Positions 1-64,000 of a stretch of DNA of 64,000 nucleotides are shown one piece after another. Source of the DNA: Thermofilaceae archaeon. GTDB taxonomy: Archaea; Thermoproteota; Thermoprotei; Thermofilales; Thermofilaceae. Position 1 is the stretch's first letter; each line of letters starts with the position of its first letter. Below the pieces are notes generated by a model. It worked only from the letters and a program-made list of their open reading frames with translations, did not search any database and was not told where the DNA came from. The position numbers and the translations under genes are program-made. The stretch is from assembly GCA_038861545.1 (NCBI GenBank), contig JAWCCZ010000005.1:64103-128102 (forward strand), read 5' to 3'.

Positions 1-696
1 ATATCACTCACAATATACCAAAGTTTGACATACTAACTGCATAGTATTAAGAGCAGCTATACAATACTTTCCTGTTGGAAATATTCATGTAGCTGTCGTC
101 GACCCGGGAGTAGACACACCTAGAAAAGAAATTCTTTTCAGAGCTAGAAACTATATATTGGTTGGACCTGACAATGGTATGTTAACCCTAGCAGTTGTGC
201 GAGATGGTATTAAAGAGGTTAGAATGATTGAAAATCTTAAATTAACTTTTTTGAAAATATAGCATACCTTCCATGGACGAGAAATTTTGCTCCCGTAGCA
301 GCACATCTGGCTAGAGGTGTACCTCTGGTTGAAGTGAGTAGAGCCATTAACGAGATAAAACTATCAAGTTTTACGAAAACACTCGTTAAGGGAAAAACCA
401 TTAAAGGTGAAGTATTTTATGTTGATGAATTCGGAAATATTGTATTTTAAACATTGAAGAAGAGCTTCTCCATGAAGTCGAGATAGGTTGTAATACCCTT
501 CTCTATGCGGTTTTTCGGGTCAACCACTTTAAAACTAAAATTATTGCCTTCCTATGGCTATGCAAAAGAGGGGGGCCCGCTATTGTTAATTAACAGTGAA
601 GGTTTTCTGGAATTGGCAGTAAACAAAGGCAATGCTGCAAAAATATTTGGATTACGGCCAGGAGTTAAAGTAAATTATAGTAAATGTGTTTCCTAA
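1..696 (+). pseudogene. Disrupted SAM hydroxide adenosyltransferase / SAM-dependent halogenase family gene (DUF62); 5' end lies outside the window
   Basis: Family motifs ITHNIPKFD, IHVAVVDPGV, LVGPDNG, HTFHGR, FAPVAAHLA, YVDEFGN and LINSEGFLELAVNKGNAA are in order but split over frames, with stops at 42-44, 260-262 and 448-450. Confidence 0.85.
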
Positions 697-769
697 GGGG
701 CATTCCAGGGTTACGGACAACTGTAGAAAAACTTAATGGCACCTCGCAGAACGTAGATCACGTGAGCGA

Positions 770-1831
770 CTAAGGTCTAAACCCTATGCCATCTACAACG
801 ACTTTTACCGCTGTATTTAATCTCTCAAACGCATACTTTGAGCCGGTTAACAGGTTACACAACCAAAGAGCGGTTTCAGCATGGCTCGTTATCCCGCTGG
901 CTATCACAGAAGACCGGCCTTTAGCTAATGACATGTATATAATAATATTATCTAATGCGTGGGAATCCACTAGAGCCTTTGACTTGAGAGCAGCGACTAG
1001 TTTTTCAGCAGCTTCGCGACCAACAGTTTCGGCCTTTTTGTTTTTTTCACCGAGCGAGTCGCCACCTACAAGCCCATGGTCAAATTTTGCCCATAATACA
1101 ATCCCGCTACCTATGCCCACAGCAGGGGTATCGATATCAATTGTAATTTCTCGTAAATATTCTCCATATCCCTTTTGTTTTAAATACTCAATAGCGGCTT
1201 TAGCTTGCCTCTCAGCTACGTGGCTGGGTAAGTTGGAGGAATAGGATATTCCTTCAATTGTTAGAAATTCTCCTCTACTCTCAAGTGATACCGGCGTTAA
1301 CGGGTAAGAGGGGGTAGCCTTTACTTCAACTAACCCTCCTCCTTGAGGATAATAGCCTAACCTGTGAACTTTTAACTCAACTTTAACACCAAAATTTTCC
1401 AGAAGAGGGAAAAGAACATTTTGCATGTATTGAATCGGTGGAGCCCATTTAACATTCGTGCCGCCTTTAACTCTAAGTGTCAATTCACCTTTTGCCGCGA
1501 TCAAGACGGGGAGTATAGCCTGGAGTAGAAGAGAAACACTACCTGCTGTTCCAATATCCACCTCATAGCTACCGCTTTTAGGTTTACCAGCCGGTTCTAC
1601 TAATATCTCTGAGGATCCTATGAATAAGCCATTAACTTTGGCTCCTATGAGACCCGCTATAACCTTCACTGCAGTTAAGTGTTGAGCACGTAAGCCAGGA
1701 TTGGATCTCTTCGCTCTAACGTTATAAACTCTAACTTTTTTGCCGAGTAAAGCGGCTAAAGCTACACTGTATCTAAGTAATTGACCGCCGCCTTCACCAT
1801 AGGAGCCATCAATTTCTATAATCTCCATCAT
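770..1831 (-). CDS. rtcA: RNA 3'-terminal phosphate cyclase
   Basis: IDGSYGEGGGQLLR, RSNPGLRAQH, GYYPQGGG and catalytic His in VDSHALD. Confidence 0.96.
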   Translation of the reverse strand: MMEIIEIDGSYGEGGGQLLRYSVALAALLGKKVRVYNVRAKRSNPGLRAQHLTAVKVIAGLIGAKVNGLFIGSSEILVEPAGKPKSGSYEVDIGTAGSVSLLLQAILPVLIAAKGELTLRVKGGTNVKWAPPIQYMQNVLFPLLENFGVKVELKVHRLGYYPQGGGLVEVKATPSYPLTPVSLESRGEFLTIEGISYSSNLPSHVAERQAKAAIEYLKQKGYGEYLREITIDIDTPAVGIGSGIVLWAKFDHGLVGGDSLGEKNKKAETVGREAAEKLVAALKSKALVDSHALDNIIIYMSLAKGRSSVIASGITSHAETALWLCNLLTGSKYAFERLNTAVKVVVDGIGFRP

Positions 1832-1859
1832 GCCTCTAGACTGTTAGATACCGACTCTA

Positions 1860-2444
1860 CTAAAAATCCTTCTTTTCAATCATCTGCTTTGTTAGAAAAA
1901 TTCTTTGCAATACTGTTAACGTTGTTAACATTAAAATAATTAAACATACCACTCCTCCAGCTACCTTACTAAAGTGGGCTACTGTTAAAGCAATAACTTT
2001 CGAAACTACTCGCTCTCCTCTTTCCATCAATCCTTTACCCCTCAGTTCAAACCCTAATCCCTCAGCTCTTGCTCTTGTGTAGCTAACTAGAAACTCTGCA
2101 GTAAGCAAGGCCAATGTCATTTCTGGGGACATCAACCCACTAACCATAAGTGCTAACGTATATATTGCATCACATACTCTATCAGTAGTTGAGTCGAGAA
2201 AAGCCCCGAACTTTGTAACTATATTCTTTTTCCTAGCAACATAGCCATCAAGCGAATCAAATACTCCTGAAAGAGTTATTACCCCGGCTGTGATCATAGG
2301 ATCTACACTGTAATAGGCTGTGAGAAGAGCAAATATTGATATAAGTAATGCCAGCAACGTAATCGCATTTGGTTCTAACGGTACCCTATCACCTATCAAC
2401 CTTTCTAATGCTTGTTCTACCAGCTTTCTATACTTTTCCAACAT
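1860..2444 (-). CDS. pgsA: CDP-alcohol phosphatidyltransferase (probable archaetidylinositol phosphate synthase)
   Basis: DSLDGYVAR...GAFLDSTTDR signature; LVSYTRARAE; hydrophobic. Confidence 0.9.
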   Translation of the reverse strand: MLEKYRKLVEQALERLIGDRVPLEPNAITLLALLISIFALLTAYYSVDPMITAGVITLSGVFDSLDGYVARKKNIVTKFGAFLDSTTDRVCDAIYTLALMVSGLMSPEMTLALLTAEFLVSYTRARAEGLGFELRGKGLMERGERVVSKVIALTVAHFSKVAGGVVCLIILMLTTLTVLQRIFLTKQMIEKKDF

Positions 2445-2802
2445 CTATGCTTCCCTTACGTGCTTGGAGTAAGAGAATAGCCTGTGCTAGATCGCCTCCC
2501 ACCTCTTGCAAAGCTTTCCTAGCTTCTTCTATGCTAACACCTGCCTGCTCTGCTACGAGGCTAATATCTTCCTCTGAAAATTCCTCTGTAGCTTCTTCCT
2601 TTTTGATTATTTCGACTTCTCGTCCTGTTACTTGGTATATTTTTTCTCCCTGTACCTCTAGCACCATTACTTTGGGCTCTTCGATTATCAATTCTTTATT
2701 ATCAGATATTACTATTATCACTTTCTCGCAAAAAATTTCTTGCATTTTAACTCCCATTCTTCTCATTAATCTTTCATATTCTCTCGGCGAGATCCTTCGC
2801 AA
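2428..2802 (-). CDS. nac: Nascent polypeptide-associated complex protein
   Basis: RLMRRMG N-terminus, YQVTG, C-terminal UBA-like EEDISLVAEQAGVS...GGDLAQAIL. Confidence 0.95.
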   Translation of the reverse strand: MRRISPREYERLMRRMGVKMQEIFCEKVIIVISDNKELIIEEPKVMVLEVQGEKIYQVTGREVEIIKKEEATEEFSEEDISLVAEQAGVSIEEARKALQEVGGDLAQAILLLQARKGSIDVGKV

Positions 2803-3520
2803 TTTTCCTCACCCCACCGAGGATGGCCTCTCCCAGCTCAATAATTCTTTCTTTGGCTACTAGAGAAGCTACGCGCCCCCCTAGATCATCAACGACGTCT
2901 GCTCTATCTATGAGAACTGAATCGCTTGTCGCTATAGCGTATTCTTCATGTAGCCGAATGAGATAATTATCTGCGCTAGCATTTGTTAAAGCTTTACCCT
3001 CAAGTCCCAGTTTCTTTAAAAGCCTCTCCACCAGTAAGGCAAACTCGCCGCTTCGGCTAACCTGAGAATCGAATACAATTATCAGTTTACCGGGTTGAAC
3101 AATCTTGTATACGTACATGAGTAAAACATACAGAGAGGTATATAGGAGTGGACTAATCCTTACCTTCCTGATAGTGGTTGCCAAGTCCCGCACAAATCCA
3201 TCGCTGGCATGCAAGAGGGTGTCGCCGATAAGAGCTGATTGAACTGTTGAGAGAACGTTGAAACCATCGATGGCAAGCATATCTCCTTTGCATTCCTTTA
3301 ACTTTCTTCTTCTCATAAAAGAAGTAACTGAGTCGAAAACAGTCCTATAGAGAGCAACCCTCTCTACTCTGCTTAAATGCCAACGAGCAGTTACTGCATC
3401 AAGAGCCACCTTACGGTTATAGCCCCTCTCCAACAACCAGAAGAAGTCAATCCCAGCATTAACTAGATCACTGGAAAACTTTAGATTTATTCGACTAAAA
3501 TTTTCATCTAAATAGTGCAT
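2774..3520 (-). CDS. DUF434 domain protein (PIN-like)
   Basis: LLERGYNRKVAL, IDGFNVL, DGFVRDLA and ATSDSVLID motifs. Confidence 0.85.
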   Translation of the reverse strand: MHYLDENFSRINLKFSSDLVNAGIDFFWLLERGYNRKVALDAVTARWHLSRVERVALYRTVFDSVTSFMRRRKLKECKGDMLAIDGFNVLSTVQSALIGDTLLHASDGFVRDLATTIRKVRISPLLYTSLYVLLMYVYKIVQPGKLIIVFDSQVSRSGEFALLVERLLKKLGLEGKALTNASADNYLIRLHEEYAIATSDSVLIDRADVVDDLGGRVASLVAKERIIELGEAILGGVRKIAKDLAERI

Positions 3521-6218
3521 TTTTCAGAGCTGTAACGAACGCTTCCACGTTTTCGACTTTACCTGTGACCAAATCGCTTACACCGCCTCCTTTACCCCCT
3601 GTAACCTTCAAAACTCGTTTGTTTACCTCTCTAGCATCTATACCCTTGTAGACCAATTCATTCCCAATTTTAATTACATAATCTCTACTGTTCTTATCCA
3701 CTAAACCAATAACCGCTGATGGTAAGACTCTGGAAACTTCAAGCGCTAACTCTCTGACATCGTAGCCATCTACTACTTTAGCCACCAACTTGACACCTGC
3801 CACTTCTTCGGCTAAGCTCGCTAAGGTTTGAGCTTTTGAAGCGAGCAACCTCGCTTTAGTTTTTAAGAGCTCGTTTCTCAGTTGTTCGACTTCACTGGTT
3901 AACTGCTCTACCTTCTCAACGATCTTCTCGGTATTAGTTTTAAGTTTTTCAGCGATAAGATTGAGGCTATCCTCTACCTCCCAGGTATGCTTTAGAGCTG
4001 AATTCCCTACCTTAAACACTAAACGCGAAATCCCATCTTGAAGTCTTTCAACTCTCACTATTTTTATGAGACCTATTTCACCTGTATTAGAGCAGTGTAG
4101 GCCGCCACATGCTTCAATGTCCCAGTCCTCAATTTCCACCAATCTTAACATCGTTTCTGGCACTACACCACCTTGGTATATTGTGAAACCATATTTCATT
4201 TCAGCTGTGGTTTTATCCATACTGAATATCCTAACCGGTCTATTCGACATAACTACCATATTAGCTAACTTTTCTATTAATCGCATTTCATCTCTGCTAA
4301 TTTTTTTATGATGAGTAATATCGAGCCTACTTTGATCAACTCCTTTCTGAGCTCCGGTTTGCCAAACGTGTCTACCTAGAACCCTTCTAGCACTTCCTAA
4401 TATTATATGGGTCGCGGTGTGACTTTTCATCAATGCTTCTCTCCGTTCATTATCCACTTTACCTTTCACAGTTTCACCCGGCAGAGGTATAACCCCATCG
4501 CATACATGAATTACAATACCACCAAAGTTCACTACTTTTAGAACTCTACATGTACCACCTTTCCACTCAATGATTCCCTCATCGTGAAGCTGTCCACCTC
4601 CTTCTGGATAAAAACTTGTTTGATTTAGAACTACGAAATTTTCATCAGATTTTAGTACTTTTGCTTCGAATTCCAACATTTTAGGATTTATATAGTAAAG
4701 TTTAACTGTATTTGGTAGACCTTTCGTAAAGGCTCGGATTTTTTCATCTATTTCTATAGGTTTTTTAGCTACAATCTCATGTTTAGAGGCTAATAATGAA
4801 AAGAAGTCCGGAGGTATGTTAACATGTACCCCAAATTTCATAGCTTCTTCTGCCACTAAATCCGGGGGAATCCCATGAGATTCATACAACTCGACGAGCT
4901 TCTCTTGGGATACCTCTATTGCGCCCTTTGAAGTTAGTTCCTTAAACATTCTTTCAGCTGCTTTCTTCCCATGATTCAAGGTTTCTCTGTATCTTTTCTC
5001 TTCGTAATCAATAATATCTGCTATTTCATCCTTCAAGTCGATATACTCGGGAAAATCGTTTTTCCATTCACTCAATTGCATTAAAGTAATTTCTGAAAGA
5101 GGTAACTCTAATCCTAGCTTCCACAGATGCCTAAGTGCTCTCCTGATTAAAAGCCTGGCCAAGTAGCCTGAACCCACATTTGAAGGCACTGTGCCGTCAC
5201 CAAGCATCCACAGTATAGTCCTACTATGGTCGACTAAAGCATAAAGCGAACTATAGGGAGCCAGAATTTTCTCTAATTCGTTTCTATCCATACTCAAGCT
5301 ACATGCTATTTCATTTAACGTAACCAATGCGCGCTCAGGTTTCTTGAAATCAAGCTTTCCAGACTTCTTGAAAATTTTCGCTGCAATCTCTTGATCGATT
5401 TTTTCAATACCGGCTTCACGCCTTAAAGCCTCTACGAGGTTCGGAAAGACGGCGTCATATATTGTTGGAGCTCCACTAAATAGCCAAAGAAATCGTTCAA
5501 GCCCATAACCTGTATCTACAATCCAGTTGTTCATTTCTTTGATAACTCCCTGTTCTAATACCCGGTAATGCATGAAAACTAGTGTTGCTACCTCTAGGCC
5601 TCTAACCAGGACCTCATAATCTTCTCCTGCGTTTCCTCCGCCACTCCACCAATCAAATTTGTAGGTAATTTCTTCGCCGGGGATCTTAAACTCTTCAGTA
5701 AATAATTTGTATGAGTATTCTACTGTTTCATTGGCCCAATAGAGTATTTTCCCTAGCATATTGAATGCATGATGTGCCATCATCTCAAAACCCGTGAGAT
5801 GCCTTCCAGTTTTACCTACATTATCTACATCCGTCAGCCTTATGCTGGGTTGAGAAATTACTAACGGATTAGCGGGGGGTTCAACTAAACCTTCTGTTAC
5901 CCATGGTTGAAAATCATAAATTGATGCTCCTACTAAATATACATCCTCCCTCCACCTTGCTACTACTGGATACCTGCGTATACGTCTGTGTCCATTACGT
6001 TCAAAAAAATTTAAAAAACATTCTCTAATCTCTTTAGAATTGGAAATGTTTAAACCAACAGGGTTACCTATAAACTGGTAATCGGTACATGGTTGATCTC
6101 CACATACTTTCCTTTCAGAATCTAGAGTCCAAAAATTGCTACCACAGACGATGCATCTTTTCAGTATAAATCCTTCCTGTTTGAAAAACGGAAGCTTCAA
6201 GAATTCCTCCTTGTTCAC
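3504..6218 (-). CDS. alaS: Alanine--tRNA ligase
   Basis: RYPVVARWREDVYLVGASIYDFQP, DTGYGLER, editing motifs HTATH and CGGLH, C-terminal GGKGGG. Confidence 0.98.
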   Translation of the reverse strand: MNKEEFLKLPFFKQEGFILKRCIVCGSNFWTLDSERKVCGDQPCTDYQFIGNPVGLNISNSKEIRECFLNFFERNGHRRIRRYPVVARWREDVYLVGASIYDFQPWVTEGLVEPPANPLVISQPSIRLTDVDNVGKTGRHLTGFEMMAHHAFNMLGKILYWANETVEYSYKLFTEEFKIPGEEITYKFDWWSGGGNAGEDYEVLVRGLEVATLVFMHYRVLEQGVIKEMNNWIVDTGYGLERFLWLFSGAPTIYDAVFPNLVEALRREAGIEKIDQEIAAKIFKKSGKLDFKKPERALVTLNEIACSLSMDRNELEKILAPYSSLYALVDHSRTILWMLGDGTVPSNVGSGYLARLLIRRALRHLWKLGLELPLSEITLMQLSEWKNDFPEYIDLKDEIADIIDYEEKRYRETLNHGKKAAERMFKELTSKGAIEVSQEKLVELYESHGIPPDLVAEEAMKFGVHVNIPPDFFSLLASKHEIVAKKPIEIDEKIRAFTKGLPNTVKLYYINPKMLEFEAKVLKSDENFVVLNQTSFYPEGGGQLHDEGIIEWKGGTCRVLKVVNFGGIVIHVCDGVIPLPGETVKGKVDNERREALMKSHTATHIILGSARRVLGRHVWQTGAQKGVDQSRLDITHHKKISRDEMRLIEKLANMVVMSNRPVRIFSMDKTTAEMKYGFTIYQGGVVPETMLRLVEIEDWDIEACGGLHCSNTGEIGLIKIVRVERLQDGISRLVFKVGNSALKHTWEVEDSLNLIAEKLKTNTEKIVEKVEQLTSEVEQLRNELLKTKARLLASKAQTLASLAEEVAGVKLVAKVVDGYDVRELALEVSRVLPSAVIGLVDKNSRDYVIKIGNELVYKGIDAREVNKRVLKVTGGKGGGVSDLVTGKVENVEAFVTALKNALFR

Positions 6219-6260
6219 TTAATTCCCCCCTCTAAACCCAACAGTGCTATGCCTTTAAGT

Positions 6261-7169
6261 CTAGCTAAACTCCGCTGCACGCATCTTGACCAGATTATAG
6301 ACCACGTTAGCTTCGTTATTTGCACGTGCTAGAACACTTGCAATTAAGTCAGGTATTGGTAATGCAGCAATTACAGCTAGAGAACGGGCTTCCGTATAGG
6401 CTTTTGTTAAAAGTATTGATATAATTTCGCTAACTGGTATACATGCATTAAGAGCTAAGTTGAGAGCATGCGAATGAGCTTCTGCTATTTGCCTTAAATA
6501 GAGCTCGGGATCCACCTCAATTTCACCTGGTTCTAAGATCCTGCTATCAAGAAATATGGCCTTGATTGGAAGCGAGACTTCTATGGGTTTTAACCCAAGT
6601 TTGCTTAACAGATCAGCTAGCTCTGCCGATATCGATTCTCCCTTCTTCGCGACCGTTGTATCACTTGTAACCCATATAGACCCTTCTTGTATTCTTACAG
6701 GTATCTTTAACTTGTTAAACAAGCTAATAACAGGACCTGGAGAGAAACCTGTATTTCCGGCTGGAATTATTATATCGCTCGTAGCTATGTCACCAGCTTT
6801 AGCTTGTCTTGTCATTTTATATTCTCTCTTGAGAAAAATTATCAATAAAAATGGATTTTCGTTAGTAAATATTATTCCAATCTGCCCTTTAAGTTTGCTT
6901 TCAATTTTATTAGCAATTTGATCATCAGCAATCCTATCTTTAATAGCCATCAAGAGAAGCGCGTTTTTAATCACTTTGAATGTTGCCCCACGCTCTCTTA
7001 GCTTACGCCTGATACCTTGAAGCGTTTGCGCTGGAATTCCAGTAATATCTACAATCAAAAAGTATGAATTTTGGTTAATTAGATCCGCGTAGACTTTAAT
7101 GGTATTTACTTTGCGTATCGGATAAGTTCTCAACTTCATGGATCCCATTTGTATGCTCATTTTACTCAA
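6261..7169 (-). CDS. rplP0: 50S ribosomal protein uL10 (P0), lacking the acidic C-terminal tail
   Basis: KVIKNALL, IFTNENPF, IPAGNTGFSPGP; follows uL11-uL1. Confidence 0.95.
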   Translation of the reverse strand: MSKMSIQMGSMKLRTYPIRKVNTIKVYADLINQNSYFLIVDITGIPAQTLQGIRRKLRERGATFKVIKNALLLMAIKDRIADDQIANKIESKLKGQIGIIFTNENPFLLIIFLKREYKMTRQAKAGDIATSDIIIPAGNTGFSPGPVISLFNKLKIPVRIQEGSIWVTSDTTVAKKGESISAELADLLSKLGLKPIEVSLPIKAIFLDSRILEPGEIEVDPELYLRQIAEAHSHALNLALNACIPVSEIISILLTKAYTEARSLAVIAALPIPDLIASVLARANNEANVVYNLVKMRAAEFS

Positions 7170-7806
7170 CCTTTACTGGAGGCCCCATAGTGAGTTTAAT
7201 GTAAACTTTTTCTATATTATGGAGTTTAAATCTCCCCAGAAGGAAGTTAATAACCGCTAAAGCATTCTCTCCTACTTCTTTAGGATCTTGACTTTCGCTG
7301 CCTATTTTACATTGAATTTGAGGTTGATCTCTAACTCTAACTCGTACGGATTTTTTCGCTCTCTCAATCAGTGGTTTTAGATCCACTGTTGAAGGAACTG
7401 GCTGAGGCATCTTACCTCTGGGTCCTAGATATCTTCCTAAGGACCTACCGACAATTGGCATGAGATCCGATTGCGCTATAAAAATATCATATGTTCTAGC
7501 TATCTTCTTAGCATCTTTTTTACTTGAAGCTGTCTTCTCTAAGACATCCCTTGTTACAACAGCATCAGCACCTGCTTCTCGAGCCTTTAAGGCCATATCC
7601 CCGTCAGCGATAACTGCAACCTTAGCTAATTTATTAAGTGGAGGATTAGGCAACTGTATGAGTTCTGAAAATCGGTTTTCTGGCTGTTTAAAATCTACAT
7701 CCTTAAGTTTAACTATTAGCTCGTAGCTTTGAATAAATTTCTTCGACTTCGATAATTCTTTAGCTTTCTTTATAGTTTCAACTAAATCTTCAAATCTAAT
7801 ACTCAT
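7162..7806 (-). CDS. rpl1: 50S ribosomal protein uL1
   Basis: LGRYLGPRGKMPQP, YIKLTMGPPVK. Confidence 0.97.
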   Translation of the reverse strand: MSIRFEDLVETIKKAKELSKSKKFIQSYELIVKLKDVDFKQPENRFSELIQLPNPPLNKLAKVAVIADGDMALKAREAGADAVVTRDVLEKTASSKKDAKKIARTYDIFIAQSDLMPIVGRSLGRYLGPRGKMPQPVPSTVDLKPLIERAKKSVRVRVRDQPQIQCKIGSESQDPKEVGENALAVINFLLGRFKLHNIEKVYIKLTMGPPVKVE

Positions 7807-8315
7807 TTAGATTCACCTCTAATCTCATATTCTAATATTACATGGTCATACATTCCATTTTCCAATCCTTCTAAGAAATCTTTAGGAGCCTTATTTTCAA
7901 CTTTAACACCCATACTTTGACAAGTACCAACAACTGTCTTAATGGCATTTTTCAGGGTTTTTGAGCCTATATCGTTCATCTTTAACATCGCTATTTTAAC
8001 TATAGTTTCCAAAGGTAAATTACCCACAAAGGATTTTCCAGCTTGACTGGACCCTTTTTCTGCTTTTAATTCCTTTATTATTAGCGCAGCTGTTGTTGGT
8101 GTTCCTACTTCTACACTAAAAGTTTTCTTTTCGGTATCTACATCTACTTTAACAGGAACCCTCATCCCCGCGAAATCTTTAGTTAATTCATTAATTTTCT
8201 TAACCACCTCTAACACATTAATGCCGAGTGGCCCTAGCGCGGGCCCGATTGGAGGGCCCGCGCTAGCCTTGCCTCCTTCAACTAAAAATTGAAAAGTTTT
8301 AACTTTTACAGACAT
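7803..8315 (-). CDS. rpl11: 50S ribosomal protein uL11
   Basis: VEGGKASAGPPIGPALGPLGIN; GTCQSMGV. Confidence 0.97.
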   Translation of the reverse strand: MSVKVKTFQFLVEGGKASAGPPIGPALGPLGINVLEVVKKINELTKDFAGMRVPVKVDVDTEKKTFSVEVGTPTTAALIIKELKAEKGSSQAGKSFVGNLPLETIVKIAMLKMNDIGSKTLKNAIKTVVGTCQSMGVKVENKAPKDFLEGLENGMYDHVILEYEIRGESK

Positions 8316-8329
8316 TTGATCACCTCAGA

Positions 8330-8755
8330 TTATTTCAAAGGTAGAAACATCGATGACCTAGTAGCTTTTAGCCCTGGCTCACCATGTTCAACCCTCTTGC
8401 ACGTAGGTGCAAACTCACCTAGGTAGTGCCCAATCATCTCAGCTCTTATCGTCACCGGTACATACTCCTTACCATTGTGAACCTGAATTGTTACTCCCAC
8501 CATTTCTGGAAGAATCACTAGGTCTCGAACATGCGTTTTTATGACAGGCTGTTTACCAGTTTTATCCTTTATTTCTTTGGCTTTCCGAATCTTTTCCATA
8601 ATTTTCCGGTGACGCTCCTTTAACCCTCTTTTAAGCGTCCTCCTTTGTCTAGATGACAACATGTTCGTTAACTTGTCCAGCGTCAATGCTTGTAATTCTT
8701 CAAACGTTAAACCCCTGTATCGGAATTCCCTCACCGCAGCAACCATATCAATCAC
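8330..8755 (-). CDS. rps19p: 30S ribosomal protein uS19
   Basis: [36 protein letters not shown]. Confidence 0.97.
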
Positions 8756-8791
8756 CTCAGAGTATTAACATCACTGTTAAAAAATTCACGC

Positions 8792-9535
8792 CTAACCACT
8801 TGTTCCTCCCCCACCTTTTTTCCTTCCAGTTCTTCTCGAAGCTATATGACCTACTTTTTGCCCCGGTGGAGCATTGCGTGAAACGGGTGTTAGTCCCTTC
8901 GGATGATGCCCCCCACCGGCTGGATGAGCATAGGCACCCATTGCCTTTCCTCTAACAGTTGGATACTTGAAAGATTTAACTTTGGATAAATAGTATGCTT
9001 TACCTGCTTTCAGCATTGGTTTCTCTGTTCTCCCACCACCAGCCACAATGCCGATAGTGGCGCGAGAATGTGAACTTACTTCCTTAACTTTTTTAGATGG
9101 AAGTTGAATTAAAGTTTTGCCATCCCTATGAGCCAGTACAACCGCATATGTTCCACTTGATCTAGCCAGTTTGCCACCATCTCCAGGGTGTATTTCAACA
9201 TTGCAGACCATACTGCCTTCAGGAATTTTCCCTATGGGGAGTATGCTGCCAACATTAACCGGGGCTTTGGCTCCATAGTATACCACTTGCCCTATCGCTA
9301 GACCCTCGGGGGCTATCATGAGCATTTCCGTGTCATCTTCGAACTTTATGCGAGCTATAGGGTAACCTCTTCCAGAATCATGGAGAAGCTCCTTAACTGT
9401 ACCCGCGATGACCTTATCGTAGACTTCCTCGATTCTAAATGGTCTATAGGTTATATCACCTACTTTCTTCCAACTAGGGTTTCGAAATACAGATCCTCCT
9501 CGACCGCGCCTTTGAACTAATAATCGTTTACCCAT
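8792..9535 (-). CDS. rpl2p: 50S ribosomal protein uL2
   Basis: MGKRLLVQRRGRG, GDGGKLARSSG, HPAGGG, APPGQKVGHIASRRTG. Confidence 0.98.
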   Translation of the reverse strand: MGKRLLVQRRGRGGSVFRNPSWKKVGDITYRPFRIEEVYDKVIAGTVKELLHDSGRGYPIARIKFEDDTEMLMIAPEGLAIGQVVYYGAKAPVNVGSILPIGKIPEGSMVCNVEIHPGDGGKLARSSGTYAVVLAHRDGKTLIQLPSKKVKEVSSHSRATIGIVAGGGRTEKPMLKAGKAYYLSKVKSFKYPTVRGKAMGAYAHPAGGGHHPKGLTPVSRNAPPGQKVGHIASRRTGRKKGGGGTSG

Positions 9536-9546
9536 GTTAAGTCACC

Positions 9547-9807
9547 TTATAGTACACCCATCCTGCTTAATACATCTACCGCGTTATACTCGGATTTCAA
9601 CTTAACATAAGCCTTTTTATCGCCTGTAGAAGTTATCAACGTGCTAACTCTGGCTGCCTTGACTCCAAATAATTTCTCTACTGCTTCCTTTATTTGGTTT
9701 TTATTGACCTCCTTTGCTACTATCAGTGTTAATATATTACTTTTCTCAGCTAGCATTAAGGATTTCTCAGTTACGTGTGGACGTACTATAACTTTAGCGG
9801 GTTCCAT
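9547..9807 (-). CDS. rpl23: 50S ribosomal protein uL23
   Basis: PHVTEKS, NKNQIKEAVEKLFGVK, GDKKAYVKL. Confidence 0.96.
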   Translation of the reverse strand: MEPAKVIVRPHVTEKSLMLAEKSNILTLIVAKEVNKNQIKEAVEKLFGVKAARVSTLITSTGDKKAYVKLKSEYNAVDVLSRMGVL

Positions 9808-10586
9808 ACTTCCACCTTTTCAAACCTTCTAGCTAATTCATTTATGGCGGAGACCGTGTAAAGGGTTAGCCTTCCTGGCATACCTCCTGGAGCAAGGTCT
9901 ACTACATTGAGTAAATTTGCAGTCACAACGTCTACGCCTGGTAACCCACGCGCTGCTAAGGTAATTTCTGCGCTTTCGGATACTACAACTAGTAAACTTT
10001 TTGGAACTTTATATTTTCTCCCCCTCATTTTACCCTTTCCCGCTCTTACTCTTTTATTCTTCGCAGCTCTCTCCACATCTTCCCATAAACCAAGTGCAAT
10101 AAGCGTTTTTCTAACATCTCTAGATTTAGCCAGTTTCTCGAAATCGTCTACGACAACAGGGGGTATCTGCTTTACTGAATTTATTCGATGCCCGCGTGCT
10201 TTGACAAATTCAGGAATAGCTGTAGCTGCGAGAGCTGATATAGTGGCTAATCGCTTTTCTTTTTCATTAACATACTCTTTTATCCTTTTGTCTATCCTTG
10301 GTGGATGTGCCTTTCTGCCCCCTACTGCTTGAGGTACGAAAGCCGCCCTGTTGCTCCCTTTAATACGTGGAACCCTTGCTATTCCATAGCCGACGCCCCA
10401 GCTTATAGCCGTGGTTCGCTTTCCGGCTAGCGGTTCCGTACCTTTCGGCTGTAGTTTGGAAGTTAGGAGCGCGTGCACAGCCCTTCTAATGATATCGAGC
10501 CTTACCGGCGCCGAGAATAACATCGGTAGATAAATGGTGCCAGCAATATTCCCTTCCAAATCGTATACTTTCACTTCGTAACTCAT
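9786..10586 (-). CDS. rpl4p: 50S ribosomal protein uL4
   Basis: SWGVGYGIARVPR, VGGRKAHPP, RAGKGKMRGR, LAPGGMPGRLT. Confidence 0.97.
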   Translation of the reverse strand: MSYEVKVYDLEGNIAGTIYLPMLFSAPVRLDIIRRAVHALLTSKLQPKGTEPLAGKRTTAISWGVGYGIARVPRIKGSNRAAFVPQAVGGRKAHPPRIDKRIKEYVNEKEKRLATISALAATAIPEFVKARGHRINSVKQIPPVVVDDFEKLAKSRDVRKTLIALGLWEDVERAAKNKRVRAGKGKMRGRKYKVPKSLLVVVSESAEITLAARGLPGVDVVTANLLNVVDLAPGGMPGRLTLYTVSAINELARRFEKVEVWNPLKL

Positions 10587-11593
10587 TGGTCCTCACCCTC
10601 CTTTATAGGGCTAGTACTCACATATAGTACCCTTGGTTCTTCTCGGACAACCTTCGGAGGTCTTATTGCAAACCTGATTTTAATCAACCTTTTAGCTGGC
10701 CCTGGTACAGTACCTTCTAGCAGTATGTAACTACTTTTCACAATGCCATAGTGAGGCCATCCCCCATGAGGATTTACATCAGGGTTTGGTTTATTTTCAA
10801 CTCTCAGAACCCTTTTGTTATATTCAGTTCGTTGATGAAAACCAAATTGTCCGGATAAAGGCGTTGTAAACATTATTGCTGGTTTCTTAGGACCCACCGT
10901 TCCTATCCTTCTGCTACCTTTTCTATGCTTATGCCATCTAGGCATTTCTTTAACACCAAATCTTTTGATGACTCCTTGGAACCCCTTACCCTTAGTAACC
11001 GATAATACATCTACGTACTGTCCAGCTGATAGAACTTCACTCACAGTAACCTCTTTGCCTAGAATATTTAATGCATAGGTTAGAGCATCTCTTGGTTTAC
11101 CGCCTACTTTTATTTCTAAGAGTTCTGGCTTCTTTTTACCTAATCCACTGTTACGGGGCTGTGTGGCTGCTAGGATTCTTACTTCATCTATTTTATTAAC
11201 TAATTGATCTATTTCTTTACTTTGTTTATCAAAAATAACCTTTTTCGGTGTTGTAAATACTCTTTCAAGATCCTTGGGTATTTGTTTAGCCCAGATCTCA
11301 GACAAGCTCTTCAGACCGTATGGGGTTTTACTGTATACTCTAATCGCCACCGTGCGGAGAGGAGGGGTTTCTATAACAGTAGCTACCTTTACCACTTCCT
11401 GCCCATGGAAAGGGCTATGGGGATTGTCTTCAATTTTCACTACGTGTAGTACTCCTACTTTATAACCTGCAAAGCCAAGCAACTGAGGTTTCTCGCTTTC
11501 ACCCCATCTCCTTATCCTAGCCACAATACTCCGAGCCCTTTTCCTAGGGTAATATGCCATTGATCCACGCCGCGGTCTTCGATGCTTTGCCAT
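10583..11593 (-). CDS. rpl3p: 50S ribosomal protein uL3
   Basis: RPRRGSMAYYPRKRA, TKGKGFQGVIKRFG, GFHQRTEYNKR. Confidence 0.98.
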   Translation of the reverse strand: MAKHRRPRRGSMAYYPRKRARSIVARIRRWGESEKPQLLGFAGYKVGVLHVVKIEDNPHSPFHGQEVVKVATVIETPPLRTVAIRVYSKTPYGLKSLSEIWAKQIPKDLERVFTTPKKVIFDKQSKEIDQLVNKIDEVRILAATQPRNSGLGKKKPELLEIKVGGKPRDALTYALNILGKEVTVSEVLSAGQYVDVLSVTKGKGFQGVIKRFGVKEMPRWHKHRKGSRRIGTVGPKKPAIMFTTPLSGQFGFHQRTEYNKRVLRVENKPNPDVNPHGGWPHYGIVKSSYILLEGTVPGPAKRLIKIRFAIRPPKVVREEPRVLYVSTSPIKEGEDQ

Positions 11594-11632
11594 GTTAACT
11601 CCCTGCGCTGTAGATGAGCTTTCCTTTTAAAC

Positions 11633-12472
11633 TTATTTTTCCAAAGCATTTAAAATATAATCAAGCACTGCTAGGGTTACCGGTAAGGCTTCCTCCGTCC
11701 TAATAGTGAATACACCTTGTCTTGGAATCAGGTTTACAACGTAATCGAAACACTCATCAATTTTTAATTTCTCCTCAGTAGCTAATTCAAATAATCCTTT
11801 GTCTCGCGTTCCAAAGAAGACGGCTATACCCCTCTTGGCAGAGGCATCGACTACCAATTTACTGGCAATGTCGCTAACTGGTTCGCCTAACCTAGAAGTT
11901 GCTATCTTCACATAGTCCTTGCACATCTCCACAGCGGCATACAAGTTAGCCGTATTAATTACTGTGTACCCCCAATAATAAGGCACAGAACATTTATCCA
12001 CAATTTTCATCGGGTTAGTAAGGATAACTGTTACGCGCTCTCCAATTTTAGCTTTGCCTAGAACCTTTACAGGTTCAGAGAAACCTATGTCAACATAAAG
12101 CCACTCGTCAGCTGTGCTTAACACTATCCCTTCTCTGAATTCACAAATGAAACCTTTTCCACTAAATGATGGAGGGTGATGAGGGGATTGTAGCGGAGGT
12201 ATCACACCCACGAATCTAAGTGAAAACCCCTTAGGAATAGCTCTGCGTCTAAGGTATTGAGGAGTTTCTGCATATTTTAATACTTCAGACACTGGCGTGG
12301 GAGGTCCGAAAACTAAAACTTCTTCGACTCGAAAAATTGTTAGATAGCGAGCAATGAATCCTATTCTAAATGTACTAAGTCTTCCATCTTCACCTAAGAA
12401 TATAGTGGAAGGTATTATTACACGCCTTTTTATCCTTGGCCGAGGAGGAGGGATTCTGGTTTGAACTTTCAT
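11633..12472 (-). CDS. Putative SPOUT RNA methyltransferase (DUF171 family)
   Basis: GFIARYLTIFRVEE, ETPQYLRR, GVIPPLQSPHH, YYWGY, NLIPRQGVFTIRTEEA; usual position upstream of rpl3; start set at MKVQ (track ORF extends to 12541). Confidence 0.88.
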   Translation of the reverse strand: MKVQTRIPPPRPRIKRRVIIPSTIFLGEDGRLSTFRIGFIARYLTIFRVEEVLVFGPPTPVSEVLKYAETPQYLRRRAIPKGFSLRFVGVIPPLQSPHHPPSFSGKGFICEFREGIVLSTADEWLYVDIGFSEPVKVLGKAKIGERVTVILTNPMKIVDKCSVPYYWGYTVINTANLYAAVEMCKDYVKIATSRLGEPVSDIASKLVVDASAKRGIAVFFGTRDKGLFELATEEKLKIDECFDYVVNLIPRQGVFTIRTEEALPVTLAVLDYILNALEK

Positions 12473-12521
12473 CTCTTTTAGATAATCCATTTCACCCATT
12501 ATAGGCTCAATCTTTACCCTT

Positions 12522-12638
12522 TCATTTGGATTTTTTCTCAACCCTTGCTTTTTGCTTTTCTTTCTCCTCCTTAACTCCTCCAGCGGATTCTCCTTTACCT
12601 ATATCGAAGAATATAGATGTTCTTTGTCTACCACCCAT
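12522..12638 (-). CDS. Possible 38-aa Lys/Glu-rich small protein (not in ORF track)
   Basis: MGGRQRTSIFFDIGKGESAGGVKEEKEKQKARVEKKSK*; TATA-like TTTTTAA about 25-31 nt upstream of the ATG (leaderless spacing). Confidence 0.3.
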   Translation of the reverse strand: MGGRQRTSIFFDIGKGESAGGVKEEKEKQKARVEKKSK

Positions 12639-12679
12639 ATAAGTAGCTAGAAAAAAGTGGGGTTAAAAAGCTTTTAAGG

Positions 12680-12898
12680 CTAGGTTTCTTCAGCTAAACC
12701 CCAATATGCTACCTTCCCTCTTTTAATTTCTCTAATTCTGCCTTCTCTGAGAAGCAATCTCAATATATAGAAGGCCTGTGAGTGGCTAATACCTAGCTCT
12801 TTAACTATAGTTGAAGTTGGAGCCTCACCGTGATCCCGTAAAAACCTTAACACTTTATCCTTTCTGTCTATGACTTGAGTGGTCACTCTTCTTGGCAT
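12680..12898 (-). CDS. Small winged-helix DNA-binding protein (FaeA/PapI-like)
   Basis: KVLRFLRDHGEAPTSTIVKELGISHSQAFYILRLLLREGRI...GKVAYW wHTH pattern; start at MPRR. Confidence 0.75.
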   Translation of the reverse strand: MPRRVTTQVIDRKDKVLRFLRDHGEAPTSTIVKELGISHSQAFYILRLLLREGRIREIKRGKVAYWGLAEET

Positions 12899-13020
12899 AT
12901 CGTGTCGCGGATAATTAAACGATACGTTAATAACGATTTCTATTAAAGTGAAACTTTCGCACAATCTTCTACAATTAAATAAAAGTAATGCAATTTATAG
13001 AAATCTATAGAGAATACACG

Positions 13021-14469
13021 TTACCGGCCTAAGATCCTACTTATTGATGGATACATTTCAGTGAGCTGTTCACGTAATAGCAACTGTTGGTATTGAATCA
13101 TTATTCCCACAACTAAAAGTATCCCTATACCTGAACCCAGAGTACCTAAAACATCACTGATCACGGCTATAGCTCCTACCGTTGCACCACTTAATACCGC
13201 AAGTGGCCAAACATAGGTGCTTAGCATTGATTCAAGAATTTTCGAAGATGACCTAAAGCCCGGTATTTGAAGCTCAGCGTTAACTAGTTGTTCAGCCTGT
13301 GCGCTTGGATCCATTCCCGTTGCTGCTACCCATATCAAAGAAAAAATTACACATAACGATATAAACACTAACGCGTAGATGAGAACGTGTAGCGGATCTT
13401 CAAGTAATGACCAAATACCTCTCGGTGTAGTTAGATAATATACTAACGATGGCTTTAGTGGGACAAACTGGCCCTCTGTAGAATTGTATTTAACAAATAA
13501 ATTTAACCAAGAATTCGAATTATCAGGGTTGAATCTACTCCAAACGGCTCTGGCCACTATATATATATTAGCGTAAACAGCTGAGACGAGTATTACTGGT
13601 AGGTTTGAAACATAGAGAAACTTGAGAGGTACCTTTGTCTTTACTCCCCCATAACGCGTGGCTGAAACTGGAATTTCTATTCTCATACTCTCTAAATAGG
13701 TTAGAGCGAATAGTAATGCGATCATAGAAATGAAACCTAACAAATCTGGATAACCCGATCGCCTCGCGACAAGTTGCAATAACAGAGTGTTGTTGCCCGT
13801 CGAAGCATATGTAAAAACTGCATGAAATATTGATGGAATTAAACCTACGAAAAGCCCATCTCCCACAGGTCCCACGGGGGAGAAAACCTCCCAGAACACC
13901 TGTTGTGCAACTCCTGCAGCTATGAAAAGGCTCACAGCACTCCCAATTCCCCAACCTTTTTCTAACATGTCATCCATGAGCATAACAACCAGCGTGGCTA
14001 TTACTAACTGTATTAGTACAATAACCTGAGACAGTAATGATAACGTCCCATAGGCACCACCCAAAATATAACCTATGGCTTCAATTACAGCAAAAATTAA
14101 CGTTAGGATTTTTTGTGTACCAGCGTAAACTCTTCTGCCTTCCCTTGCTGATATATCCAGCTCTATAAGCCCGCTGCCGACTAGAAGCTGCCAGATGATA
14201 CCTGCTGTGACTAATGGGCCAATACCCAGCTCCATCAGTGTACCCCTACGCGATGCCATAACTACTTGAAACAAAAGGAGCGGTTGGTACCCTTGCTCAC
14301 TCCAGTGTATTCCATATAAAGGAACTTGACTCATCGCCAAATAGAGCACTAATATCAAAGCTGTCCAAAATAGCCTTTCTCCAAGTCTAAGTCTGCGCGA
14401 AGGAGGAGGTGTTTCAGGAATTAATTTAAATAAGGAATTTAAAAAACCCTGAAACATCATATTATCCAC
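13021..14469 (-). CDS. secY: Preprotein translocase subunit SecY
   Basis: GTLMELGIGPLVTA, KGWGIGSAVSLFI, PLKFLYVSNLP, LQIPGFR; follows uL15. Confidence 0.98.
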   Translation of the reverse strand: MDNMMFQGFLNSLFKLIPETPPPSRRLRLGERLFWTALILVLYLAMSQVPLYGIHWSEQGYQPLLLFQVVMASRRGTLMELGIGPLVTAGIIWQLLVGSGLIELDISAREGRRVYAGTQKILTLIFAVIEAIGYILGGAYGTLSLLSQVIVLIQLVIATLVVMLMDDMLEKGWGIGSAVSLFIAAGVAQQVFWEVFSPVGPVGDGLFVGLIPSIFHAVFTYASTGNNTLLLQLVARRSGYPDLLGFISMIALLFALTYLESMRIEIPVSATRYGGVKTKVPLKFLYVSNLPVILVSAVYANIYIVARAVWSRFNPDNSNSWLNLFVKYNSTEGQFVPLKPSLVYYLTTPRGIWSLLEDPLHVLIYALVFISLCVIFSLIWVAATGMDPSAQAEQLVNAELQIPGFRSSSKILESMLSTYVWPLAVLSGATVGAIAVISDVLGTLGSGIGILLVVGIMIQYQQLLLREQLTEMYPSISRILGR

Positions 14470-14911
14470 CTTTTAAGTTAATAAACGATCCGCCGGCTTC
14501 CTCGAGCTTACGTACCGCGTTTTCAGTTGCCTTGAGTGCAAATATAACAAGCGGCTTGGTAACCTTACCCCTACCTCCTACTTTGTTATAGCCGAGCGTC
14601 GATACATCCACGTAGATCTTACCTTCTTCAATTTTAGCTAATCCATGTTTAACTAATTCCTCAGCCATTTCATCAAGTTCACCGACATTTATTATTTTCC
14701 AATTCGGCAAAATAGATAATGGACGGCTAAAACCGTGTTTACCGAACATTTCTTTAGCGTATACCATTACCCAAGTCCATTTATGTTTATGAAACCCCGC
14801 TCTTCCTCTACCGCCCTTTCTTCCACTCCTCCTATGTTGTCCAACCCGTCCCCAGCCGTGTGTTCGGGATCCCCTGTAGTACTTTGATTTTTTCTCTCTA
14901 CGCACGACCAC
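14462..14911 (-). CDS. rpl15p: 50S ribosomal protein uL15
   Basis: RGSRTHGWGRVGQHRRSG, FGKHGF, INVGELD; probable GTG start at 14911. Confidence 0.96.
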   Translation of the reverse strand: MVVRREKKSKYYRGSRTHGWGRVGQHRRSGRKGGRGRAGFHKHKWTWVMVYAKEMFGKHGFSRPLSILPNWKIINVGELDEMAEELVKHGLAKIEEGKIYVDVSTLGYNKVGGRGKVTKPLVIFALKATENAVRKLEEAGGSFINLKGG

Positions 14912-14934
14912 GCCGAATCCCCAGTAACCTCTAG

Positions 14935-15005
14935 CCGTATGTGCATTTATATATTGCTTCACCCTTAACAAACTATTCTCCCAGCAGCAAAATTTAAAGT
15001 ATGAT
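14935..15005. promoter_or_regulatory. Divergent promoter region between rpl15p and rps5p
   Basis: TTTATATAT at about 14946-14954 and AATTTAAA at about 14991-14998, each about 25-40 nt from a start codon. Confidence 0.5.
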
Positions 15006-15014
15006 AACCTGGTA

Positions 15015-15632
15015 GTGCTGAGTATGGCTTTAATTCAGGAAGAATGGATTCCTAAGACTTTAGCTGGAAAGCTGGTAAAAGAAGGTAGAATAACCAATTT
15101 AGGCCGCCTCTTTGAGTTAAATCTACCAATTAGAGAAGTTGAAATCGTGGATGCGTTACTTCCAGGACTGAAGCATGAAATACTTTCTGTTAATTTAGTA
15201 CAGCGGCAGACAGATGCTGGCGAGGTTAGTCAATTTCAAGTAACAGTGGTGGTGGGTAATGAAAATGGCTACGTCGGTGTAGGAATAGGTAAATCTAGAC
15301 AAATTCGATTAGCAATCGAAAAAGCCGTCCGAAAAGCTAAGTTGAACATAATACCCGTTAGAAGAGGGTGTGGTAGTTGGGAGTGCCTATGCGGAGAAGA
15401 ACACTCTATACCTTTTGCAGTCCGAGGTAAAGTTGGAAGCGTAGAAATGGTGTTACTGCCAGCTCCTAAGGGTGTAGGGTTAGTAGCAAGTGATAACGCA
15501 AAGGCTGTCCTTAGAATGGCAGGCGTAAAAGACGCGTGGACCAGATCAAGGGGAGAAACTAGGACTAGTCATAATGTAGCTAAAGCTGTAATGGAGGCTT
15601 TAAAACAAACCTATAAGTTACGGGTTGAGTGA
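15015..15632 (+). CDS. rps5p: 30S ribosomal protein uS5
   Basis: WIPKTLAGKLV, VQRQTDAGE, VRRGCGSWEC, PAPKGVGLVA. Confidence 0.97.
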   Translation: MLSMALIQEEWIPKTLAGKLVKEGRITNLGRLFELNLPIREVEIVDALLPGLKHEILSVNLVQRQTDAGEVSQFQVTVVVGNENGYVGVGIGKSRQIRLAIEKAVRKAKLNIIPVRRGCGSWECLCGEEHSIPFAVRGKVGSVEMVLLPAPKGVGLVASDNAKAVLRMAGVKDAWTRSRGETRTSHNVAKAVMEALKQTYKLRVE

Positions 15633-16105
15633 GTACTATGTCTCTGCTAGCTGTTATATTGATCAGAAGCCCGACGGATAGAAGACCGGAAGAACGAAAA
15701 ACGCTGGAGTTACTTAAGCTTAATAAGAAGTTTAACTGCGTTATAGTCCCAGATACACTCTCGATAAGAGGAATGCTAAAAGTTCTCGAAAACGTGGTGA
15801 CTTACGGTGAAATCGATAAGAACATATTAGTAGCTCTAATAGAGAAAAGAGGCCGTTTGGATGGCAATAAAAAAATACAGTCCGATTATTTGAAAAAATT
15901 GGGATATGATAATTTTGAAAAATTAGCTGAGGCACTATTATCAGGGACTGCTAGCTTAGATAAACTTCCTAGCTTTAAGCCTGTATTTAGACTACATCCT
16001 CCTAAAGGAGGATTCAAAAGAACTATCAAAAAGCATTACAACGATGGAGGGGAACTGGGATATAGGGGATATAAAATCAATGAATTACTACTTACTATGA
16101 TCTAA
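15629..16105 (+). CDS. rpl30p: 50S ribosomal protein uL30
   Basis: FRLHPPKGGFK, GGELGYRG..INELL. Confidence 0.96.
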   Translation: MSTMSLLAVILIRSPTDRRPEERKTLELLKLNKKFNCVIVPDTLSIRGMLKVLENVVTYGEIDKNILVALIEKRGRLDGNKKIQSDYLKKLGYDNFEKLAEALLSGTASLDKLPSFKPVFRLHPPKGGFKRTIKKHYNDGGELGYRGYKINELLLTMI

Positions 16106-16156
16106 TATCCTTTCCTTTAGTAAAATTCTAAAGTTCAGAATTAAATGATAAGAACT

Positions 16157-16747
16157 TCATGAACTACTTTGTATCCTCCGAACCGTTTCTTCGAAATGGC
16201 TCGGTATGTTAACCGGATCTAAACCACGTTTGAAGTAATCTGAGAGAATCGACACTTTCCTCGTAGAGCTTTGTAGCATTTTTGCGTATTCTGCTATATG
16301 GACACCTTTGATTCTATCTTCATCGGGAAAAACTTCCTCGCCGAGCGGTATCAATAGCCCCGCATCTATCGCTCCTTTAGCAGCAGCAAAAACTCTCGCT
16401 CCTTTGATAGCTCTTTTTAATCCAATATCCAGCACTGCCTCCTTGACCCCCCTTTTAAGTGCTCGCCAAGCGGCTAACATACCGACTAAGTAAGCAGCTG
16501 GCAGGTTCTTCGTACCCCCTTTCCACCCAAATTCCTTAACTAACTCTTTTGAATGCGCGGCTACTATAGTAATATCGCCAAAGGGTTTAGCCTCGATAAC
16601 TTGCGCTATAATGTACTTATTTGTAACCCTAACCACAAACCTTGGTTTTCGAGATAAAATCAGTCTCCTTCGCCTATAGTAGTCAGTGACTCCTTCGCGT
16701 CTCCTGCGGAAGGGCACCTTATACCTTCCACTTTTAGCCACTGACAC
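16157..16747 (-). CDS. rpl18p: 50S ribosomal protein uL18
   Basis: [31 protein letters not shown]. Confidence 0.97.
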
Positions 16748-17195
16748 CCCCCTCCTTCAGTAGGCCAATTTCTTTTAAATGCGCCTTTAAGTGGGCAACG
16801 CTTCTAAATTCACCTCCCTTTACCTGGTTACGTAATCTTCTATAGAGCTTAGAATCTATCAAGCCTTTTTCATGTAAATACTTAAGGTAGCCTCTCTGTG
16901 CCCGAACTCTCTGAACCCAGATCTCTTTTTCTTCAATCCAAGGTCCTTTGTGCCTACCTGAACCCCTTCTACGACCTTTCTTAATCTGTAAACGCTTTAA
17001 TCTCCATCTACCCCTGCTAGGAGTCGCTGGCGGTAGCTTGCTTATCACGCCCTCTTTAATTAACCTTCTTATATCCTCTCTGGTAACCGCAGTTTCGGCT
17101 TGTTCGAGTTTCTCAGGATTTATCCAAACTCTAGATTCTCCAACTCCCAGTATACTCGCGGCAATCCTTCTAACAGTTTTTAAAGCTGAAGTCAC
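16734..17195 (-). CDS. rpl19e: 50S ribosomal protein eL19
   Basis: [34 protein letters not shown]. Confidence 0.97.
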
Positions 17196-17240
17196 TACTC
17201 ATCCCTAGAAACCCAGAAACCGCAGTTTTAAAAAATGTTT

Positions 17241-17645
17241 CTAAACAGCTGTATTCAAGCCGGCGTTTGTGATATATAAACCCATTTCTGTAGCCTTGCT
17301 TATGATTATCCCCCGCTTTCTAGCCCCAACTGTAGATGCAATCCTAATTATATGTAGCTTAGGGTCGAGTCCTTCCAGCTCCTCAGGACTATGAACCAGT
17401 ACTTCAGTCTTCCCGCTGGGATGTAATCCCCTTGTGGCTCTAGGACTCCTATATCCGGCTTTCACTCGTAGAGGAAAACCTTTACGTTCTAACCTAATCT
17501 TATTATCAAGGCTTCTACGAGGGCTTCTCCACGAGTCGTTAATTCGAGCTATGCGCCAACTGTTCATTCGAACAAAGTTTGGCTTTCTTCTTTTCATTTC
17601 TGCTCTCAGCTTTATAAGCCTCTTAACGTTTCGATTTATAGACAT
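17241..17645 (-). CDS. rpl32e: 50S ribosomal protein eL32
   Basis: KPNFVRMNSW, GYRSPRATRGLHPSG, IASTVGARKR. Confidence 0.97.
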   Translation of the reverse strand: MSINRNVKRLIKLRAEMKRRKPNFVRMNSWRIARINDSWRSPRRSLDNKIRLERKGFPLRVKAGYRSPRATRGLHPSGKTEVLVHSPEELEGLDPKLHIIRIASTVGARKRGIIISKATEMGLYITNAGLNTAV

Positions 17646-17656
17646 ACACTAACACC

Positions 17657-18046
17657 TCAGTATACGTAAGCCAATAAGATACCGCCTATCTTTAACTCCT
17701 CTGCTTCGTGATGACTTAAGATACCATGTGAGGTTGAAAGTACTAGTATGCCAACATCCCTCGCCGGTAGAAATCGAGTTTTCCACCTATCGATCTCGTG
17801 ATGCTTAACGGAATGCCGCGGCTTAACTACACCGCAATCATTAATTTTTCCCAAAAGCTGTACTTTAAGTTTACCACCTCGTCCATCTTCAATGTATTCT
17901 ATTTCGCCCACATACCCGTTCCTCTGAAGAACTTTAAGGACTTCCATCACAAGCTTCGAAGATGGATATATTAAACACTCACTTCTACCTTTAACTTCAT
18001 TGTTCTTTATCGTAGCTATAGCATTTGCAAGTACATCTGTCAGCAT
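17657..18046 (-). CDS. rps8p: 30S ribosomal protein uS8
   Basis: DVLANA, IEDGRGG, LGKINDCGVVKPR, IGGILLAYVY. Confidence 0.97.
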   Translation of the reverse strand: MLTDVLANAIATIKNNEVKGRSECLIYPSSKLVMEVLKVLQRNGYVGEIEYIEDGRGGKLKVQLLGKINDCGVVKPRHSVKHHEIDRWKTRFLPARDVGILVLSTSHGILSHHEAEELKIGGILLAYVY

Positions 18047-18226
18047 AGCAACCCCGGGCGTTAATGTTCCACTCTATTAAATTTTCTACCATGCTTATTA
18101 TTCTATGAATTCATGACAACCAGTCTACCTCACAGCCTTTTACCTTAGACTAATTAGTAAATAACTAGTCGAGGAGAACAAAGGTCTCCCAAAGTATGAA
18201 GAGAGCCCGCGTAGGAGCTTGCAAAC

Positions 18227-18391
18227 TTAATGGTATTTGGTAAAACCCAACTCTTTCGCTACTTCCCTAAAACATCTTCTACATAAATGTAATCCATACT
18301 TCCTTATTATGGCCTCGTGTGTGCCGCATCTTGCACATTTCATCGATCCCTTACCGAATTCCTTTTTTCTTGGAGGCTTTAGCTTCGCCAT
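18227..18391 (-). CDS. rps14p: 30S ribosomal protein uS14 (54 aa, missing from ORF track)
   Basis: Manual translation [54 protein letters not shown]; between uL5 and uS8. Confidence 0.96.
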
Positions 18392-18924
18392 TAAATCACC
18401 TTCGCTCCCAATACTTTTCCTATATATTCAATTGCTTCTTCCCTTGTCACATAATGCCTCTTTCCTATTCTAGATTTTCGCCTTCGTCTTCTGGATATAC
18501 GGTAACCAGGTCTTTCTAAAGCAACAATTACATCCATACCAAAGATGCCGATAGCTGGATCATATTTTACTCCAGGTATGTGTATATGTTCTTTTATTCC
18601 GAAAGCAAAATTTCCCCACTCGTCAATACTCCTTCCATCAATAGTATACCTTATGGCTGTTAACGCCTTCTTTAGAAAAGAATAGGCTTTTTCGCCTCTC
18701 AAAGTAACCATACAAGCTATATTTTCCCCTTTTCTTATTCCGAATTCTCGAATAGTTCTGCGAGCTTTTCTAAGCGAGGGTTTCTGGCCTGTCAACTCTT
18801 CTAGAATTCGCGCGGCGTTAGCTAGGCGTTCGCCGGACTCGCCTACAGCTATGTGGGCTATTACTTTACCGACGAATACCTTTCTCATCGGATGGTTCGT
18901 CTCTAGGATTAACTTATCAACCAT
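18391..18924 (-). CDS. rpl5p: 50S ribosomal protein uL5
   Basis: [37 protein letters not shown]. Confidence 0.97.
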
Positions 18925-19015
18925 ACATCTGCGAAGCAGGAATAACCAATTTAAACATTGCGGGAGAAGGGGGTCGAGAAGCCTAGGGCTCGTGAGCTAA
19001 TTTTCTAAATGATTT

Positions 19016-19816
19016 TCAGAGAAGACTCGTGTATTTAAACTTGAATAACTCCTCCCACGTCTTAAGCTCCTGGTCTGTGGGCAGCGTAATTAATGGATTC
19101 TCCTTACCCACAACAAAAACATACTTTAATATTGTCCTAACGGTGTCGTCACCTCTGCCAAGGGTAACAACAGCTCTAGAGCGTTTGAAAGTCTGTTGTA
19201 TGGATTGAATGGTACCAGTAAAACCCACGTTTCTACCGTCGATCACACATGCTATCGATCCTGTAGCCATTTTCACACTATCGATTATTTGTTTCGTTCC
19301 TAAATGCATCAGAACAGTATCATATGTTTCATAAGGCTGTTTTGAAGAAAGCTCGATGTTTTTTATAGCATAATTTCTGCCATCATGAAAAGTTAATTGA
19401 ATATAATTATTTTTAATTATAGTTTTCTTTTGTATTCTCAAAGGTTTTAAGTTTGCCTCCTCTGCAGAAATTCTATGAAACATAAAGAACTTAGAGGGAT
19501 GAGGCAAAACCCGGAAATATTCCTCAGGCCCCCTCAAGTAAAGTACGTCCATAAACCCCACTGGAAACTTATAGTCCGTAACCACTTTTCCATCAACGTG
19601 GACTTTTCTTTCCGCTAGAATTTTTCTTGTCTCCCTTATAGTGGACGTGTACTTGAGAATATCTCTAAGAACAATCCCTAAGGGTATAGATCTAATAATG
19701 GGATGAGAACCCGGCGCGGGCTTTATAGTCCATGCAAAATCTTTCTTGCGTATAGACCAAAACTGAGGCGCAACTTCCCGTCTCAAGTGCCTTAAAGATC
19801 CTCCCGATTTTTTCAC
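19016..19816 (-). CDS. rps4e: 30S ribosomal protein eS4
   Basis: KPAPGSH, SIPLGIVLRD, VDGKVVTDYKFPVGFMDV. Confidence 0.96.
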   Translation of the reverse strand: MKKSGGSLRHLRREVAPQFWSIRKKDFAWTIKPAPGSHPIIRSIPLGIVLRDILKYTSTIRETRKILAERKVHVDGKVVTDYKFPVGFMDVLYLRGPEEYFRVLPHPSKFFMFHRISAEEANLKPLRIQKKTIIKNNYIQLTFHDGRNYAIKNIELSSKQPYETYDTVLMHLGTKQIIDSVKMATGSIACVIDGRNVGFTGTIQSIQQTFKRSRAVVTLGRGDDTVRTILKYVFVVGKENPLITLPTDQELKTWEELFKFKYTSLL

Positions 19817-19821
19817 TCTTT

Positions 19822-20223
19822 CTACACCTCTGATCGTGTAGCTTTTTTCTTTCTTTCTATAATTTCTTTTCTTCTATCGTCACTTAAATCCAGTTTTGTA
19901 ATAACCACCTTCGAGGAATGCAGTGGTATGAATACGTCTCTGCCGTCAGCCCGCGTCCTAGTGACGCCTTCTATAAATATGCGTGTCTTCTTTACACTGA
20001 CCCTAGCTACTTTACCTTCATGACCTTTAAAACTACCCCGGACAACCATAACGGTGTCTCCCTTTCTAACCCTTATCCTCCTAATTCCGTACTCCTTCCT
20101 AAGCTCCTCAGATAAAGGTGCCACTATTTGCTTCGCCTTAACGTGTAGTGGAGCTCTATAGACAGCTCTTTTCCTAACCTTTTTAGGATGCGATGACGTG
20201 CCCGGCTGTACCACTACTAACAC
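19822..20223 (-). CDS. rpl24p: 50S ribosomal protein uL24
   Basis: [33 protein letters not shown] (KOW). Confidence 0.97.
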
Positions 20224-20278
20224 CTCACGGGAAGCCTACTAATAATTTAAAAACTTACCGGTAACAAATACACTCTGG

Positions 20279-20689
20279 TTAACCTGCTTCCTCAGGTAAC
20301 CCCTCTACCGGAGGGCTTCCCGCCATTGCGGCCGCTTTTTCTCTTTCTATTTGCTTTTTAGTTTCCTCAACAATCTTCTTCCAATCAATGATCCTCTTAG
20401 TTATCGTCTGTAAGTGCTGCTTAAGAAAATCCATGGCCTTTTCCTTACCTAATCTAGCTACATTCCATGTAACAAATGGCGAGTAAAACGATGCCTTAGT
20501 TATCTTGGGCTTATCATTTTCCTCTAGTTCAAAGAGTATAAATCCAAGCTCTCGTAAATAGCATGTATCGTTTGGACAAAGGATATCAATTTCTCTGTTT
20601 TCCTTCTTTATAAATATTACTTTATACTCTGAAGGATCTTTTATTATCCTTCCACAAACACATTGTATGAAGTCTCCTCCCTCAGTCAA
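20279..20689 (-). CDS. Hypothetical protein with putative Zn-binding cysteines
   Basis: CVCG...CPNDTC; SD-like GAGGGAG upstream; fills gap cleanly. Confidence 0.8.
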   Translation of the reverse strand: MTEGGDFIQCVCGRIIKDPSEYKVIFIKKENREIDILCPNDTCYLRELGFILFELEENDKPKITKASFYSPFVTWNVARLGKEKAMDFLKQHLQTITKRIIDWKKIVEETKKQIEREKAAAMAGSPPVEGLPEEAG

Positions 20690-20744
20690 GATTGCTCCCT
20701 CAAGAGGGGGATATACACTTCTTATTAAGAGTTACGTAAGTATA

Positions 20745-20795
20745 TTTCAGCAATCGAAAGCAACATCACCGATCAGTTGTGAGCTGCTTCATCCT
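20745..20795 (-). ncRNA. Candidate C/D-box-like sRNA
   Basis: Minus strand reads ggATGAAGC-agctcacaa-CTGA-tcg-GTGATGT-tgctttcgattg-CTGA; TATA-like CTTTAATA about 27 nt upstream. Confidence 0.5.
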
Positions 20796-20827
20796 TTAAG
20801 AATTTTTAAGTAGATGGTAGTATTAAA

Positions 20828-21727
20828 GTGCTAGCCTTGAAGGAGGCGCTTGAAGCATTTAAACAATTAAGTGCTGAGGAGTTCAGAGTATTGAGTGCAG
20901 TTGAACGATGTATGGCTAAATATATGTATGTTCCGATAAAGGAAATTTCTAAATTAACCGGTTATGATGAAAACTATACATCCATTTTAGTTAGAAAATT
21001 GAACTTAATGGGTTTACTTCAGAGATATTCTGGTAACTATGTAGGTTATATTTTAACTTCTAGAGGATACGACTGTTTGGCACTTAATACTTTGATGAAA
21101 AGAGGAGTTTTAGAGGGCATTGGCACCTCACCCTTAGGTAGAGGTAAAGAGTCTGATGTTTATCCAGGTAAAACCATGGGAAATAAGTTCGTGGCAGTGA
21201 AATTTCACCGGATTGGTCGCACATCTTTTAGACAAACTAGGAAAGTGCGCTCTTATATAGGTAAAAGACATCATATATCTTGGCTGTATCAGTCCAGGTT
21301 AGCAGCCAAGAGTGAGTACAGGGCTCTACAAATACTTCATCCATTTGGAGTCTCTGTTCCAAAACCTATTGATTGGAACAGACATGTAGTAATTTATGAG
21401 TACTTGGAGGGGGTCGAGCTTTTTAGAACGCCTAAGTTAATTGATGTAGAACTATTTAAAGATCTTTTACTTAAGGAAATACTCAAAGCTTATGAAAAAG
21501 GTATCATACACTGTGATTTAAGCGAGTATAATGTTATGGTTGTAGGGGAAAAACCCGTCCTTTTCGATTGGCCTCAATGGGTTTCAAGCTCACATCCCAT
21601 GGCGATGCATTACCTAAAACGCGACATATATAACATACTAACGTTTTTTAAAAGGAAATATGACCTTAGCTGCGACTGGGATGAAGCAATTAATAAACTA
21701 TTAAGTGGGGGGAGAAGAGTTGCTTAG
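20828..21727 (+). CDS. rio2: RIO2-family serine/threonine kinase
   Basis: N-terminal wHTH (GYILTSRGYDCLAL), GRGKESDVY, KFHRIGRTSF, IHCDLSEYN, FDWPQW. Confidence 0.95.
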   Translation: MLALKEALEAFKQLSAEEFRVLSAVERCMAKYMYVPIKEISKLTGYDENYTSILVRKLNLMGLLQRYSGNYVGYILTSRGYDCLALNTLMKRGVLEGIGTSPLGRGKESDVYPGKTMGNKFVAVKFHRIGRTSFRQTRKVRSYIGKRHHISWLYQSRLAAKSEYRALQILHPFGVSVPKPIDWNRHVVIYEYLEGVELFRTPKLIDVELFKDLLLKEILKAYEKGIIHCDLSEYNVMVVGEKPVLFDWPQWVSSSHPMAMHYLKRDIYNILTFFKRKYDLSCDWDEAINKLLSGGRRVA

Positions 21728-23732
21728 GAAAATCATTGGAATTGATTTGCTTCCTGGAGAATCGCCGATTTCAACTAAAAACCCGCGTTTCTCCTATGCT
21801 CTTTTAGTAGATGGAACTATCAAGGAGAAAGGGGAGGCCAATTTACATTATGTACTTGATCTAGCGGATAAGGTGCGGGTAGACGCTATAGCTGTTGATA
21901 ACGTATATGAGATAGCGCCAACAATCGAAGAACTTCAAATACTCTTTAACGCTCTAAATTACACGCCCAAGCTCGTTCAGGTAACTATCATAGGTGATAA
22001 AACATATCCTTTGAACTTATTAGCGGCATCTCTTGGATTAAGTAATGAAAAACTTAGCTCAGAGCAAGCCGCTGAAATTGCCGCTATGCTGTGTCATATG
22101 GGAGTAGGTTCAGAGCTCGTGCTTTTCGAACGGGATGAGACTAAAATTATCATAGCTAAAGGTAGGCATCCATCTCAAGGTGGAATGAGCTTGGAACGGT
22201 ATAAAAGAGGTGTGGAGAGACTTCTGTTACAAAAAACTAGGGAGATCAGAGAGATACTGGATAAGAGAGGGATGGACTATGATGTCTTCATAGCTAAAAC
22301 TCGCTTCGGTGTAGAGCGAGCTGTGTTCATAGTATACTCTTCAAGAGATAGTTTATTCGGTATCGTAAAACCCACGCGTGATCACGACTTACAATTGAAA
22401 ATAGAATTAGTTTGTAAGAAAAACCCTGTTTTCGTGCCTTTAACTAAACAGCCCTCCAGGGTACGTAAAAATCTAGATTATCTTATCGTTGGAGTAGATC
22501 CGGGAATTACAACTGGAATAGCTGTATTGACTTTAAGAGGAGAACTAAAGTTGCTTACATCCGGGCGGGAACTAAGTAGAGGGCATGTAACCAGGTTGCT
22601 GATGGCCTATGGCAATCCAGTTATACTAGCCACTGATGTTGTTCCGGCACCCGTGTATGTCAGAAAGTTAGGATCTATGCTGAATGCAGTGCTAATAACA
22701 CCTAGTATTAATCTCACAGCGGAAGAAAAGCGTAGACTGGTTAATGAATACTCTGAAACCAAAAATGTAAACGTTCTAGTTGAAAATTCTCACCAACGAG
22801 ATGCACTGGCTGCTGCAATATATGCATTTAGAAAATTATCTCCAAAATTAAACGAGGCAAGAGACAAGGTAAGAAAGTTAGGACTAGATATACCGGAGGA
22901 GGAGGTGGAAGTCCTCGTTGCAAAAGGTTTAACTATTTGGGATGCTATTAGAAATATAACACGTAAGTATTACATGCCCGAAGTTGAGATAGAAGTTCCA
23001 GAGAAGATTTCATCCCATCCAAATAATAAAGTTATACAAACACTTTACGATAAAATTTATTCAATGAATAGAAGAATAAAAGAACTTGAAAATGAAAAAA
23101 ATGAACTTATATATAAACTCAAGGTTTTAGAGGAACAATATCAAAAGATATTAAATTTTCAGAATTTTGTATTAAAGAGAGATAAAATGATAGAAATATT
23201 AAACAATAGATTAAATAACTTAATGTTAGATCTATCTAAGCTTAACCATGAATTGAATAGGAAGAAAGAGGAAGTGGGTTGTTTGAAAAGTATACTCGAA
23301 CAAACAGCCCTAGGTGAATTAATATTAGTGCCGCGAGTTAACGATGCAAAGAAGTTACTGGAAACCCCATTTCCCACTGGTATAGCGGTTATAGAGACTA
23401 TAAAGCCGAGTGATGATAAACTTATCGCAACCTCTGTAAATAAGCAGAAGCTAAAAGCATTGATATGCGAGAGTGGTTATAACGACTACTACGCAAAACT
23501 ATTGGCCCGATACGATGCTGTTCTGTTAAGCGAAAAAGATGTAAAAGCTTTATATAAACTTGGTAATGTAAATGTTTACAACGCATGTGAACTTGAAGAA
23601 ATTGTCATCACTAAGTTAAGGGAGAGTAGTGAAGAGGTATCTAAAATGCTTAAGGATTCCATTAAAACATTGTTGGAAAACTACAAAAGCGAGCGCGCCA
23701 GATTTATAAAATCTAAACAAGAAAGCCCATGA
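21705..23732 (+). CDS. DUF460 domain protein (RNase H-like domain plus coiled coil)
   Basis: IAVDNVYE, QGGMSLERYKR, IVGVDPGITTG, ILATDV, HQRDALAAA, long coiled coil. Confidence 0.9.
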   Translation: MGGEELLRKIIGIDLLPGESPISTKNPRFSYALLVDGTIKEKGEANLHYVLDLADKVRVDAIAVDNVYEIAPTIEELQILFNALNYTPKLVQVTIIGDKTYPLNLLAASLGLSNEKLSSEQAAEIAAMLCHMGVGSELVLFERDETKIIIAKGRHPSQGGMSLERYKRGVERLLLQKTREIREILDKRGMDYDVFIAKTRFGVERAVFIVYSSRDSLFGIVKPTRDHDLQLKIELVCKKNPVFVPLTKQPSRVRKNLDYLIVGVDPGITTGIAVLTLRGELKLLTSGRELSRGHVTRLLMAYGNPVILATDVVPAPVYVRKLGSMLNAVLITPSINLTAEEKRRLVNEYSETKNVNVLVENSHQRDALAAAIYAFRKLSPKLNEARDKVRKLGLDIPEEEVEVLVAKGLTIWDAIRNITRKYYMPEVEIEVPEKISSHPNNKVIQTLYDKIYSMNRRIKELENEKNELIYKLKVLEEQYQKILNFQNFVLKRDKMIEILNNRLNNLMLDLSKLNHELNRKKEEVGCLKSILEQTALGELILVPRVNDAKKLLETPFPTGIAVIETIKPSDDKLIATSVNKQKLKALICESGYNDYYAKLLARYDAVLLSEKDVKALYKLGNVNVYNACELEEIVITKLRESSEEVSKMLKDSIKTLLENYKSERARFIKSKQESP

Positions 23733-23743
23733 ACATTTATAGT

Positions 23744-24973
23744 TTAAAATAGGTGGATTCTCCCCTCTATAAACTCGTTTTGAAGCTTTGTGACGTTTTC
23801 CAGGTATTCGTTTAATATAGGTTCAACATATTTTACCGCAATATTATATACCTCTTCTTTAGCTACCAGCCCAACATGCGCTACCAGTGGGTCATTGATA
23901 GGTCTCCCTATTTGACTGATCAACTCTACATAAGCTTCCTCCACCTCTGTTTCTTGTGCTATTTTCTCTGCGATCATTCTAGCTAATACATTGTAAATTT
24001 TTCCGACATGATTTACAGGATTCTTGCCAGCAGTTGCTTCCATAGACATGGGCCTCATAGGAGTTATTAAACCATTAGCCCTGTTTCCTCGTCCAGTAGC
24101 GCCATCGTCTCCATGTTCAGCGGATGTGCCTGTTACTACAAGGTAAATACCGCTTTCGTCTTTTGCATCGGGATCGTCTCCTGTATTTACGTAAACGTTA
24201 ACATCCTTATCTATTATTCTGGCAGATAAGTTTTCCACTCTTTTCTTTACCTCTTCTTTAGCATAGAAGTAATCGTCCTTACTCTTAATGTGTCGAGATA
24301 CCATACCAACAGCTATAGTTAATTCTATGGTTGACTCTTTCCTAATACCCATTACTTTAACATCCTCACCCACCATCGGCAACTCCCTCTTTAAATCAAA
24401 AGAATTCAGATAACGTTCTACTTCTAGAACCAATTTTTCTGTTTCAGATAATGGTGCAAACCCTACTCCAAGCGACGTATCATTCGCACCAGGGATTTTC
24501 TTCCTCCTTTCAAATATAGAAACTAGATCTGCAGATCCTTTACCTATCTTGTAATCAATAATTGTATGAATGTTGGGGTCTAGGTACCTGATGTTGCCTT
24601 TAATCCAAGACCTAACAGCTTCTAAGACTAGGGGACCTATCGGTACACTTTCAACACCTCCGAGATCTGTTTTTACTTCTGTGGTTGCCCTGCCTGCAAC
24701 TAATACATATATTGGCGCAAGTACTTCGCCGCCGCCAAATTTAGGTTTAGATTGTCCTCCTACGATAAGTACCTTGTCCATGTTGTGGTGAAGTACGCTT
24801 CCGAACCTCCGAATATACTCTTTGCATAAAGCTACACTTACAGCTTCTGCAACTGCATCGGCCATATAGTCTGGATGACCTAACCCCTTTCGTTCCACAA
24901 TCTCCACGCTTCGAGCAAATACGGGCTGCACGTTTAATCTCTCCACCCGGATTCCATTTCGATTCATCGCCAT
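23744..24973 (-). CDS. mat: Archaeal methionine adenosyltransferase
   Basis: [51 protein letters not shown]. Confidence 0.97.
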
Positions 24974-25030
24974 AGCGGCGAAGTGATCTGTTATTAGTGT
25001 ATCCCTTTTATTACTGAGATTCATGAAGTC

Positions 25031-25324
25031 CTATAATGTTACTCTATTACCTACTACAGCGACATACATTATATTACTACCGCGTATGAAAACTTTACCG
25101 TACTTTACTATCGGATTACCATTTTCCTCAACTTGGGCTGCACCATCTAGTATCAAGTTCATCGATGCATCAACGTTTTCGACAACTCCCCTGTACTCGC
25201 TATTGTCTTTCAGTTTAACTAGGACTTCAATACCTAATTCCCTCAGTCTGATAAGTAACTCCAATGGTTTATCGATAACCGAAACCTCCATGCCATATCG
25301 CCTGTTGTACTCGGCTCTCTTCAT
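25031..25324 (-). CDS. Sm-like archaeal protein (SmAP2 type)
   Basis: VLVKLKD..YRG....DASMNLIL and IRGSNI; directly upstream of mat. Confidence 0.92.
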   Translation of the reverse strand: MKRAEYNRRYGMEVSVIDKPLELLIRLRELGIEVLVKLKDNSEYRGVVENVDASMNLILDGAAQVEENGNPIVKYGKVFIRGSNIMYVAVVGNRVTL

Positions 25325-25410
25325 CTGCTCTTAAAATCTTCGCTCAGAGTGTTTTAATTATACACAGACATATCATATAAATAAAAGGCCTTACTATTGA
25401 ATTCTAGTCC

Positions 25411-25614
25411 ATGAAATGTAATATATGTGGCAAAGAGATTGCTGTTGCTAAGATTGAGGGAAAGTATTATTGTTATAGTTGTGGTAGTCAATTATTAAAA
25501 GAACACGTGTTGCGTTTATTGAAAGAACTGGAGAGAAAAGGTCTAGCCATTTCAGCCGAACAAAGCGCAGAAAACTATGAGCCAGGTAATTTTGCTTATT
25601 CTAAGCGGGAATAG
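25411..25614 (+). CDS. Small Zn-finger hypothetical protein
   Basis: MKCNICGK...YYCYSCG; TATAAATA about 30 nt upstream. Confidence 0.75.
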   Translation: MKCNICGKEIAVAKIEGKYYCYSCGSQLLKEHVLRLLKELERKGLAISAEQSAENYEPGNFAYSKRE

Positions 25615-25658
25615 AAAACATTCTTAGTAATAACTTTTTCCCGTAATAACGAATAACT

Positions 25659-26117
25659 TTAATGACCCCCTTTGTGTCTTACAACTTCATGCCGCTTCCT
25701 TAGAATTCTTTCCCTCTGTTTTTTAGCCCACTTGCGATTATGTGTATAGCGATGCTTATCACTTAAAAGACCCCGTGTTTTTCGCCCTGCCATTGTTTTA
25801 CCTTTGAAGACCCTACCTTTATCCGGTTTAGCTAAAAGTACTTTAGGTAACGTTGGCTGGGATAAGTTAGCTTCCCCGAGTTTAACGGCTTTCAACCATT
25901 CTCGTAATTTCTTCACGTTTTCCTCATACATGCTTTTTCGTCTTTCATCAACATAAATTCCCATTAATCTAGCTTCGTTGACCGTTAACCCTGCTGCTTT
26001 AATCTCACTAATAGAATACCCCCGACCTGCTTTGGAAAACTTGGGCGGCAAGCCGCCGAATCGTTTTAACGAAGGTACTTTAACTATTGGAGGAGGAGGA
26101 CCTGTCATTGCTACCAC
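25659..26117 (-). CDS. rpl13e: 50S ribosomal protein eL13 (with basic C-terminal extension)
   Basis: GRGYSISEIKAAGL, GIYVDERRKS..EENV. Confidence 0.93.
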   Translation of the reverse strand: MVAMTGPPPPIVKVPSLKRFGGLPPKFSKAGRGYSISEIKAAGLTVNEARLMGIYVDERRKSMYEENVKKLREWLKAVKLGEANLSQPTLPKVLLAKPDKGRVFKGKTMAGRKTRGLLSDKHRYTHNRKWAKKQRERILRKRHEVVRHKGGH

Positions 26118-26514
26118 TCCGAGCCCTGCTCGAATACCCTCTTTTTAAACTTTCTCTTCCCTCGCCTACTTCAAAGTCGCCTATTAGCCTTGAAGCACGC
26201 AGAACCATCACTCCACCAATGATTAGTGCTGTAAAAAGCCCGAGGACGCCCGTTACTCTTAGTATTTGCTGAGCATTCTTAAGTGAATAGTCAGAAACCA
26301 TACTTCGAGCCATAAGCAGTAGTAGAAGGGAAGCTAAGCAAATTAGTTCATATATAACTAGCCAAAACATTATTAGATTCACGTAATTCACGTGAGCATA
26401 TGCTAAAATAGTTAAAAGCATAGCTGGTATAAGTGTTCCCAGTGCATATAGTACAGTTGCCCGGCCGAGAAGGGCTCGTGTCTCTCTAAAGATTCTCATT
26501 CCGCGAATCATCAA
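26080..26514 (-). CDS. Hypothetical membrane protein (about 3 TM)
   Basis: Three hydrophobic segments; co-oriented with neighbours. Confidence 0.65.
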   Translation of the reverse strand: MMIRGMRIFRETRALLGRATVLYALGTLIPAMLLTILAYAHVNYVNLIMFWLVIYELICLASLLLLLMARSMVSDYSLKNAQQILRVTGVLGLFTALIIGGVMVLRASRLIGDFEVGEGRESLKRGYSSRARSGSNDRSSSSNS

Positions 26515-26578
26515 AGCTGTAAAATGGTCCTTTGGATAAACTTTTCTTTTTAGCTGAAGTTTCGATAAAACTTAATAA

Positions 26579-28225
26579 TTAATAACGCATGAGCTTAAGT
26601 ATCAATAGAGAAACCCCATAAAAACTTAAAGCATTGTTCATAACTTGTTTATAACGTAAAGTAAATTTAACTATTCCTATATAATGTATAAATGCTATCA
26701 AAAATATCAAACCGAAAAGTACTCCTACAAAAACATTCGATGAATTTAAGCAGAAGTAACTCCCGTTACTCCATATGCTTGAATAAACGACCAGTAAGCC
26801 TGTGGAATCAAACACTAATGTAGCCCAGCTTAATTTAGAATTTGCTTGCCTATAGTAGTTTAAAATAAAAGTAAAAACAGATACGAGACACGTTGTTACA
26901 ATGAAGGTAGTAACGTCAAAATTGCTTGCTATCAAGTTTAATTTCGGAGATTGTCTATAAACCAAGCCCGTCATCCATTCTTTCTGAATGTAGATTAATG
27001 GGTCTTCATATTCGTATCTCATAGCCGCTCTTGCTAACATCAACCCAGTTGGAGCTAAAATGCAAATAATTGCAAAAATAATGCTGTTCATGTAACTCTT
27101 AGATAACTTATGATTCCACATACTCATCACAGCAAGCAGCAAATGTATTGAAGGACTCAGGAAAATCATGACCACCGGGATAAATTCCTGCATTCCTACG
27201 AGACTCGAGAGAAACAATAGGGCCATGCTCATTATACTGGGAGTAAACGAGTCGGGTACACTAGTTGGAAGATAAAAACCACCTTCTAATCTTATGGTTA
27301 TTAAGTCTGATAAAATAATTATTAAAATCATAAATAAAGTTATAAATACAACGTAGGTTGGGGATATGAGAAATGTGAATCCTAATATCATGATTAGTAC
27401 TCCTATGGCTGAGGCTGCAATGCTAACAATTATCCGAGAAAAGCTTCTTGCGGCACCCCACATGTGTAGAAGGACCGCTGCAACAAGTGTGGAAACAAGA
27501 ACCCCCGCTTGGATCCCCAGGTAAATGCCGTGAATTATTTTCGCGTTTATAGCATTTACTGTCTGGAAAACGATAGTAGTAAAAAATAGATGAACCCCTA
27601 CTGTAATAACAGTAGCTAAAGTTGAGGAGGCTAACATTAATATAGTGAACCCCGTATAATAAGAGTAGAAATCCATCTGATCCAGTGAGAAAAATACATC
27701 AAGTACAGCAAATAGAAAACCCACTATAATACCAGTTAGAATTAGAGCAGAAAGTTCATTTTGAGAATAGCGTTTAGTGGCGTGTTCCATAGTTGTGGGT
27801 AAGGCCTCAACGCCTTCCCATAGAGACGAGAGTGTTCTTATAACGCTGTCATGAATTAAGAAAAACCCCACAAGCATAGCATACGTAATTAACAACAAAC
27901 TCAACATGGATTCTGAAAACAGGCTACTGGGTACTTCTAGGCCCCCTAAAAGTGGGGATGCCCGACTCAGGGCTTCTCTATTAGTTAATACTAAGTATAG
28001 AAGCGAGAAACCCATTCGCAAGTTAATAACTGTTAGCGAGGAAGCAAGACTCAAGGCTAAAGGCGGGGCCCATTCACTCTGAGGAAAACGTAACAGTAAT
28101 GTTCCAAGGGCTAGCGCGGAAATAATAAAAACTTGCAATGGAGCGCCTATTACAGATTCCAGTATCAATAGGCCTACCCCGCTGCCGAGTAGTATGCAAG
28201 CTGTTGCGATCAATATAGACTTCAT
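26579..28225 (-). CDS. Polytopic membrane protein, possible divergent transporter
   Basis: 548-aa ORF with more than 12 hydrophobic segments; ATGA overlap with upstream gene. Confidence 0.75.
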   Translation of the reverse strand: MKSILIATACILLGSGVGLLILESVIGAPLQVFIISALALGTLLLRFPQSEWAPPLALSLASSLTVINLRMGFSLLYLVLTNREALSRASPLLGGLEVPSSLFSESMLSLLLITYAMLVGFFLIHDSVIRTLSSLWEGVEALPTTMEHATKRYSQNELSALILTGIIVGFLFAVLDVFFSLDQMDFYSYYTGFTILMLASSTLATVITVGVHLFFTTIVFQTVNAINAKIIHGIYLGIQAGVLVSTLVAAVLLHMWGAARSFSRIIVSIAASAIGVLIMILGFTFLISPTYVVFITLFMILIIILSDLITIRLEGGFYLPTSVPDSFTPSIMSMALLFLSSLVGMQEFIPVVMIFLSPSIHLLLAVMSMWNHKLSKSYMNSIIFAIICILAPTGLMLARAAMRYEYEDPLIYIQKEWMTGLVYRQSPKLNLIASNFDVTTFIVTTCLVSVFTFILNYYRQANSKLSWATLVFDSTGLLVVYSSIWSNGSYFCLNSSNVFVGVLFGLIFLIAFIHYIGIVKFTLRYKQVMNNALSFYGVSLLILKLMRY

Positions 28226-28467
28226 TTCGTTACGCCTAGAATATTTTTCTCGTCATCACCAACCTGAGAAAGAAATTTCGAACCAGAGGCGTTAGCTAAA
28301 ATTCGGGCTAGCACTGGGCAACCATTGCCTCTTCTAGCACAATAATCTTTTAATGAATGATGCCTTAATCGCCATTCCTCGGGTGGCATGAACACGCATC
28401 TTGTCCCATTTCCAGTATACTTGTAGTACATGCATTCCCTTTCTTCGTCCATCAACCCGGTAAACAT
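28222..28467 (-). CDS. Small Cys-rich hypothetical protein
   Basis: CMYY-x-C...YC-x6-CP four-Cys pattern; between HIT and the membrane gene. Confidence 0.7.
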   Translation of the reverse strand: MFTGLMDEERECMYYKYTGNGTRCVFMPPEEWRLRHHSLKDYCARRGNGCPVLARILANASGSKFLSQVGDDEKNILGVTK

Positions 28468-28496
28468 ACATGGGAGATAAGTGTTTAGCGTATAGA

Positions 28497-29003
28497 TTAC
28501 GCTTGAAAGGCTTCAAAAATATGTGAATGCTCCTTTAACCTCCTGAAAGTATCATTTAGAGATTCAGGTATAACCTTTGTGTCAGCAATCACCGGCATAA
28601 AGTTCGTATCTCCAATCCATCTTGGAACTATATGTATGTGCAGGTGACTTTCAAGCCCCGCGCCAGCCGCCCTACCAAGGTTAACGCCCAAGTTTAAACC
28701 GTCAGGAGTTAACGCGCGTTTAACTAACTCAACAGATAGTTTTATAGATTCAGCTAAATTGTAAAGTTCATCCCTAGTTAACTCTAAAAATTCCGCTACG
28801 TGCCTTCGGGGTGCGAGAAGCAAGTGACCGGTATTGTAAGGGAACTTATTCATTAGTAGGATTACATAACAATCTCTGTGAATTACCAAATGTTCCTCTA
28901 AATTATCTGATTCGGCGGCTTTGCATATAAAGCACTCTTGCTCTTTTTCCACTTTTGTGTACTCTATGTATTTCATTCTCCATGGCGCCCATAGAAATTT
29001 CAC
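28497..29003 (-). CDS. HIT family nucleotide hydrolase (Fhit/Ap4A type)
   Basis: LWAPWRMKYI, CFIC, NKFPYNTGH, HLHIHIVPRW.GDTNF. Confidence 0.95.
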   Translation of the reverse strand: MKFLWAPWRMKYIEYTKVEKEQECFICKAAESDNLEEHLVIHRDCYVILLMNKFPYNTGHLLLAPRRHVAEFLELTRDELYNLAESIKLSVELVKRALTPDGLNLGVNLGRAAGAGLESHLHIHIVPRWIGDTNFMPVIADTKVIPESLNDTFRRLKEHSHIFEAFQA

Positions 29004-29070
29004 TTCATCACCTAATCATTGGGGAAAAAGTTTATACTAAAACATTTTGCCTAATATAAATATATAACTC

Positions 29071-29116
29071 ATAAAATTAATTATAACTTATAATTATAAG
29101 TTATAATTAATTTTAT
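29071..29116. repeat. Perfect 46-bp AT-rich palindrome
   Basis: ATAAAATTAATTATAACTTATAA|TTATAAGTTATAATTAATTTTAT equals its own reverse complement. Confidence 0.97.
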
Positions 29117-29150
29117 ACTTTTCAACCTCTTGAGTTTTCACTTATAGAGG

Positions 29151-29245
29151 GGTAGCTCTGGATGCACTGGTTACCGCAATAACTGAGCATCTAGTTCAAA
29201 TACAGGTAATAATGAAAATCCTGCTGTCAAAACAGTAGAGCTACT
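29151..29245 (+). ncRNA. Candidate structured RNA (four-way junction)
   Basis: Nested complementary segments: GGTAGCTCTG/TAGAGCTACT, GATGC/GCATC plus TGGTTA/TAACTG, CAGG/CCTG, CTGT/ACAG; the non-Watson-Crick pairs are G-U on the + strand. Confidence 0.4.
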
Positions 29246-29378
29246 GGACTTACACATATTAACGGTATGTGAATTCAAGCTTATGGCTATGTAATAAATG
29301 ATGCACTTGGTACTTTTATTCATAAAGCGTTGCTGCGAGGTAAAAACTTTAAAGCATGAATCCGAAGGCTCACAAGTT

Positions 29379-29978
29379 ATGTCACAAAAAACTGCTAGAC
29401 AAGTTCGGAGTAAATGGGAAACAAAAAAGTGGTTTACAGTCATAGCTCCCAGTACTTTTGGTTACGCTGAGCTTGGCCTTATACCGGCTAGCGAGGAAAA
29501 AAACATTATCGGAAGAACTATGGAAATAAGCTTTTACGATATAACGAAAGATATATCACAGCTTCCCATTAAACTTAGATTCAAAATAGTAAAAGTTAGC
29601 GAAGATGATAAAGCTTATACACAACTAAAACAAATAGAGATAACTAGAGATTACATTAGAAGCTTAGTGAGACGGGGAACTTCGAGAATAGATACGATAA
29701 AAGATATCGAAACTAAAGATGGAGCCAAGCTTAGGATAATGTGTATGATAATAACTCAAAGTAGGATTAAAGCTTCTCAGAAAAAAGCATTAAGGAAGAT
29801 AATATTAAACCTATTAGATGAAAAAATTTCTGAAATGACATTTGATGAATTAATTCAAGAAATAGTTCTTGGTAAATTGACAATCGAATTAGAAATAATT
29901 GCTAAGAAAATATACCCTATTAAAAAGGCTGAAGTTCGAAAGGTTAAAATATTATCTCAACCTATTAACTCAAATTAG
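29379..29978 (+). CDS. rps3ae: 30S ribosomal protein eS1 (S3Ae)
   Basis: KWETKKWFTVIAP, IGRTMEIS.YDIT, RDYIRSLVRRGTS, KKIYPIKKAEVRK; start at MSQK. Confidence 0.96.
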   Translation: MSQKTARQVRSKWETKKWFTVIAPSTFGYAELGLIPASEEKNIIGRTMEISFYDITKDISQLPIKLRFKIVKVSEDDKAYTQLKQIEITRDYIRSLVRRGTSRIDTIKDIETKDGAKLRIMCMIITQSRIKASQKKALRKIILNLLDEKISEMTFDELIQEIVLGKLTIELEIIAKKIYPIKKAEVRKVKILSQPINSN

Positions 29979-29983
29979 TGTTG

Positions 29984-31078
29984 TTATTTTAAGTATTTAA
30001 TGGATCGGAAACCGATAGCCTGTGCAATAATAGATAGGGATTCACGTTGAACCTCCGAAGAACTACACCTTCCACTGAAACCTCCCGCTAGTTCGTGCCC
30101 GCCGCCACTTCCCTTTATCCTCTTAGCTAGTTCAGATACGACATGGCGTCCTACATGTAGCTTATTTTTTTCACAAAACTTTCTTGAAAACCTTATACTC
30201 AACCTGCACTCATCGTCTCTTTCACAGGTAACTATCGATACGTCTGCACCTAAGGTTATTAACGACCTAGCCACTGAAGCTTCATGCGAACTAACCTCGC
30301 TCACAGCTACCAGGAATTCACCTAACCTAATTACACTCGACCTAATTGCCCCTTTAAGCCTAGCCACTTTCTCTGAAAAGTCAATTTCTTCTTCGAGCAG
30401 TTCTAAGGCTTTTAAATAATCGCCACCTCTCTTCAGCATACACGCTGTAAGCTTGAGAGCAACAGGGCTAACGTGGATGAATCTTTTAGTATCGAAAAGT
30501 GTTCCTGCAAGTGCCAAAGTTGCTAAGACAGGTGAAAGAGGTATTTTCAACTCCTCTATAACTTGATAAACAATTAATGACGAAGCAGGCTCTTCTAGGA
30601 TTACGGTAAAGTCGGCCTTCTCAGCTAGATCTCCTGGTGGTATGTGGTGATCTAACACGAGCAACGTCTCAGCACTGTTAATTATGGAGGCAAAACCTCC
30701 AACTTGGTTATAGTTGCTCGTATCTACAACAGCGACTGAGCCTATTGTTTCACAGTCCGGTTCTACCATATATTCGAAAGTCAAACCTAGGTTTCTCAAT
30801 AACTTGCGCGAGAGTTTGCTAGGACCACTTGGAAAAGCTACTTTTACATTGCAAACACCAGCCCTTTCTAAGACATGCTTAAGTAGAAGTGCCGTGGCTA
30901 TGGCATCTGGGTCAGCATTTACGTGAGTAACAATTAAAGCTCCTTTCCATGACGATTGCGCGAAGCTCCGTACTTTTAAAGAAGGCTCAGATAAACCTGA
31001 AACCCTTAGCTTCAACCTTAAGAGCAAGTTCTGCCAATGCTCTGTCGAGAATACTCGCAAGCTCACGATCGACGTCAC
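29984..31078 (-). CDS. DHH family phosphoesterase (NrnA-like)
   Basis: THVNADPDA, VVDT, LDHH, DT.RF, GGGHELAGG; true start probably downstream of 31078 given the overlap. Confidence 0.92.
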   Translation of the reverse strand: MTSIVSLRVFSTEHWQNLLLRLKLRVSGLSEPSLKVRSFAQSSWKGALIVTHVNADPDAIATALLLKHVLERAGVCNVKVAFPSGPSKLSRKLLRNLGLTFEYMVEPDCETIGSVAVVDTSNYNQVGGFASIINSAETLLVLDHHIPPGDLAEKADFTVILEEPASSLIVYQVIEELKIPLSPVLATLALAGTLFDTKRFIHVSPVALKLTACMLKRGGDYLKALELLEEEIDFSEKVARLKGAIRSSVIRLGEFLVAVSEVSSHEASVARSLITLGADVSIVTCERDDECRLSIRFSRKFCEKNKLHVGRHVVSELAKRIKGSGGGHELAGGFSGRCSSSEVQRESLSIIAQAIGFRSIKYLK

Positions 31079-31286
31079 CCGACGAATACTTAATTTTAAC
31101 CGCGGCTTCTACTTCAACTACATAGGGCCACTCATCACTTACTCGTACTTTAATGTTACTGCTTTGAGTACCGTCGCCGAAACTATTCTCTATAAGTTCT
31201 GCAATTCTGTTAGCTAACCAATTCGCAATCTCCTCTATTTCATCGCGCGAAATTTTGCTAGCCAGCTCCCGTTTGAGCACTGCCAA
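30987..31286 (-). CDS. Hypothetical protein (DUF3194-like)
   Basis: Sits between prefoldin beta and DHH genes, the usual DUF3194 position; helix-strand-strand-helix pattern. Confidence 0.6.
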   Translation of the reverse strand: MAVLKRELASKISRDEIEEIANWLANRIAELIENSFGDGTQSSNIKVRVSDEWPYVVEVEAAVKIKYSSGDVDRELASILDRALAELALKVEAKGFRFI

Positions 31287-31617
31287 CCCTTTTCACCAGT
31301 TTTTTCTCCAATTCTTCTAACTGTTCCTTTAATAATCCTTCTTGCTTTTCTAATGCCTTTAACCTTATCTCTAACATTTCTTTCAAATCATTTAACTCCT
31401 TGATAACGACATCCTTCTGCCTATGAATCATTATAGATCCCACAATTTTATAAATTGGTGCATCTTCCTTGAGGGAACCTAGTTCGCGTAATGCGTCATT
31501 CAACTCGCTTAGCTGGGACTGAATTTGTTGTCTGTTAATGGCTAGTACTCTTAGTCTTTCAACTAGATCTTGGTACCTCTTTATCTCGGCCCGAAGGGTT
31601 TCGGATACTTCTGCCAT
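31258..31617 (-). CDS. pfdB: Prefoldin subunit beta
   Basis: Coiled coils flanking DAPIYKIVGSIMI hairpin. Confidence 0.95.
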   Translation of the reverse strand: MAEVSETLRAEIKRYQDLVERLRVLAINRQQIQSQLSELNDALRELGSLKEDAPIYKIVGSIMIHRQKDVVIKELNDLKEMLEIRLKALEKQEGLLKEQLEELEKKLVKRVGSAQTGAG

Positions 31618-31744
31618 ATGATGCGAGGAAAAGAGGGGCAATTTATGTATGCCGTTGAAGGTGGTTGTTAGTCATGCTTGGGTTATTGCCACTAGTTAAC
31701 TCATTGTAACTTAAAACCTCGGCTTATAAATAAACCTGTTTCTT

Positions 31745-32005
31745 TTAATTAAATTCAGTTAATGTTTTTTCGGTTGATTCTAAAACCGTTAACAGCCTGA
31801 GAAAACTGTTAAGTGAAGCTCTAAGAGAAGCTCGTTTAGAAGAGGCAATTTTCATCTTTAATTGCTCGCCCTCCAGAACAACCTCCATTAAAACGCGTGC
31901 AGTAGGCTGATTTTTAACTTCAACTATAAGAGCGTTGTAAACTGCTTTAGCGTGTAACTTACTTGAAAAATTTACTGTTACATGTACTTCATACGTAAAC
32001 CTCAA
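31745..32005 (-). CDS. pcc1: KEOPS complex subunit Pcc1
   Basis: AKAVYNAL..E, SLRASLNSFLRLL. Confidence 0.88.
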   Translation of the reverse strand: MRFTYEVHVTVNFSSKLHAKAVYNALIVEVKNQPTARVLMEVVLEGEQLKMKIASSKRASLRASLNSFLRLLTVLESTEKTLTEFN

Positions 32006-32019
32006 CGCTCAACCACCCC

Positions 32020-32577
32020 TTAAACCTTTTCAACAACCAGACGAGGACCCCGTAGGTTGCCCGTGCGAGTATCAACGAACTTTAAAATAAAAAAATTTTT
32101 GAGGGATTCACTTGCTTCAATTACCAAGGCTGATTCTGCTAACGTAGATAACTCATACAGTTCAGCGTTTTCTATGAAGGACAATGCTAATGCACCTGCC
32201 AGCTCCATCCCAAAGTCAAGGATCTCCGACTCGGCACGAGCATTTATGATTATTGAGCTGGGTCTCTCAATCACTATACCCGCTTCGCGAGCCAGTTTAA
32301 TCCCCTTTAGTTTAAGAATTAGCGGATAAAGTTTTAGCTTTGATCCAGTTACATCCAGGAATACTATCTTACCTGGGTTGCCCTTTAACCCTCTACAAAT
32401 TACAATTATTCTATCGGCATTAAAAGATTTCGCATATCTAAATATATCCAGGTAATTCATCTTCCCTCGGTTAACTTTAATTGCTGCTGGTAAAGCTAAA
32501 GCGATTTCCTTAGCCAGTGATCTAATCCTCGGATTAGATCTCCGTGTAGTGGTAACAATTATTTTACGTTCAATCAT
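32020..32577 (-). CDS. Brix-domain ribosome biogenesis protein (Imp4-like)
   Basis: IVTTTRRSNPRIRSLAKE, NRGKMN, KGNPGKI. Confidence 0.92.
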   Translation of the reverse strand: MIERKIIVTTTRRSNPRIRSLAKEIALALPAAIKVNRGKMNYLDIFRYAKSFNADRIIVICRGLKGNPGKIVFLDVTGSKLKLYPLILKLKGIKLAREAGIVIERPSSIIINARAESEILDFGMELAGALALSFIENAELYELSTLAESALVIEASESLKNFFILKFVDTRTGNLRGPRLVVEKV

Positions 32578-32598
32578 CCAACTTTATTCTTTAAATCA

Positions 32599-32880
32599 TT
32601 ACCTGAGTGTTTTTGTTTTAATGTTTTTCAACTCTTCTGAAGCGAATGTCTTACCTAACTCTGTTCTAGGCGTCCAAGCACCGCCAGCGAATGTATAGCC
32701 ACATTTCCTGCATGTCCAAATACCAATGCTAACTTTCCCTACAGTTCCTCTTGTGAAACAGCGTGGACACCTATGCGGACCCTTCATTTTTGCTTCAATT
32801 GCAGCTACCTTGTGTCTTAGAGTCATACCGTAACGCGCACCAAACCGTCCCGCGCTACCCACAACCTTTGTTCGTCCCAT
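32599..32880 (-). CDS. rpl37ae: 50S ribosomal protein eL43 (L37Ae)
   Basis: [31 protein letters not shown]. Confidence 0.97.
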
Positions 32881-33057
32881 AGTTTTCCATCATCCTGCTA
32901 ATATACCGATTTAAACCTCTCGCACCAAGAATCCTTCAATACTATTTTAGCATCGACCCAGAGTTTGATATATGTGTATCACACCTCTTTAGCTCAGGAT
33001 ATTACATATAAATCCCATGAATTCGATTAAAGCTATCTATAGGATATCAGCATACCA

Positions 33058-34506
33058 GTGCAAAGAAGATTCCTACTTGAAAGAGCAAGCTCGTTAATCA
33101 TCACATCAATACTCTATGTTGTTTTAACCTACTTTAGTGGGTTCTCCATGGCAGTGGAGCACGTACTGCTAACTTTATGTATGTCAGTGGTTCATCCAGG
33201 TTTAGGTCCCGCTGGAGTTCTGGTAATCTATGCCTATAACTTAGTAGAGAAAGGTGGTATAAACCTCATAAAAGCAATCCTTTTTCTCCTACCAATAGGT
33301 CTTTCCTTTCGTTACTGGATTCAGGTTACTCTATGGACTTTTGCTGTTATAACCATTCCAGCATCTTTGTCTAATGCCGTGATTTTAGCTTTATTCTTAA
33401 CTGTAATACAGAACTGTACTGTTGGCTCGGCAGCAGCCCTGTTAGCCACCTACGCTATCTATGTTAGTTTAGAACTTTACACGCTGCTACCCACCGGTGT
33501 TGTTGGTAGCATGGGACTTGTAGTATCTATGGGAGGGTATACAAACGCCTTAGCTAGGAGCTCGGAGATAGCTGGTGATTGGATTTTCACCAACTTAATA
33601 GGTCCTCCTAGTATGATCGTGCAAGCTATCGTATATGCAGCTAGTGGTGCAACAGCTTCAAAGCTAAAAGAAGCTGTTGGAAAAGCTTGGATGGCTTCCT
33701 TAGCATCAACATCTATACTCCTTATGTCCTTTCTGATCTTTTCCAAAAAATTTAATATTCATCCTACCATACATGTTATGGTAACCCCTTTAGTCGGCAT
33801 TGCAACCAGCTTACTCTTTAAACACCGAAATTTAAGAATAACAAATAGAATAAGCGAACTGACCCCTTCCAACCAGTTCGAACATCTAGCCAATGCTTGG
33901 GAAGCATTAAACGAAAACCTAAGGTATGGCGAGAAAATAATACTTGTATTTGGTCCTGGCGGTTGCGGTAAGACCCATCTTGTAACTAGTGTATGTAAAG
34001 CTCAAAGATTGAAACTTTCTATTAATAAACTTAAAGGTAAAGGAGAAGTAGTACTCCTAGAGCATGCAGAGCAACTGTATTCCATCAATAAATTTATAAA
34101 TAAACTGTTAATGCATGGAGTTAGAAGTATAATCCTAGAATGTAGAGACCCGGCTCAGATAATTAGATATTTTAAGGAGCTGAAGGTACTTAAGGCAGTA
34201 TACGTCCCTCCGCCAGATATAAATGCCCGACTAATGGTTCTGATAAACGAGCTTGAAGATGTTCTGCCCGGTTACCTAATAGAGTTCATAGCCACATCAA
34301 CGGAGATGTATAGTATACGAGCTTTATTGGAACTAGCTAAGTATGTAAAAGAGTTGATAGTTAATGGGATTGAGCTCCAAGAAGCTGTTAAGAAAGCATT
34401 AAGTCAAGTAAAACCGGATATTCAGCCATCAGAGCTAGCCAATATTGAAAAATTCATAGTTAATTTTGAGGGGATTATAACGGGCTTTGCTAGCCCACTT
34501 CAATAA
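33058..34506 (+). CDS. Polytopic membrane protein fused to a degenerate AAA+ ATPase domain
   Basis: About 250-aa hydrophobic N-terminus; Walker A GPGGCGKT; YVPPPDINAR; C-terminal ALSQVKPDI. Confidence 0.75.
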   Translation: MQRRFLLERASSLIITSILYVVLTYFSGFSMAVEHVLLTLCMSVVHPGLGPAGVLVIYAYNLVEKGGINLIKAILFLLPIGLSFRYWIQVTLWTFAVITIPASLSNAVILALFLTVIQNCTVGSAAALLATYAIYVSLELYTLLPTGVVGSMGLVVSMGGYTNALARSSEIAGDWIFTNLIGPPSMIVQAIVYAASGATASKLKEAVGKAWMASLASTSILLMSFLIFSKKFNIHPTIHVMVTPLVGIATSLLFKHRNLRITNRISELTPSNQFEHLANAWEALNENLRYGEKIILVFGPGGCGKTHLVTSVCKAQRLKLSINKLKGKGEVVLLEHAEQLYSINKFINKLLMHGVRSIILECRDPAQIIRYFKELKVLKAVYVPPPDINARLMVLINELEDVLPGYLIEFIATSTEMYSIRALLELAKYVKELIVNGIELQEAVKKALSQVKPDIQPSELANIEKFIVNFEGIITGFASPLQ

Positions 34507-34548
34507 TACTGTAACTAAGTTTTTAAATGGTTGACCACTAACCCAATT

Positions 34549-34665
34549 GGGGCCGTGGCCTAGCAAGGTATGGCGGCGGTCATGTCATAGGCGGCCGAAG
34601 CTCCAGATTAAATGGAAACTCAAGGAAAAACCCGCAGGTCCCGGGTTCGAGTCCCGGCGGCCCCA
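34549..34665 (+). tRNA. tRNA-Trp(CCA) with two introns (30/31: 34580-34599; 37/38: 34607-34629)
   Basis: Acceptor GGGGCCG/CGGCCCC, T arm CCGGG-TTCGAGT-CCCGG; removing both introns restores GCGGG-CTCCAGA-CCCGC; BHB central helices CGGC/GCCG and CTCC/GGAA; CCA end not encoded. Confidence 0.93.
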
Positions 34666-34811
34666 TAATTAGTTGCAGATTCATAAAACATATTATAGAA
34701 GTTGAACAGTATTCATACGTGTGTAGCTAAGGACCAATTGTTGAGGATAACGTAATGCTTAAATCTGATTGTATAAAGCCCACTATGTAAAGTCCCGATA
34801 GCGGTGTCCCA

Positions 34812-35762
34812 ATGTTAAATGAAAACCCTGAAATTCTGAAAACACGCTTGAATGAACTAAAGGTCAGGTTAAAAAATGTCGAAGAAGAAGTACTATCGTT
34901 AAGGAATGGTAGAGATGCTCTTAATAATGAAGTTAAGGAATTATCTATCAAAATAAAACAGTTAACTGATGAATATAAACATCTGAAAGAGGAGTATACA
35001 GTTTTAAAAACTACTAAGCAGAATTTATTCTCAGAAATTCAAAAACTAAAAGAGGAAAAGAATCAGTTAAAAATGGATTTGAAAGCTATAAATGATGAAG
35101 TCAAAGTTTTATTAAATGATATCAAAAATCTCCAACAAATTATTGGAAAAAGACGAATAAATATATATGAATTAAGAGAAAATCTAGAAAAGTTAGAATG
35201 GGAATATCAAACCCGTATCCTTACCCCTGAAGATGAAAAAACATATGTAGAAAGGATACGAAACATGGAATCACTGCTTGTGGCAGCCGAGAGATATAAT
35301 GAATGCATGACAAGAATTAAAGAATTAAGACAACTTATATTTCATAAAAAAGAACAATATAGTTCGTTAATTAACAAAATTAAAGAGTTATCATCTAAAT
35401 ATTTAGAACTTAAAGCTACATTTGATGGATTAAAAAGTAAAGTTAATTCTCTTAGAACAGAATTAAGTGAGCTAATAGAGAAAAAAGAAGCATTAAGAAG
35501 AAAAGCAGATGAATATCATACCAAATACATTGAGGGGCTTGAGGAGGTTAAAAGGCTGCGAGAAGAGGTGGAAAGGGTTGCGCTACTCGTTAAAGCAGCA
35601 GAGCTTTCACAAGTATTGAGTAGGAGGCAGGCCGAATTGTATGACATGGCTTTAAGAGCGCTTGAAAAATACAAACAGGGAGAGAAACTCACGTTAGAAG
35701 AATTTAAATTGCTAATGGAATTCAACTTACTTGAACATGGTGCTGCTCCAAGTAGCTCTTGA
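34812..35762 (+). CDS. Archaeal long coiled-coil protein (COG1340-like)
   Basis: Continuous heptads; LEKLEWEYQT..LTPEDEK..VERI and KYKQGEKLTLEEF motifs. Confidence 0.82.
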   Translation: MLNENPEILKTRLNELKVRLKNVEEEVLSLRNGRDALNNEVKELSIKIKQLTDEYKHLKEEYTVLKTTKQNLFSEIQKLKEEKNQLKMDLKAINDEVKVLLNDIKNLQQIIGKRRINIYELRENLEKLEWEYQTRILTPEDEKTYVERIRNMESLLVAAERYNECMTRIKELRQLIFHKKEQYSSLINKIKELSSKYLELKATFDGLKSKVNSLRTELSELIEKKEALRRKADEYHTKYIEGLEEVKRLREEVERVALLVKAAELSQVLSRRQAELYDMALRALEKYKQGEKLTLEEFKLLMEFNLLEHGAAPSSS

Positions 35763-36387
35763 CCTAACGGACCTGGATAAAGCCATTAAGATTGCCTCTA
35801 AGGTTGTCGATGTTTGCGATCATAACAGGCTTCTAATAGAGGCTGGTACGCCATTAATAAAATCCTGGGGAGTTGCGGCTGTAAGGAAGTTAGCACAATC
35901 GTTTAGTGATATCCCAATTGTAGCAGACATGAAGACTATAGATGCTGGTGCTGTTGAAACTGAGTTGGCTTTAAAGAGTGGCGCGAAGTTCACCACCGTC
36001 TTAGCACTCGCTAGTAACGAAACTGTTACAGCCGTTGTAACCACAGCGCATAAACTTAGAGGTATGGTTATAGGTGATTTAATATGTGTAGAGAAAAAGC
36101 TTGAACGAGCTAAGGAGCTCTATAACATGGGAATAGATACCATATGTTTCCATGTCCCTATCGATGTACAGAATGCCAAGCGGGTCAATGTAAATGAAGT
36201 ACTTAGGCAAATTCAACGCTTAAGAGAACTCCCAAGAGTAAAAATAGCGGTTGCTGGAGGAATAACCCCTGAAACGGCTTCTCTCTATTCATCAGCCGGG
36301 GTTGATATCCTAATAGTGGGTAGATATATTTACGCGGCGCCGGACCCTAGTGAAGCCGCTTTAAAGCTCGTCGAACGCATTAAGTAA
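35737..36387 (+). CDS. hxlA: 3-hexulose-6-phosphate synthase (HUMPS/OMPdecase family)
   Basis: LQVALD, IEAGTPLIK, VADMKTIDAG, H..IDVQ, AVAGGI, IVGR. Confidence 0.88.
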   Translation: MVLLQVALDLTDLDKAIKIASKVVDVCDHNRLLIEAGTPLIKSWGVAAVRKLAQSFSDIPIVADMKTIDAGAVETELALKSGAKFTTVLALASNETVTAVVTTAHKLRGMVIGDLICVEKKLERAKELYNMGIDTICFHVPIDVQNAKRVNVNEVLRQIQRLRELPRVKIAVAGGITPETASLYSSAGVDILIVGRYIYAAPDPSEAALKLVERIK

Positions 36388-36396
36388 ATTTCATGA

Positions 36397-36777
36397 TTAT
36401 CTCTTTTTTACCCGAGTACCGTGTTCAGCCATCTTAATTTCTATGTCTTCTAATATATCTTTCAGCGATTTTAACCTGCTTTCCAGCTTTGTTTTTCTCT
36501 GCTCTAAATAATCTAGCCTATTTTTAGTTTCATCCTCATTTAACAATCCTAGCATGGCTTCTACTTTTAACTCTTCAAGCTCTTCATTTACAGCTTTAAG
36601 CAAACCTTCTACCTTAGAAATTTTTTCAAGTAGTTTAACCTTGGTTTTTTCCCATTCACTAAGTAGATTATTGACCTTCTCAACATACTCTTTCCACGTC
36701 CCCTCCAATTCTTCTATTGCCGCTATGAACTTTTCATATGTTGATATTTCAGAAGAAAGCAGGGGCTCCTCGATCAT
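36397..36777 (-). CDS. CdvA-like coiled-coil protein
   Basis: All-helical; ELEELKVEAMLGLLNEDE resembles the CdvA helix-turn-helix motif; ATGA-coupled to upstream gene. Confidence 0.55.
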   Translation of the reverse strand: MIEEPLLSSEISTYEKFIAAIEELEGTWKEYVEKVNNLLSEWEKTKVKLLEKISKVEGLLKAVNEELEELKVEAMLGLLNEDETKNRLDYLEQRKTKLESRLKSLKDILEDIEIKMAEHGTRVKKR

Positions 36778-37565
36778 GATCCCTCACCAGCTAGTTGTTC
36801 TAGCCATTTAATTTTTTTCTCTAACTCTTGTCTGACTCTTTGATAGGCCTCCTCACTTACTTTTCCCTCTTTGTAGAGCTGCTCTAACTTCATTAGACTG
36901 AGCCTTAGTTTTCCTAAATCCGGCCTCGCCTCAGCAACCTTAACTCTCTGTAGATGAGGAACAACGAGGCGCTCCACGTTTTTAAGCGTGGTTTCAACAT
37001 CTTGTTTTAACTTCTTGTATTTCTCCAGATTGCTTAAAGCTTCTTCCTTTAAATCCTTATAAGAATTCTCTGATAGCTCCCCGCTCTCATATAGTGTATC
37101 GAAACTTGTTGACAGTTGTTCGTACATGCCTATTACACTGGATAAGGCGCTAGTAACTTGCTGTCCAGTCTTGTTTACATTTTCCCACATCTCGACTAGT
37201 CTCCTTGCCTCATTCTCGTACTCTTTCCATCTTTCAGCCAAGCTTAAAGCTAACTCTTCTACACGTTTCGCGTGGCTCAGCAATTCTTCCTCCATTTCTT
37301 CGATGCCCTTTTCCCCTATCTCAATTTGAGGGAGAGGCTGTTCCATTGTCACAGTTATTGGTGTAGCTGGTTGTCCAGTTAGAGAGCTGGGTTGCTGAAC
37401 AAGTTCAGCTAGCGGTGTTGGTTTGCTCGAAGCTGCAACATAGAAGCTACAAGTTCTGAAGTCGCTGACACAGGGCATTAAGCCGGGATCTACATTTTTA
37501 TTCGTTGCTGTACACATAAATGTGCCATGGCTCTCCCTATAGAGGTATGGGCAGATTACACTCAT
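36774..37565 (-). CDS. Cys4 domain, P/Q/T linker and CdvA-like coiled-coil protein
   Basis: CPYL...C...PC...CSFY N-terminus; two motifs LYESGELSENSY and LYKEGKVSEEAY. Confidence 0.55.
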   Translation of the reverse strand: MSVICPYLYRESHGTFMCTATNKNVDPGLMPCVSDFRTCSFYVAASSKPTPLAELVQQPSSLTGQPATPITVTMEQPLPQIEIGEKGIEEMEEELLSHAKRVEELALSLAERWKEYENEARRLVEMWENVNKTGQQVTSALSSVIGMYEQLSTSFDTLYESGELSENSYKDLKEEALSNLEKYKKLKQDVETTLKNVERLVVPHLQRVKVAEARPDLGKLRLSLMKLEQLYKEGKVSEEAYQRVRQELEKKIKWLEQLAGEGS

Positions 37566-37660
37566 AACCCCACCAATTTAATCAAAGGTATATCCTTTTA
37601 GCTTTATTCTTTACGAGACGCGATAAAGGTTATATCAAGAAAGTATATAAGAGCTCATGT

Positions 37661-38026
37661 ATGCATCAGTTAATAACGTTAAAGGACGCTTTAAAGGATT
37701 TTCTTAAAGACGCCGGTCTTACACTACAAGACTTACTCTCAGCCATGAATGAGGAGCCTAGTGGTATTATTGAGTCCATAATGACTAGAATAGACGTAGA
37801 TGAACATGAGGCCGAAATTTTGGAGAGATTGTATGCAGCAAAACAATTAAATTTGCTACTATTAGTTATACAGGTTTTCTACCTCATAAACCCCAGCGGT
37901 TACTATAAGGGTTTCTTGTTATATCCTCCGCGAGAAAAGATAATTGGCCCTAATGGAAAGGTTACCAAAGAGGGGTTAAAGCTGCTTTTGAGAAGCTTGG
38001 ATATAGTACCTCATGGATACGCGTGA
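37661..38026 (+). CDS. Hypothetical protein
   Basis: 121-aa ORF with TATA-like TTATAT about 30 nt upstream; no recognised motif. Confidence 0.7.
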   Translation: MHQLITLKDALKDFLKDAGLTLQDLLSAMNEEPSGIIESIMTRIDVDEHEAEILERLYAAKQLNLLLLVIQVFYLINPSGYYKGFLLYPPREKIIGPNGKVTKEGLKLLLRSLDIVPHGYA

Positions 38027-38042
38027 ATCTCCGCATGATTAA

Positions 38043-38148
38043 TGGCGCCGGGGCCGGGATTCGAACCCGGGCGTCCTGACAAGGACAGCGGCTCTCTAGC
38101 AAATCTCGGTCTCAAGGCCGCCCCCTTAGTCCACTCGGGCACCCCGGC
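38043..38148 (-). tRNA. tRNA-Ser(TGA) with 17-nt 37/38 intron (38094-38110); CCA encoded
   Basis: Acceptor GCCGGGG/CCCCGGC, G73, long variable arm GTCCT-TGTC-AGGAC, anticodon arm GCGGC-CTTGAG^A-GCCGC; downstream of tuf-rps10. Confidence 0.95.
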
Positions 38149-38234
38149 TATAGTAACGTGATTAACTATATCACCAATAAACCTTTCCTCTCTGTTAACT
38201 GATTGATTAGGTTTATGTTTAAGAAAATCTAAAA

Positions 38235-38543
38235 TTATTTAATTTCTATTTCAACCCTTACGCTTTTGGGAACACGTATCCTCATTAGTTGCCTCATTGC
38301 TCGCTCATCGGCCTCCATGTCGATTATTCTCTTATGAATCCTCATTTCCCAACGATCAAAGGTATGGTACCCCTGACCGCTTGGTGCTTTCCTTACAGTT
38401 ACTGCCATTCTCTTCGTTGGTAAAGATATCGGACCCCTAATCCCGATACCGGTTCTAGCAGCAACACTTTTGATCTCTTCGCAAACACTGTTAATGTCCT
38501 CTACCGATGTACTGTAAAGTTTTATGCGAACGACGCGTGGCAT
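38235..38543 (-). CDS. rps10p: 30S ribosomal protein uS10
   Basis: RGPISLPTKR, RKAPSGQG..TFDRWEMRIHKR. Confidence 0.97.
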   Translation of the reverse strand: MPRVVRIKLYSTSVEDINSVCEEIKSVAARTGIGIRGPISLPTKRMAVTVRKAPSGQGYHTFDRWEMRIHKRIIDMEADERAMRQLMRIRVPKSVRVEIEIK

Positions 38544-38557
38544 TACTGTTACCCTTT

Positions 38558-39871
38558 CTATTGTGCCTTTGCTGGAACTATATCTATGACGACGCCGGCG
38601 GCTACGGTCCTGCCGGAATCCCTTATGGCAAACCTACCCAACTGCGGCAACTCTGAGAACTTTTCGATAACCACGGGTTTTAGGGGTTTAAATCTCACAA
38701 TAGCGGCATCGCCTTGCTTAACGAATGGCGGATTCTCTTCTGCAGTCGCGCCGGTTCTTGGGTCTAGTTTCTTCTCTATAGCCGCAAATCTAACTGGAAC
38801 CGTAGCTGTGTGTACATGTAAGACGGGGGTGTAACCTGGTGCTATTGCAGTCGGATGGAAGAGGACGAATACTCTGCCCACGAATTCGTCGGCTACCGTC
38901 GGTGGGTTTGAGGCATGTCCAGCTACGTCGCCACGCCGCAGCTGGGCCCGCTCTACGCCTTTAACGTTGAAACCTATGTTATCACCGGGAATGGCTTCAT
39001 CTATCCTAGTATGGTGAGTCTCAATAGATTTAACTTCTCCTTTTACATTGGGGGGCATGAACACAACCACATCGTTTACCCGTAAAACACCGGTTTCGAT
39101 TCTACCCACTGGAACTGTGCCAATGCCCTTTATGGTGTAAACATCTTGAAGAGGTATTCTGAGCGGTTTGTCTATTGGTCTAACCGGTTCTTCAAACATA
39201 TCGAAAGCCTCGTATAAAGTTGGCCCGCTATACCACGGGGTTTTATCTTTGCTTAGGCTAACTATGTTGGCGCCTTCCCACGCTGATACAGGTATAAACT
39301 GCACCTTGTTTAAGTTGTAACCCACCATTCTCAGTAATTTCATAATACCACCTTTAACTTCATCATACCTTTGCTGGCTATAGTTGACTGTATCCATCTT
39401 GTTTATAGCAACCATTATCTGGTCTACTCCCATAGTTTTCGCTAAAAAGGCGTGCTCTCTAGTCTGACCACCCGGACTCATCCCTGCTTCATACTCGCCT
39501 TCTTTAGCGCTTACCACAAGGAGCGCACAGTCGGCTTGACTGGCTCCAGTTACCATGTTCTTCACGAAATCTCTATGACCAGGCGCATCTATTAGTGTAA
39601 AGAAGTATTTCTTAGATTCGAATTTATAGAATCCTAAATCTATTGTAATCCCCCTTTCACGCTCTTCTTTTAATCTATCCAGCACCCATGCATACTTAAA
39701 TGATTCCTTTCCAATTTTCTTTGCTTCCTCTTCATATTCTTTTATTATCCTTTCATCAATAGCTCTTATATCGTAAAGGAACCTACCCATTAGTGTAGAC
39801 TTTCCATGGTCAATATGCCCAATCACTACTAGGTTTAAATGGGGCTTTTTAGCTGCACTTGCCGAGCTCAT
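38558..39871 (-). CDS. tuf: Elongation factor 1-alpha
   Basis: GHIDHGKST, ERERGITID, DAPGHRDF, NKMD, LGRFAIRD. Confidence 0.98.
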   Translation of the reverse strand: MSSASAAKKPHLNLVVIGHIDHGKSTLMGRFLYDIRAIDERIIKEYEEEAKKIGKESFKYAWVLDRLKEERERGITIDLGFYKFESKKYFFTLIDAPGHRDFVKNMVTGASQADCALLVVSAKEGEYEAGMSPGGQTREHAFLAKTMGVDQIMVAINKMDTVNYSQQRYDEVKGGIMKLLRMVGYNLNKVQFIPVSAWEGANIVSLSKDKTPWYSGPTLYEAFDMFEEPVRPIDKPLRIPLQDVYTIKGIGTVPVGRIETGVLRVNDVVVFMPPNVKGEVKSIETHHTRIDEAIPGDNIGFNVKGVERAQLRRGDVAGHASNPPTVADEFVGRVFVLFHPTAIAPGYTPVLHVHTATVPVRFAAIEKKLDPRTGATAEENPPFVKQGDAAIVRFKPLKPVVIEKFSELPQLGRFAIRDSGRTVAAGVVIDIVPAKAQ

Positions 39872-39927
39872 AGCTTCACCTGCAAAGGTGATGGAAACAT
39901 GGGTTTAAGAATATTTCCCTAGCTTCG

Positions 39928-40422
39928 TTACACAGATTTCTTAAACAGCTCTAACAATCTATCTATAATGAACCCGGACCAAAAACTGTTCAAAACATAC
40001 CACGCGTAAAAGGGGATTTCAACGTAGCCTATCGGTGAAGCTATTAGACCTGCGGGAGCTGTACCTATAGCATCCCATAACACCTTAAACATTGCAAACC
40101 ATAAAGCAATACTAGCGATAGTCGATTTTAATCTTTCAATCCCTAGATCTCTTTTTAACTTATCTATTCTGGGTTTCTCTTTCATTATCTTTTCGTACAA
40201 TTTTCTATCGCGTAATTCCACAGCTTTACGTTTCCTCTCTTCCCACTCTTTAACCTCAGACTCTATTCTATTAACTATTTTCTTGTTAACTACAATAAAC
40301 CTAACTCCCCTCATCGTTATTACGATTAAGTAAATTAAAGCTGTAGCAGCCAGCGCCGCGTATCTGCTCTGTAACAAGGTGCTCATAACTACCCTCATGT
40401 ATTTGATAATTTCATCGTACAC
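39928..40422 (-). CDS. EMC3/TMCO1 (DUF106, Oxa1-superfamily)-like membrane protein
   Basis: TM, coiled coil, TM, TM layout; WYVLNSF motif; adjacent to rpl34e/cmk. Confidence 0.7.
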   Translation of the reverse strand: MYDEIIKYMRVVMSTLLQSRYAALAATALIYLIVITMRGVRFIVVNKKIVNRIESEVKEWEERKRKAVELRDRKLYEKIMKEKPRIDKLKRDLGIERLKSTIASIALWFAMFKVLWDAIGTAPAGLIASPIGYVEIPFYAWYVLNSFWSGFIIDRLLELFKKSV

Positions 40423-40490
40423 AGGTTAGTAGGTAACGCTGCTTTTTAAAGTGTGCATAGATTTTAAAACCCCATAACAAAGGGTGAGAG

Positions 40491-40760
40491 ATGCCTCGAC
40501 CAGCCCTAAGATCTCGAGCAGTGAAGAAAAAACTGGTTCGCACTCCGGGTGGAAGGTTAGTATTACATATACAAAGTAAAAAACACAAGCCTCCAAAGTG
40601 TGCCTTATGCAAAGTATCTCTCCATGGTTTTCCGCGAATGTCCTCAAAGGAAGAGCGGAGAGGGCATAGACCTCCTAATAGAATGTATGGAGGCTACCTT
40701 TGCGCGGATTGCCTGAGGAAAGCATTAAAAGCTGCGGTTGATGCTAGGTATCACTTTTAA
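40491..40760 (+). CDS. rpl34e: 50S ribosomal protein eL34
   Basis: MPRPALRSR, VRTPGG, CALC, PNRMYGGYLCADC. Confidence 0.97.
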   Translation: MPRPALRSRAVKKKLVRTPGGRLVLHIQSKKHKPPKCALCKVSLHGFPRMSSKEERRGHRPPNRMYGGYLCADCLRKALKAAVDARYHF

Positions 40761-40783
40761 GTTAATTAGTTACCTGGGGAATC

Positions 40784-41353
40784 ATGTTAAACAATCAGAG
40801 AAAAATTTCAATTGCAGTGAGTGGGAAACCGGGATCTGGTAAAACTACTTATGCTAAGTTTATATCTGAAAGCTTTGGTTTGCATTACGTATCTAATGGT
40901 ATGATTTTTAGAAACATAGCTGAAGAAAAAGGAATTAATTTTCTAGAGTTGCATAGACTGGCAGAGGTTGATGAAAGCATTGATTTAGAGGTTGATAAAA
41001 GGGCTTTAGAAGAAGCTAAAAAAGGTGGTGTAGTAATCGATGGGCATTTAGCCGTATGGATTTTAAGAAATGTAGCTGATCTAAAAATCCTCTTCACCGC
41101 GCCAGCTGAAGTGAGGGCTCAAAGAATTGCAAACCGCGAACAAAAGCGGCTTGAGGAGGTTATGACGGAGGTTAAAACTCGGGAGGAAAGTAATAAGTTA
41201 AGAGCTTTGAAGTACTATGGTGTTGATATAGACGACTATTCCATAGCTGATATTGTGATCAATACAGCAACTTTAGATGTGGAGGGTATAAAGAAAGTTG
41301 TTAGCTGCTTCATTAAAGAATATTTGCGCTTGAACCCAAGTAAAAGCCCTTAA
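40784..41353 (+). CDS. cmk: Cytidylate kinase (archaeal type)
   Basis: SGKPGSGKTT, G.IFR.IA, R.QRIA.RE, YYGVDIDD; follows rpl34e. Confidence 0.93.
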   Translation: MLNNQRKISIAVSGKPGSGKTTYAKFISESFGLHYVSNGMIFRNIAEEKGINFLELHRLAEVDESIDLEVDKRALEEAKKGGVVIDGHLAVWILRNVADLKILFTAPAEVRAQRIANREQKRLEEVMTEVKTREESNKLRALKYYGVDIDDYSIADIVINTATLDVEGIKKVVSCFIKEYLRLNPSKSP

Positions 41354-41404
41354 GGCGACAAGTTTATTTCCATAGCGAATGCGGCTTCTAGTACTTAAAC
41401 TCTG

Positions 41405-43618
41405 GTGGGTTTAATGGTAAAATTTCGGCAAGTAGAAGAAATAGAGAAAATCATGAGAAATATCGAGCAAGTTCGCAATATAGGTACGCTTGCTCACGTC
41501 GATCATGGCAAGACTACAACCTCTGATTCGCTGTTGATGGCTGCTGGAATGCTTAGCCCAAAAGTAGCCGGTAAGGCTTTGGCTTTGGATTACGTTGAGA
41601 TTGAACAGCTTAGACAAATGACAGTTAAAGCTGCTAATGTATCGCTTTATCACGAGTGGAGGGGTAAACCTTACGTAGTAAATCTAGTTGACACTCCTGG
41701 TCATGTAGATTTTACAGGCCATGTAACCAGGAGTCTTAGGATGATGGACGGTGGTTTAGTTGTAGTTGACGCGGTGGAGGGAGTTATGACCCAAACCGAA
41801 ACCGTTGTTCGACAAGCATTGAATGAGTATGTAAAACCACTACTCTTTATAAATAAAATAGATAGATTAATTAAAGAATTAAGATTAAATCCCAAAGAAA
41901 TTCAACAAAGATTTGTTGAAATAGTTAAAGATTTTAACATGCTGATTGAATTATATGCGGATCCAGAGTTTAAGGATTCGTGGAAAGTAGATTTCAGAAA
42001 AGGTCAGGTTGCCTTCGGAAGCGCCCTACATAAATGGGGACTTACTATCCCTATAGCAACAGAGAAAGGAGTAAAGTTTGACTATATAGTTGATGCGTAC
42101 GAAAAAGGATATTATGAGGAACTCTCTAAGGATTTTCCCCTGCACACAGCACTTCTAGACATGATAGTCGAACATACACCAAACCCCAAGCAAGCTCAAA
42201 AGTACAGGGTTCCTAAGTTATGGAAGGGCGATTTGAACAGCGAAATCGGTAAGGCGATGCTTGAATGCGATCCCAGTGGACCCTTAGTTGTTGCTGTAAG
42301 CAAGGTTATAGCTGATCCTCATGCAGGTTTCGTTGCTACAGGCAGAGTATTCAGTGGTACTGCACGTCAAGGTGATGAAGTTTGGTTAGTTAACTCTAAA
42401 TCCAGTGCTAGAATACTGCAGGTTAGCCTATACATGGGTCCCTATAGAGAGAAAGTTGATGAGGTGACAGCCGGTAACATCGTCGCTGTCCTAGGGCCTG
42501 ATAAAGCCAGGGCCGGTGAAACATTGGTTAGCTCCATGTATAAAGATAGCATGGTGCCTTTCGAAAGAATGAGTTATATTAGTGAGCCTGTCGTAACAAT
42601 TGCTATAGAACCTAAGCATAGCAGTGATCTTCCTAAGCTCATCGATGCACTCAGGAAACTGGCAGTTGAAGATCCGACATTAAAGGTGCATATAAATGAG
42701 GAAACTGGTGAATATCTAATCAGTGGTATGGGTACCCTACACTTGGAGATAGTTCTATGGGATCTTAATCAGAGAACAGGCCTGGAGGTTACTACTTCTC
42801 AGCCAATCGTAAGGTATAGGGAAACAGTCAGAAAGAAGAGCAATGTATTTGAAGGTAAGTCGCCTAATAAACATAATAGGTTGTATATATGTGTCGAGCC
42901 ACTTAATGAGGATACACTAAAGCTTCTCCAGGAGGGTAAAGTGTACGCTGATCAAGAATGGAGAGAACGCGCAAGACTACTCAGAGAATATGCTGGCTGG
43001 GACACCGATGAGGCAAGAGGTATATGGGATATAGATGAAAATTTCAACATCTTCGTAAATAGAACAAGTGGTATACAGTATCTTCGTGAAGTAGCTGATA
43101 CAATTGTACAGGGTTTCAGATGGTCAATGGAAGCTGGACCTTTGGCACAGGAACCGGTCAGAGGAGTAAAGATTCTACTAATGGATGCGCAACTGCATGA
43201 GGATCCAGCTCACAGAGGTCCTGCTCAAATTATGCCAGCAACTAAAAACGCCATTTTTGCTAGCTTTCTCGATGCAGCTCCAACACTTCTGGAACCCTTA
43301 ATGAAAATAGAGGTAAGAGTTCCGCAGGAATGGTTAAGCGGGGTTCTAAATGTCTTGAACAGGCATAGAGGCAAGGTTGTAAGTTTAGAGCAAAGAGGTA
43401 TGTTGATGCGTATATTAGGAGAAATCCCAATTAGTGAAACTTTCAACTTAGCTGACGAAATGCGTGAAGCTACCCAAGGTAGAGCCTTCTGGGCCACGGA
43501 ATTCGAGCGATGGTCACCTATACCCCAAGCTACCCTCAACGACTTAATAATTAGTATACGAAAAAGCAAAGGCTTACCGCCTAGAATACCTACAGTCGAG
43601 GACTTCCTTTCCCCTTAA
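41405..43618 (+). CDS. fusA: Elongation factor 2
   Basis: AHVDHGKTT, DTPGHVDF, NKID, diphthamide loop LHEDPAHRGPAQ. Confidence 0.98.
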   Translation: MGLMVKFRQVEEIEKIMRNIEQVRNIGTLAHVDHGKTTTSDSLLMAAGMLSPKVAGKALALDYVEIEQLRQMTVKAANVSLYHEWRGKPYVVNLVDTPGHVDFTGHVTRSLRMMDGGLVVVDAVEGVMTQTETVVRQALNEYVKPLLFINKIDRLIKELRLNPKEIQQRFVEIVKDFNMLIELYADPEFKDSWKVDFRKGQVAFGSALHKWGLTIPIATEKGVKFDYIVDAYEKGYYEELSKDFPLHTALLDMIVEHTPNPKQAQKYRVPKLWKGDLNSEIGKAMLECDPSGPLVVAVSKVIADPHAGFVATGRVFSGTARQGDEVWLVNSKSSARILQVSLYMGPYREKVDEVTAGNIVAVLGPDKARAGETLVSSMYKDSMVPFERMSYISEPVVTIAIEPKHSSDLPKLIDALRKLAVEDPTLKVHINEETGEYLISGMGTLHLEIVLWDLNQRTGLEVTTSQPIVRYRETVRKKSNVFEGKSPNKHNRLYICVEPLNEDTLKLLQEGKVYADQEWRERARLLREYAGWDTDEARGIWDIDENFNIFVNRTSGIQYLREVADTIVQGFRWSMEAGPLAQEPVRGVKILLMDAQLHEDPAHRGPAQIMPATKNAIFASFLDAAPTLLEPLMKIEVRVPQEWLSGVLNVLNRHRGKVVSLEQRGMLMRILGEIPISETFNLADEMREATQGRAFWATEFERWSPIPQATLNDLIISIRKSKGLPPRIPTVEDFLSP

Positions 43619-43694
43619 TCGGTATTTTTACTTTTAACAACCATAACATAGGATAAATGATATATTAGAATCAGTATACTTAGTATCCACATAG

Positions 43695-43787
43695 CGGGCC
43701 CGCCGGGACTTGAACCCGGGTTCTCCGGCTCCGAAGGCTTGCGCCCCGTTAACGGGTCGACGCCTTTCCAAGCTAGGCCACGGGCCC
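43695..43787 (-). tRNA. tRNA-Arg(TCG) with 19-nt intron at 29/30 (43739-43757)
   Basis: Acceptor GGGCCCG/CGGGCCC; splicing out ACCCGTTAACGGGGCGCAA gives TCGGC-CTTCGGA-GCCGG; BHB central helix GCGT/GCGC and outer helix CCCG/CGGG. Confidence 0.93.
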
Positions 43788-43936
43788 CCAGCCTAATCCA
43801 TGGTAAATTTGCTTTAAAGTTATTTTGCTATAATATTGAAAACCCCTTTTGGTGCGCAATTTTATCGCTGGTAGGATTATTAATCAAAGGTAATTATTTA
43901 AAAGGTATGTTCTAAGTAGGGGGTTGGTGCTCCCAA

Positions 43937-44155
43937 ATGGCTTCAACTATAGCGTTGTTAAAAAATTCGCTTAATAAACAAGTGCTTGTGAAACTAAAAG
44001 GCGGTAGAGAAATCAGGGGCATTCTTCGGGGCTTTGACCAGCATCTCAACTTAATATTAGAGGAGGCAGAAGAAAGCAGAGAAGGACAAAGCCGTAGGTT
44101 TGACTACATGCTAGTACGCGGAGATAACGTTATATTGATTAGTCCAGCGCCGTGA
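43937..44155 (+). CDS. Sm-like archaeal protein (SmAP1)
   Basis: VLVKLKGGREIRGIL.GFDQHLNLIL, VRGDNVILISP; upstream of rpl37e. Confidence 0.96.
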   Translation: MASTIALLKNSLNKQVLVKLKGGREIRGILRGFDQHLNLILEEAEESREGQSRRFDYMLVRGDNVILISPAP

Positions 44156-44188
44156 ATGTATTTGACTGTAATAGCCTAATATAGGTGA

Positions 44189-44383
44189 ATGGATATGGTT
44201 AAAGGTACTACATCCTTCGGTAAAAGGGGAAGGAAAAAAACACATATCAGATGCAGGCGTTGCGGTAGACACAGTTATAATATTAGGAAACATTACTGTG
44301 CAGCATGCGGTTTTGGGCGTTCAAGCCGATTAAGGATATATTCATGGCAAAATAAAAAAGTAAACCGTGTTAGGATTAAGTAG
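44189..44383 (+). CDS. rpl37e: 50S ribosomal protein eL37
   Basis: [26 protein letters not shown]. Confidence 0.97.
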
Positions 44384-44385
44384 AG

Positions 44386-44823
44386 TTGAAGATGCTAGTA
44401 CGTATACGAGTTGAAGTTCGACCTACAGAAGATATAGATAAGGTCGCTAAAGCTGTTCAAAACTTGTTTGAGATTAACTTGAGAGAAGAAAATCATGGTA
44501 ATTATAAGGCTCTAGTTGGTGAAGGGGGTAGCGAGGCACTGGTAAAGTTTAGGCGATTATTGTTCGAGCATCATATACTTGATTCCGCTAGACACTTTAT
44601 GTTGAACGGCCTAAGTGACCATGGATTTGTTTTTTATTTAAATAAACAGGCTGCTTACTGCGGTAAGCCAAACTTTTGTACATTTGAAGCTAGTGAAAGT
44701 CCACTCGGCCCAATTATCGTAGAAGTAATCACTGATAATCCAAAAACTGTCATATTATGGTTAGCACCAAGAACTGTTCATGGTGAACCAATTATAGAAA
44801 TTGAGAAAATACCTGACCCCTAA
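44386..44823 (+). CDS. UPF0201/DUF54 RNA-binding domain protein
   Basis: VRPTEDIDKV.KA, ILDSAR, LNKQAA, ESPLGPI. Confidence 0.9.
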   Translation: MKMLVRIRVEVRPTEDIDKVAKAVQNLFEINLREENHGNYKALVGEGGSEALVKFRRLLFEHHILDSARHFMLNGLSDHGFVFYLNKQAAYCGKPNFCTFEASESPLGPIIVEVITDNPKTVILWLAPRTVHGEPIIEIEKIPDP

Positions 44824-45821
44824 TAGTTGCTTAAATCTAAAAAAGTAGTGATAAGAGATTCTTCATCTTGCCGCCTTATTATCAGCTTCAAAAGATCCCT
44901 ACTTAGATAAGTTCCTTCAAAAACTTGTCTGGCCTCCTGCAACAACAAGTCTAGGTTCTTGTATCTGTTACTGAAATGTTTCAAGATAAGTACCTTCGCT
45001 TTTGCGACAGATGCTGCATGAGCAGCTTCTAGCGCTGTAGAGTGCCCACTCAAATAAGCCTCAATTCCATTATGTGATGAGAATGTAGCCTCATGAATGA
45101 TTACGTCCGCTTTACTGGATGCTTCTATCAACTCAACACAAGGCATAGTATCGCCACTGTATACAATCTTAAGACCTCTTCTAGGAGGTCCTACAACTTC
45201 TGAGGGTTCAACCACTCTCCCTGAATGTAATTTCACTTTTTTTCCAGCTAGAAGTTGCCGTCGGATTGGGCCAGCCGGTATACCTAATTCTTTAGCCTTT
45301 TCCTCGCTGAATTTACCTGGCAGGTCATGCTCGAGAATTATAAATGCAAAAGAGTTTATTGTATGCCTAACGGGAATAGTTATAACGTCGTACCCATTAC
45401 CGTACATAACTACTCCAGGCTTTAACGTCTCCACAACAAGCTCGTAACCTAGGTCTTCACTAAAAACTGCGTGTTCAATGAAATCCTCTATCCCAGTAGG
45501 TCCCAATACTTTTAGAGGTGAGGTTCTTCCCCACATCCCTAACGACTCGAGTAAACCCGGTAACCCGTAAAGGTGATCACCATGAAGATGCGTTATTAAA
45601 ATCGCCACCAAACGGTTTACTTTTAACCCGGCTTTCAAGATCCTGTACTGAACTCCTTCCCCACAGTCAAGCAATAAAAAATCACCGCGAATTTTTACCA
45701 AGAGTCCCGGCAACCACCTTTCTCCAATAGGCGTCGCTGAGCCAGTGCCTATGAATACCAGCTCGGCGTAGCCTGGAGCGCCACTAACTATTTTCCAGTT
45801 TTTTCCTGTTCTAATAGGCAT
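44820..45821 (-). CDS. rnz: Ribonuclease Z
   Basis: GTGSATP, DCGEG, THLHGDH, exosite GIPAGP, YSGDT, HEATF, HST, HFSNRY. Confidence 0.96.
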   Translation of the reverse strand: MPIRTGKNWKIVSGAPGYAELVFIGTGSATPIGERWLPGLLVKIRGDFLLLDCGEGVQYRILKAGLKVNRLVAILITHLHGDHLYGLPGLLESLGMWGRTSPLKVLGPTGIEDFIEHAVFSEDLGYELVVETLKPGVVMYGNGYDVITIPVRHTINSFAFIILEHDLPGKFSEEKAKELGIPAGPIRRQLLAGKKVKLHSGRVVEPSEVVGPPRRGLKIVYSGDTMPCVELIEASSKADVIIHEATFSSHNGIEAYLSGHSTALEAAHAASVAKAKVLILKHFSNRYKNLDLLLQEARQVFEGTYLSRDLLKLIIRRQDEESLITTFLDLSNY

Positions 45822-45942
45822 TCTGCATCCTCACAGCTACGACTTTTCCTCACAATTATGTGTAATGATGTGAAATACTTGTTTTTATCTAATTAACAGT
45901 TTAATTTATTCATAGTTTATTCATCTCATCCCTTGAAATATT

Positions 45943-46980
45943 TTAACCCGATAGTAGGCATACTATTCTAGTTAATCCTCCATGAACATATATACTGTAT
46001 TCCTCGAAAATCTTAGATTTAGCTGAGTAAAGCTGAGAGAAATATTCCTTGGGTCTCATAAATACCGTAAAGCCACTTTTTTTAATAATGCTACTTGATA
46101 AATTTAGTAAGCACTTCTGTAAGGTTTGGGCACTTGCACCGCGTGTTGTCGCTAATTTTCCATACGGAGGATCAGTTGAAATGGCATCAAAGGATTCTTG
46201 ACGAAAAGGGGGTTTCCTGGCATCACCAACTATTACGTTGCATAAAGCATCAACGGAGAAGAGTTTCATGTTCGACCAACAACCTTTAACCGCCTCTATA
46301 CTAACATCAAGCCCCACAGCCTCTATACCCTTAAGTGCTGTCTCGGCAAGAACAGTACCTGTACCGCAAAAGGGATCTAACAATAACCTGGGTTCACCAG
46401 TCAGATTTACGAGAAGTCTTGCATCTTCTGGAGTCAACGAGGCTGGATGTCTGAACACTTTAAATTTGTTTGACCGCAGCCTAAATCTATCTCCTCTAGG
46501 CCTTAACGCCTGAACACCTATTACTGCGGCATCTGGTGCACAGATAAGCCGGACATGAACATCTGGATTAGATAGATTAACATTACAATGTCCATTACAA
46601 GCTGAATGCACGGCTTTCGCTATGTTAACTATTAATTCAGTAGATGGTGTTGAAGGAAAACCATCAATTTTTTTCACACTAACAGCAAACGTTTTTCCAG
46701 CTATCTCACTCCACTCTGAGTTACAGCCTAATTCATAGTAAAAACTCGCCTCAGGTTGTGGATAGTTTGTCCAGGCTTTCCCAAAGAGGACTTCCTGAAT
46801 ATAAACACACTCGTAAAGCTTAGCCAAAGCATGCCTAAGACACGTGCTTTCTAACTCAATTAAGCCTATTCTTTTTCCAATTCTTCTCACATTACATCCG
46901 AGTGTTTTTTCCGTTTCGCGTATACCTAGATCTGGTACAGAGCCGGAAACTACTATGGTTAAAAGAGCCATTTTAGGCAT
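45943..46980 (-). CDS. THUMP-domain RNA methyltransferase (Trm11/TrmG10-like)
   Basis: TFAVSVKK, VNLSNPD, LDPFCGTG, TDPPYG, YVHGGLTR. Confidence 0.88.
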   Translation of the reverse strand: MPKMALLTIVVSGSVPDLGIRETEKTLGCNVRRIGKRIGLIELESTCLRHALAKLYECVYIQEVLFGKAWTNYPQPEASFYYELGCNSEWSEIAGKTFAVSVKKIDGFPSTPSTELIVNIAKAVHSACNGHCNVNLSNPDVHVRLICAPDAAVIGVQALRPRGDRFRLRSNKFKVFRHPASLTPEDARLLVNLTGEPRLLLDPFCGTGTVLAETALKGIEAVGLDVSIEAVKGCWSNMKLFSVDALCNVIVGDARKPPFRQESFDAISTDPPYGKLATTRGASAQTLQKCLLNLSSSIIKKSGFTVFMRPKEYFSQLYSAKSKIFEEYSIYVHGGLTRIVCLLSG

Positions 46981-46983
46981 CCT

Positions 46984-48066
46984 TTAAAGCGTCCTCTTTA
47001 CCGTAAAACTGCTTACAATAGGTCGAGCTGCGACTAGGATTGATAATATTATTAACGTTATAATTATCCAAAGCAGCATTGTAAGTATACTACCTGATCC
47101 AGTTAATAGCTTTGAATACTCCAATAATATTTGCCTTAAAAGGACCGTAAGAGCTACGGCCCCATAATCACTTGCGCTAAGCCTCTTATTCCCAAGAATT
47201 GCCTCGAGCATCTGGGCTGCTAGAGGTAAGAGTAGCGATACTATTAGAAGATCTAATACTAATATTTGCTCGCCCACGTTGGACAGCAGGAAATATCCTA
47301 TAGCCTCGAACCCGTTCAGACCGCTTAATCTACTTATGCTGGCAAAACCGGCTGCTAAAGCAAATGCTGTTATAAGCAGGGAAGCCAAAAGAGAAGCGAA
47401 AATCACGGGTGATGATTTATATGTATTCTTGATAAATTCATCAAGTGAAAAGCCTTTTATGGCCATACCTAACCCTAAGGCGAGTAATGTAAATGGCCAT
47501 ACATAGCTAGGCATCGCAAAGGATAGAAAAACATAAAGCGATACGAGTGCTCCTGGCACACCAAGCGCATACTTCTTATACTTCTCTTCTTCAAATAAAC
47601 GTTTTACATACCTAAGTACCAGTAGAAATGACTCCTCCACACCCCTTGATTGTTGAACAACCACACGGTGTATAGACAACACGGGTAGTCTAGACTGGAT
47701 TACCGGAAGAACCAGTTCATCTGTGGGACCGTCGGATACTAACACGACTGTGTCAAACTTTTTCGCAGAAAGAAGTTGATCTAGTTCTCCAGCTATTTTT
47801 GTATCTGCCTTTATCCCTTCATCCCTATGCCCTGCTATCAGCGCTACTTCAACTTGTTCAAATTCATTTTTTAATTCACTGTAAATTTTCAATGCCGCGA
47901 ACATAGCGTTTGAATCTGAATCATCAGGACGCTTAATAGCGAACTTTGTAGCCGCCTCCCTGAAAGGCTCTTCTCCCATTATAGGGGTTGCCACGCCCGC
48001 GATTTCCCCTACATCATTATCTCGGTCTACGCATAATACTAATACAGATCTGGCTTTCCCAATCAT
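46984..48066 (-). CDS. DUF373 family membrane protein
   Basis: LVLCVDRDND, PDDSDSN, VSDGPTDE, VVVQQSRGVE, C-terminal TMs. Confidence 0.92.
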   Translation of the reverse strand: MIGKARSVLVLCVDRDNDVGEIAGVATPIMGEEPFREAATKFAIKRPDDSDSNAMFAALKIYSELKNEFEQVEVALIAGHRDEGIKADTKIAGELDQLLSAKKFDTVVLVSDGPTDELVLPVIQSRLPVLSIHRVVVQQSRGVEESFLLVLRYVKRLFEEEKYKKYALGVPGALVSLYVFLSFAMPSYVWPFTLLALGLGMAIKGFSLDEFIKNTYKSSPVIFASLLASLLITAFALAAGFASISRLSGLNGFEAIGYFLLSNVGEQILVLDLLIVSLLLPLAAQMLEAILGNKRLSASDYGAVALTVLLRQILLEYSKLLTGSGSILTMLLWIIITLIILSILVAARPIVSSFTVKRTL

Positions 48067-48123
48067 TCAGTATTGGAAGTGCCGGTGCTTAATCTTAAAA
48101 ATATCTACTTATAGCTCTTATTT

Positions 48124-48852
48124 ATGACGACCGTGATTTTCTCAACTGCAAGCTCATCTCGAGCACCAATTAAGCTGGCAGTTGAAGACGCGGATGTATT
48201 ACTTTTCAGTATGAGATTTGATGGATTATTAACAGCCACTCATAGACGCTTAATACTGGGGGCTTTAGCTTCTTATCTGGGAGATAAGCTAACTGTGAGC
48301 ATCTTGGAGAGTTTAGCTCCCTGTCCAGTCTATTCGATCTTTAGATGGTTAAAGTTCTTCTTCAAAGATGAGATCGACGAACCCCCGGTTACGTATCAGT
48401 TAATACCATATATGCCGGTTACGAGCACTCTTCCCGTCATCTATTCGCTAGTCGATCTGCTTGACACAGTTATAGTCGAGGTCCCTCCTAGCTATGATAC
48501 TCGCTCCTTTGAAAACGTTGAAAAGGCGTGCCGTAGTCAGGGCATAAATTTCGAGTTACGTCAACGACCCTTAACTCTTACTGAAACATATCGACCTTGC
48601 GTCTCTCGGACTTCTGAGGATCTTCTTTCAGCTCTAGGTGATTTCAGAGAAGTTGCCCTCGGAATACTTAAAGAGGTTCTCGAAAGTGGTGGTGCCGTAA
48701 TGGCAAGAGTGCTGCTTGATCTTCTTAATAGTACTCATTTAATGGTTTTTAAATACCTGATAGCATTTGATTTCCTTCGAGCGCAACCAACTCAGAGTGG
48801 ACTTATTTTTTATTTAACTAGAAAGGGACTTGAAGCAATTATGGGGCATTAA
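48124..48852 (+). CDS. Hypothetical protein, possible C-terminal winged helix
   Basis: 242-aa ORF filling the gap; ends in FYLTRKGLEA, a wHTH wing-like motif. Confidence 0.6.
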   Translation: MTTVIFSTASSSRAPIKLAVEDADVLLFSMRFDGLLTATHRRLILGALASYLGDKLTVSILESLAPCPVYSIFRWLKFFFKDEIDEPPVTYQLIPYMPVTSTLPVIYSLVDLLDTVIVEVPPSYDTRSFENVEKACRSQGINFELRQRPLTLTETYRPCVSRTSEDLLSALGDFREVALGILKEVLESGGAVMARVLLDLLNSTHLMVFKYLIAFDFLRAQPTQSGLIFYLTRKGLEAIMGH

Positions 48853-49640
48853 AACTCCCTCAAATGCGAAGGAGACTCGTAATCTTCACCGCTCTTGAAT
48901 ATTTTTTGAAGATCAGCGTAAATCTCAGCTAAACCAAGCATACTTTTTGATGAAACAAAGTATAGTGAGAAGGATTCAAGAAAGCTGTGAACCGTTTCGA
49001 GTAAACCCCTAACCACTATTCGTTCCTCTCCGCTTAGCTCACTATCTAATTCACTGACCAACGTTAGTGGATTTCCAACCCATTCGACCATGGCTTCTAG
49101 CTCTTTCCTACTTAACAAGTCTACCTTGTTAAAAGCGTTAATCTGTGGCATTTTGAACCTGTAGTAAACTGAGGAGGCCAGGAATATCTGTGATATGAGA
49201 CTTGAAGGAGACTTTGATAGAGCTGCATCAATAATGAATATAACGCCTTGCGTCCCAATGGCTATCCCCTTTGCTATCTCTGAACCACTTCTTCGGAATG
49301 CAAATATTTCCATTTGTCCGGGAGTATCCACCAGCACGTAACCTTCCTCGACGCTTTCTTCAATTTCATCTCTTAGACTGCTTGTATAGTTCAACATCAA
49401 GTCCACGGAAGCCACAATAGCTCCGTTAGGTCCTAAATTATACTCCTCCATAACTTGCCTCGCAGTAACGTGTGCCCTAACATCTATGTCAGGTATATAT
49501 GGTAGATACTCTGCGGCAGGGTCTAAGTTTACTGTTAAGTAAGGAATCTCGTTCACGCTTAACCAATCGGAGAATGCTGAAACGAACGTTGATTTGCCGG
49601 AGCCGGCTGGTCCTAGAATGAATAACGTAAAAATGGTCAT
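48849..49640 (-). CDS. GPN-loop GTPase
   Basis: GPAGSGKST, NLDPA, LGPNGA, DTPGQ.E, NKVD. Confidence 0.96.
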   Translation of the reverse strand: MTIFTLFILGPAGSGKSTFVSAFSDWLSVNEIPYLTVNLDPAAEYLPYIPDIDVRAHVTARQVMEEYNLGPNGAIVASVDLMLNYTSSLRDEIEESVEEGYVLVDTPGQMEIFAFRRSGSEIAKGIAIGTQGVIFIIDAALSKSPSSLISQIFLASSVYYRFKMPQINAFNKVDLLSRKELEAMVEWVGNPLTLVSELDSELSGEERIVVRGLLETVHSFLESFSLYFVSSKSMLGLAEIYADLQKIFKSGEDYESPSHLREF

Positions 49641-49810
49641 AAAGCGACTCTGCGCTTACTTTTTGGTGTTTGTTCCTCTTTTTTAACCTCATAAATCGCT
49701 TCAAGTTCATCTCTATCGTAGACCCTACCACATTTAATACACACATAATTCTTCGCATCACGATTGTAAAGTAGGTCCCCGCCACACTCAGGACAGCTAC
49801 GCTTTCGCAT
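49637..49810 (-). CDS. Small Zn-ribbon protein (57 aa, not in ORF track)
   Basis: MRKRSCPECGGDLLYNRDAKNYVCIKCGRVYDRDELEAIYEVKKEEQTPKSKRRVAL*; stop overlaps the GPN start (ATGA); TTTATAA about 25-30 nt upstream. Confidence 0.82.
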   Translation of the reverse strand: MRKRSCPECGGDLLYNRDAKNYVCIKCGRVYDRDELEAIYEVKKEEQTPKSKRRVAL

Positions 49811-49915
49811 CAAGCTAGATCGCTTTCAAAGGTTATAAACGTTATCAAAGGGGGCTTTGGTAGTAGATGTTAACGTAAGGCAAGGTATTTATCCTAAATT
49901 TGAATTATAAAATTC

Positions 49916-50410
49916 ATGGATGCTGTAAAAATAATGGTGGTGCCAGTTAGAGTCCCTGAAAAAGCTAATATTATCATCGGTCAAGCACATTTTATTAAAA
50001 CTGTAGAAGATTTGTATGAGGCTATAATCGGTTCAGTACCTGGGGTAAGTTTGGGAGTGGCTTTTTGTGAAGCTTCAGGTGACAGGCTAGTAAGGGTTGA
50101 TGGCAATGACGAAGAGTTGAAAAATCTAGCCGCGCACACAGCTCTTGAAATTGGTGCTGGACATGTATTTGTTATTTACTTAAAAGGCGCTTGGCCCATA
50201 AATGTACTGAACGCTATTAAGAATGTTCATGAGGTTGCATCCATATTTTGCGCTACTGCAAATCCCTTGCAGGTAATTATAGTCGAGACTGCTCAGGGCA
50301 GGGGAGTACTGGGAGTGGTAGATGGTTATAAACCCTTGGGAATAGAAGATGAAAATAAAAAGCAAGAACGAATACAATTCTTAAGGAGAATAGGTTATAA
50401 GCGTGGATAG
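49916..50410 (+). CDS. Adenosine-specific kinase family protein (DUF355)
   Basis: NIIIGQAHFIKTVEDLYE, AFCEASG, IFCATANP, QGRGVLGVVDG, FLRRIGYKR. Confidence 0.93.
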   Translation: MDAVKIMVVPVRVPEKANIIIGQAHFIKTVEDLYEAIIGSVPGVSLGVAFCEASGDRLVRVDGNDEELKNLAAHTALEIGAGHVFVIYLKGAWPINVLNAIKNVHEVASIFCATANPLQVIIVETAQGRGVLGVVDGYKPLGIEDENKKQERIQFLRRIGYKRG

Positions 50411-50547
50411 GAAGTTTGTGAGAACCGGTTTAGTATATATTTCAATCCCTGCTGAGCAACTTACTGAGTATTGTATGTAATGTTAAGTTGATCATAAGGG
50501 AACTAAAAATTTTTGTGAACTTCTCCTAGCAGATAAGTAGTTAGTTT

Positions 50548-50895
50548 ATGAAACAGGTGATTATCGTCAGAGTTGACTTAAAAATGGGAAAAGGAAAATT
50601 AGCGGCTCAAGTAGCTCATGCAGCCGTTACTGCTTCGGAGATAACAAGACGAGAAAGGCCAGACTGGTTTGAGAAATGGATGCAAGAAGGTCAAAGGAAA
50701 GTAGTTTTAAAAACCACTTCGCTTGAAGAACTACTCAAGCTCCACGACGAAGCATTGAAATTGAAACTCCCCGCAGCATTAATATCCGACATGGGACTTA
50801 CCCAGTTGCCACCAGGTACAACTACTGCCCTCGCTATAGGCCCCGCGCCTGAAGAGCTTGTGGATGCTATAACAGGTCACCTTAGGCTGCTGTGA
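50548..50895 (+). CDS. pth2: Peptidyl-tRNA hydrolase Pth2
   Basis: KQVIIVRVDLKMGKGKLAAQVAHA, GQRKVVLK, D.GLTQLPPGT. Confidence 0.97.
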   Translation: MKQVIIVRVDLKMGKGKLAAQVAHAAVTASEITRRERPDWFEKWMQEGQRKVVLKTTSLEELLKLHDEALKLKLPAALISDMGLTQLPPGTTTALAIGPAPEELVDAITGHLRLL

Positions 50896-52247
50896 CATAT
50901 ATGCCTTTTCCAACACGTTCTGAACTAGATAAAGAATTGGGAATGCTTTTCTATATCACACAACATGCAGGAATAGGCGGGATTCTAAAAGAAAAAGCAG
51001 AAGATTTCATAGTAACCGAATTAGTATCGGGTGGATTGCTTTGCACTTCACCTGAGATAAGGGAATGGGGGGGAGGGGTGGGTGAGTATACATGGTTTTT
51101 GTTTGAGAAAAGATCTGTTGATACTATCACGGCGCTCAGGCTCATAGCTAAAGCTCTTAGGATTAACTATAAAACATTAGCCGTCATGGGTCTGAAAGAC
51201 GCGCGTGCATTAACTTTTCAATTAGCTTGCGTGAAGGGAGTAAATCCAGAGAACTTTCCTAGTCATGTGGGAAAGTATGTAAGAGTTCTGGCTGCCTTCA
51301 GAATGCCCTTTAAGCTAACGTCAAATATATTGTATGGAAATTACTTCGAAATCAAAGTTAAAGAACTTGCTTTAAGTAAGAACGAGACAATATATCGAAT
51401 AAGTGAACTTTGGGAAGAGATTAAAGATGCTGGAGGGGTACCAAACTATTTCGGCTACCAGCGTTTTGGTACGATTAGGCCGGTTACTCATATCGTGGGT
51501 AAGTGTATCTTAAAAGGTATGTTTAAAGAGGCGGTTTGTGAATTACTGACAAGAGTTTTTCCATATGAATCAGACCAAGCCAAAGAAGCAAGGAAATACT
51601 TAGCGTCAACTTGGGACTTAAAGGGCGTATTGAAACTCCTCCCGAACAATCTTCATCATGAACGGATGATAATTCAATACCTTATTAAGCATCCTGGCGA
51701 CTACTTTGGAGCTCTTCGTACATTACCCCTTCAAGTGAGAAGACTTTTCGTCGAGGCATTTCAGGCATATATCTTTAATCGTGTGCTGAGTAGAAGGCTT
51801 GAAGAAGGAATGCCAATCTCGAAAGCCATAGCCGGCGATTTAGTAGCTTTATATGGAGCAAGCTCTACGAGTATACTACGGGCTAATAGTAGTAACCTAG
51901 ATAAATTAAACCAGTTAATAAGTCTGGGGAGCGCTAGAGTTGTCATGAATGTTATAGGTTACGCCACCGTGCTCTCAGATGGTGCTCCTGGGGAGCTGGA
52001 AAAGGAAGTTTTGAAAGAAGAAGAGGTATCGATAGAAAATTTCAGAATCCGTCACATGTCTGAGACGTCATCTAGAGGGAGCACCAGGCCACTAGCTCTT
52101 AAACCTGAAAACCTTAAAGTAAGTATGATGGACTTAGAGTCGGGTCCTGTAGCTACGTTCTCTTTTGCATTACAGAAAGGTATGTATGCTACAATCTTGT
52201 TACGTGAATTTGTTAAACCCGAAAACCCTGCTCTGCAAGGTTTTTAG
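50892..52247 (+). CDS. truD: tRNA pseudouridine(13) synthase TruD/Pus7
   Basis: EDFIVTE, GLKDARALTFQ, GNYFEI, PNYFGYQRFG, KGMYATILLRE. Confidence 0.96.
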   Translation: MTYMPFPTRSELDKELGMLFYITQHAGIGGILKEKAEDFIVTELVSGGLLCTSPEIREWGGGVGEYTWFLFEKRSVDTITALRLIAKALRINYKTLAVMGLKDARALTFQLACVKGVNPENFPSHVGKYVRVLAAFRMPFKLTSNILYGNYFEIKVKELALSKNETIYRISELWEEIKDAGGVPNYFGYQRFGTIRPVTHIVGKCILKGMFKEAVCELLTRVFPYESDQAKEARKYLASTWDLKGVLKLLPNNLHHERMIIQYLIKHPGDYFGALRTLPLQVRRLFVEAFQAYIFNRVLSRRLEEGMPISKAIAGDLVALYGASSTSILRANSSNLDKLNQLISLGSARVVMNVIGYATVLSDGAPGELEKEVLKEEEVSIENFRIRHMSETSSRGSTRPLALKPENLKVSMMDLESGPVATFSFALQKGMYATILLREFVKPENPALQGF

Positions 52248-52276
52248 CGGTCAAAGTTTTTACTAACGTAAGGCTG

Positions 52277-54697
52277 GTGGTGTGTCTCATCATGAAAAAT
52301 GTTATACTATCCAGGGAAGTGGCTGAAGAGTTGGCAAGAGCATTAAGGTACGCGAGACAAGCTAACCATAGGGTAATGCTTGTATTACTTGGCAACAACG
52401 ATGGAAACTTAGTGATGGGGGCGGCTGAGGCAGTTATTTCCTTTTTAAGTATGAAAGAGATAAAAGAGGATGGGATACTATATGTTTACCATGCATTCTA
52501 TGAGGATGCTTGCGCCCGCCGCAGATTATTTGATCGAGCAGTTGGGAAAGAGGTGAAAATATCCTATGTACCATACCATGAGAGCATTAACGTTTTAGGA
52601 CGAACCTTCGACTCAGCGGTACTCGATTTACTAAACAATATTGAGCCAAATGACTTAGGTCGTCTTACAGGAGTGGTTGATGGAGGAGGTCTTTACGTGT
52701 TATTGTTACCTCCCTTAGAGAAACTTATGAAAATAATTACTAGATTTCAAGGTATGCTTCTAACCTTCCAATATAGTCCTCAAGATTTAAGAAAATTTTT
52801 CGAACAAAGATTTTTTGAAAAATTATATGAACATAAAGGTATCATAATATATGATACGGACCATGCCAAATTACTGAAAACGTCTAGCCTACCTAAGCGG
52901 GCATTTAGACATAAAGCTGGCCCACTGGAAATACCTAGTAATGCACTATTTCCCGATCAATTGTATAAGCTTGCTATGAGTAAAGATCAAGTTGAGGTCT
53001 TAATGCTTATAGAAAAGTTATATGAGCGCCCTGAAAAGGGTTGTAAACGCATACTTGTGATAACTGCTGACCGGGGGAGAGGTAAATCATCGGTTATAGG
53101 GTTGGGTATTGCCGGATTGTCACATAAAATCCGAAGAGCTAAAGGCCGCTGCCGCATTATAGTTACAGCTCCAAGCGAGGCTAATGTTCAGGAGCTTTTT
53201 AAATTTGCAAAAAGAGGATTGAAAATATTAGGCCATAAGGTAGAACAGAAAGAGAGGGAAGGGTTTGTAACCGGACTTAAATCAAAGGGTATTGAAATAA
53301 GGTATTTTGAACCCCTTGAAGCAGTTACCCATCGAGCCGATTTTTTGGCTGTTGATGAGGCTGCTTCACTTCAAGTACCGATGTTATTCGCTCTAATGCG
53401 ACGATTTGATAGAATTATTTGTTCATCAACCGTGCACGGGTATGAGGGGGCTGGCAGAGGTTTTTCCATCCGCTTTCTTAAGGGACTTAAACAGTTAAGC
53501 GGTGTGGAAGTATATGAGTTTGAAATGGAGGAGCCGATCAGGTACGCATCAGACGATCCAGTTGAAAAATGGATATTTGACACGTTACTACTTGATGCTG
53601 AACCGGCACAGTTAAATGATGACGACTTGGCGTGCATAGAATCCAAGCAAGTTGATTATTATTCCCCTCAGCTGGAAGAGTTTTTCTTAAGAGACGAGGA
53701 GCTATTAAGACAATTTTTTGGAATATATATAATGGCTCATTACCGTAATAATCCTAACGATTTAGGAATGATGATGGACGCTCCGCATCATAAGCCGCGA
53801 GCTCTTAGATTAAAAACTGGAAAAATTGTTGTCTCAGTAGAATTAGCCGAGGAAGGTCCATTAGATGAAGAAATAGCTAAACAGTGTTCCAAGGGCGCGT
53901 GGATTATGGGTAATATAATACCAGACCGACTAATAAAGCATTACAAGGTAGTCGACTTTGGCGCTTTAAGGGGGTTAAGAATTGTAAGAATTGCAACCCA
54001 TCCGGATCTCTGGAATAAGGGTTTAGGCTCGAGAGCCTTAATGGAAATTGAAAAAGAAGCTATGGCTGATGGTTATGATTGGGTTGGAGCGGGGTTCGGA
54101 GTAACGCTTGAATTATTAAGTTTCTGGCTTAAAAACAACTACATTCCTGTGCACTTAAGTCCTGAACGTAATCCTGTAAGCGGGGAATATTCAGTACTGG
54201 TTGTTAAACCTTTAAATGATAAAGCAGCGAAGTTTATAGATTTATTTTCTGTTGAATTTAAACGTCGTTTACTCTTGTCACTTCCTGAGCCCTATCATGA
54301 TCTTAACCCTAAAACTATTCGAGCCCTTTTCCACCATACATCTAAAGAAAACGTGAAGCCAAGCCTTTCACCCAGCCAACTCGGCCGCCTAATGTCCTAC
54401 GCTTGGGGCGATATGACATTAGAGAATTGTATAGATTGTATAGTTGAGCTCGCTCGTGTTTATTTCATGAATGATTTTAGATTTCTGAGCGAGGAGGAAG
54501 AATTATTGTTAATAACTAGAGTTCTTCAGGCAAAAAGCTGGCGTGTCACTTGTAATGAGCTTAACTTAACCCCTCCTCAGGCAATGGAACGCCTCCGCAA
54601 GATCGCTAGAACTTTCTGTGAAGAATTTTATAAAATAAAAACTGAAAAGGAAGCTGAAAGCTTCCTTTATATACAGTTAGATAGCACGCGTAGGTAG
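52277..54697 (+). CDS. tmcA: RNA cytidine acetyltransferase TmcA/Nat10
   Basis: ITADRGRGKS, VDEAA, STVHGYEGAGRGF, AHYRNNPNDL, GNAT RIVRIATHP..GLGS. Confidence 0.96.
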   Translation: MVCLIMKNVILSREVAEELARALRYARQANHRVMLVLLGNNDGNLVMGAAEAVISFLSMKEIKEDGILYVYHAFYEDACARRRLFDRAVGKEVKISYVPYHESINVLGRTFDSAVLDLLNNIEPNDLGRLTGVVDGGGLYVLLLPPLEKLMKIITRFQGMLLTFQYSPQDLRKFFEQRFFEKLYEHKGIIIYDTDHAKLLKTSSLPKRAFRHKAGPLEIPSNALFPDQLYKLAMSKDQVEVLMLIEKLYERPEKGCKRILVITADRGRGKSSVIGLGIAGLSHKIRRAKGRCRIIVTAPSEANVQELFKFAKRGLKILGHKVEQKEREGFVTGLKSKGIEIRYFEPLEAVTHRADFLAVDEAASLQVPMLFALMRRFDRIICSSTVHGYEGAGRGFSIRFLKGLKQLSGVEVYEFEMEEPIRYASDDPVEKWIFDTLLLDAEPAQLNDDDLACIESKQVDYYSPQLEEFFLRDEELLRQFFGIYIMAHYRNNPNDLGMMMDAPHHKPRALRLKTGKIVVSVELAEEGPLDEEIAKQCSKGAWIMGNIIPDRLIKHYKVVDFGALRGLRIVRIATHPDLWNKGLGSRALMEIEKEAMADGYDWVGAGFGVTLELLSFWLKNNYIPVHLSPERNPVSGEYSVLVVKPLNDKAAKFIDLFSVEFKRRLLLSLPEPYHDLNPKTIRALFHHTSKENVKPSLSPSQLGRLMSYAWGDMTLENCIDCIVELARVYFMNDFRFLSEEEELLLITRVLQAKSWRVTCNELNLTPPQAMERLRKIARTFCEEFYKIKTEKEAESFLYIQLDSTRR

Positions 54698-55492
54698 CTT
54701 CATTCTCAACTCAGGCGCTACATTGATAGCCATTTCAAGAGCCTTCTTAACTTCTCCTAATGTGAAACTACCTCTCCCACCTTTCTGAATAGCGCAAACC
54801 TTACCTTCTCCATTTATAGCAAATGTTACTCTAGCATCCATTACAAGTTCTTCCTCATAGCATGGATCAACTACAAGTGTTTCTCCTATTTTTGCTACAG
54901 TTACGAATATGGGTGTATCGGCTATTGGTAACTGTATTTTCTCCTCTGTTCTTGTTACTGTCCCTTCTGATGAAACCACAACCTTGGGAACGCGTGCAGT
55001 CAGCAGTGCTGCTACAGCAGCTAAACCTGATGCGTCAATAAAATTTCCGTCATGGTCTATAGGGTAAATGTCAATAAATATCCTCCATACCTGTTTACCA
55101 GGAACTATTGCAAGCTCTTCTAAATTTAAAGTAGGCGCATGGCGCAATCCTCTGTCTATAATTCTTGCTAACTCCACATCGTTTTCATCAGGTGGCCCCG
55201 GCTCAAAGATTGGAGAAGCCATAGGTATTAGCTCGGCGTAAACGATCTGCACGCCTTCGTTAGGCGTATCTGGATAAGGTACTCCAAGGGAAGATTTTAC
55301 ACCTGTGACTACTTTTGTGTTACCTATGGATGCCTTCGCGGATCCATCGGCATTACCTATAATTCCAGTTTCTATTTTTATCTCCCTGTACTGATCAGGT
55401 CTTCTACCATCGACTCTTTCACCCCTTTTCAACATAGAACGTATAGTTTCCCTGCGTGGGAGTGGTATTATAGTATAGGTGCGTTCGCTCAT
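54677..55492 (-). CDS. rrp42: Exosome complex component Rrp42
   Basis: [43 protein letters not shown]. Confidence 0.96.
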
Positions 55493-56271
55493 CGTATAAC
55501 CCCCTCTGAAAACTCGCTGCCCTCCACTTCCTCTATCGGAAGCTTCGAGTAACGTTCTTTTAAGGCCTTTTTCTGCTCCTCATAAAGCTTAGTTACCGCT
55601 TCCATCGCTAACTGTAGAGCTTGTTCTACTTCCTCCCTAGAGTATTTTCCATCAGCCTGAAGGAGCGTTATTTCGCCAAGTCTGGGCATGATTGCTATCG
55701 GCATGTCACCTTCTCCATGCTGATCTTCTATACCGTTGAGGTCAACTGCAAGCTCGCCCTCAATCTTACCGATTGAGACCCCTGCAACTAAATCCCTCAT
55801 AGGTATCCCGGCATCCGCTAGGGCTACAGAGGCGGCTGTTATAGAGGCTACTCTCGTACTACCGTCAGCCTCCATTACCTCTATGAATACATCGACGGTT
55901 GTTCTAGGAAACTCTTCTAGAAATATCGCCGGCTCAAGTGCCTCCCTGATGACCTTCGAAATTTCCACCTCTCTTCTTGAGGGCGTAGGGCTCTTTCTTT
56001 CATCTGAGACTGAGAAGGGTAACATTGAGTACCTGCATCTAAGCAGCATTCGGTCGGTCAAAGCTTCATGGCGTGGATGCACCTCTTTAGGTCCATACAC
56101 GGCAACTATAATTTTGTTCCGACCAAGCTCAATATATGCTGACCCGTCGGCGTTTTTCAAGACCCCAGCCTCTATCTTACAGCTCCTCATTTCATTTAAA
56201 GCTCTGCCGTCAAGTCGCCTTCCATCTTCCCTTAGGAGTTTAATTCTCGTTCCTATCACCATTCTCAACAC
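55489..56271 (-). CDS. rrp41: Exosome complex exonuclease Rrp41
   Basis: [47 protein letters not shown]. Confidence 0.97.
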
Positions 56272-56971
56272 CTTTAGAGCCTAAAACTAAATTAGCTAGC
56301 TTCTTAACCTCTTCTAAGGGATCGGCTACGTAGTGTTCCTCACAAAGTCTTTTTATCACATAAGCGGCCGAGGCTTCAAGGTCAGCCTCTTCTCCGATAA
56401 CTATTATACGCCCATTCCTGCCAACGGTTATTTCGACATTGAATGCCTCTTTTAAGTAGTTTACGACTTGCCCTCTCTTACCTATGACTCTCGACACCCG
56501 TGCAGGAGATACCTCAACCAGCAGCCCCTTCTCTACTCTGCCGAGCCTCGATTCCTTCATCGTTAATAGGGGATCATGTGTAAAATCAAATAGTAGTACC
56601 TTTGCTGCCAGTAAATCACCTACTCTAAAGATACTTGAAAGGTCTTTTTGGTGAGACGTGGGACGCGGAAATATTTCAGACACTTGAAGTATCGCCGTGT
56701 ATGGTGAGTTTATGTCCACCAACCAATACGTAGGCCCAACATCAATAACTTTACCTATGATTAAATCGCCTTCAGAGGGTATGTAACAACGCTTTATCGG
56801 TATGAGCCTTATTTTCTTGGGTTTCTCAATTACTGTCACGCTTAGCACTTTGGAGTAGAATTTTTTCCCCCTAGAGAAGTGTGGTCCACTTATTTCATAA
56901 CTGCCTTCTGCTATTAGCTCGCCAGGTATTATGATTTGCCCGTCAGATATATGTATTGGCATACACTTCAC
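56240..56971 (-). CDS. rrp4: Exosome complex RNA-binding protein Rrp4
   Basis: [37 protein letters not shown]. Confidence 0.95.
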
Positions 56972-57675
56972 CCCACACTAACCACCTTTACCTCACCTTG
57001 ACCCTTAGTTAGTGAGTTAACTTGTTGCATAATGTTCTCAACTAAACCTGCGGGAACCTCTAGCTCTGCAATCCAAGATCCATCGTTTTGATAATGACTT
57101 TTCATTATTTTACCAGCCTTTGCTAAAACCGCATATGCCTTACCCGAATATTGTGCAGGTATCCTCACCTCAACTAAGGCCCTAGCAAACTTTAATGGTA
57201 AAATTTTATTTAATGCTTTAATCGCCTCCTGAATTTGAGTTTCAACAGGCTTAAAAGGATCCACGGAGATTTCAGCTTCTTCAAGTGCTAGCTCGATACG
57301 TTTCGGAGGATGAGGTAAGCCCGTACGTGGATCAACCGCATTACGTGCAATGAAATCTATTATTTGACGCTTCTTTGTTTCTACTAATTCCCTTCTTTGC
57401 TCGGCTGTTAACTGTAATTCACCTTGCTTTATTATTACTTCCGCAACTCTATAGACGTCGTCAGTATTGAAAAGTTTAGTCAAATCATCAGGTGACGCTT
57501 TAAGCCCTTTCCGCACATCATAATAAACATGTGGACTCTCGACAACTTCGTGAACGTCTATATTTACTCCGTTTTTAATCTGCCACGCTTTCTCTACATC
57601 TACAACTACCTCAAATCGTTTGCCTCCTTTAGCGAGCCTAGCGACTCCTAATCTCTTTTGATTCAAGCCAAACAC
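56968..57675 (-). CDS. Ribosome maturation factor SBDS/Sdo1
   Basis: [36 protein letters not shown]. Confidence 0.96.
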
Positions 57676-57752
57676 CCCTCAATACATAAACCATTAATAT
57701 TTTAAGACTATGTAACTGTGGATTATTTAAACACCTAATAATTAAATCAACC

Positions 57753-57808
57753 GGCGATGAAGAAGGAGGTGAAGACAGAAGCTGTGAAGATCCGCAACTC
57801 ACCGAGCC
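57753..57808 (+). ncRNA. C/D-box sRNA
   Basis: GGC-g-ATGAAGA(C)-aggaggtgaaga-CAGA(D')-agct-GTGAAGA(C')-tccgcaactca-CCGA(D)-GCC; 12- and 11-nt guides; terminal stem; TTTAAA at 57726-57731. Confidence 0.75.
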
Positions 57809-57824
57809 ATAAAATATCTATAAC

Positions 57825-58943
57825 TTACTCTATCCATAGTTCCCTATCCAGTTTCTCTGGTATGTACTTCTCCGTCAGGAACTTAAATCCATAACCGCTT
57901 AAAGCCTCTATTTCCACTTTCTCCTGCTTGCTTAGAAATAGTTCTAATTGCTTCATCCATTCCTTCGATTCCTTAAACCATGGGTAATTTAACAGCTCCT
58001 TAGCTCTCTTTAAGTCCCTATCTTTAGCTTTTATTATGAAGTTTCGCGGTATTTTATAATCATAAATGTCCGATACTGTTAACCCCAAAAACCTTGCTCC
58101 AGGAGTAGCTAGTCTTTCGCTTTCGTAACCTAGTGTTATGGATCCGCTCCTGTATACGCTGTATATATAAAATCCATAGGGATCTGCGTCTGTAAGTACA
58201 TATGCTGGCAGCTTATGTTCTTCCCATAATCTACGCACCATACGTCTAGTACTCCTATCAGGCTGCCCCTTGCCAGTAACCAAAAGACATCTGTTCTTCT
58301 CCCAGAATCTTTCTTTATTCAGCCTGTTGAATATAGCGTCCTTCTCTATGACTAAGACATATTCGGCATCTACACTAAGTATCTCAAGAGAATCCGGGTT
58401 AGGAGGGATTGAATAAGCCCCATCTCCCATTCTAGAACAATCGATAGTATCAGCACCGGATCGAATTACTATGCGACCTACTATTTTACCTTTCGTGTCA
58501 TGTAGAATGCCCATATGCTCTCTCAAAAGCCCTGTTATTACCTCTATATCCTGGATAGCGCCATCGGACTCCTTTTGTGTATCCCATGTTTCTTCTCGCT
58601 TCAATCTACCATGTTCATCAAGATATTCAATAGTATGTTTACCTGCATAGTATAAATCTCTGATAGTGGGATAATCGCCTTCCCGTATAGCTTTCACAAT
58701 AAGTGATAACATTAACACTGTTTGCATGAATTTTCGTGCTTCCCCCATGTCTAGAAACTCTCTTTTTACTTTTTTCGACCCTAGTTTTAGAATCCTGGCC
58801 TCTGGGTCCCATATTATGTTGGCAAGCGTGCGCGCCGGTACTTGAAGTGTAGGGGGCTTCCCTCTAGATATTTGTCTAGTTAGATCCTTTCCAACTTTTT
58901 CGAGTGCCCTAAGAATTACGCCTTCCCTATCGACTCTTTGCAT
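57825..58943 (-). CDS. top6A: DNA topoisomerase VI subunit A
   Basis: PTIRDLYY (catalytic Tyr), VIEKDA, GKGQPD, TDADPYG, EIEAL. Confidence 0.97.
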   Translation of the reverse strand: MQRVDREGVILRALEKVGKDLTRQISRGKPPTLQVPARTLANIIWDPEARILKLGSKKVKREFLDMGEARKFMQTVLMLSLIVKAIREGDYPTIRDLYYAGKHTIEYLDEHGRLKREETWDTQKESDGAIQDIEVITGLLREHMGILHDTKGKIVGRIVIRSGADTIDCSRMGDGAYSIPPNPDSLEILSVDAEYVLVIEKDAIFNRLNKERFWEKNRCLLVTGKGQPDRSTRRMVRRLWEEHKLPAYVLTDADPYGFYIYSVYRSGSITLGYESERLATPGARFLGLTVSDIYDYKIPRNFIIKAKDRDLKRAKELLNYPWFKESKEWMKQLELFLSKQEKVEIEALSGYGFKFLTEKYIPEKLDRELWIE

Positions 58944-60456
58944 AGGACACTCCCCTTTCCGAGATCTTAGCTTTTATGAATTCAACTAACTTACTTCGCA
59001 GCAGCTCTTTATCGTCTTCAGATATGTAACTTAGGGAACTTGCTACCTCGTCCACATACTTTTTGATGGTTATTTCCCATCTTCGGGCTCCTATGAGCCT
59101 CTCTATTCTCGAGAGGTGGCTACGTAACCTTCTCGAGCATTCTCTTATTCCTGCTTCTATTTCGCTTTCTAACTCCGGAACATCTGCTACTGCTTCTTTC
59201 CCAACACCCTTAAAAGGCACTTTGGTCGAACATACATGTGTTACCACAGCAAGCTGCGCCGGGAACTTAACCCTATATACAGACCAATCGATCCTCTTAA
59301 TTATCTTCATTGAAACATCTACACCTTCATCGTAAAGCAGAGGGATTCGGTTAGCGAATCGATAAAGTAGAGGTTCCTCCGATAACGGGACCCCCCCTCC
59401 ATAAGCTATGGCCACTTCTACTATGAAGGGGTGCCCAGCGTAGGATGAAGGAGGTCGGCTGACAACAGTCACAAACTCTGGCCTTAGAACTTCTTTAACA
59501 CCCTTGGCTAATAGTTCTTCGCCTAGTGGAGAGAGAGTGCTGGGCTTTGGCCTCCTCCAACCTTCAAAAGCCTGCATTTTTACGGCTAGCGTTTCAATCT
59601 CATCAACAGTCAAATTTCTAACTTTCTTACTCGCATCAAACCCTATCCATTCACAAAACTTCCTAGCAGTTATTGGACCTATACCATCAAAGTTTTCAAT
59701 TAAAAACTCCTCCAATATAGTATTCTTACCAATTCCTTCTATTAACTTCCTAAGTAGCTCTACATCTACACCTTTAGGATGTGGTTTACCAATTGTGGGA
59801 GTTGGGGGTAGTTTTGTCGATGTCCGGTTAAACTCCAATGATAGCTGTGGCCCATGCGCAAATATGTTAGCATAAGGAGCGATCATCGCGGTTCTTTTAA
59901 TGTACTCCTCGACTCTCCCTCTAGCTTGACTCCAGTCTCCTCTCATAACTAACTCAACCACTGTCCCATGCCATTTACTTTCGTTTCTGTTAACTTCTAA
60001 CCGTTTAACTATTGGTAGATTTTTCTCAACGTCTATGGCAATTTCCGCTTCGTATATAAAGTTCGATCTTCTAACTGAAGATCGAACTTTAACGGGTTGT
60101 CCGGTGGTTAACTGTGCATATAGTACTGCCATTTTAACTCCCAAGCCGAATACCCCTCTACTCTGCCTCAATACATATTTCGAGCCGTAAAGCACCCGTC
60201 CGAAAGCATTGGGTATCTCAAGAGGAGATATACCCACTCCTTCATCCTCTACTCTAATATGCACCTTTCCGTCCGCCTCCAACTCAATATTTAACCGTAC
60301 TTCGGGCAACAGTCCATGAGTCTCCGCTGCATCCAGAGCATTCTCCACTAATTCTCTAACAGTTTGATACACTGCTCTAGCTGGATTAGAGAACCCCGCT
60401 ATTTCCCTGTTCCTGTAGAAAAATTCGGATGGGCTGAGCTGCTTAAAACGCTCCAT
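58927..60456 (-). CDS. top6B: DNA topoisomerase VI subunit B
   Basis: SPSEFFYRN, ELVENALDA, QSRGVFGLG, RFANRIPLL, STKVPFKGVGKE. Confidence 0.97.
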   Translation of the reverse strand: MERFKQLSPSEFFYRNREIAGFSNPARAVYQTVRELVENALDAAETHGLLPEVRLNIELEADGKVHIRVEDEGVGISPLEIPNAFGRVLYGSKYVLRQSRGVFGLGVKMAVLYAQLTTGQPVKVRSSVRRSNFIYEAEIAIDVEKNLPIVKRLEVNRNESKWHGTVVELVMRGDWSQARGRVEEYIKRTAMIAPYANIFAHGPQLSLEFNRTSTKLPPTPTIGKPHPKGVDVELLRKLIEGIGKNTILEEFLIENFDGIGPITARKFCEWIGFDASKKVRNLTVDEIETLAVKMQAFEGWRRPKPSTLSPLGEELLAKGVKEVLRPEFVTVVSRPPSSYAGHPFIVEVAIAYGGGVPLSEEPLLYRFANRIPLLYDEGVDVSMKIIKRIDWSVYRVKFPAQLAVVTHVCSTKVPFKGVGKEAVADVPELESEIEAGIRECSRRLRSHLSRIERLIGARRWEITIKKYVDEVASSLSYISEDDKELLRSKLVEFIKAKISERGVSYAKSR

Positions 60457-60638
60457 AATGTCCAAGAGGGTCTTACAACACATATTTTAAGAATTATTCT
60501 TAGCTTGCCTTACGAAATATGTTAATAGATTTTCTTTAGGCTAGAACTTCCCTTAATGAATAATTTATTTTATAATTTAATGCTGTAATAAAAAATAGAA
60601 AAAGGTAATATTATAAAAATTTAATAGAAATTCTGAAT

Positions 60639-60800
60639 CTAGGACACTATACGTACCATGTACCGTCTACTTTGCTTCTTAAATGGCATTGTCACTATAG
60701 TTGCCGCCAAAGCAACTAGAAAAGCTACCGCTAAGTCGCCGTACCAATAATACGTAACCAGTGCACCAATCAGGGCAGGGATATATGCTCTTAATCTCAT
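60639..60800 (-). CDS. Small membrane protein (53 aa, 2 TM)
   Basis: MRLRAYIPALIGALVTYYWYGDLAVAFLVALAATIVTMPFKKQSRR...; helical hairpin with basic tail. Confidence 0.55.
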   Translation of the reverse strand: MRLRAYIPALIGALVTYYWYGDLAVAFLVALAATIVTMPFKKQSRRYMVRIVS

Positions 60801-60900
60801 GGTATAACTGTTATAATACCCCCTTAATACCCTGGCGTTTATTTTCAGTGTATGAGTTAACGCTCGCTTTTTAAAGCGTCGATTAATATGAGATTTACAG

Positions 60901-62052
60901 ATGCCTGCCAATCTACCCCCTCAAGCGAAAGCAAAGTGGGTTAAAGTTATAGAAGCTAAAACTAAAGAGGAAAAACTGAAAGCATTAACGGAGTTTCTAT
61001 CAGCGGTACCTAAACATAAAGGTACAGAGAAGCTGGTTATGCAAATTAAACGACAAATTTCTAGGTTAAAAGAAGAAATAGAATCAGAAAAATCACGAAA
61101 AAAAGTGATTGGGCAATCTGCATTTATCGAAAAAGAGGGTGATATTCAACTCATACTGTTGGGTTTTCCGAATTCTGGAAAAACCACAATATTTAATGCT
61201 TTAACAGGCCTTAGCGCGCCTAGCAGTGATGCTCCCTTTGAGACACGTAAGCCGCAACCCGGAATGTTAAAAGAGAATGGGCTTGAAATACAAGTAGTAG
61301 ACACTCCCTCGCTAGTACCTTCCACAGATTCCGTTAGAAACAATCAAATTCTAGCTTTAGCCTTTAACGCCGACGCGCTTGCTCTGATAATAGACGCTTC
61401 CAACAAGCCCAATGAACAATTATCCTTTATGGAAAAACTGTTAACGGAGAAGGGTATCACTGTTTGTGAGGAACAAGTTAAAGTGACCATTGAGAAAAGA
61501 AGAAATGGAGGCATCAGTGTTGTAGGAGGGAAACTAAGAAATGATCATGTTGTAAAATTGCTTCGCGAATATGGGGTCTACCACGCTCTTGTAAAACTCA
61601 CCGACGAGGCCACGCTCGATGATGTTGAAACAGCAATACTTGAGGCTGTAGCTTACAGGCCTGCATTAATAATTTTAACTAAATTAGACTTAGACTCTTC
61701 TATATCTAGTGGTATTTTAGAGCCTTTGAAAGGAATAAAAGTTCTATATTTTAAGCATAATTTCCGAGATTTGGAGTACCTAAAAAAGGATATTAGTGAT
61801 TACCTGCTTATGAAGTTAAACCTTATAAGAGTATATACAAGAAATCCAAAAACCGGACAAGCCAGCACAAAACCTTTAGTTGTGCGTAGAGGTGCACGTG
61901 TTGAAGACGTGGCTCGAAGAATACATAGCGGACTATGTGAGAATTTCAAATATGCAATTGTCTGGAATGAGCATAGGTTAAAGTTCAGTCCAATGAAAGT
62001 GGGCAAGGATTTTGAGTTAGCTGACTTAGATATTATAGAAATTGCAGCGTAG
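60901..62052 (+). CDS. DRG/OBG-family GTPase with TGS domain
   Basis: MPANLPP, PKHKGTEKL, GFPNSGKT, TKLD, VARRIH, KVGKDFELADLDIIEI. Confidence 0.92.
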   Translation: MPANLPPQAKAKWVKVIEAKTKEEKLKALTEFLSAVPKHKGTEKLVMQIKRQISRLKEEIESEKSRKKVIGQSAFIEKEGDIQLILLGFPNSGKTTIFNALTGLSAPSSDAPFETRKPQPGMLKENGLEIQVVDTPSLVPSTDSVRNNQILALAFNADALALIIDASNKPNEQLSFMEKLLTEKGITVCEEQVKVTIEKRRNGGISVVGGKLRNDHVVKLLREYGVYHALVKLTDEATLDDVETAILEAVAYRPALIILTKLDLDSSISSGILEPLKGIKVLYFKHNFRDLEYLKKDISDYLLMKLNLIRVYTRNPKTGQASTKPLVVRRGARVEDVARRIHSGLCENFKYAIVWNEHRLKFSPMKVGKDFELADLDIIEIAA

Positions 62053-62146
62053 TGGTATTTGGTAGTTGTGTGAAAGAACTTGCTGCTACTATACTGGCCA
62101 ACTTTATGAAGAAGAATTTTTTAAGTGTTTAAACGTAGCATTTGGG

Positions 62147-64000
62147 ATGAGTGAGAGGGAAATTCGCTTAAGAGTCGCTGAAGCGAGGCAGCGTGATGTT
62201 GGCAGAGGCATTGCAAGAATTGACCGTGTGACTATGCAAAGTATAGGTGTAGAGGCGGGTGATGCTATTGAAATAACTGGGAAAAGAGCAACCGTTGCTA
62301 TTACTTGGCCAGCTTATCCTGAGGATGAGGGGGGTGGGTTCATACGTATAGATGGCGTCTTACGTCATAATGCTGGGGTGTCTTTAGGGGAATATGTGAC
62401 AGTGAGAAAAGTGCAACTCCAACCGGCTAAACGATTAACGTTGGCACCGTCCGGCATCAGTGGCCTTAACGTTACGCCTGAATTCTCGGAATATATTAAA
62501 GAAAGATTAATGCATAGACCTTTGCGACGAGGTGACCTTGTCGAGATACCCATAGTGAACACAGCTCTTCGATTTACTGTTGCATCTACACAGCCTGCTG
62601 TCAACGTGCAAGTGACACCAGAAACGGAGATTATAATTAAAAGCGAGCCTGTACCGGAGGCTGAACTAACATTCCCTAAAGTTACCTATGAGGATATAGG
62701 GGATTTAGAGGAAGTTAAACAAAAAGTTCGTGAAATGATAGAGCTCCCTTTAAAGTACCCTGAGCTCTTCTCTCATCTAGGGATTGATCCTCCTAAGGGT
62801 GTTCTCTTCTACGGGCCACCTGGAACCGGAAAGACCCTTCTCGCAAGAGCAGTTGCTAATGAGACTGGGGCATATTTCGCTGTAATAAATGGACCTGAAA
62901 TTATGAGTAAGTATTATGGGGAAAGCGAAGCCCGATTACGAGAAATATTCAAAGAGGCTGAGGAGAATTCGCCGGCAATAATATTCATAGATGAGCTCGA
63001 TGCAATTGCACCTAAGCGAGAGGAAGTTACTGGCGAGGTTGAGCGGCGAGTTGTAGCTCAATTACTAGCACTGATGGATGGATTAAAGGGTAGGGGGCAG
63101 GTTATAGTAATAGGTGCTACCAACCGTCCCAATGCTGTTGATCCGGCTCTACGCAGACCAGGTCGCTTTGATAGGGAAATTGCATTCCCTGTACCCGATA
63201 AACGGGCTAGAAAGGAAATATTGCAGGTACATACTAGAAACATGCCACTAGCAGAAGACGTTAGACTTGAGGAATTGTCCGAGATCACGCATGGATTCAC
63301 CGGAGCTGACTTAGCAGCGCTCTGTAGAGAAGCTGCAATGAGAGCCCTTCGTAGATTCCTACCGAAAATAGACTTAGAGAAGGGTATGATTCCGCCTGAA
63401 CTACTTAAGGATCTTAAAGTTACTAGGCAAGATTTCCTCGAAGCTCTTAAAGATATTCAGCCTTCTGCGTTACGTGAGGTGTATGTTGAAGTGCCTGAAA
63501 TCCGTTGGAGCGATATTGGTGGTTTAGAAGATGTTAAGCAACAGCTACGGGAAGCTGTTGAATGGCCGCTTAAACATCCTGAGTTCTTCAAAGAAATGGG
63601 TATTGAGCCTCCGAAGGGTGTTTTGCTTTATGGTCCTCCAGGGTGCGGTAAAACCCTTCTAGCGAAAGCTGTAGCGACGGAGAGCGAGGCAAACTTCATA
63701 GCTGTTAAGGGACCTGAAATTCTAAGCAAGTGGGTTGGGGAGAGTGAGAGAGCCGTTAGAGAAGTATTTAGCAAGGCTAGACAGGCCGCTCCTTGCATAA
63801 TTTTCTTTGATGAAATAGACTCAATAGTCCCACGTAGAGGGCAAAGATTCGACTCTGGAGTTACAGACAGGATAGTTAACCAGCTTCTTACTGAGATGGA
63901 TGGTCTTGAGAAGCTTGAGGGGGTAGTTGTGGTTGGTGCGACGAATCGTCCGGATATACTGGATCCAGCGCTATTAAGGCCGGGTCGTTTTGATCGACTT
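62147..64000 (+). CDS. cdc48: CDC48/VCP family AAA+ ATPase (runs off window end)
   Basis: [26 protein letters not shown]; two AAA modules GPPGTGKT / FIDELD and GPPGCGKT / FFDEID; ALRRPGRFD. Confidence 0.97.

Follow-up and report, generated by a model that had tools for sequence, protein, structure and literature searches.

The locus and its small RNA element

Within the window (the whole 64,000-nucleotide stretch of archaeal DNA that was analysed, part of contig C5 of the genome referred to here as G000), a complete C, D', C', D layout of 56 nt can be read from the plus strand at positions 57753-57808. It sits between two protein-coding genes on the minus strand: SBDS, the first gene of an SBDS-Rrp4-Rrp41-Rrp42 operon from which the element diverges, and the gene for topoisomerase VI subunit A (Top6A), with which it is convergent and whose stop codon lies 17 nt past the element's 3' end. 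The features of the locus, by window position, are these:

56968-57675, minus strand: SBDS, with Pfam SBDS_N, SBDS_domain_II and SBDS_C
57723-57731, plus strand: TATA-like element TTATTTAAA, read from the sequence, its centre ~26 nt 5' of the RNA's first G
57753-57808, plus strand: the whole box C/D sRNA, from sequence, sub-threshold Rfam C/D matches and the orthologs of covariance model R1
57753-57755, plus strand: 5' half of the terminal stem, GGC, the partner of GCC at 57806-57808
G57756, A57757 and U57758, plus strand: k-turn bulge of 3 nt
57757-57763, plus strand: C box AUGAAGA (consensus RUGAUGA; position 5 is A, not U)
57764-57775, plus strand: D' guide AGGAGGUGAAGA, 12 nt, with nine pairs to the 16S tail and positions 4-11 invariant
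57776-57779, plus strand: D' box CAGA (consensus CUGA)
57780-57783, plus strand: D'-C' spacer AGCU, 4 nt
57784-57790, plus strand: C' box GUGAAGA, identical in the orthologs of G002, G001 and G003
57791-57801, plus strand: D guide UCCGCAACUCA, 11 nt, an apparent orphan with no convincing rRNA or tRNA target
57802-57805, plus strand: D box CCGA (consensus CUGA, which the G002 ortholog has at the aligned position)
57806-57808, plus strand: 3' half of the terminal stem, GCC, examined by a register test in orthologs
57825-58943, minus strand: Top6A, with Pfam TOP6A-Spo11_Toprim and TP6A_N

Read in order, the element is GGC, G, AUGAAGA, AGGAGGUGAAGA, CAGA, AGCU, GUGAAGA, UCCGCAACUCA, CCGA and GCC. 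The preliminary description of this locus had reported the same layout with guides of 12 and 11 nt, a GGC/GCC terminal stem, a TATA element belonging to the RNA itself and divergence from the SBDS operon, and all of this holds up, Pfam supporting the assignment of SBDS on the minus strand.

Each of the four boxes departs from consensus at one tolerant position, the C and C' boxes both carrying A instead of U at position 5. The k-turn retains its tandem G-A/A-G and G-C pairs, with A-C in place of the U-U pair, as follows from a C box AUGAAGA facing a D box CCGA. The UGAAGA variant of the C box also occurs in another C/D candidate of the G000 genome, and CCGA D boxes are common among expressed sRNAs of Methanopyrus and Ignicoccus (PMC4644070). 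The RNA's own fold is no better than that of shuffled sequences (z = 0.24), which is as expected for a C/D guide, and genes for the sRNP proteins fibrillarin, Nop5 and L7Ae are all present in the G000 genome above Pfam cut-offs.

At gathering thresholds, Rfam reports nothing at 57753-57808. Below threshold, the models sR14 (RF01145; 18.4 bits, E 0.0086) and sR1 (RF01152; 16.8 bits) match end to end over 57753-57807. Both have their generic C/D architecture in common with the element, but their gathering scores are 38 and 45, respectively, and their guides are unrelated, so that membership of either family is ruled out. The element is an unannotated RNA gene missed by current Rfam models. A strict C/D pattern with stem finds nine sites in the genome, the present one included, as opposed to none in a reversed-sequence control. 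Note that AGGAGGTGA by itself occurs 22 times in the genome; that the sRNA is more than a chance arrangement follows from conservation of the whole element across the taxonomic order.

Conservation of boxes, stem and guide

BLAST yielded short matches in relatives, after which the covariance model R1 was built from six copies. The model finds orthologs in 23/23 genomes of the family that were searched, which represent nine genera, with E values down to 1e-27, and two further copies were located at the syntenic site. By inspection, five more families of the order (f2, f3, f4, f7 and f8) also have orthologs, as do f14 and f15, two families of the same class. For f15, the family of Pyrobaculum, the pattern matches inspected look like coding sequence except in genome G118. 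A pattern consisting of a C-type box followed by N-GGAGGUGA is found in 63/120 genomes of the class, far above the reversed control. Since a phylum-wide search gave only weak enrichment over the reversed-pattern control beyond the class, we do not claim a wide distribution.

The preliminary description had made its reading depend on the persistence of the boxes in relatives, and they are conserved in 33 orthologs. C-box positions 2, 3, 4 and 6 are invariant, with U, A and G at position 5 in 19, 8 and 6 copies, respectively; in the D' box, position 3 is G in 28/33 and position 4 is A in 30/33. The D' guide shows no variation at positions 4-11 and the register of the boxes is fixed in all 33 copies. 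Note that this invariance is partly by construction, as the search pattern used for many of the orthologs contains those columns; family members found by the model and the syntenic copies give the same picture as the copies found by pattern. Elsewhere in the guide, position 12 can be A, G or U and positions 1-2 are free; position 3 carries A in 19 copies and U in 14, with G and C absent. Several orthologs are fully canonical, an example being that of G017 with UGAUGA, CUGA, AUGAUGA and CUGA.

The terminal stem was assessed by register. A full 3-bp stem forms in 13/26 orthologs when the two halves are aligned in register, compared to 1-3/26 in shifted registers, and it does so with seven different sequences (GGC/GCC, GCC/GGC, GAA/UUC, CGA/UCG, CGC/GCG, AGG/CCU and UGG/CCA). 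Judged by these alignments, the stem covaries.

At short evolutionary range, the ortholog in G002, a genome of the same genus, differs from the G000 copy at C-box position 5, guide positions 12 and 2, D' position 2, in the spacer, at three positions of the D guide and at D-box position 2, where G002 has the canonical CUGA. These within-genus substitutions fall on tolerant positions only. G002 and G000 also have a promoter block in common, TTATTTAA(A/G)CACCTAA, and AT-rich TATA-like elements lie at equal distance in other orthologs. Taken together, conservation of boxes, stem and guide argues that the small archaeal box C/D guide RNA at 57753-57808 is real and conserved.

Individual copies deviate in other ways. 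At the SBDS-Top6A junction of G011 (locus L110), the guide AGGAGGUGAAUA is kept and the C box reads GUGCUGA, with the A of the tandem G-A pair replaced; the cause may be decay of this copy or an error in the assembly. In the orthologs of G043 and G044 (loci L057 and L058, family f3), a 15-nt GC hairpin, GCCGCUAYAGCGGCC, is inserted after the D' box (CUAA) and before the C' box, an unusual structured spacer for a C/D sRNA.

The 16S target and the proposed function

The single 16S gene of G000 lies at C1:47268-48768 and its 3' end reads ...CCGGAUCACCUCCU, followed by ucccag. The D' guide forms nine contiguous Watson-Crick pairs with UCACCUCCU, its best match in the entire rRNA operon including the spacers, such that guide positions 12-4 (57764-57772) pair with 16S U1540-U1532. 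The N+5 nucleotide, guide position 5 (G57771), lies opposite C1533 (E. coli numbering; ~C1494 in the 16S of G000), the C in GGAU(C)ACC, and pairs with it. Both the nine-nucleotide perfect complement and the N+5 position had been put forward in the preliminary description, and the organism's own 16S bears them out. Dennis et al. (2015) predicted targets from duplexes of nine base pairs in which the N+5 pair is Watson-Crick (PMC4644070); the D' guide forms such a duplex and the D guide does not.

Are there better targets? None was found for the D' guide among the genome's tRNAs, and its full 12-mer complement UCUUCACCUCCU is absent from the genome. A better, full 12-nt match in another stable RNA, which the preliminary description had named as the mark of an ordinary guide, is thus found neither in rRNA or tRNA nor in any other stable RNA. 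Sites with one mismatch (n = 24) and UUCACCUCC sites (n = 18) fall nearly all within long ORFs. An intergenic 11/12 site at C3:232701-232712 (minus strand) of G000 was considered as an alternative target and rejected, having no Rfam match and being at chance level. We likewise rejected masking of the D' guide by the D guide, the pairing between them amounting to a 5-bp GGUGA/UCACC that is not kept in G002. It is the mRNA-binding 3' tail of 16S rRNA that the D' guide pairs with, most likely to direct ribose methylation there.

A full-text literature search for C/D sRNA together with anti-Shine-Dalgarno returned no direct match. Yet the design of a 16S-tail guide is already published for Nanoarchaeum, and methylation of the same position has been measured in Ignicoccus, these being the only two organisms in which methylation of the 16S tail has been measured (PMC5389701). 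In N. equitans, Am1534 lies within the anti-Shine-Dalgarno and is guided by the D guide of Neq sR13, as determined by MALDI-MS and RiboMeth-seq, while the other guide of sR13 is directed at A1408 (PMC5389701). Like the sRNA described here, Neq sR13 is a box C/D RNA with a guide complementary to the anti-Shine-Dalgarno tail at 16S 1531-1540, and the two have the guide core AGGAGGUGAU in common. They differ in that the tail guide of sR13 is the D guide, with a register shifted by one to give Am1534, whereas here it is the D' guide and the predicted target is C1533; in that the partner guide of sR13 addresses helix 44 (A1408) whereas the partner guide here appears to be an orphan; and in that RsmA/Dim1 is absent from Nanoarchaeum but present in the G000 genome.

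A second parallel is with I. hospitalis, where Seistrup et al. (2017) measured Cm1533 and gave its guide as "a presently unknown sRNA" (PMC5389701). Among the sRNAs listed by Dennis et al. (2015) are Neq sR13 (…GAGGAGGTGATA CTGA) and also an expressed I. hospitalis RNA, Iho sR305 (…GGGAGGTGATCA…), whose target is given as "NP"; their table has no 16S target past position 1401 (PMC4644070). The D' guide of Iho sR305, GGGAGGUGAUCA, directly follows the C box, and it is because our sRNA has this same register (C box plus 12 nt) that N+5 falls on C1533. The boxes of Iho sR305 are more degenerate than those at 57753-57808, and its guide pairs through positions 2-3, which the guide described here does not. 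From the matching registers we infer that sR305 could be the Cm1533 guide, a link made in neither PMC4644070 nor PMC5389701.

With these precedents in mind, we consider it likely that the locus encodes an independently transcribed 56-nt box C/D sRNA that guides 2'-O-methylation of C1533 and also holds the tail transiently during late 30S maturation. L7Ae would bind the terminal k-turn, made up of the GGC/GCC stem and the C and D boxes, as well as the internal C'/D' motif, and Nop5 and fibrillarin would assemble next on the L7Ae-bound RNA. The D' guide would then pair with the single-stranded 16S tail U1532-U1540, including the anti-Shine-Dalgarno CCUCC, and fibrillarin would methylate C1533, opposite guide position 5. 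As the bound RNP necessarily holds the tail, a transient role in late 30S maturation would come with it. Transcription and RNP assembly are presumed in this scheme, and methylation is predicted by homology with Ignicoccus Cm1533 and the sR13-guided Am1534. The preliminary description had suggested that the RNA might methylate or chaperone the tail; in view of the pairing with the organism's own 16S, the order-wide conservation of the guide and the published tail methylations (PMC5389701), this is the best-supported candidate function.

Why, however, should the guide pair so poorly next to the D' box? Guide positions 3-1 (AGA) oppose GGA and are unpaired, which leaves the target pair only second from the end of the 9-bp duplex. 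Positions 1-3 are likewise unpaired in genera g1-g5, in part of g8 and in several sister families. By comparison, the guide of genus g9, AGGAGGUGAUCU, pairs 12/12 (with one G-U) with positions 1529-1540 of its own 16S. On account of the missing D'-proximal pairs, methylation may be lower than with the g9 guides, or abolished. Imagine that it were abolished, so that a C/D sRNP with a GAAGA guide still bound the 16S tail and no longer methylated it. The RNP would then serve solely as an assembly chaperone or checkpoint, holding the anti-Shine-Dalgarno tail until, for example, 3'-end trimming or the action of Dim1 is complete. The unpaired box-proximal positions, set beside the invariance of the distal eight to nine pairs, speak for such a role, and chaperone roles have been proposed both for archaeal guides (PMC4644070) and for the 16S 3' region (PMC5389701). 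However, the G-C pair at N+5 is intact, the duplex has the 9 bp of the published prediction rule (PMC4644070), the D' box retains its GA, and the register equals that of the Cm1533 measured in Ignicoccus (PMC5389701). Moreover, binding and methylation are not exclusive. We therefore regard loss of methylation as unlikely and prefer methylation of C1533 accompanied by transient holding of the tail. Whichever applies, the natural split between fully pairing ..GAUCU and truncated ..GAAxx guides can be used to probe how much pairing the archaeal enzyme needs.

Against the rRNA operon with its spacers, the D guide UCCGCAACUCA reaches 8/11 at best, with mismatches, and the pre-rRNA spacer target suggested in the preliminary description was not found; nor was a target found among the tRNAs, and the only exact match to the 11-mer, at a single genomic site, is at chance level. 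The D guide is also without the helix 44/decoding-site target of the partner guide in Neq sR13. In the six genomes with the SBDS-Top6A arrangement, the D guides all carry CCGCA at the box-distal end. Pairing of this CCGCA with the 3' strand of h45 (UGCGG, 1522-1526) was considered and rejected because 45/60 column shuffles did as well in a joint scan. Going by these searches, this organism's D guide is an orphan.

Elsewhere in the family, the D guides of loci L075 and L076 (G013 and G014) and of L038 (G001) form 11 contiguous pairs with 23S rRNA (nine Watson-Crick and two G-U). The sites differ (compare G000 C1:51179 and C1:49073), which suggests that the partner guide is retargeted from genus to genus. 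Good 23S matches in individual genomes reflect the drift that is usual for one of two paired guides.

For families f14 and f15 (loci L088-L091 of G078, G081, G082 and G084; L096 of G118; L085 and L086 of G067 and G073), the D position can be the one that holds the tail-complementary guide, and the partner guide has complementarity to 16S in its 5' domain. The G118 guide GGAUAGCGGUCG has an 11-nt match with CGACCGCUAUC at 16S nt ~25-35, and the guide of genus g36, xGGAUCAACAAA, has an 8-nt match with the 16S 5'-terminal GUUGAUCC. Note that matches of 10-11 bp (with G-U) in the spacer after 23S compete with the latter and that G081 breaks the 8-bp pairing, so that bridging of the 16S 5' and 3' ends in g36 is only a lead.

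A broader scenario can be built from these observations. The family might be the missing guide for Ignicoccus Cm1533 and might also mainly hold the tail in late assembly; the unpaired box-proximal positions (GAA-N-N) may mark a switch from methylation to pure tail-holding, and in f14 and f15, where the partner guide lies on the 16S 5' domain, one RNP may tether both ends of pre-16S. Taken jointly, we think this combination rather improbable.

If C1533 is indeed methylated, a ribose methyl in or next to the anti-Shine-Dalgarno tail would touch mRNA selection as well as the last steps of small-subunit maturation, namely 3'-end cleavage and the Dim1 checkpoint. According to the comparative data, a putative guide for C1533 is stably kept throughout an order of a crenarchaeal lineage in which RsmA/Dim1 is still present, and tail guides are thus not peculiar to the reduced Nanoarchaeum. 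The RNAs described here also make up a family that is a concrete candidate for the "unknown sRNA" to which Ignicoccus owes its Cm1533.

Genomic context and translational readings of the element

Conservation at the SBDS-Top6A junction, which the preliminary description had proposed as a check, is seen in only 3/9 genera: g1 (which comprises G000 and G002), g2 and g8. There, no same-strand gene follows downstream. Elsewhere, in g3, g4, g5, g7 and g9 and in four other families, the sRNA lies upstream of, or overlaps, a same-strand gene for an XPB-like SF2 helicase (an assignment whose scores fall below NCBIfam cut-offs). A gene for ribosomal protein S3Ae diverges from it in most f1 genomes with the helicase arrangement. 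No such sRNA element lies upstream of the helicase homolog in G000. Being kept in two different genomic contexts, the sRNA is independent of its neighbouring genes, and what is peculiar to the copy described here is local: degenerate boxes, pairing lost at the three D'-proximal guide positions and a site away from the helicase gene.

The linkage of sRNA and helicase gene is kept in at least five families and is most intimate in g9 (L004:1457-1520, minus strand, and L025-L028), where the sRNA overlaps the 5' end of a helicase of 495+ aa, with S3Ae divergent and upstream. The helicase ATG lies just 5' of the C' box (AUG GUG AUC...), and the D guide and D box, read as codons, give a D-Y-G-G-L stretch that is conserved. 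In Pyrobaculum, sRNAs overlapping ORFs at their 5' ends, with the start codon in the C' box or D guide, are a described category (PMC6009581). The g9 orthologs fit it exactly, with a start codon at the C' box and an overlapping D guide that is an orphan, and the copy at 57753-57808 differs from it in overlapping no same-strand gene (Lui et al. 2018). A Pyrobaculum sRNA family with a 16S-tail guide does not appear in the article text of that source.

Could the element, then, be no RNA gene at all, and instead a 5' leader whose Shine-Dalgarno site is genuine, or the relic of one? In most relatives it directly precedes or overlaps the helicase start, this linkage has been kept across several families, and in g9 part of the element doubles as codons. 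In the window, too, a GTG at 57784, inside the C' box, lies 11 nt past the Shine-Dalgarno-like stretch, and the frame that starts with it runs for 36 codons antisense to Top6A. The preliminary description was thus mistaken in holding that no suitable start codon follows; its view that the stretch is not a real ribosome-binding site stands, since the frame stops after 12 codons in the G002 ortholog and is not a conserved ORF. Against the leader reading, g1, g2 and g8 keep the element intact without a downstream same-strand gene. Nor does a leader need a C box, a D box or a covarying stem, all of which are conserved, and the distance from the Shine-Dalgarno-like stretch to the helicase start varies from ~13 to ~60 nt. 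Overlap with an ORF's 5' end, finally, already has its described counterpart among sRNAs with a start codon in the C' box or D guide (PMC6009581). With boxes, stem and guide retained in the absence of a gene and the following frame not conserved, we reject the leader reading as very improbable.

Equally improbable, in our view, is the preliminary description's other suggestion of an anti-Shine-Dalgarno decoy or sponge on mature ribosomes that shifts translation between leadered and leaderless mRNAs: complementarity to the 16S tail is all that speaks for it, whereas no sequence feature sets the element apart from an ordinary guide, conservation tracks the geometry of a C/D guide (fixed 12-nt register, free ends) and not maximal Shine-Dalgarno strength, a sponge would presumably need to match ribosomes in abundance, and no regulated promoter features were seen.

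A few further observations concern the surroundings of the locus and the genome at large. A divergent SBDS promoter block, AACCATTAATATTTTAAGACTATGTA, within 57676-57722 is identical in G000 and G002; its distance of ~25-30 nt from the SBDS GTG suggests that the mRNA of the SBDS operon is leaderless. The strict C/D pattern finds eight further candidates, three on the plus strand (C1:301314, C4:238497 and C6:1064) and five on the minus strand (C1:369335, C3:101911, C5:74422, C5:92247 and C6:23653, counted from the 3' end of the contig), which represent unannotated guide RNA genes; none reaches an Rfam gathering score in the window. As for tRNAs in the window, Rfam places them at 34549-34665 (plus strand, 117 nt) and 43695-43787 (minus strand), while ARAGORN calls a tRNA-Leu at 38043-38140 (minus strand) and, at 43694-43787 (minus strand), an odd tRNA whose anticodon has 4 nt. 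The two tools thus disagree, and these are probably tRNA genes with introns.
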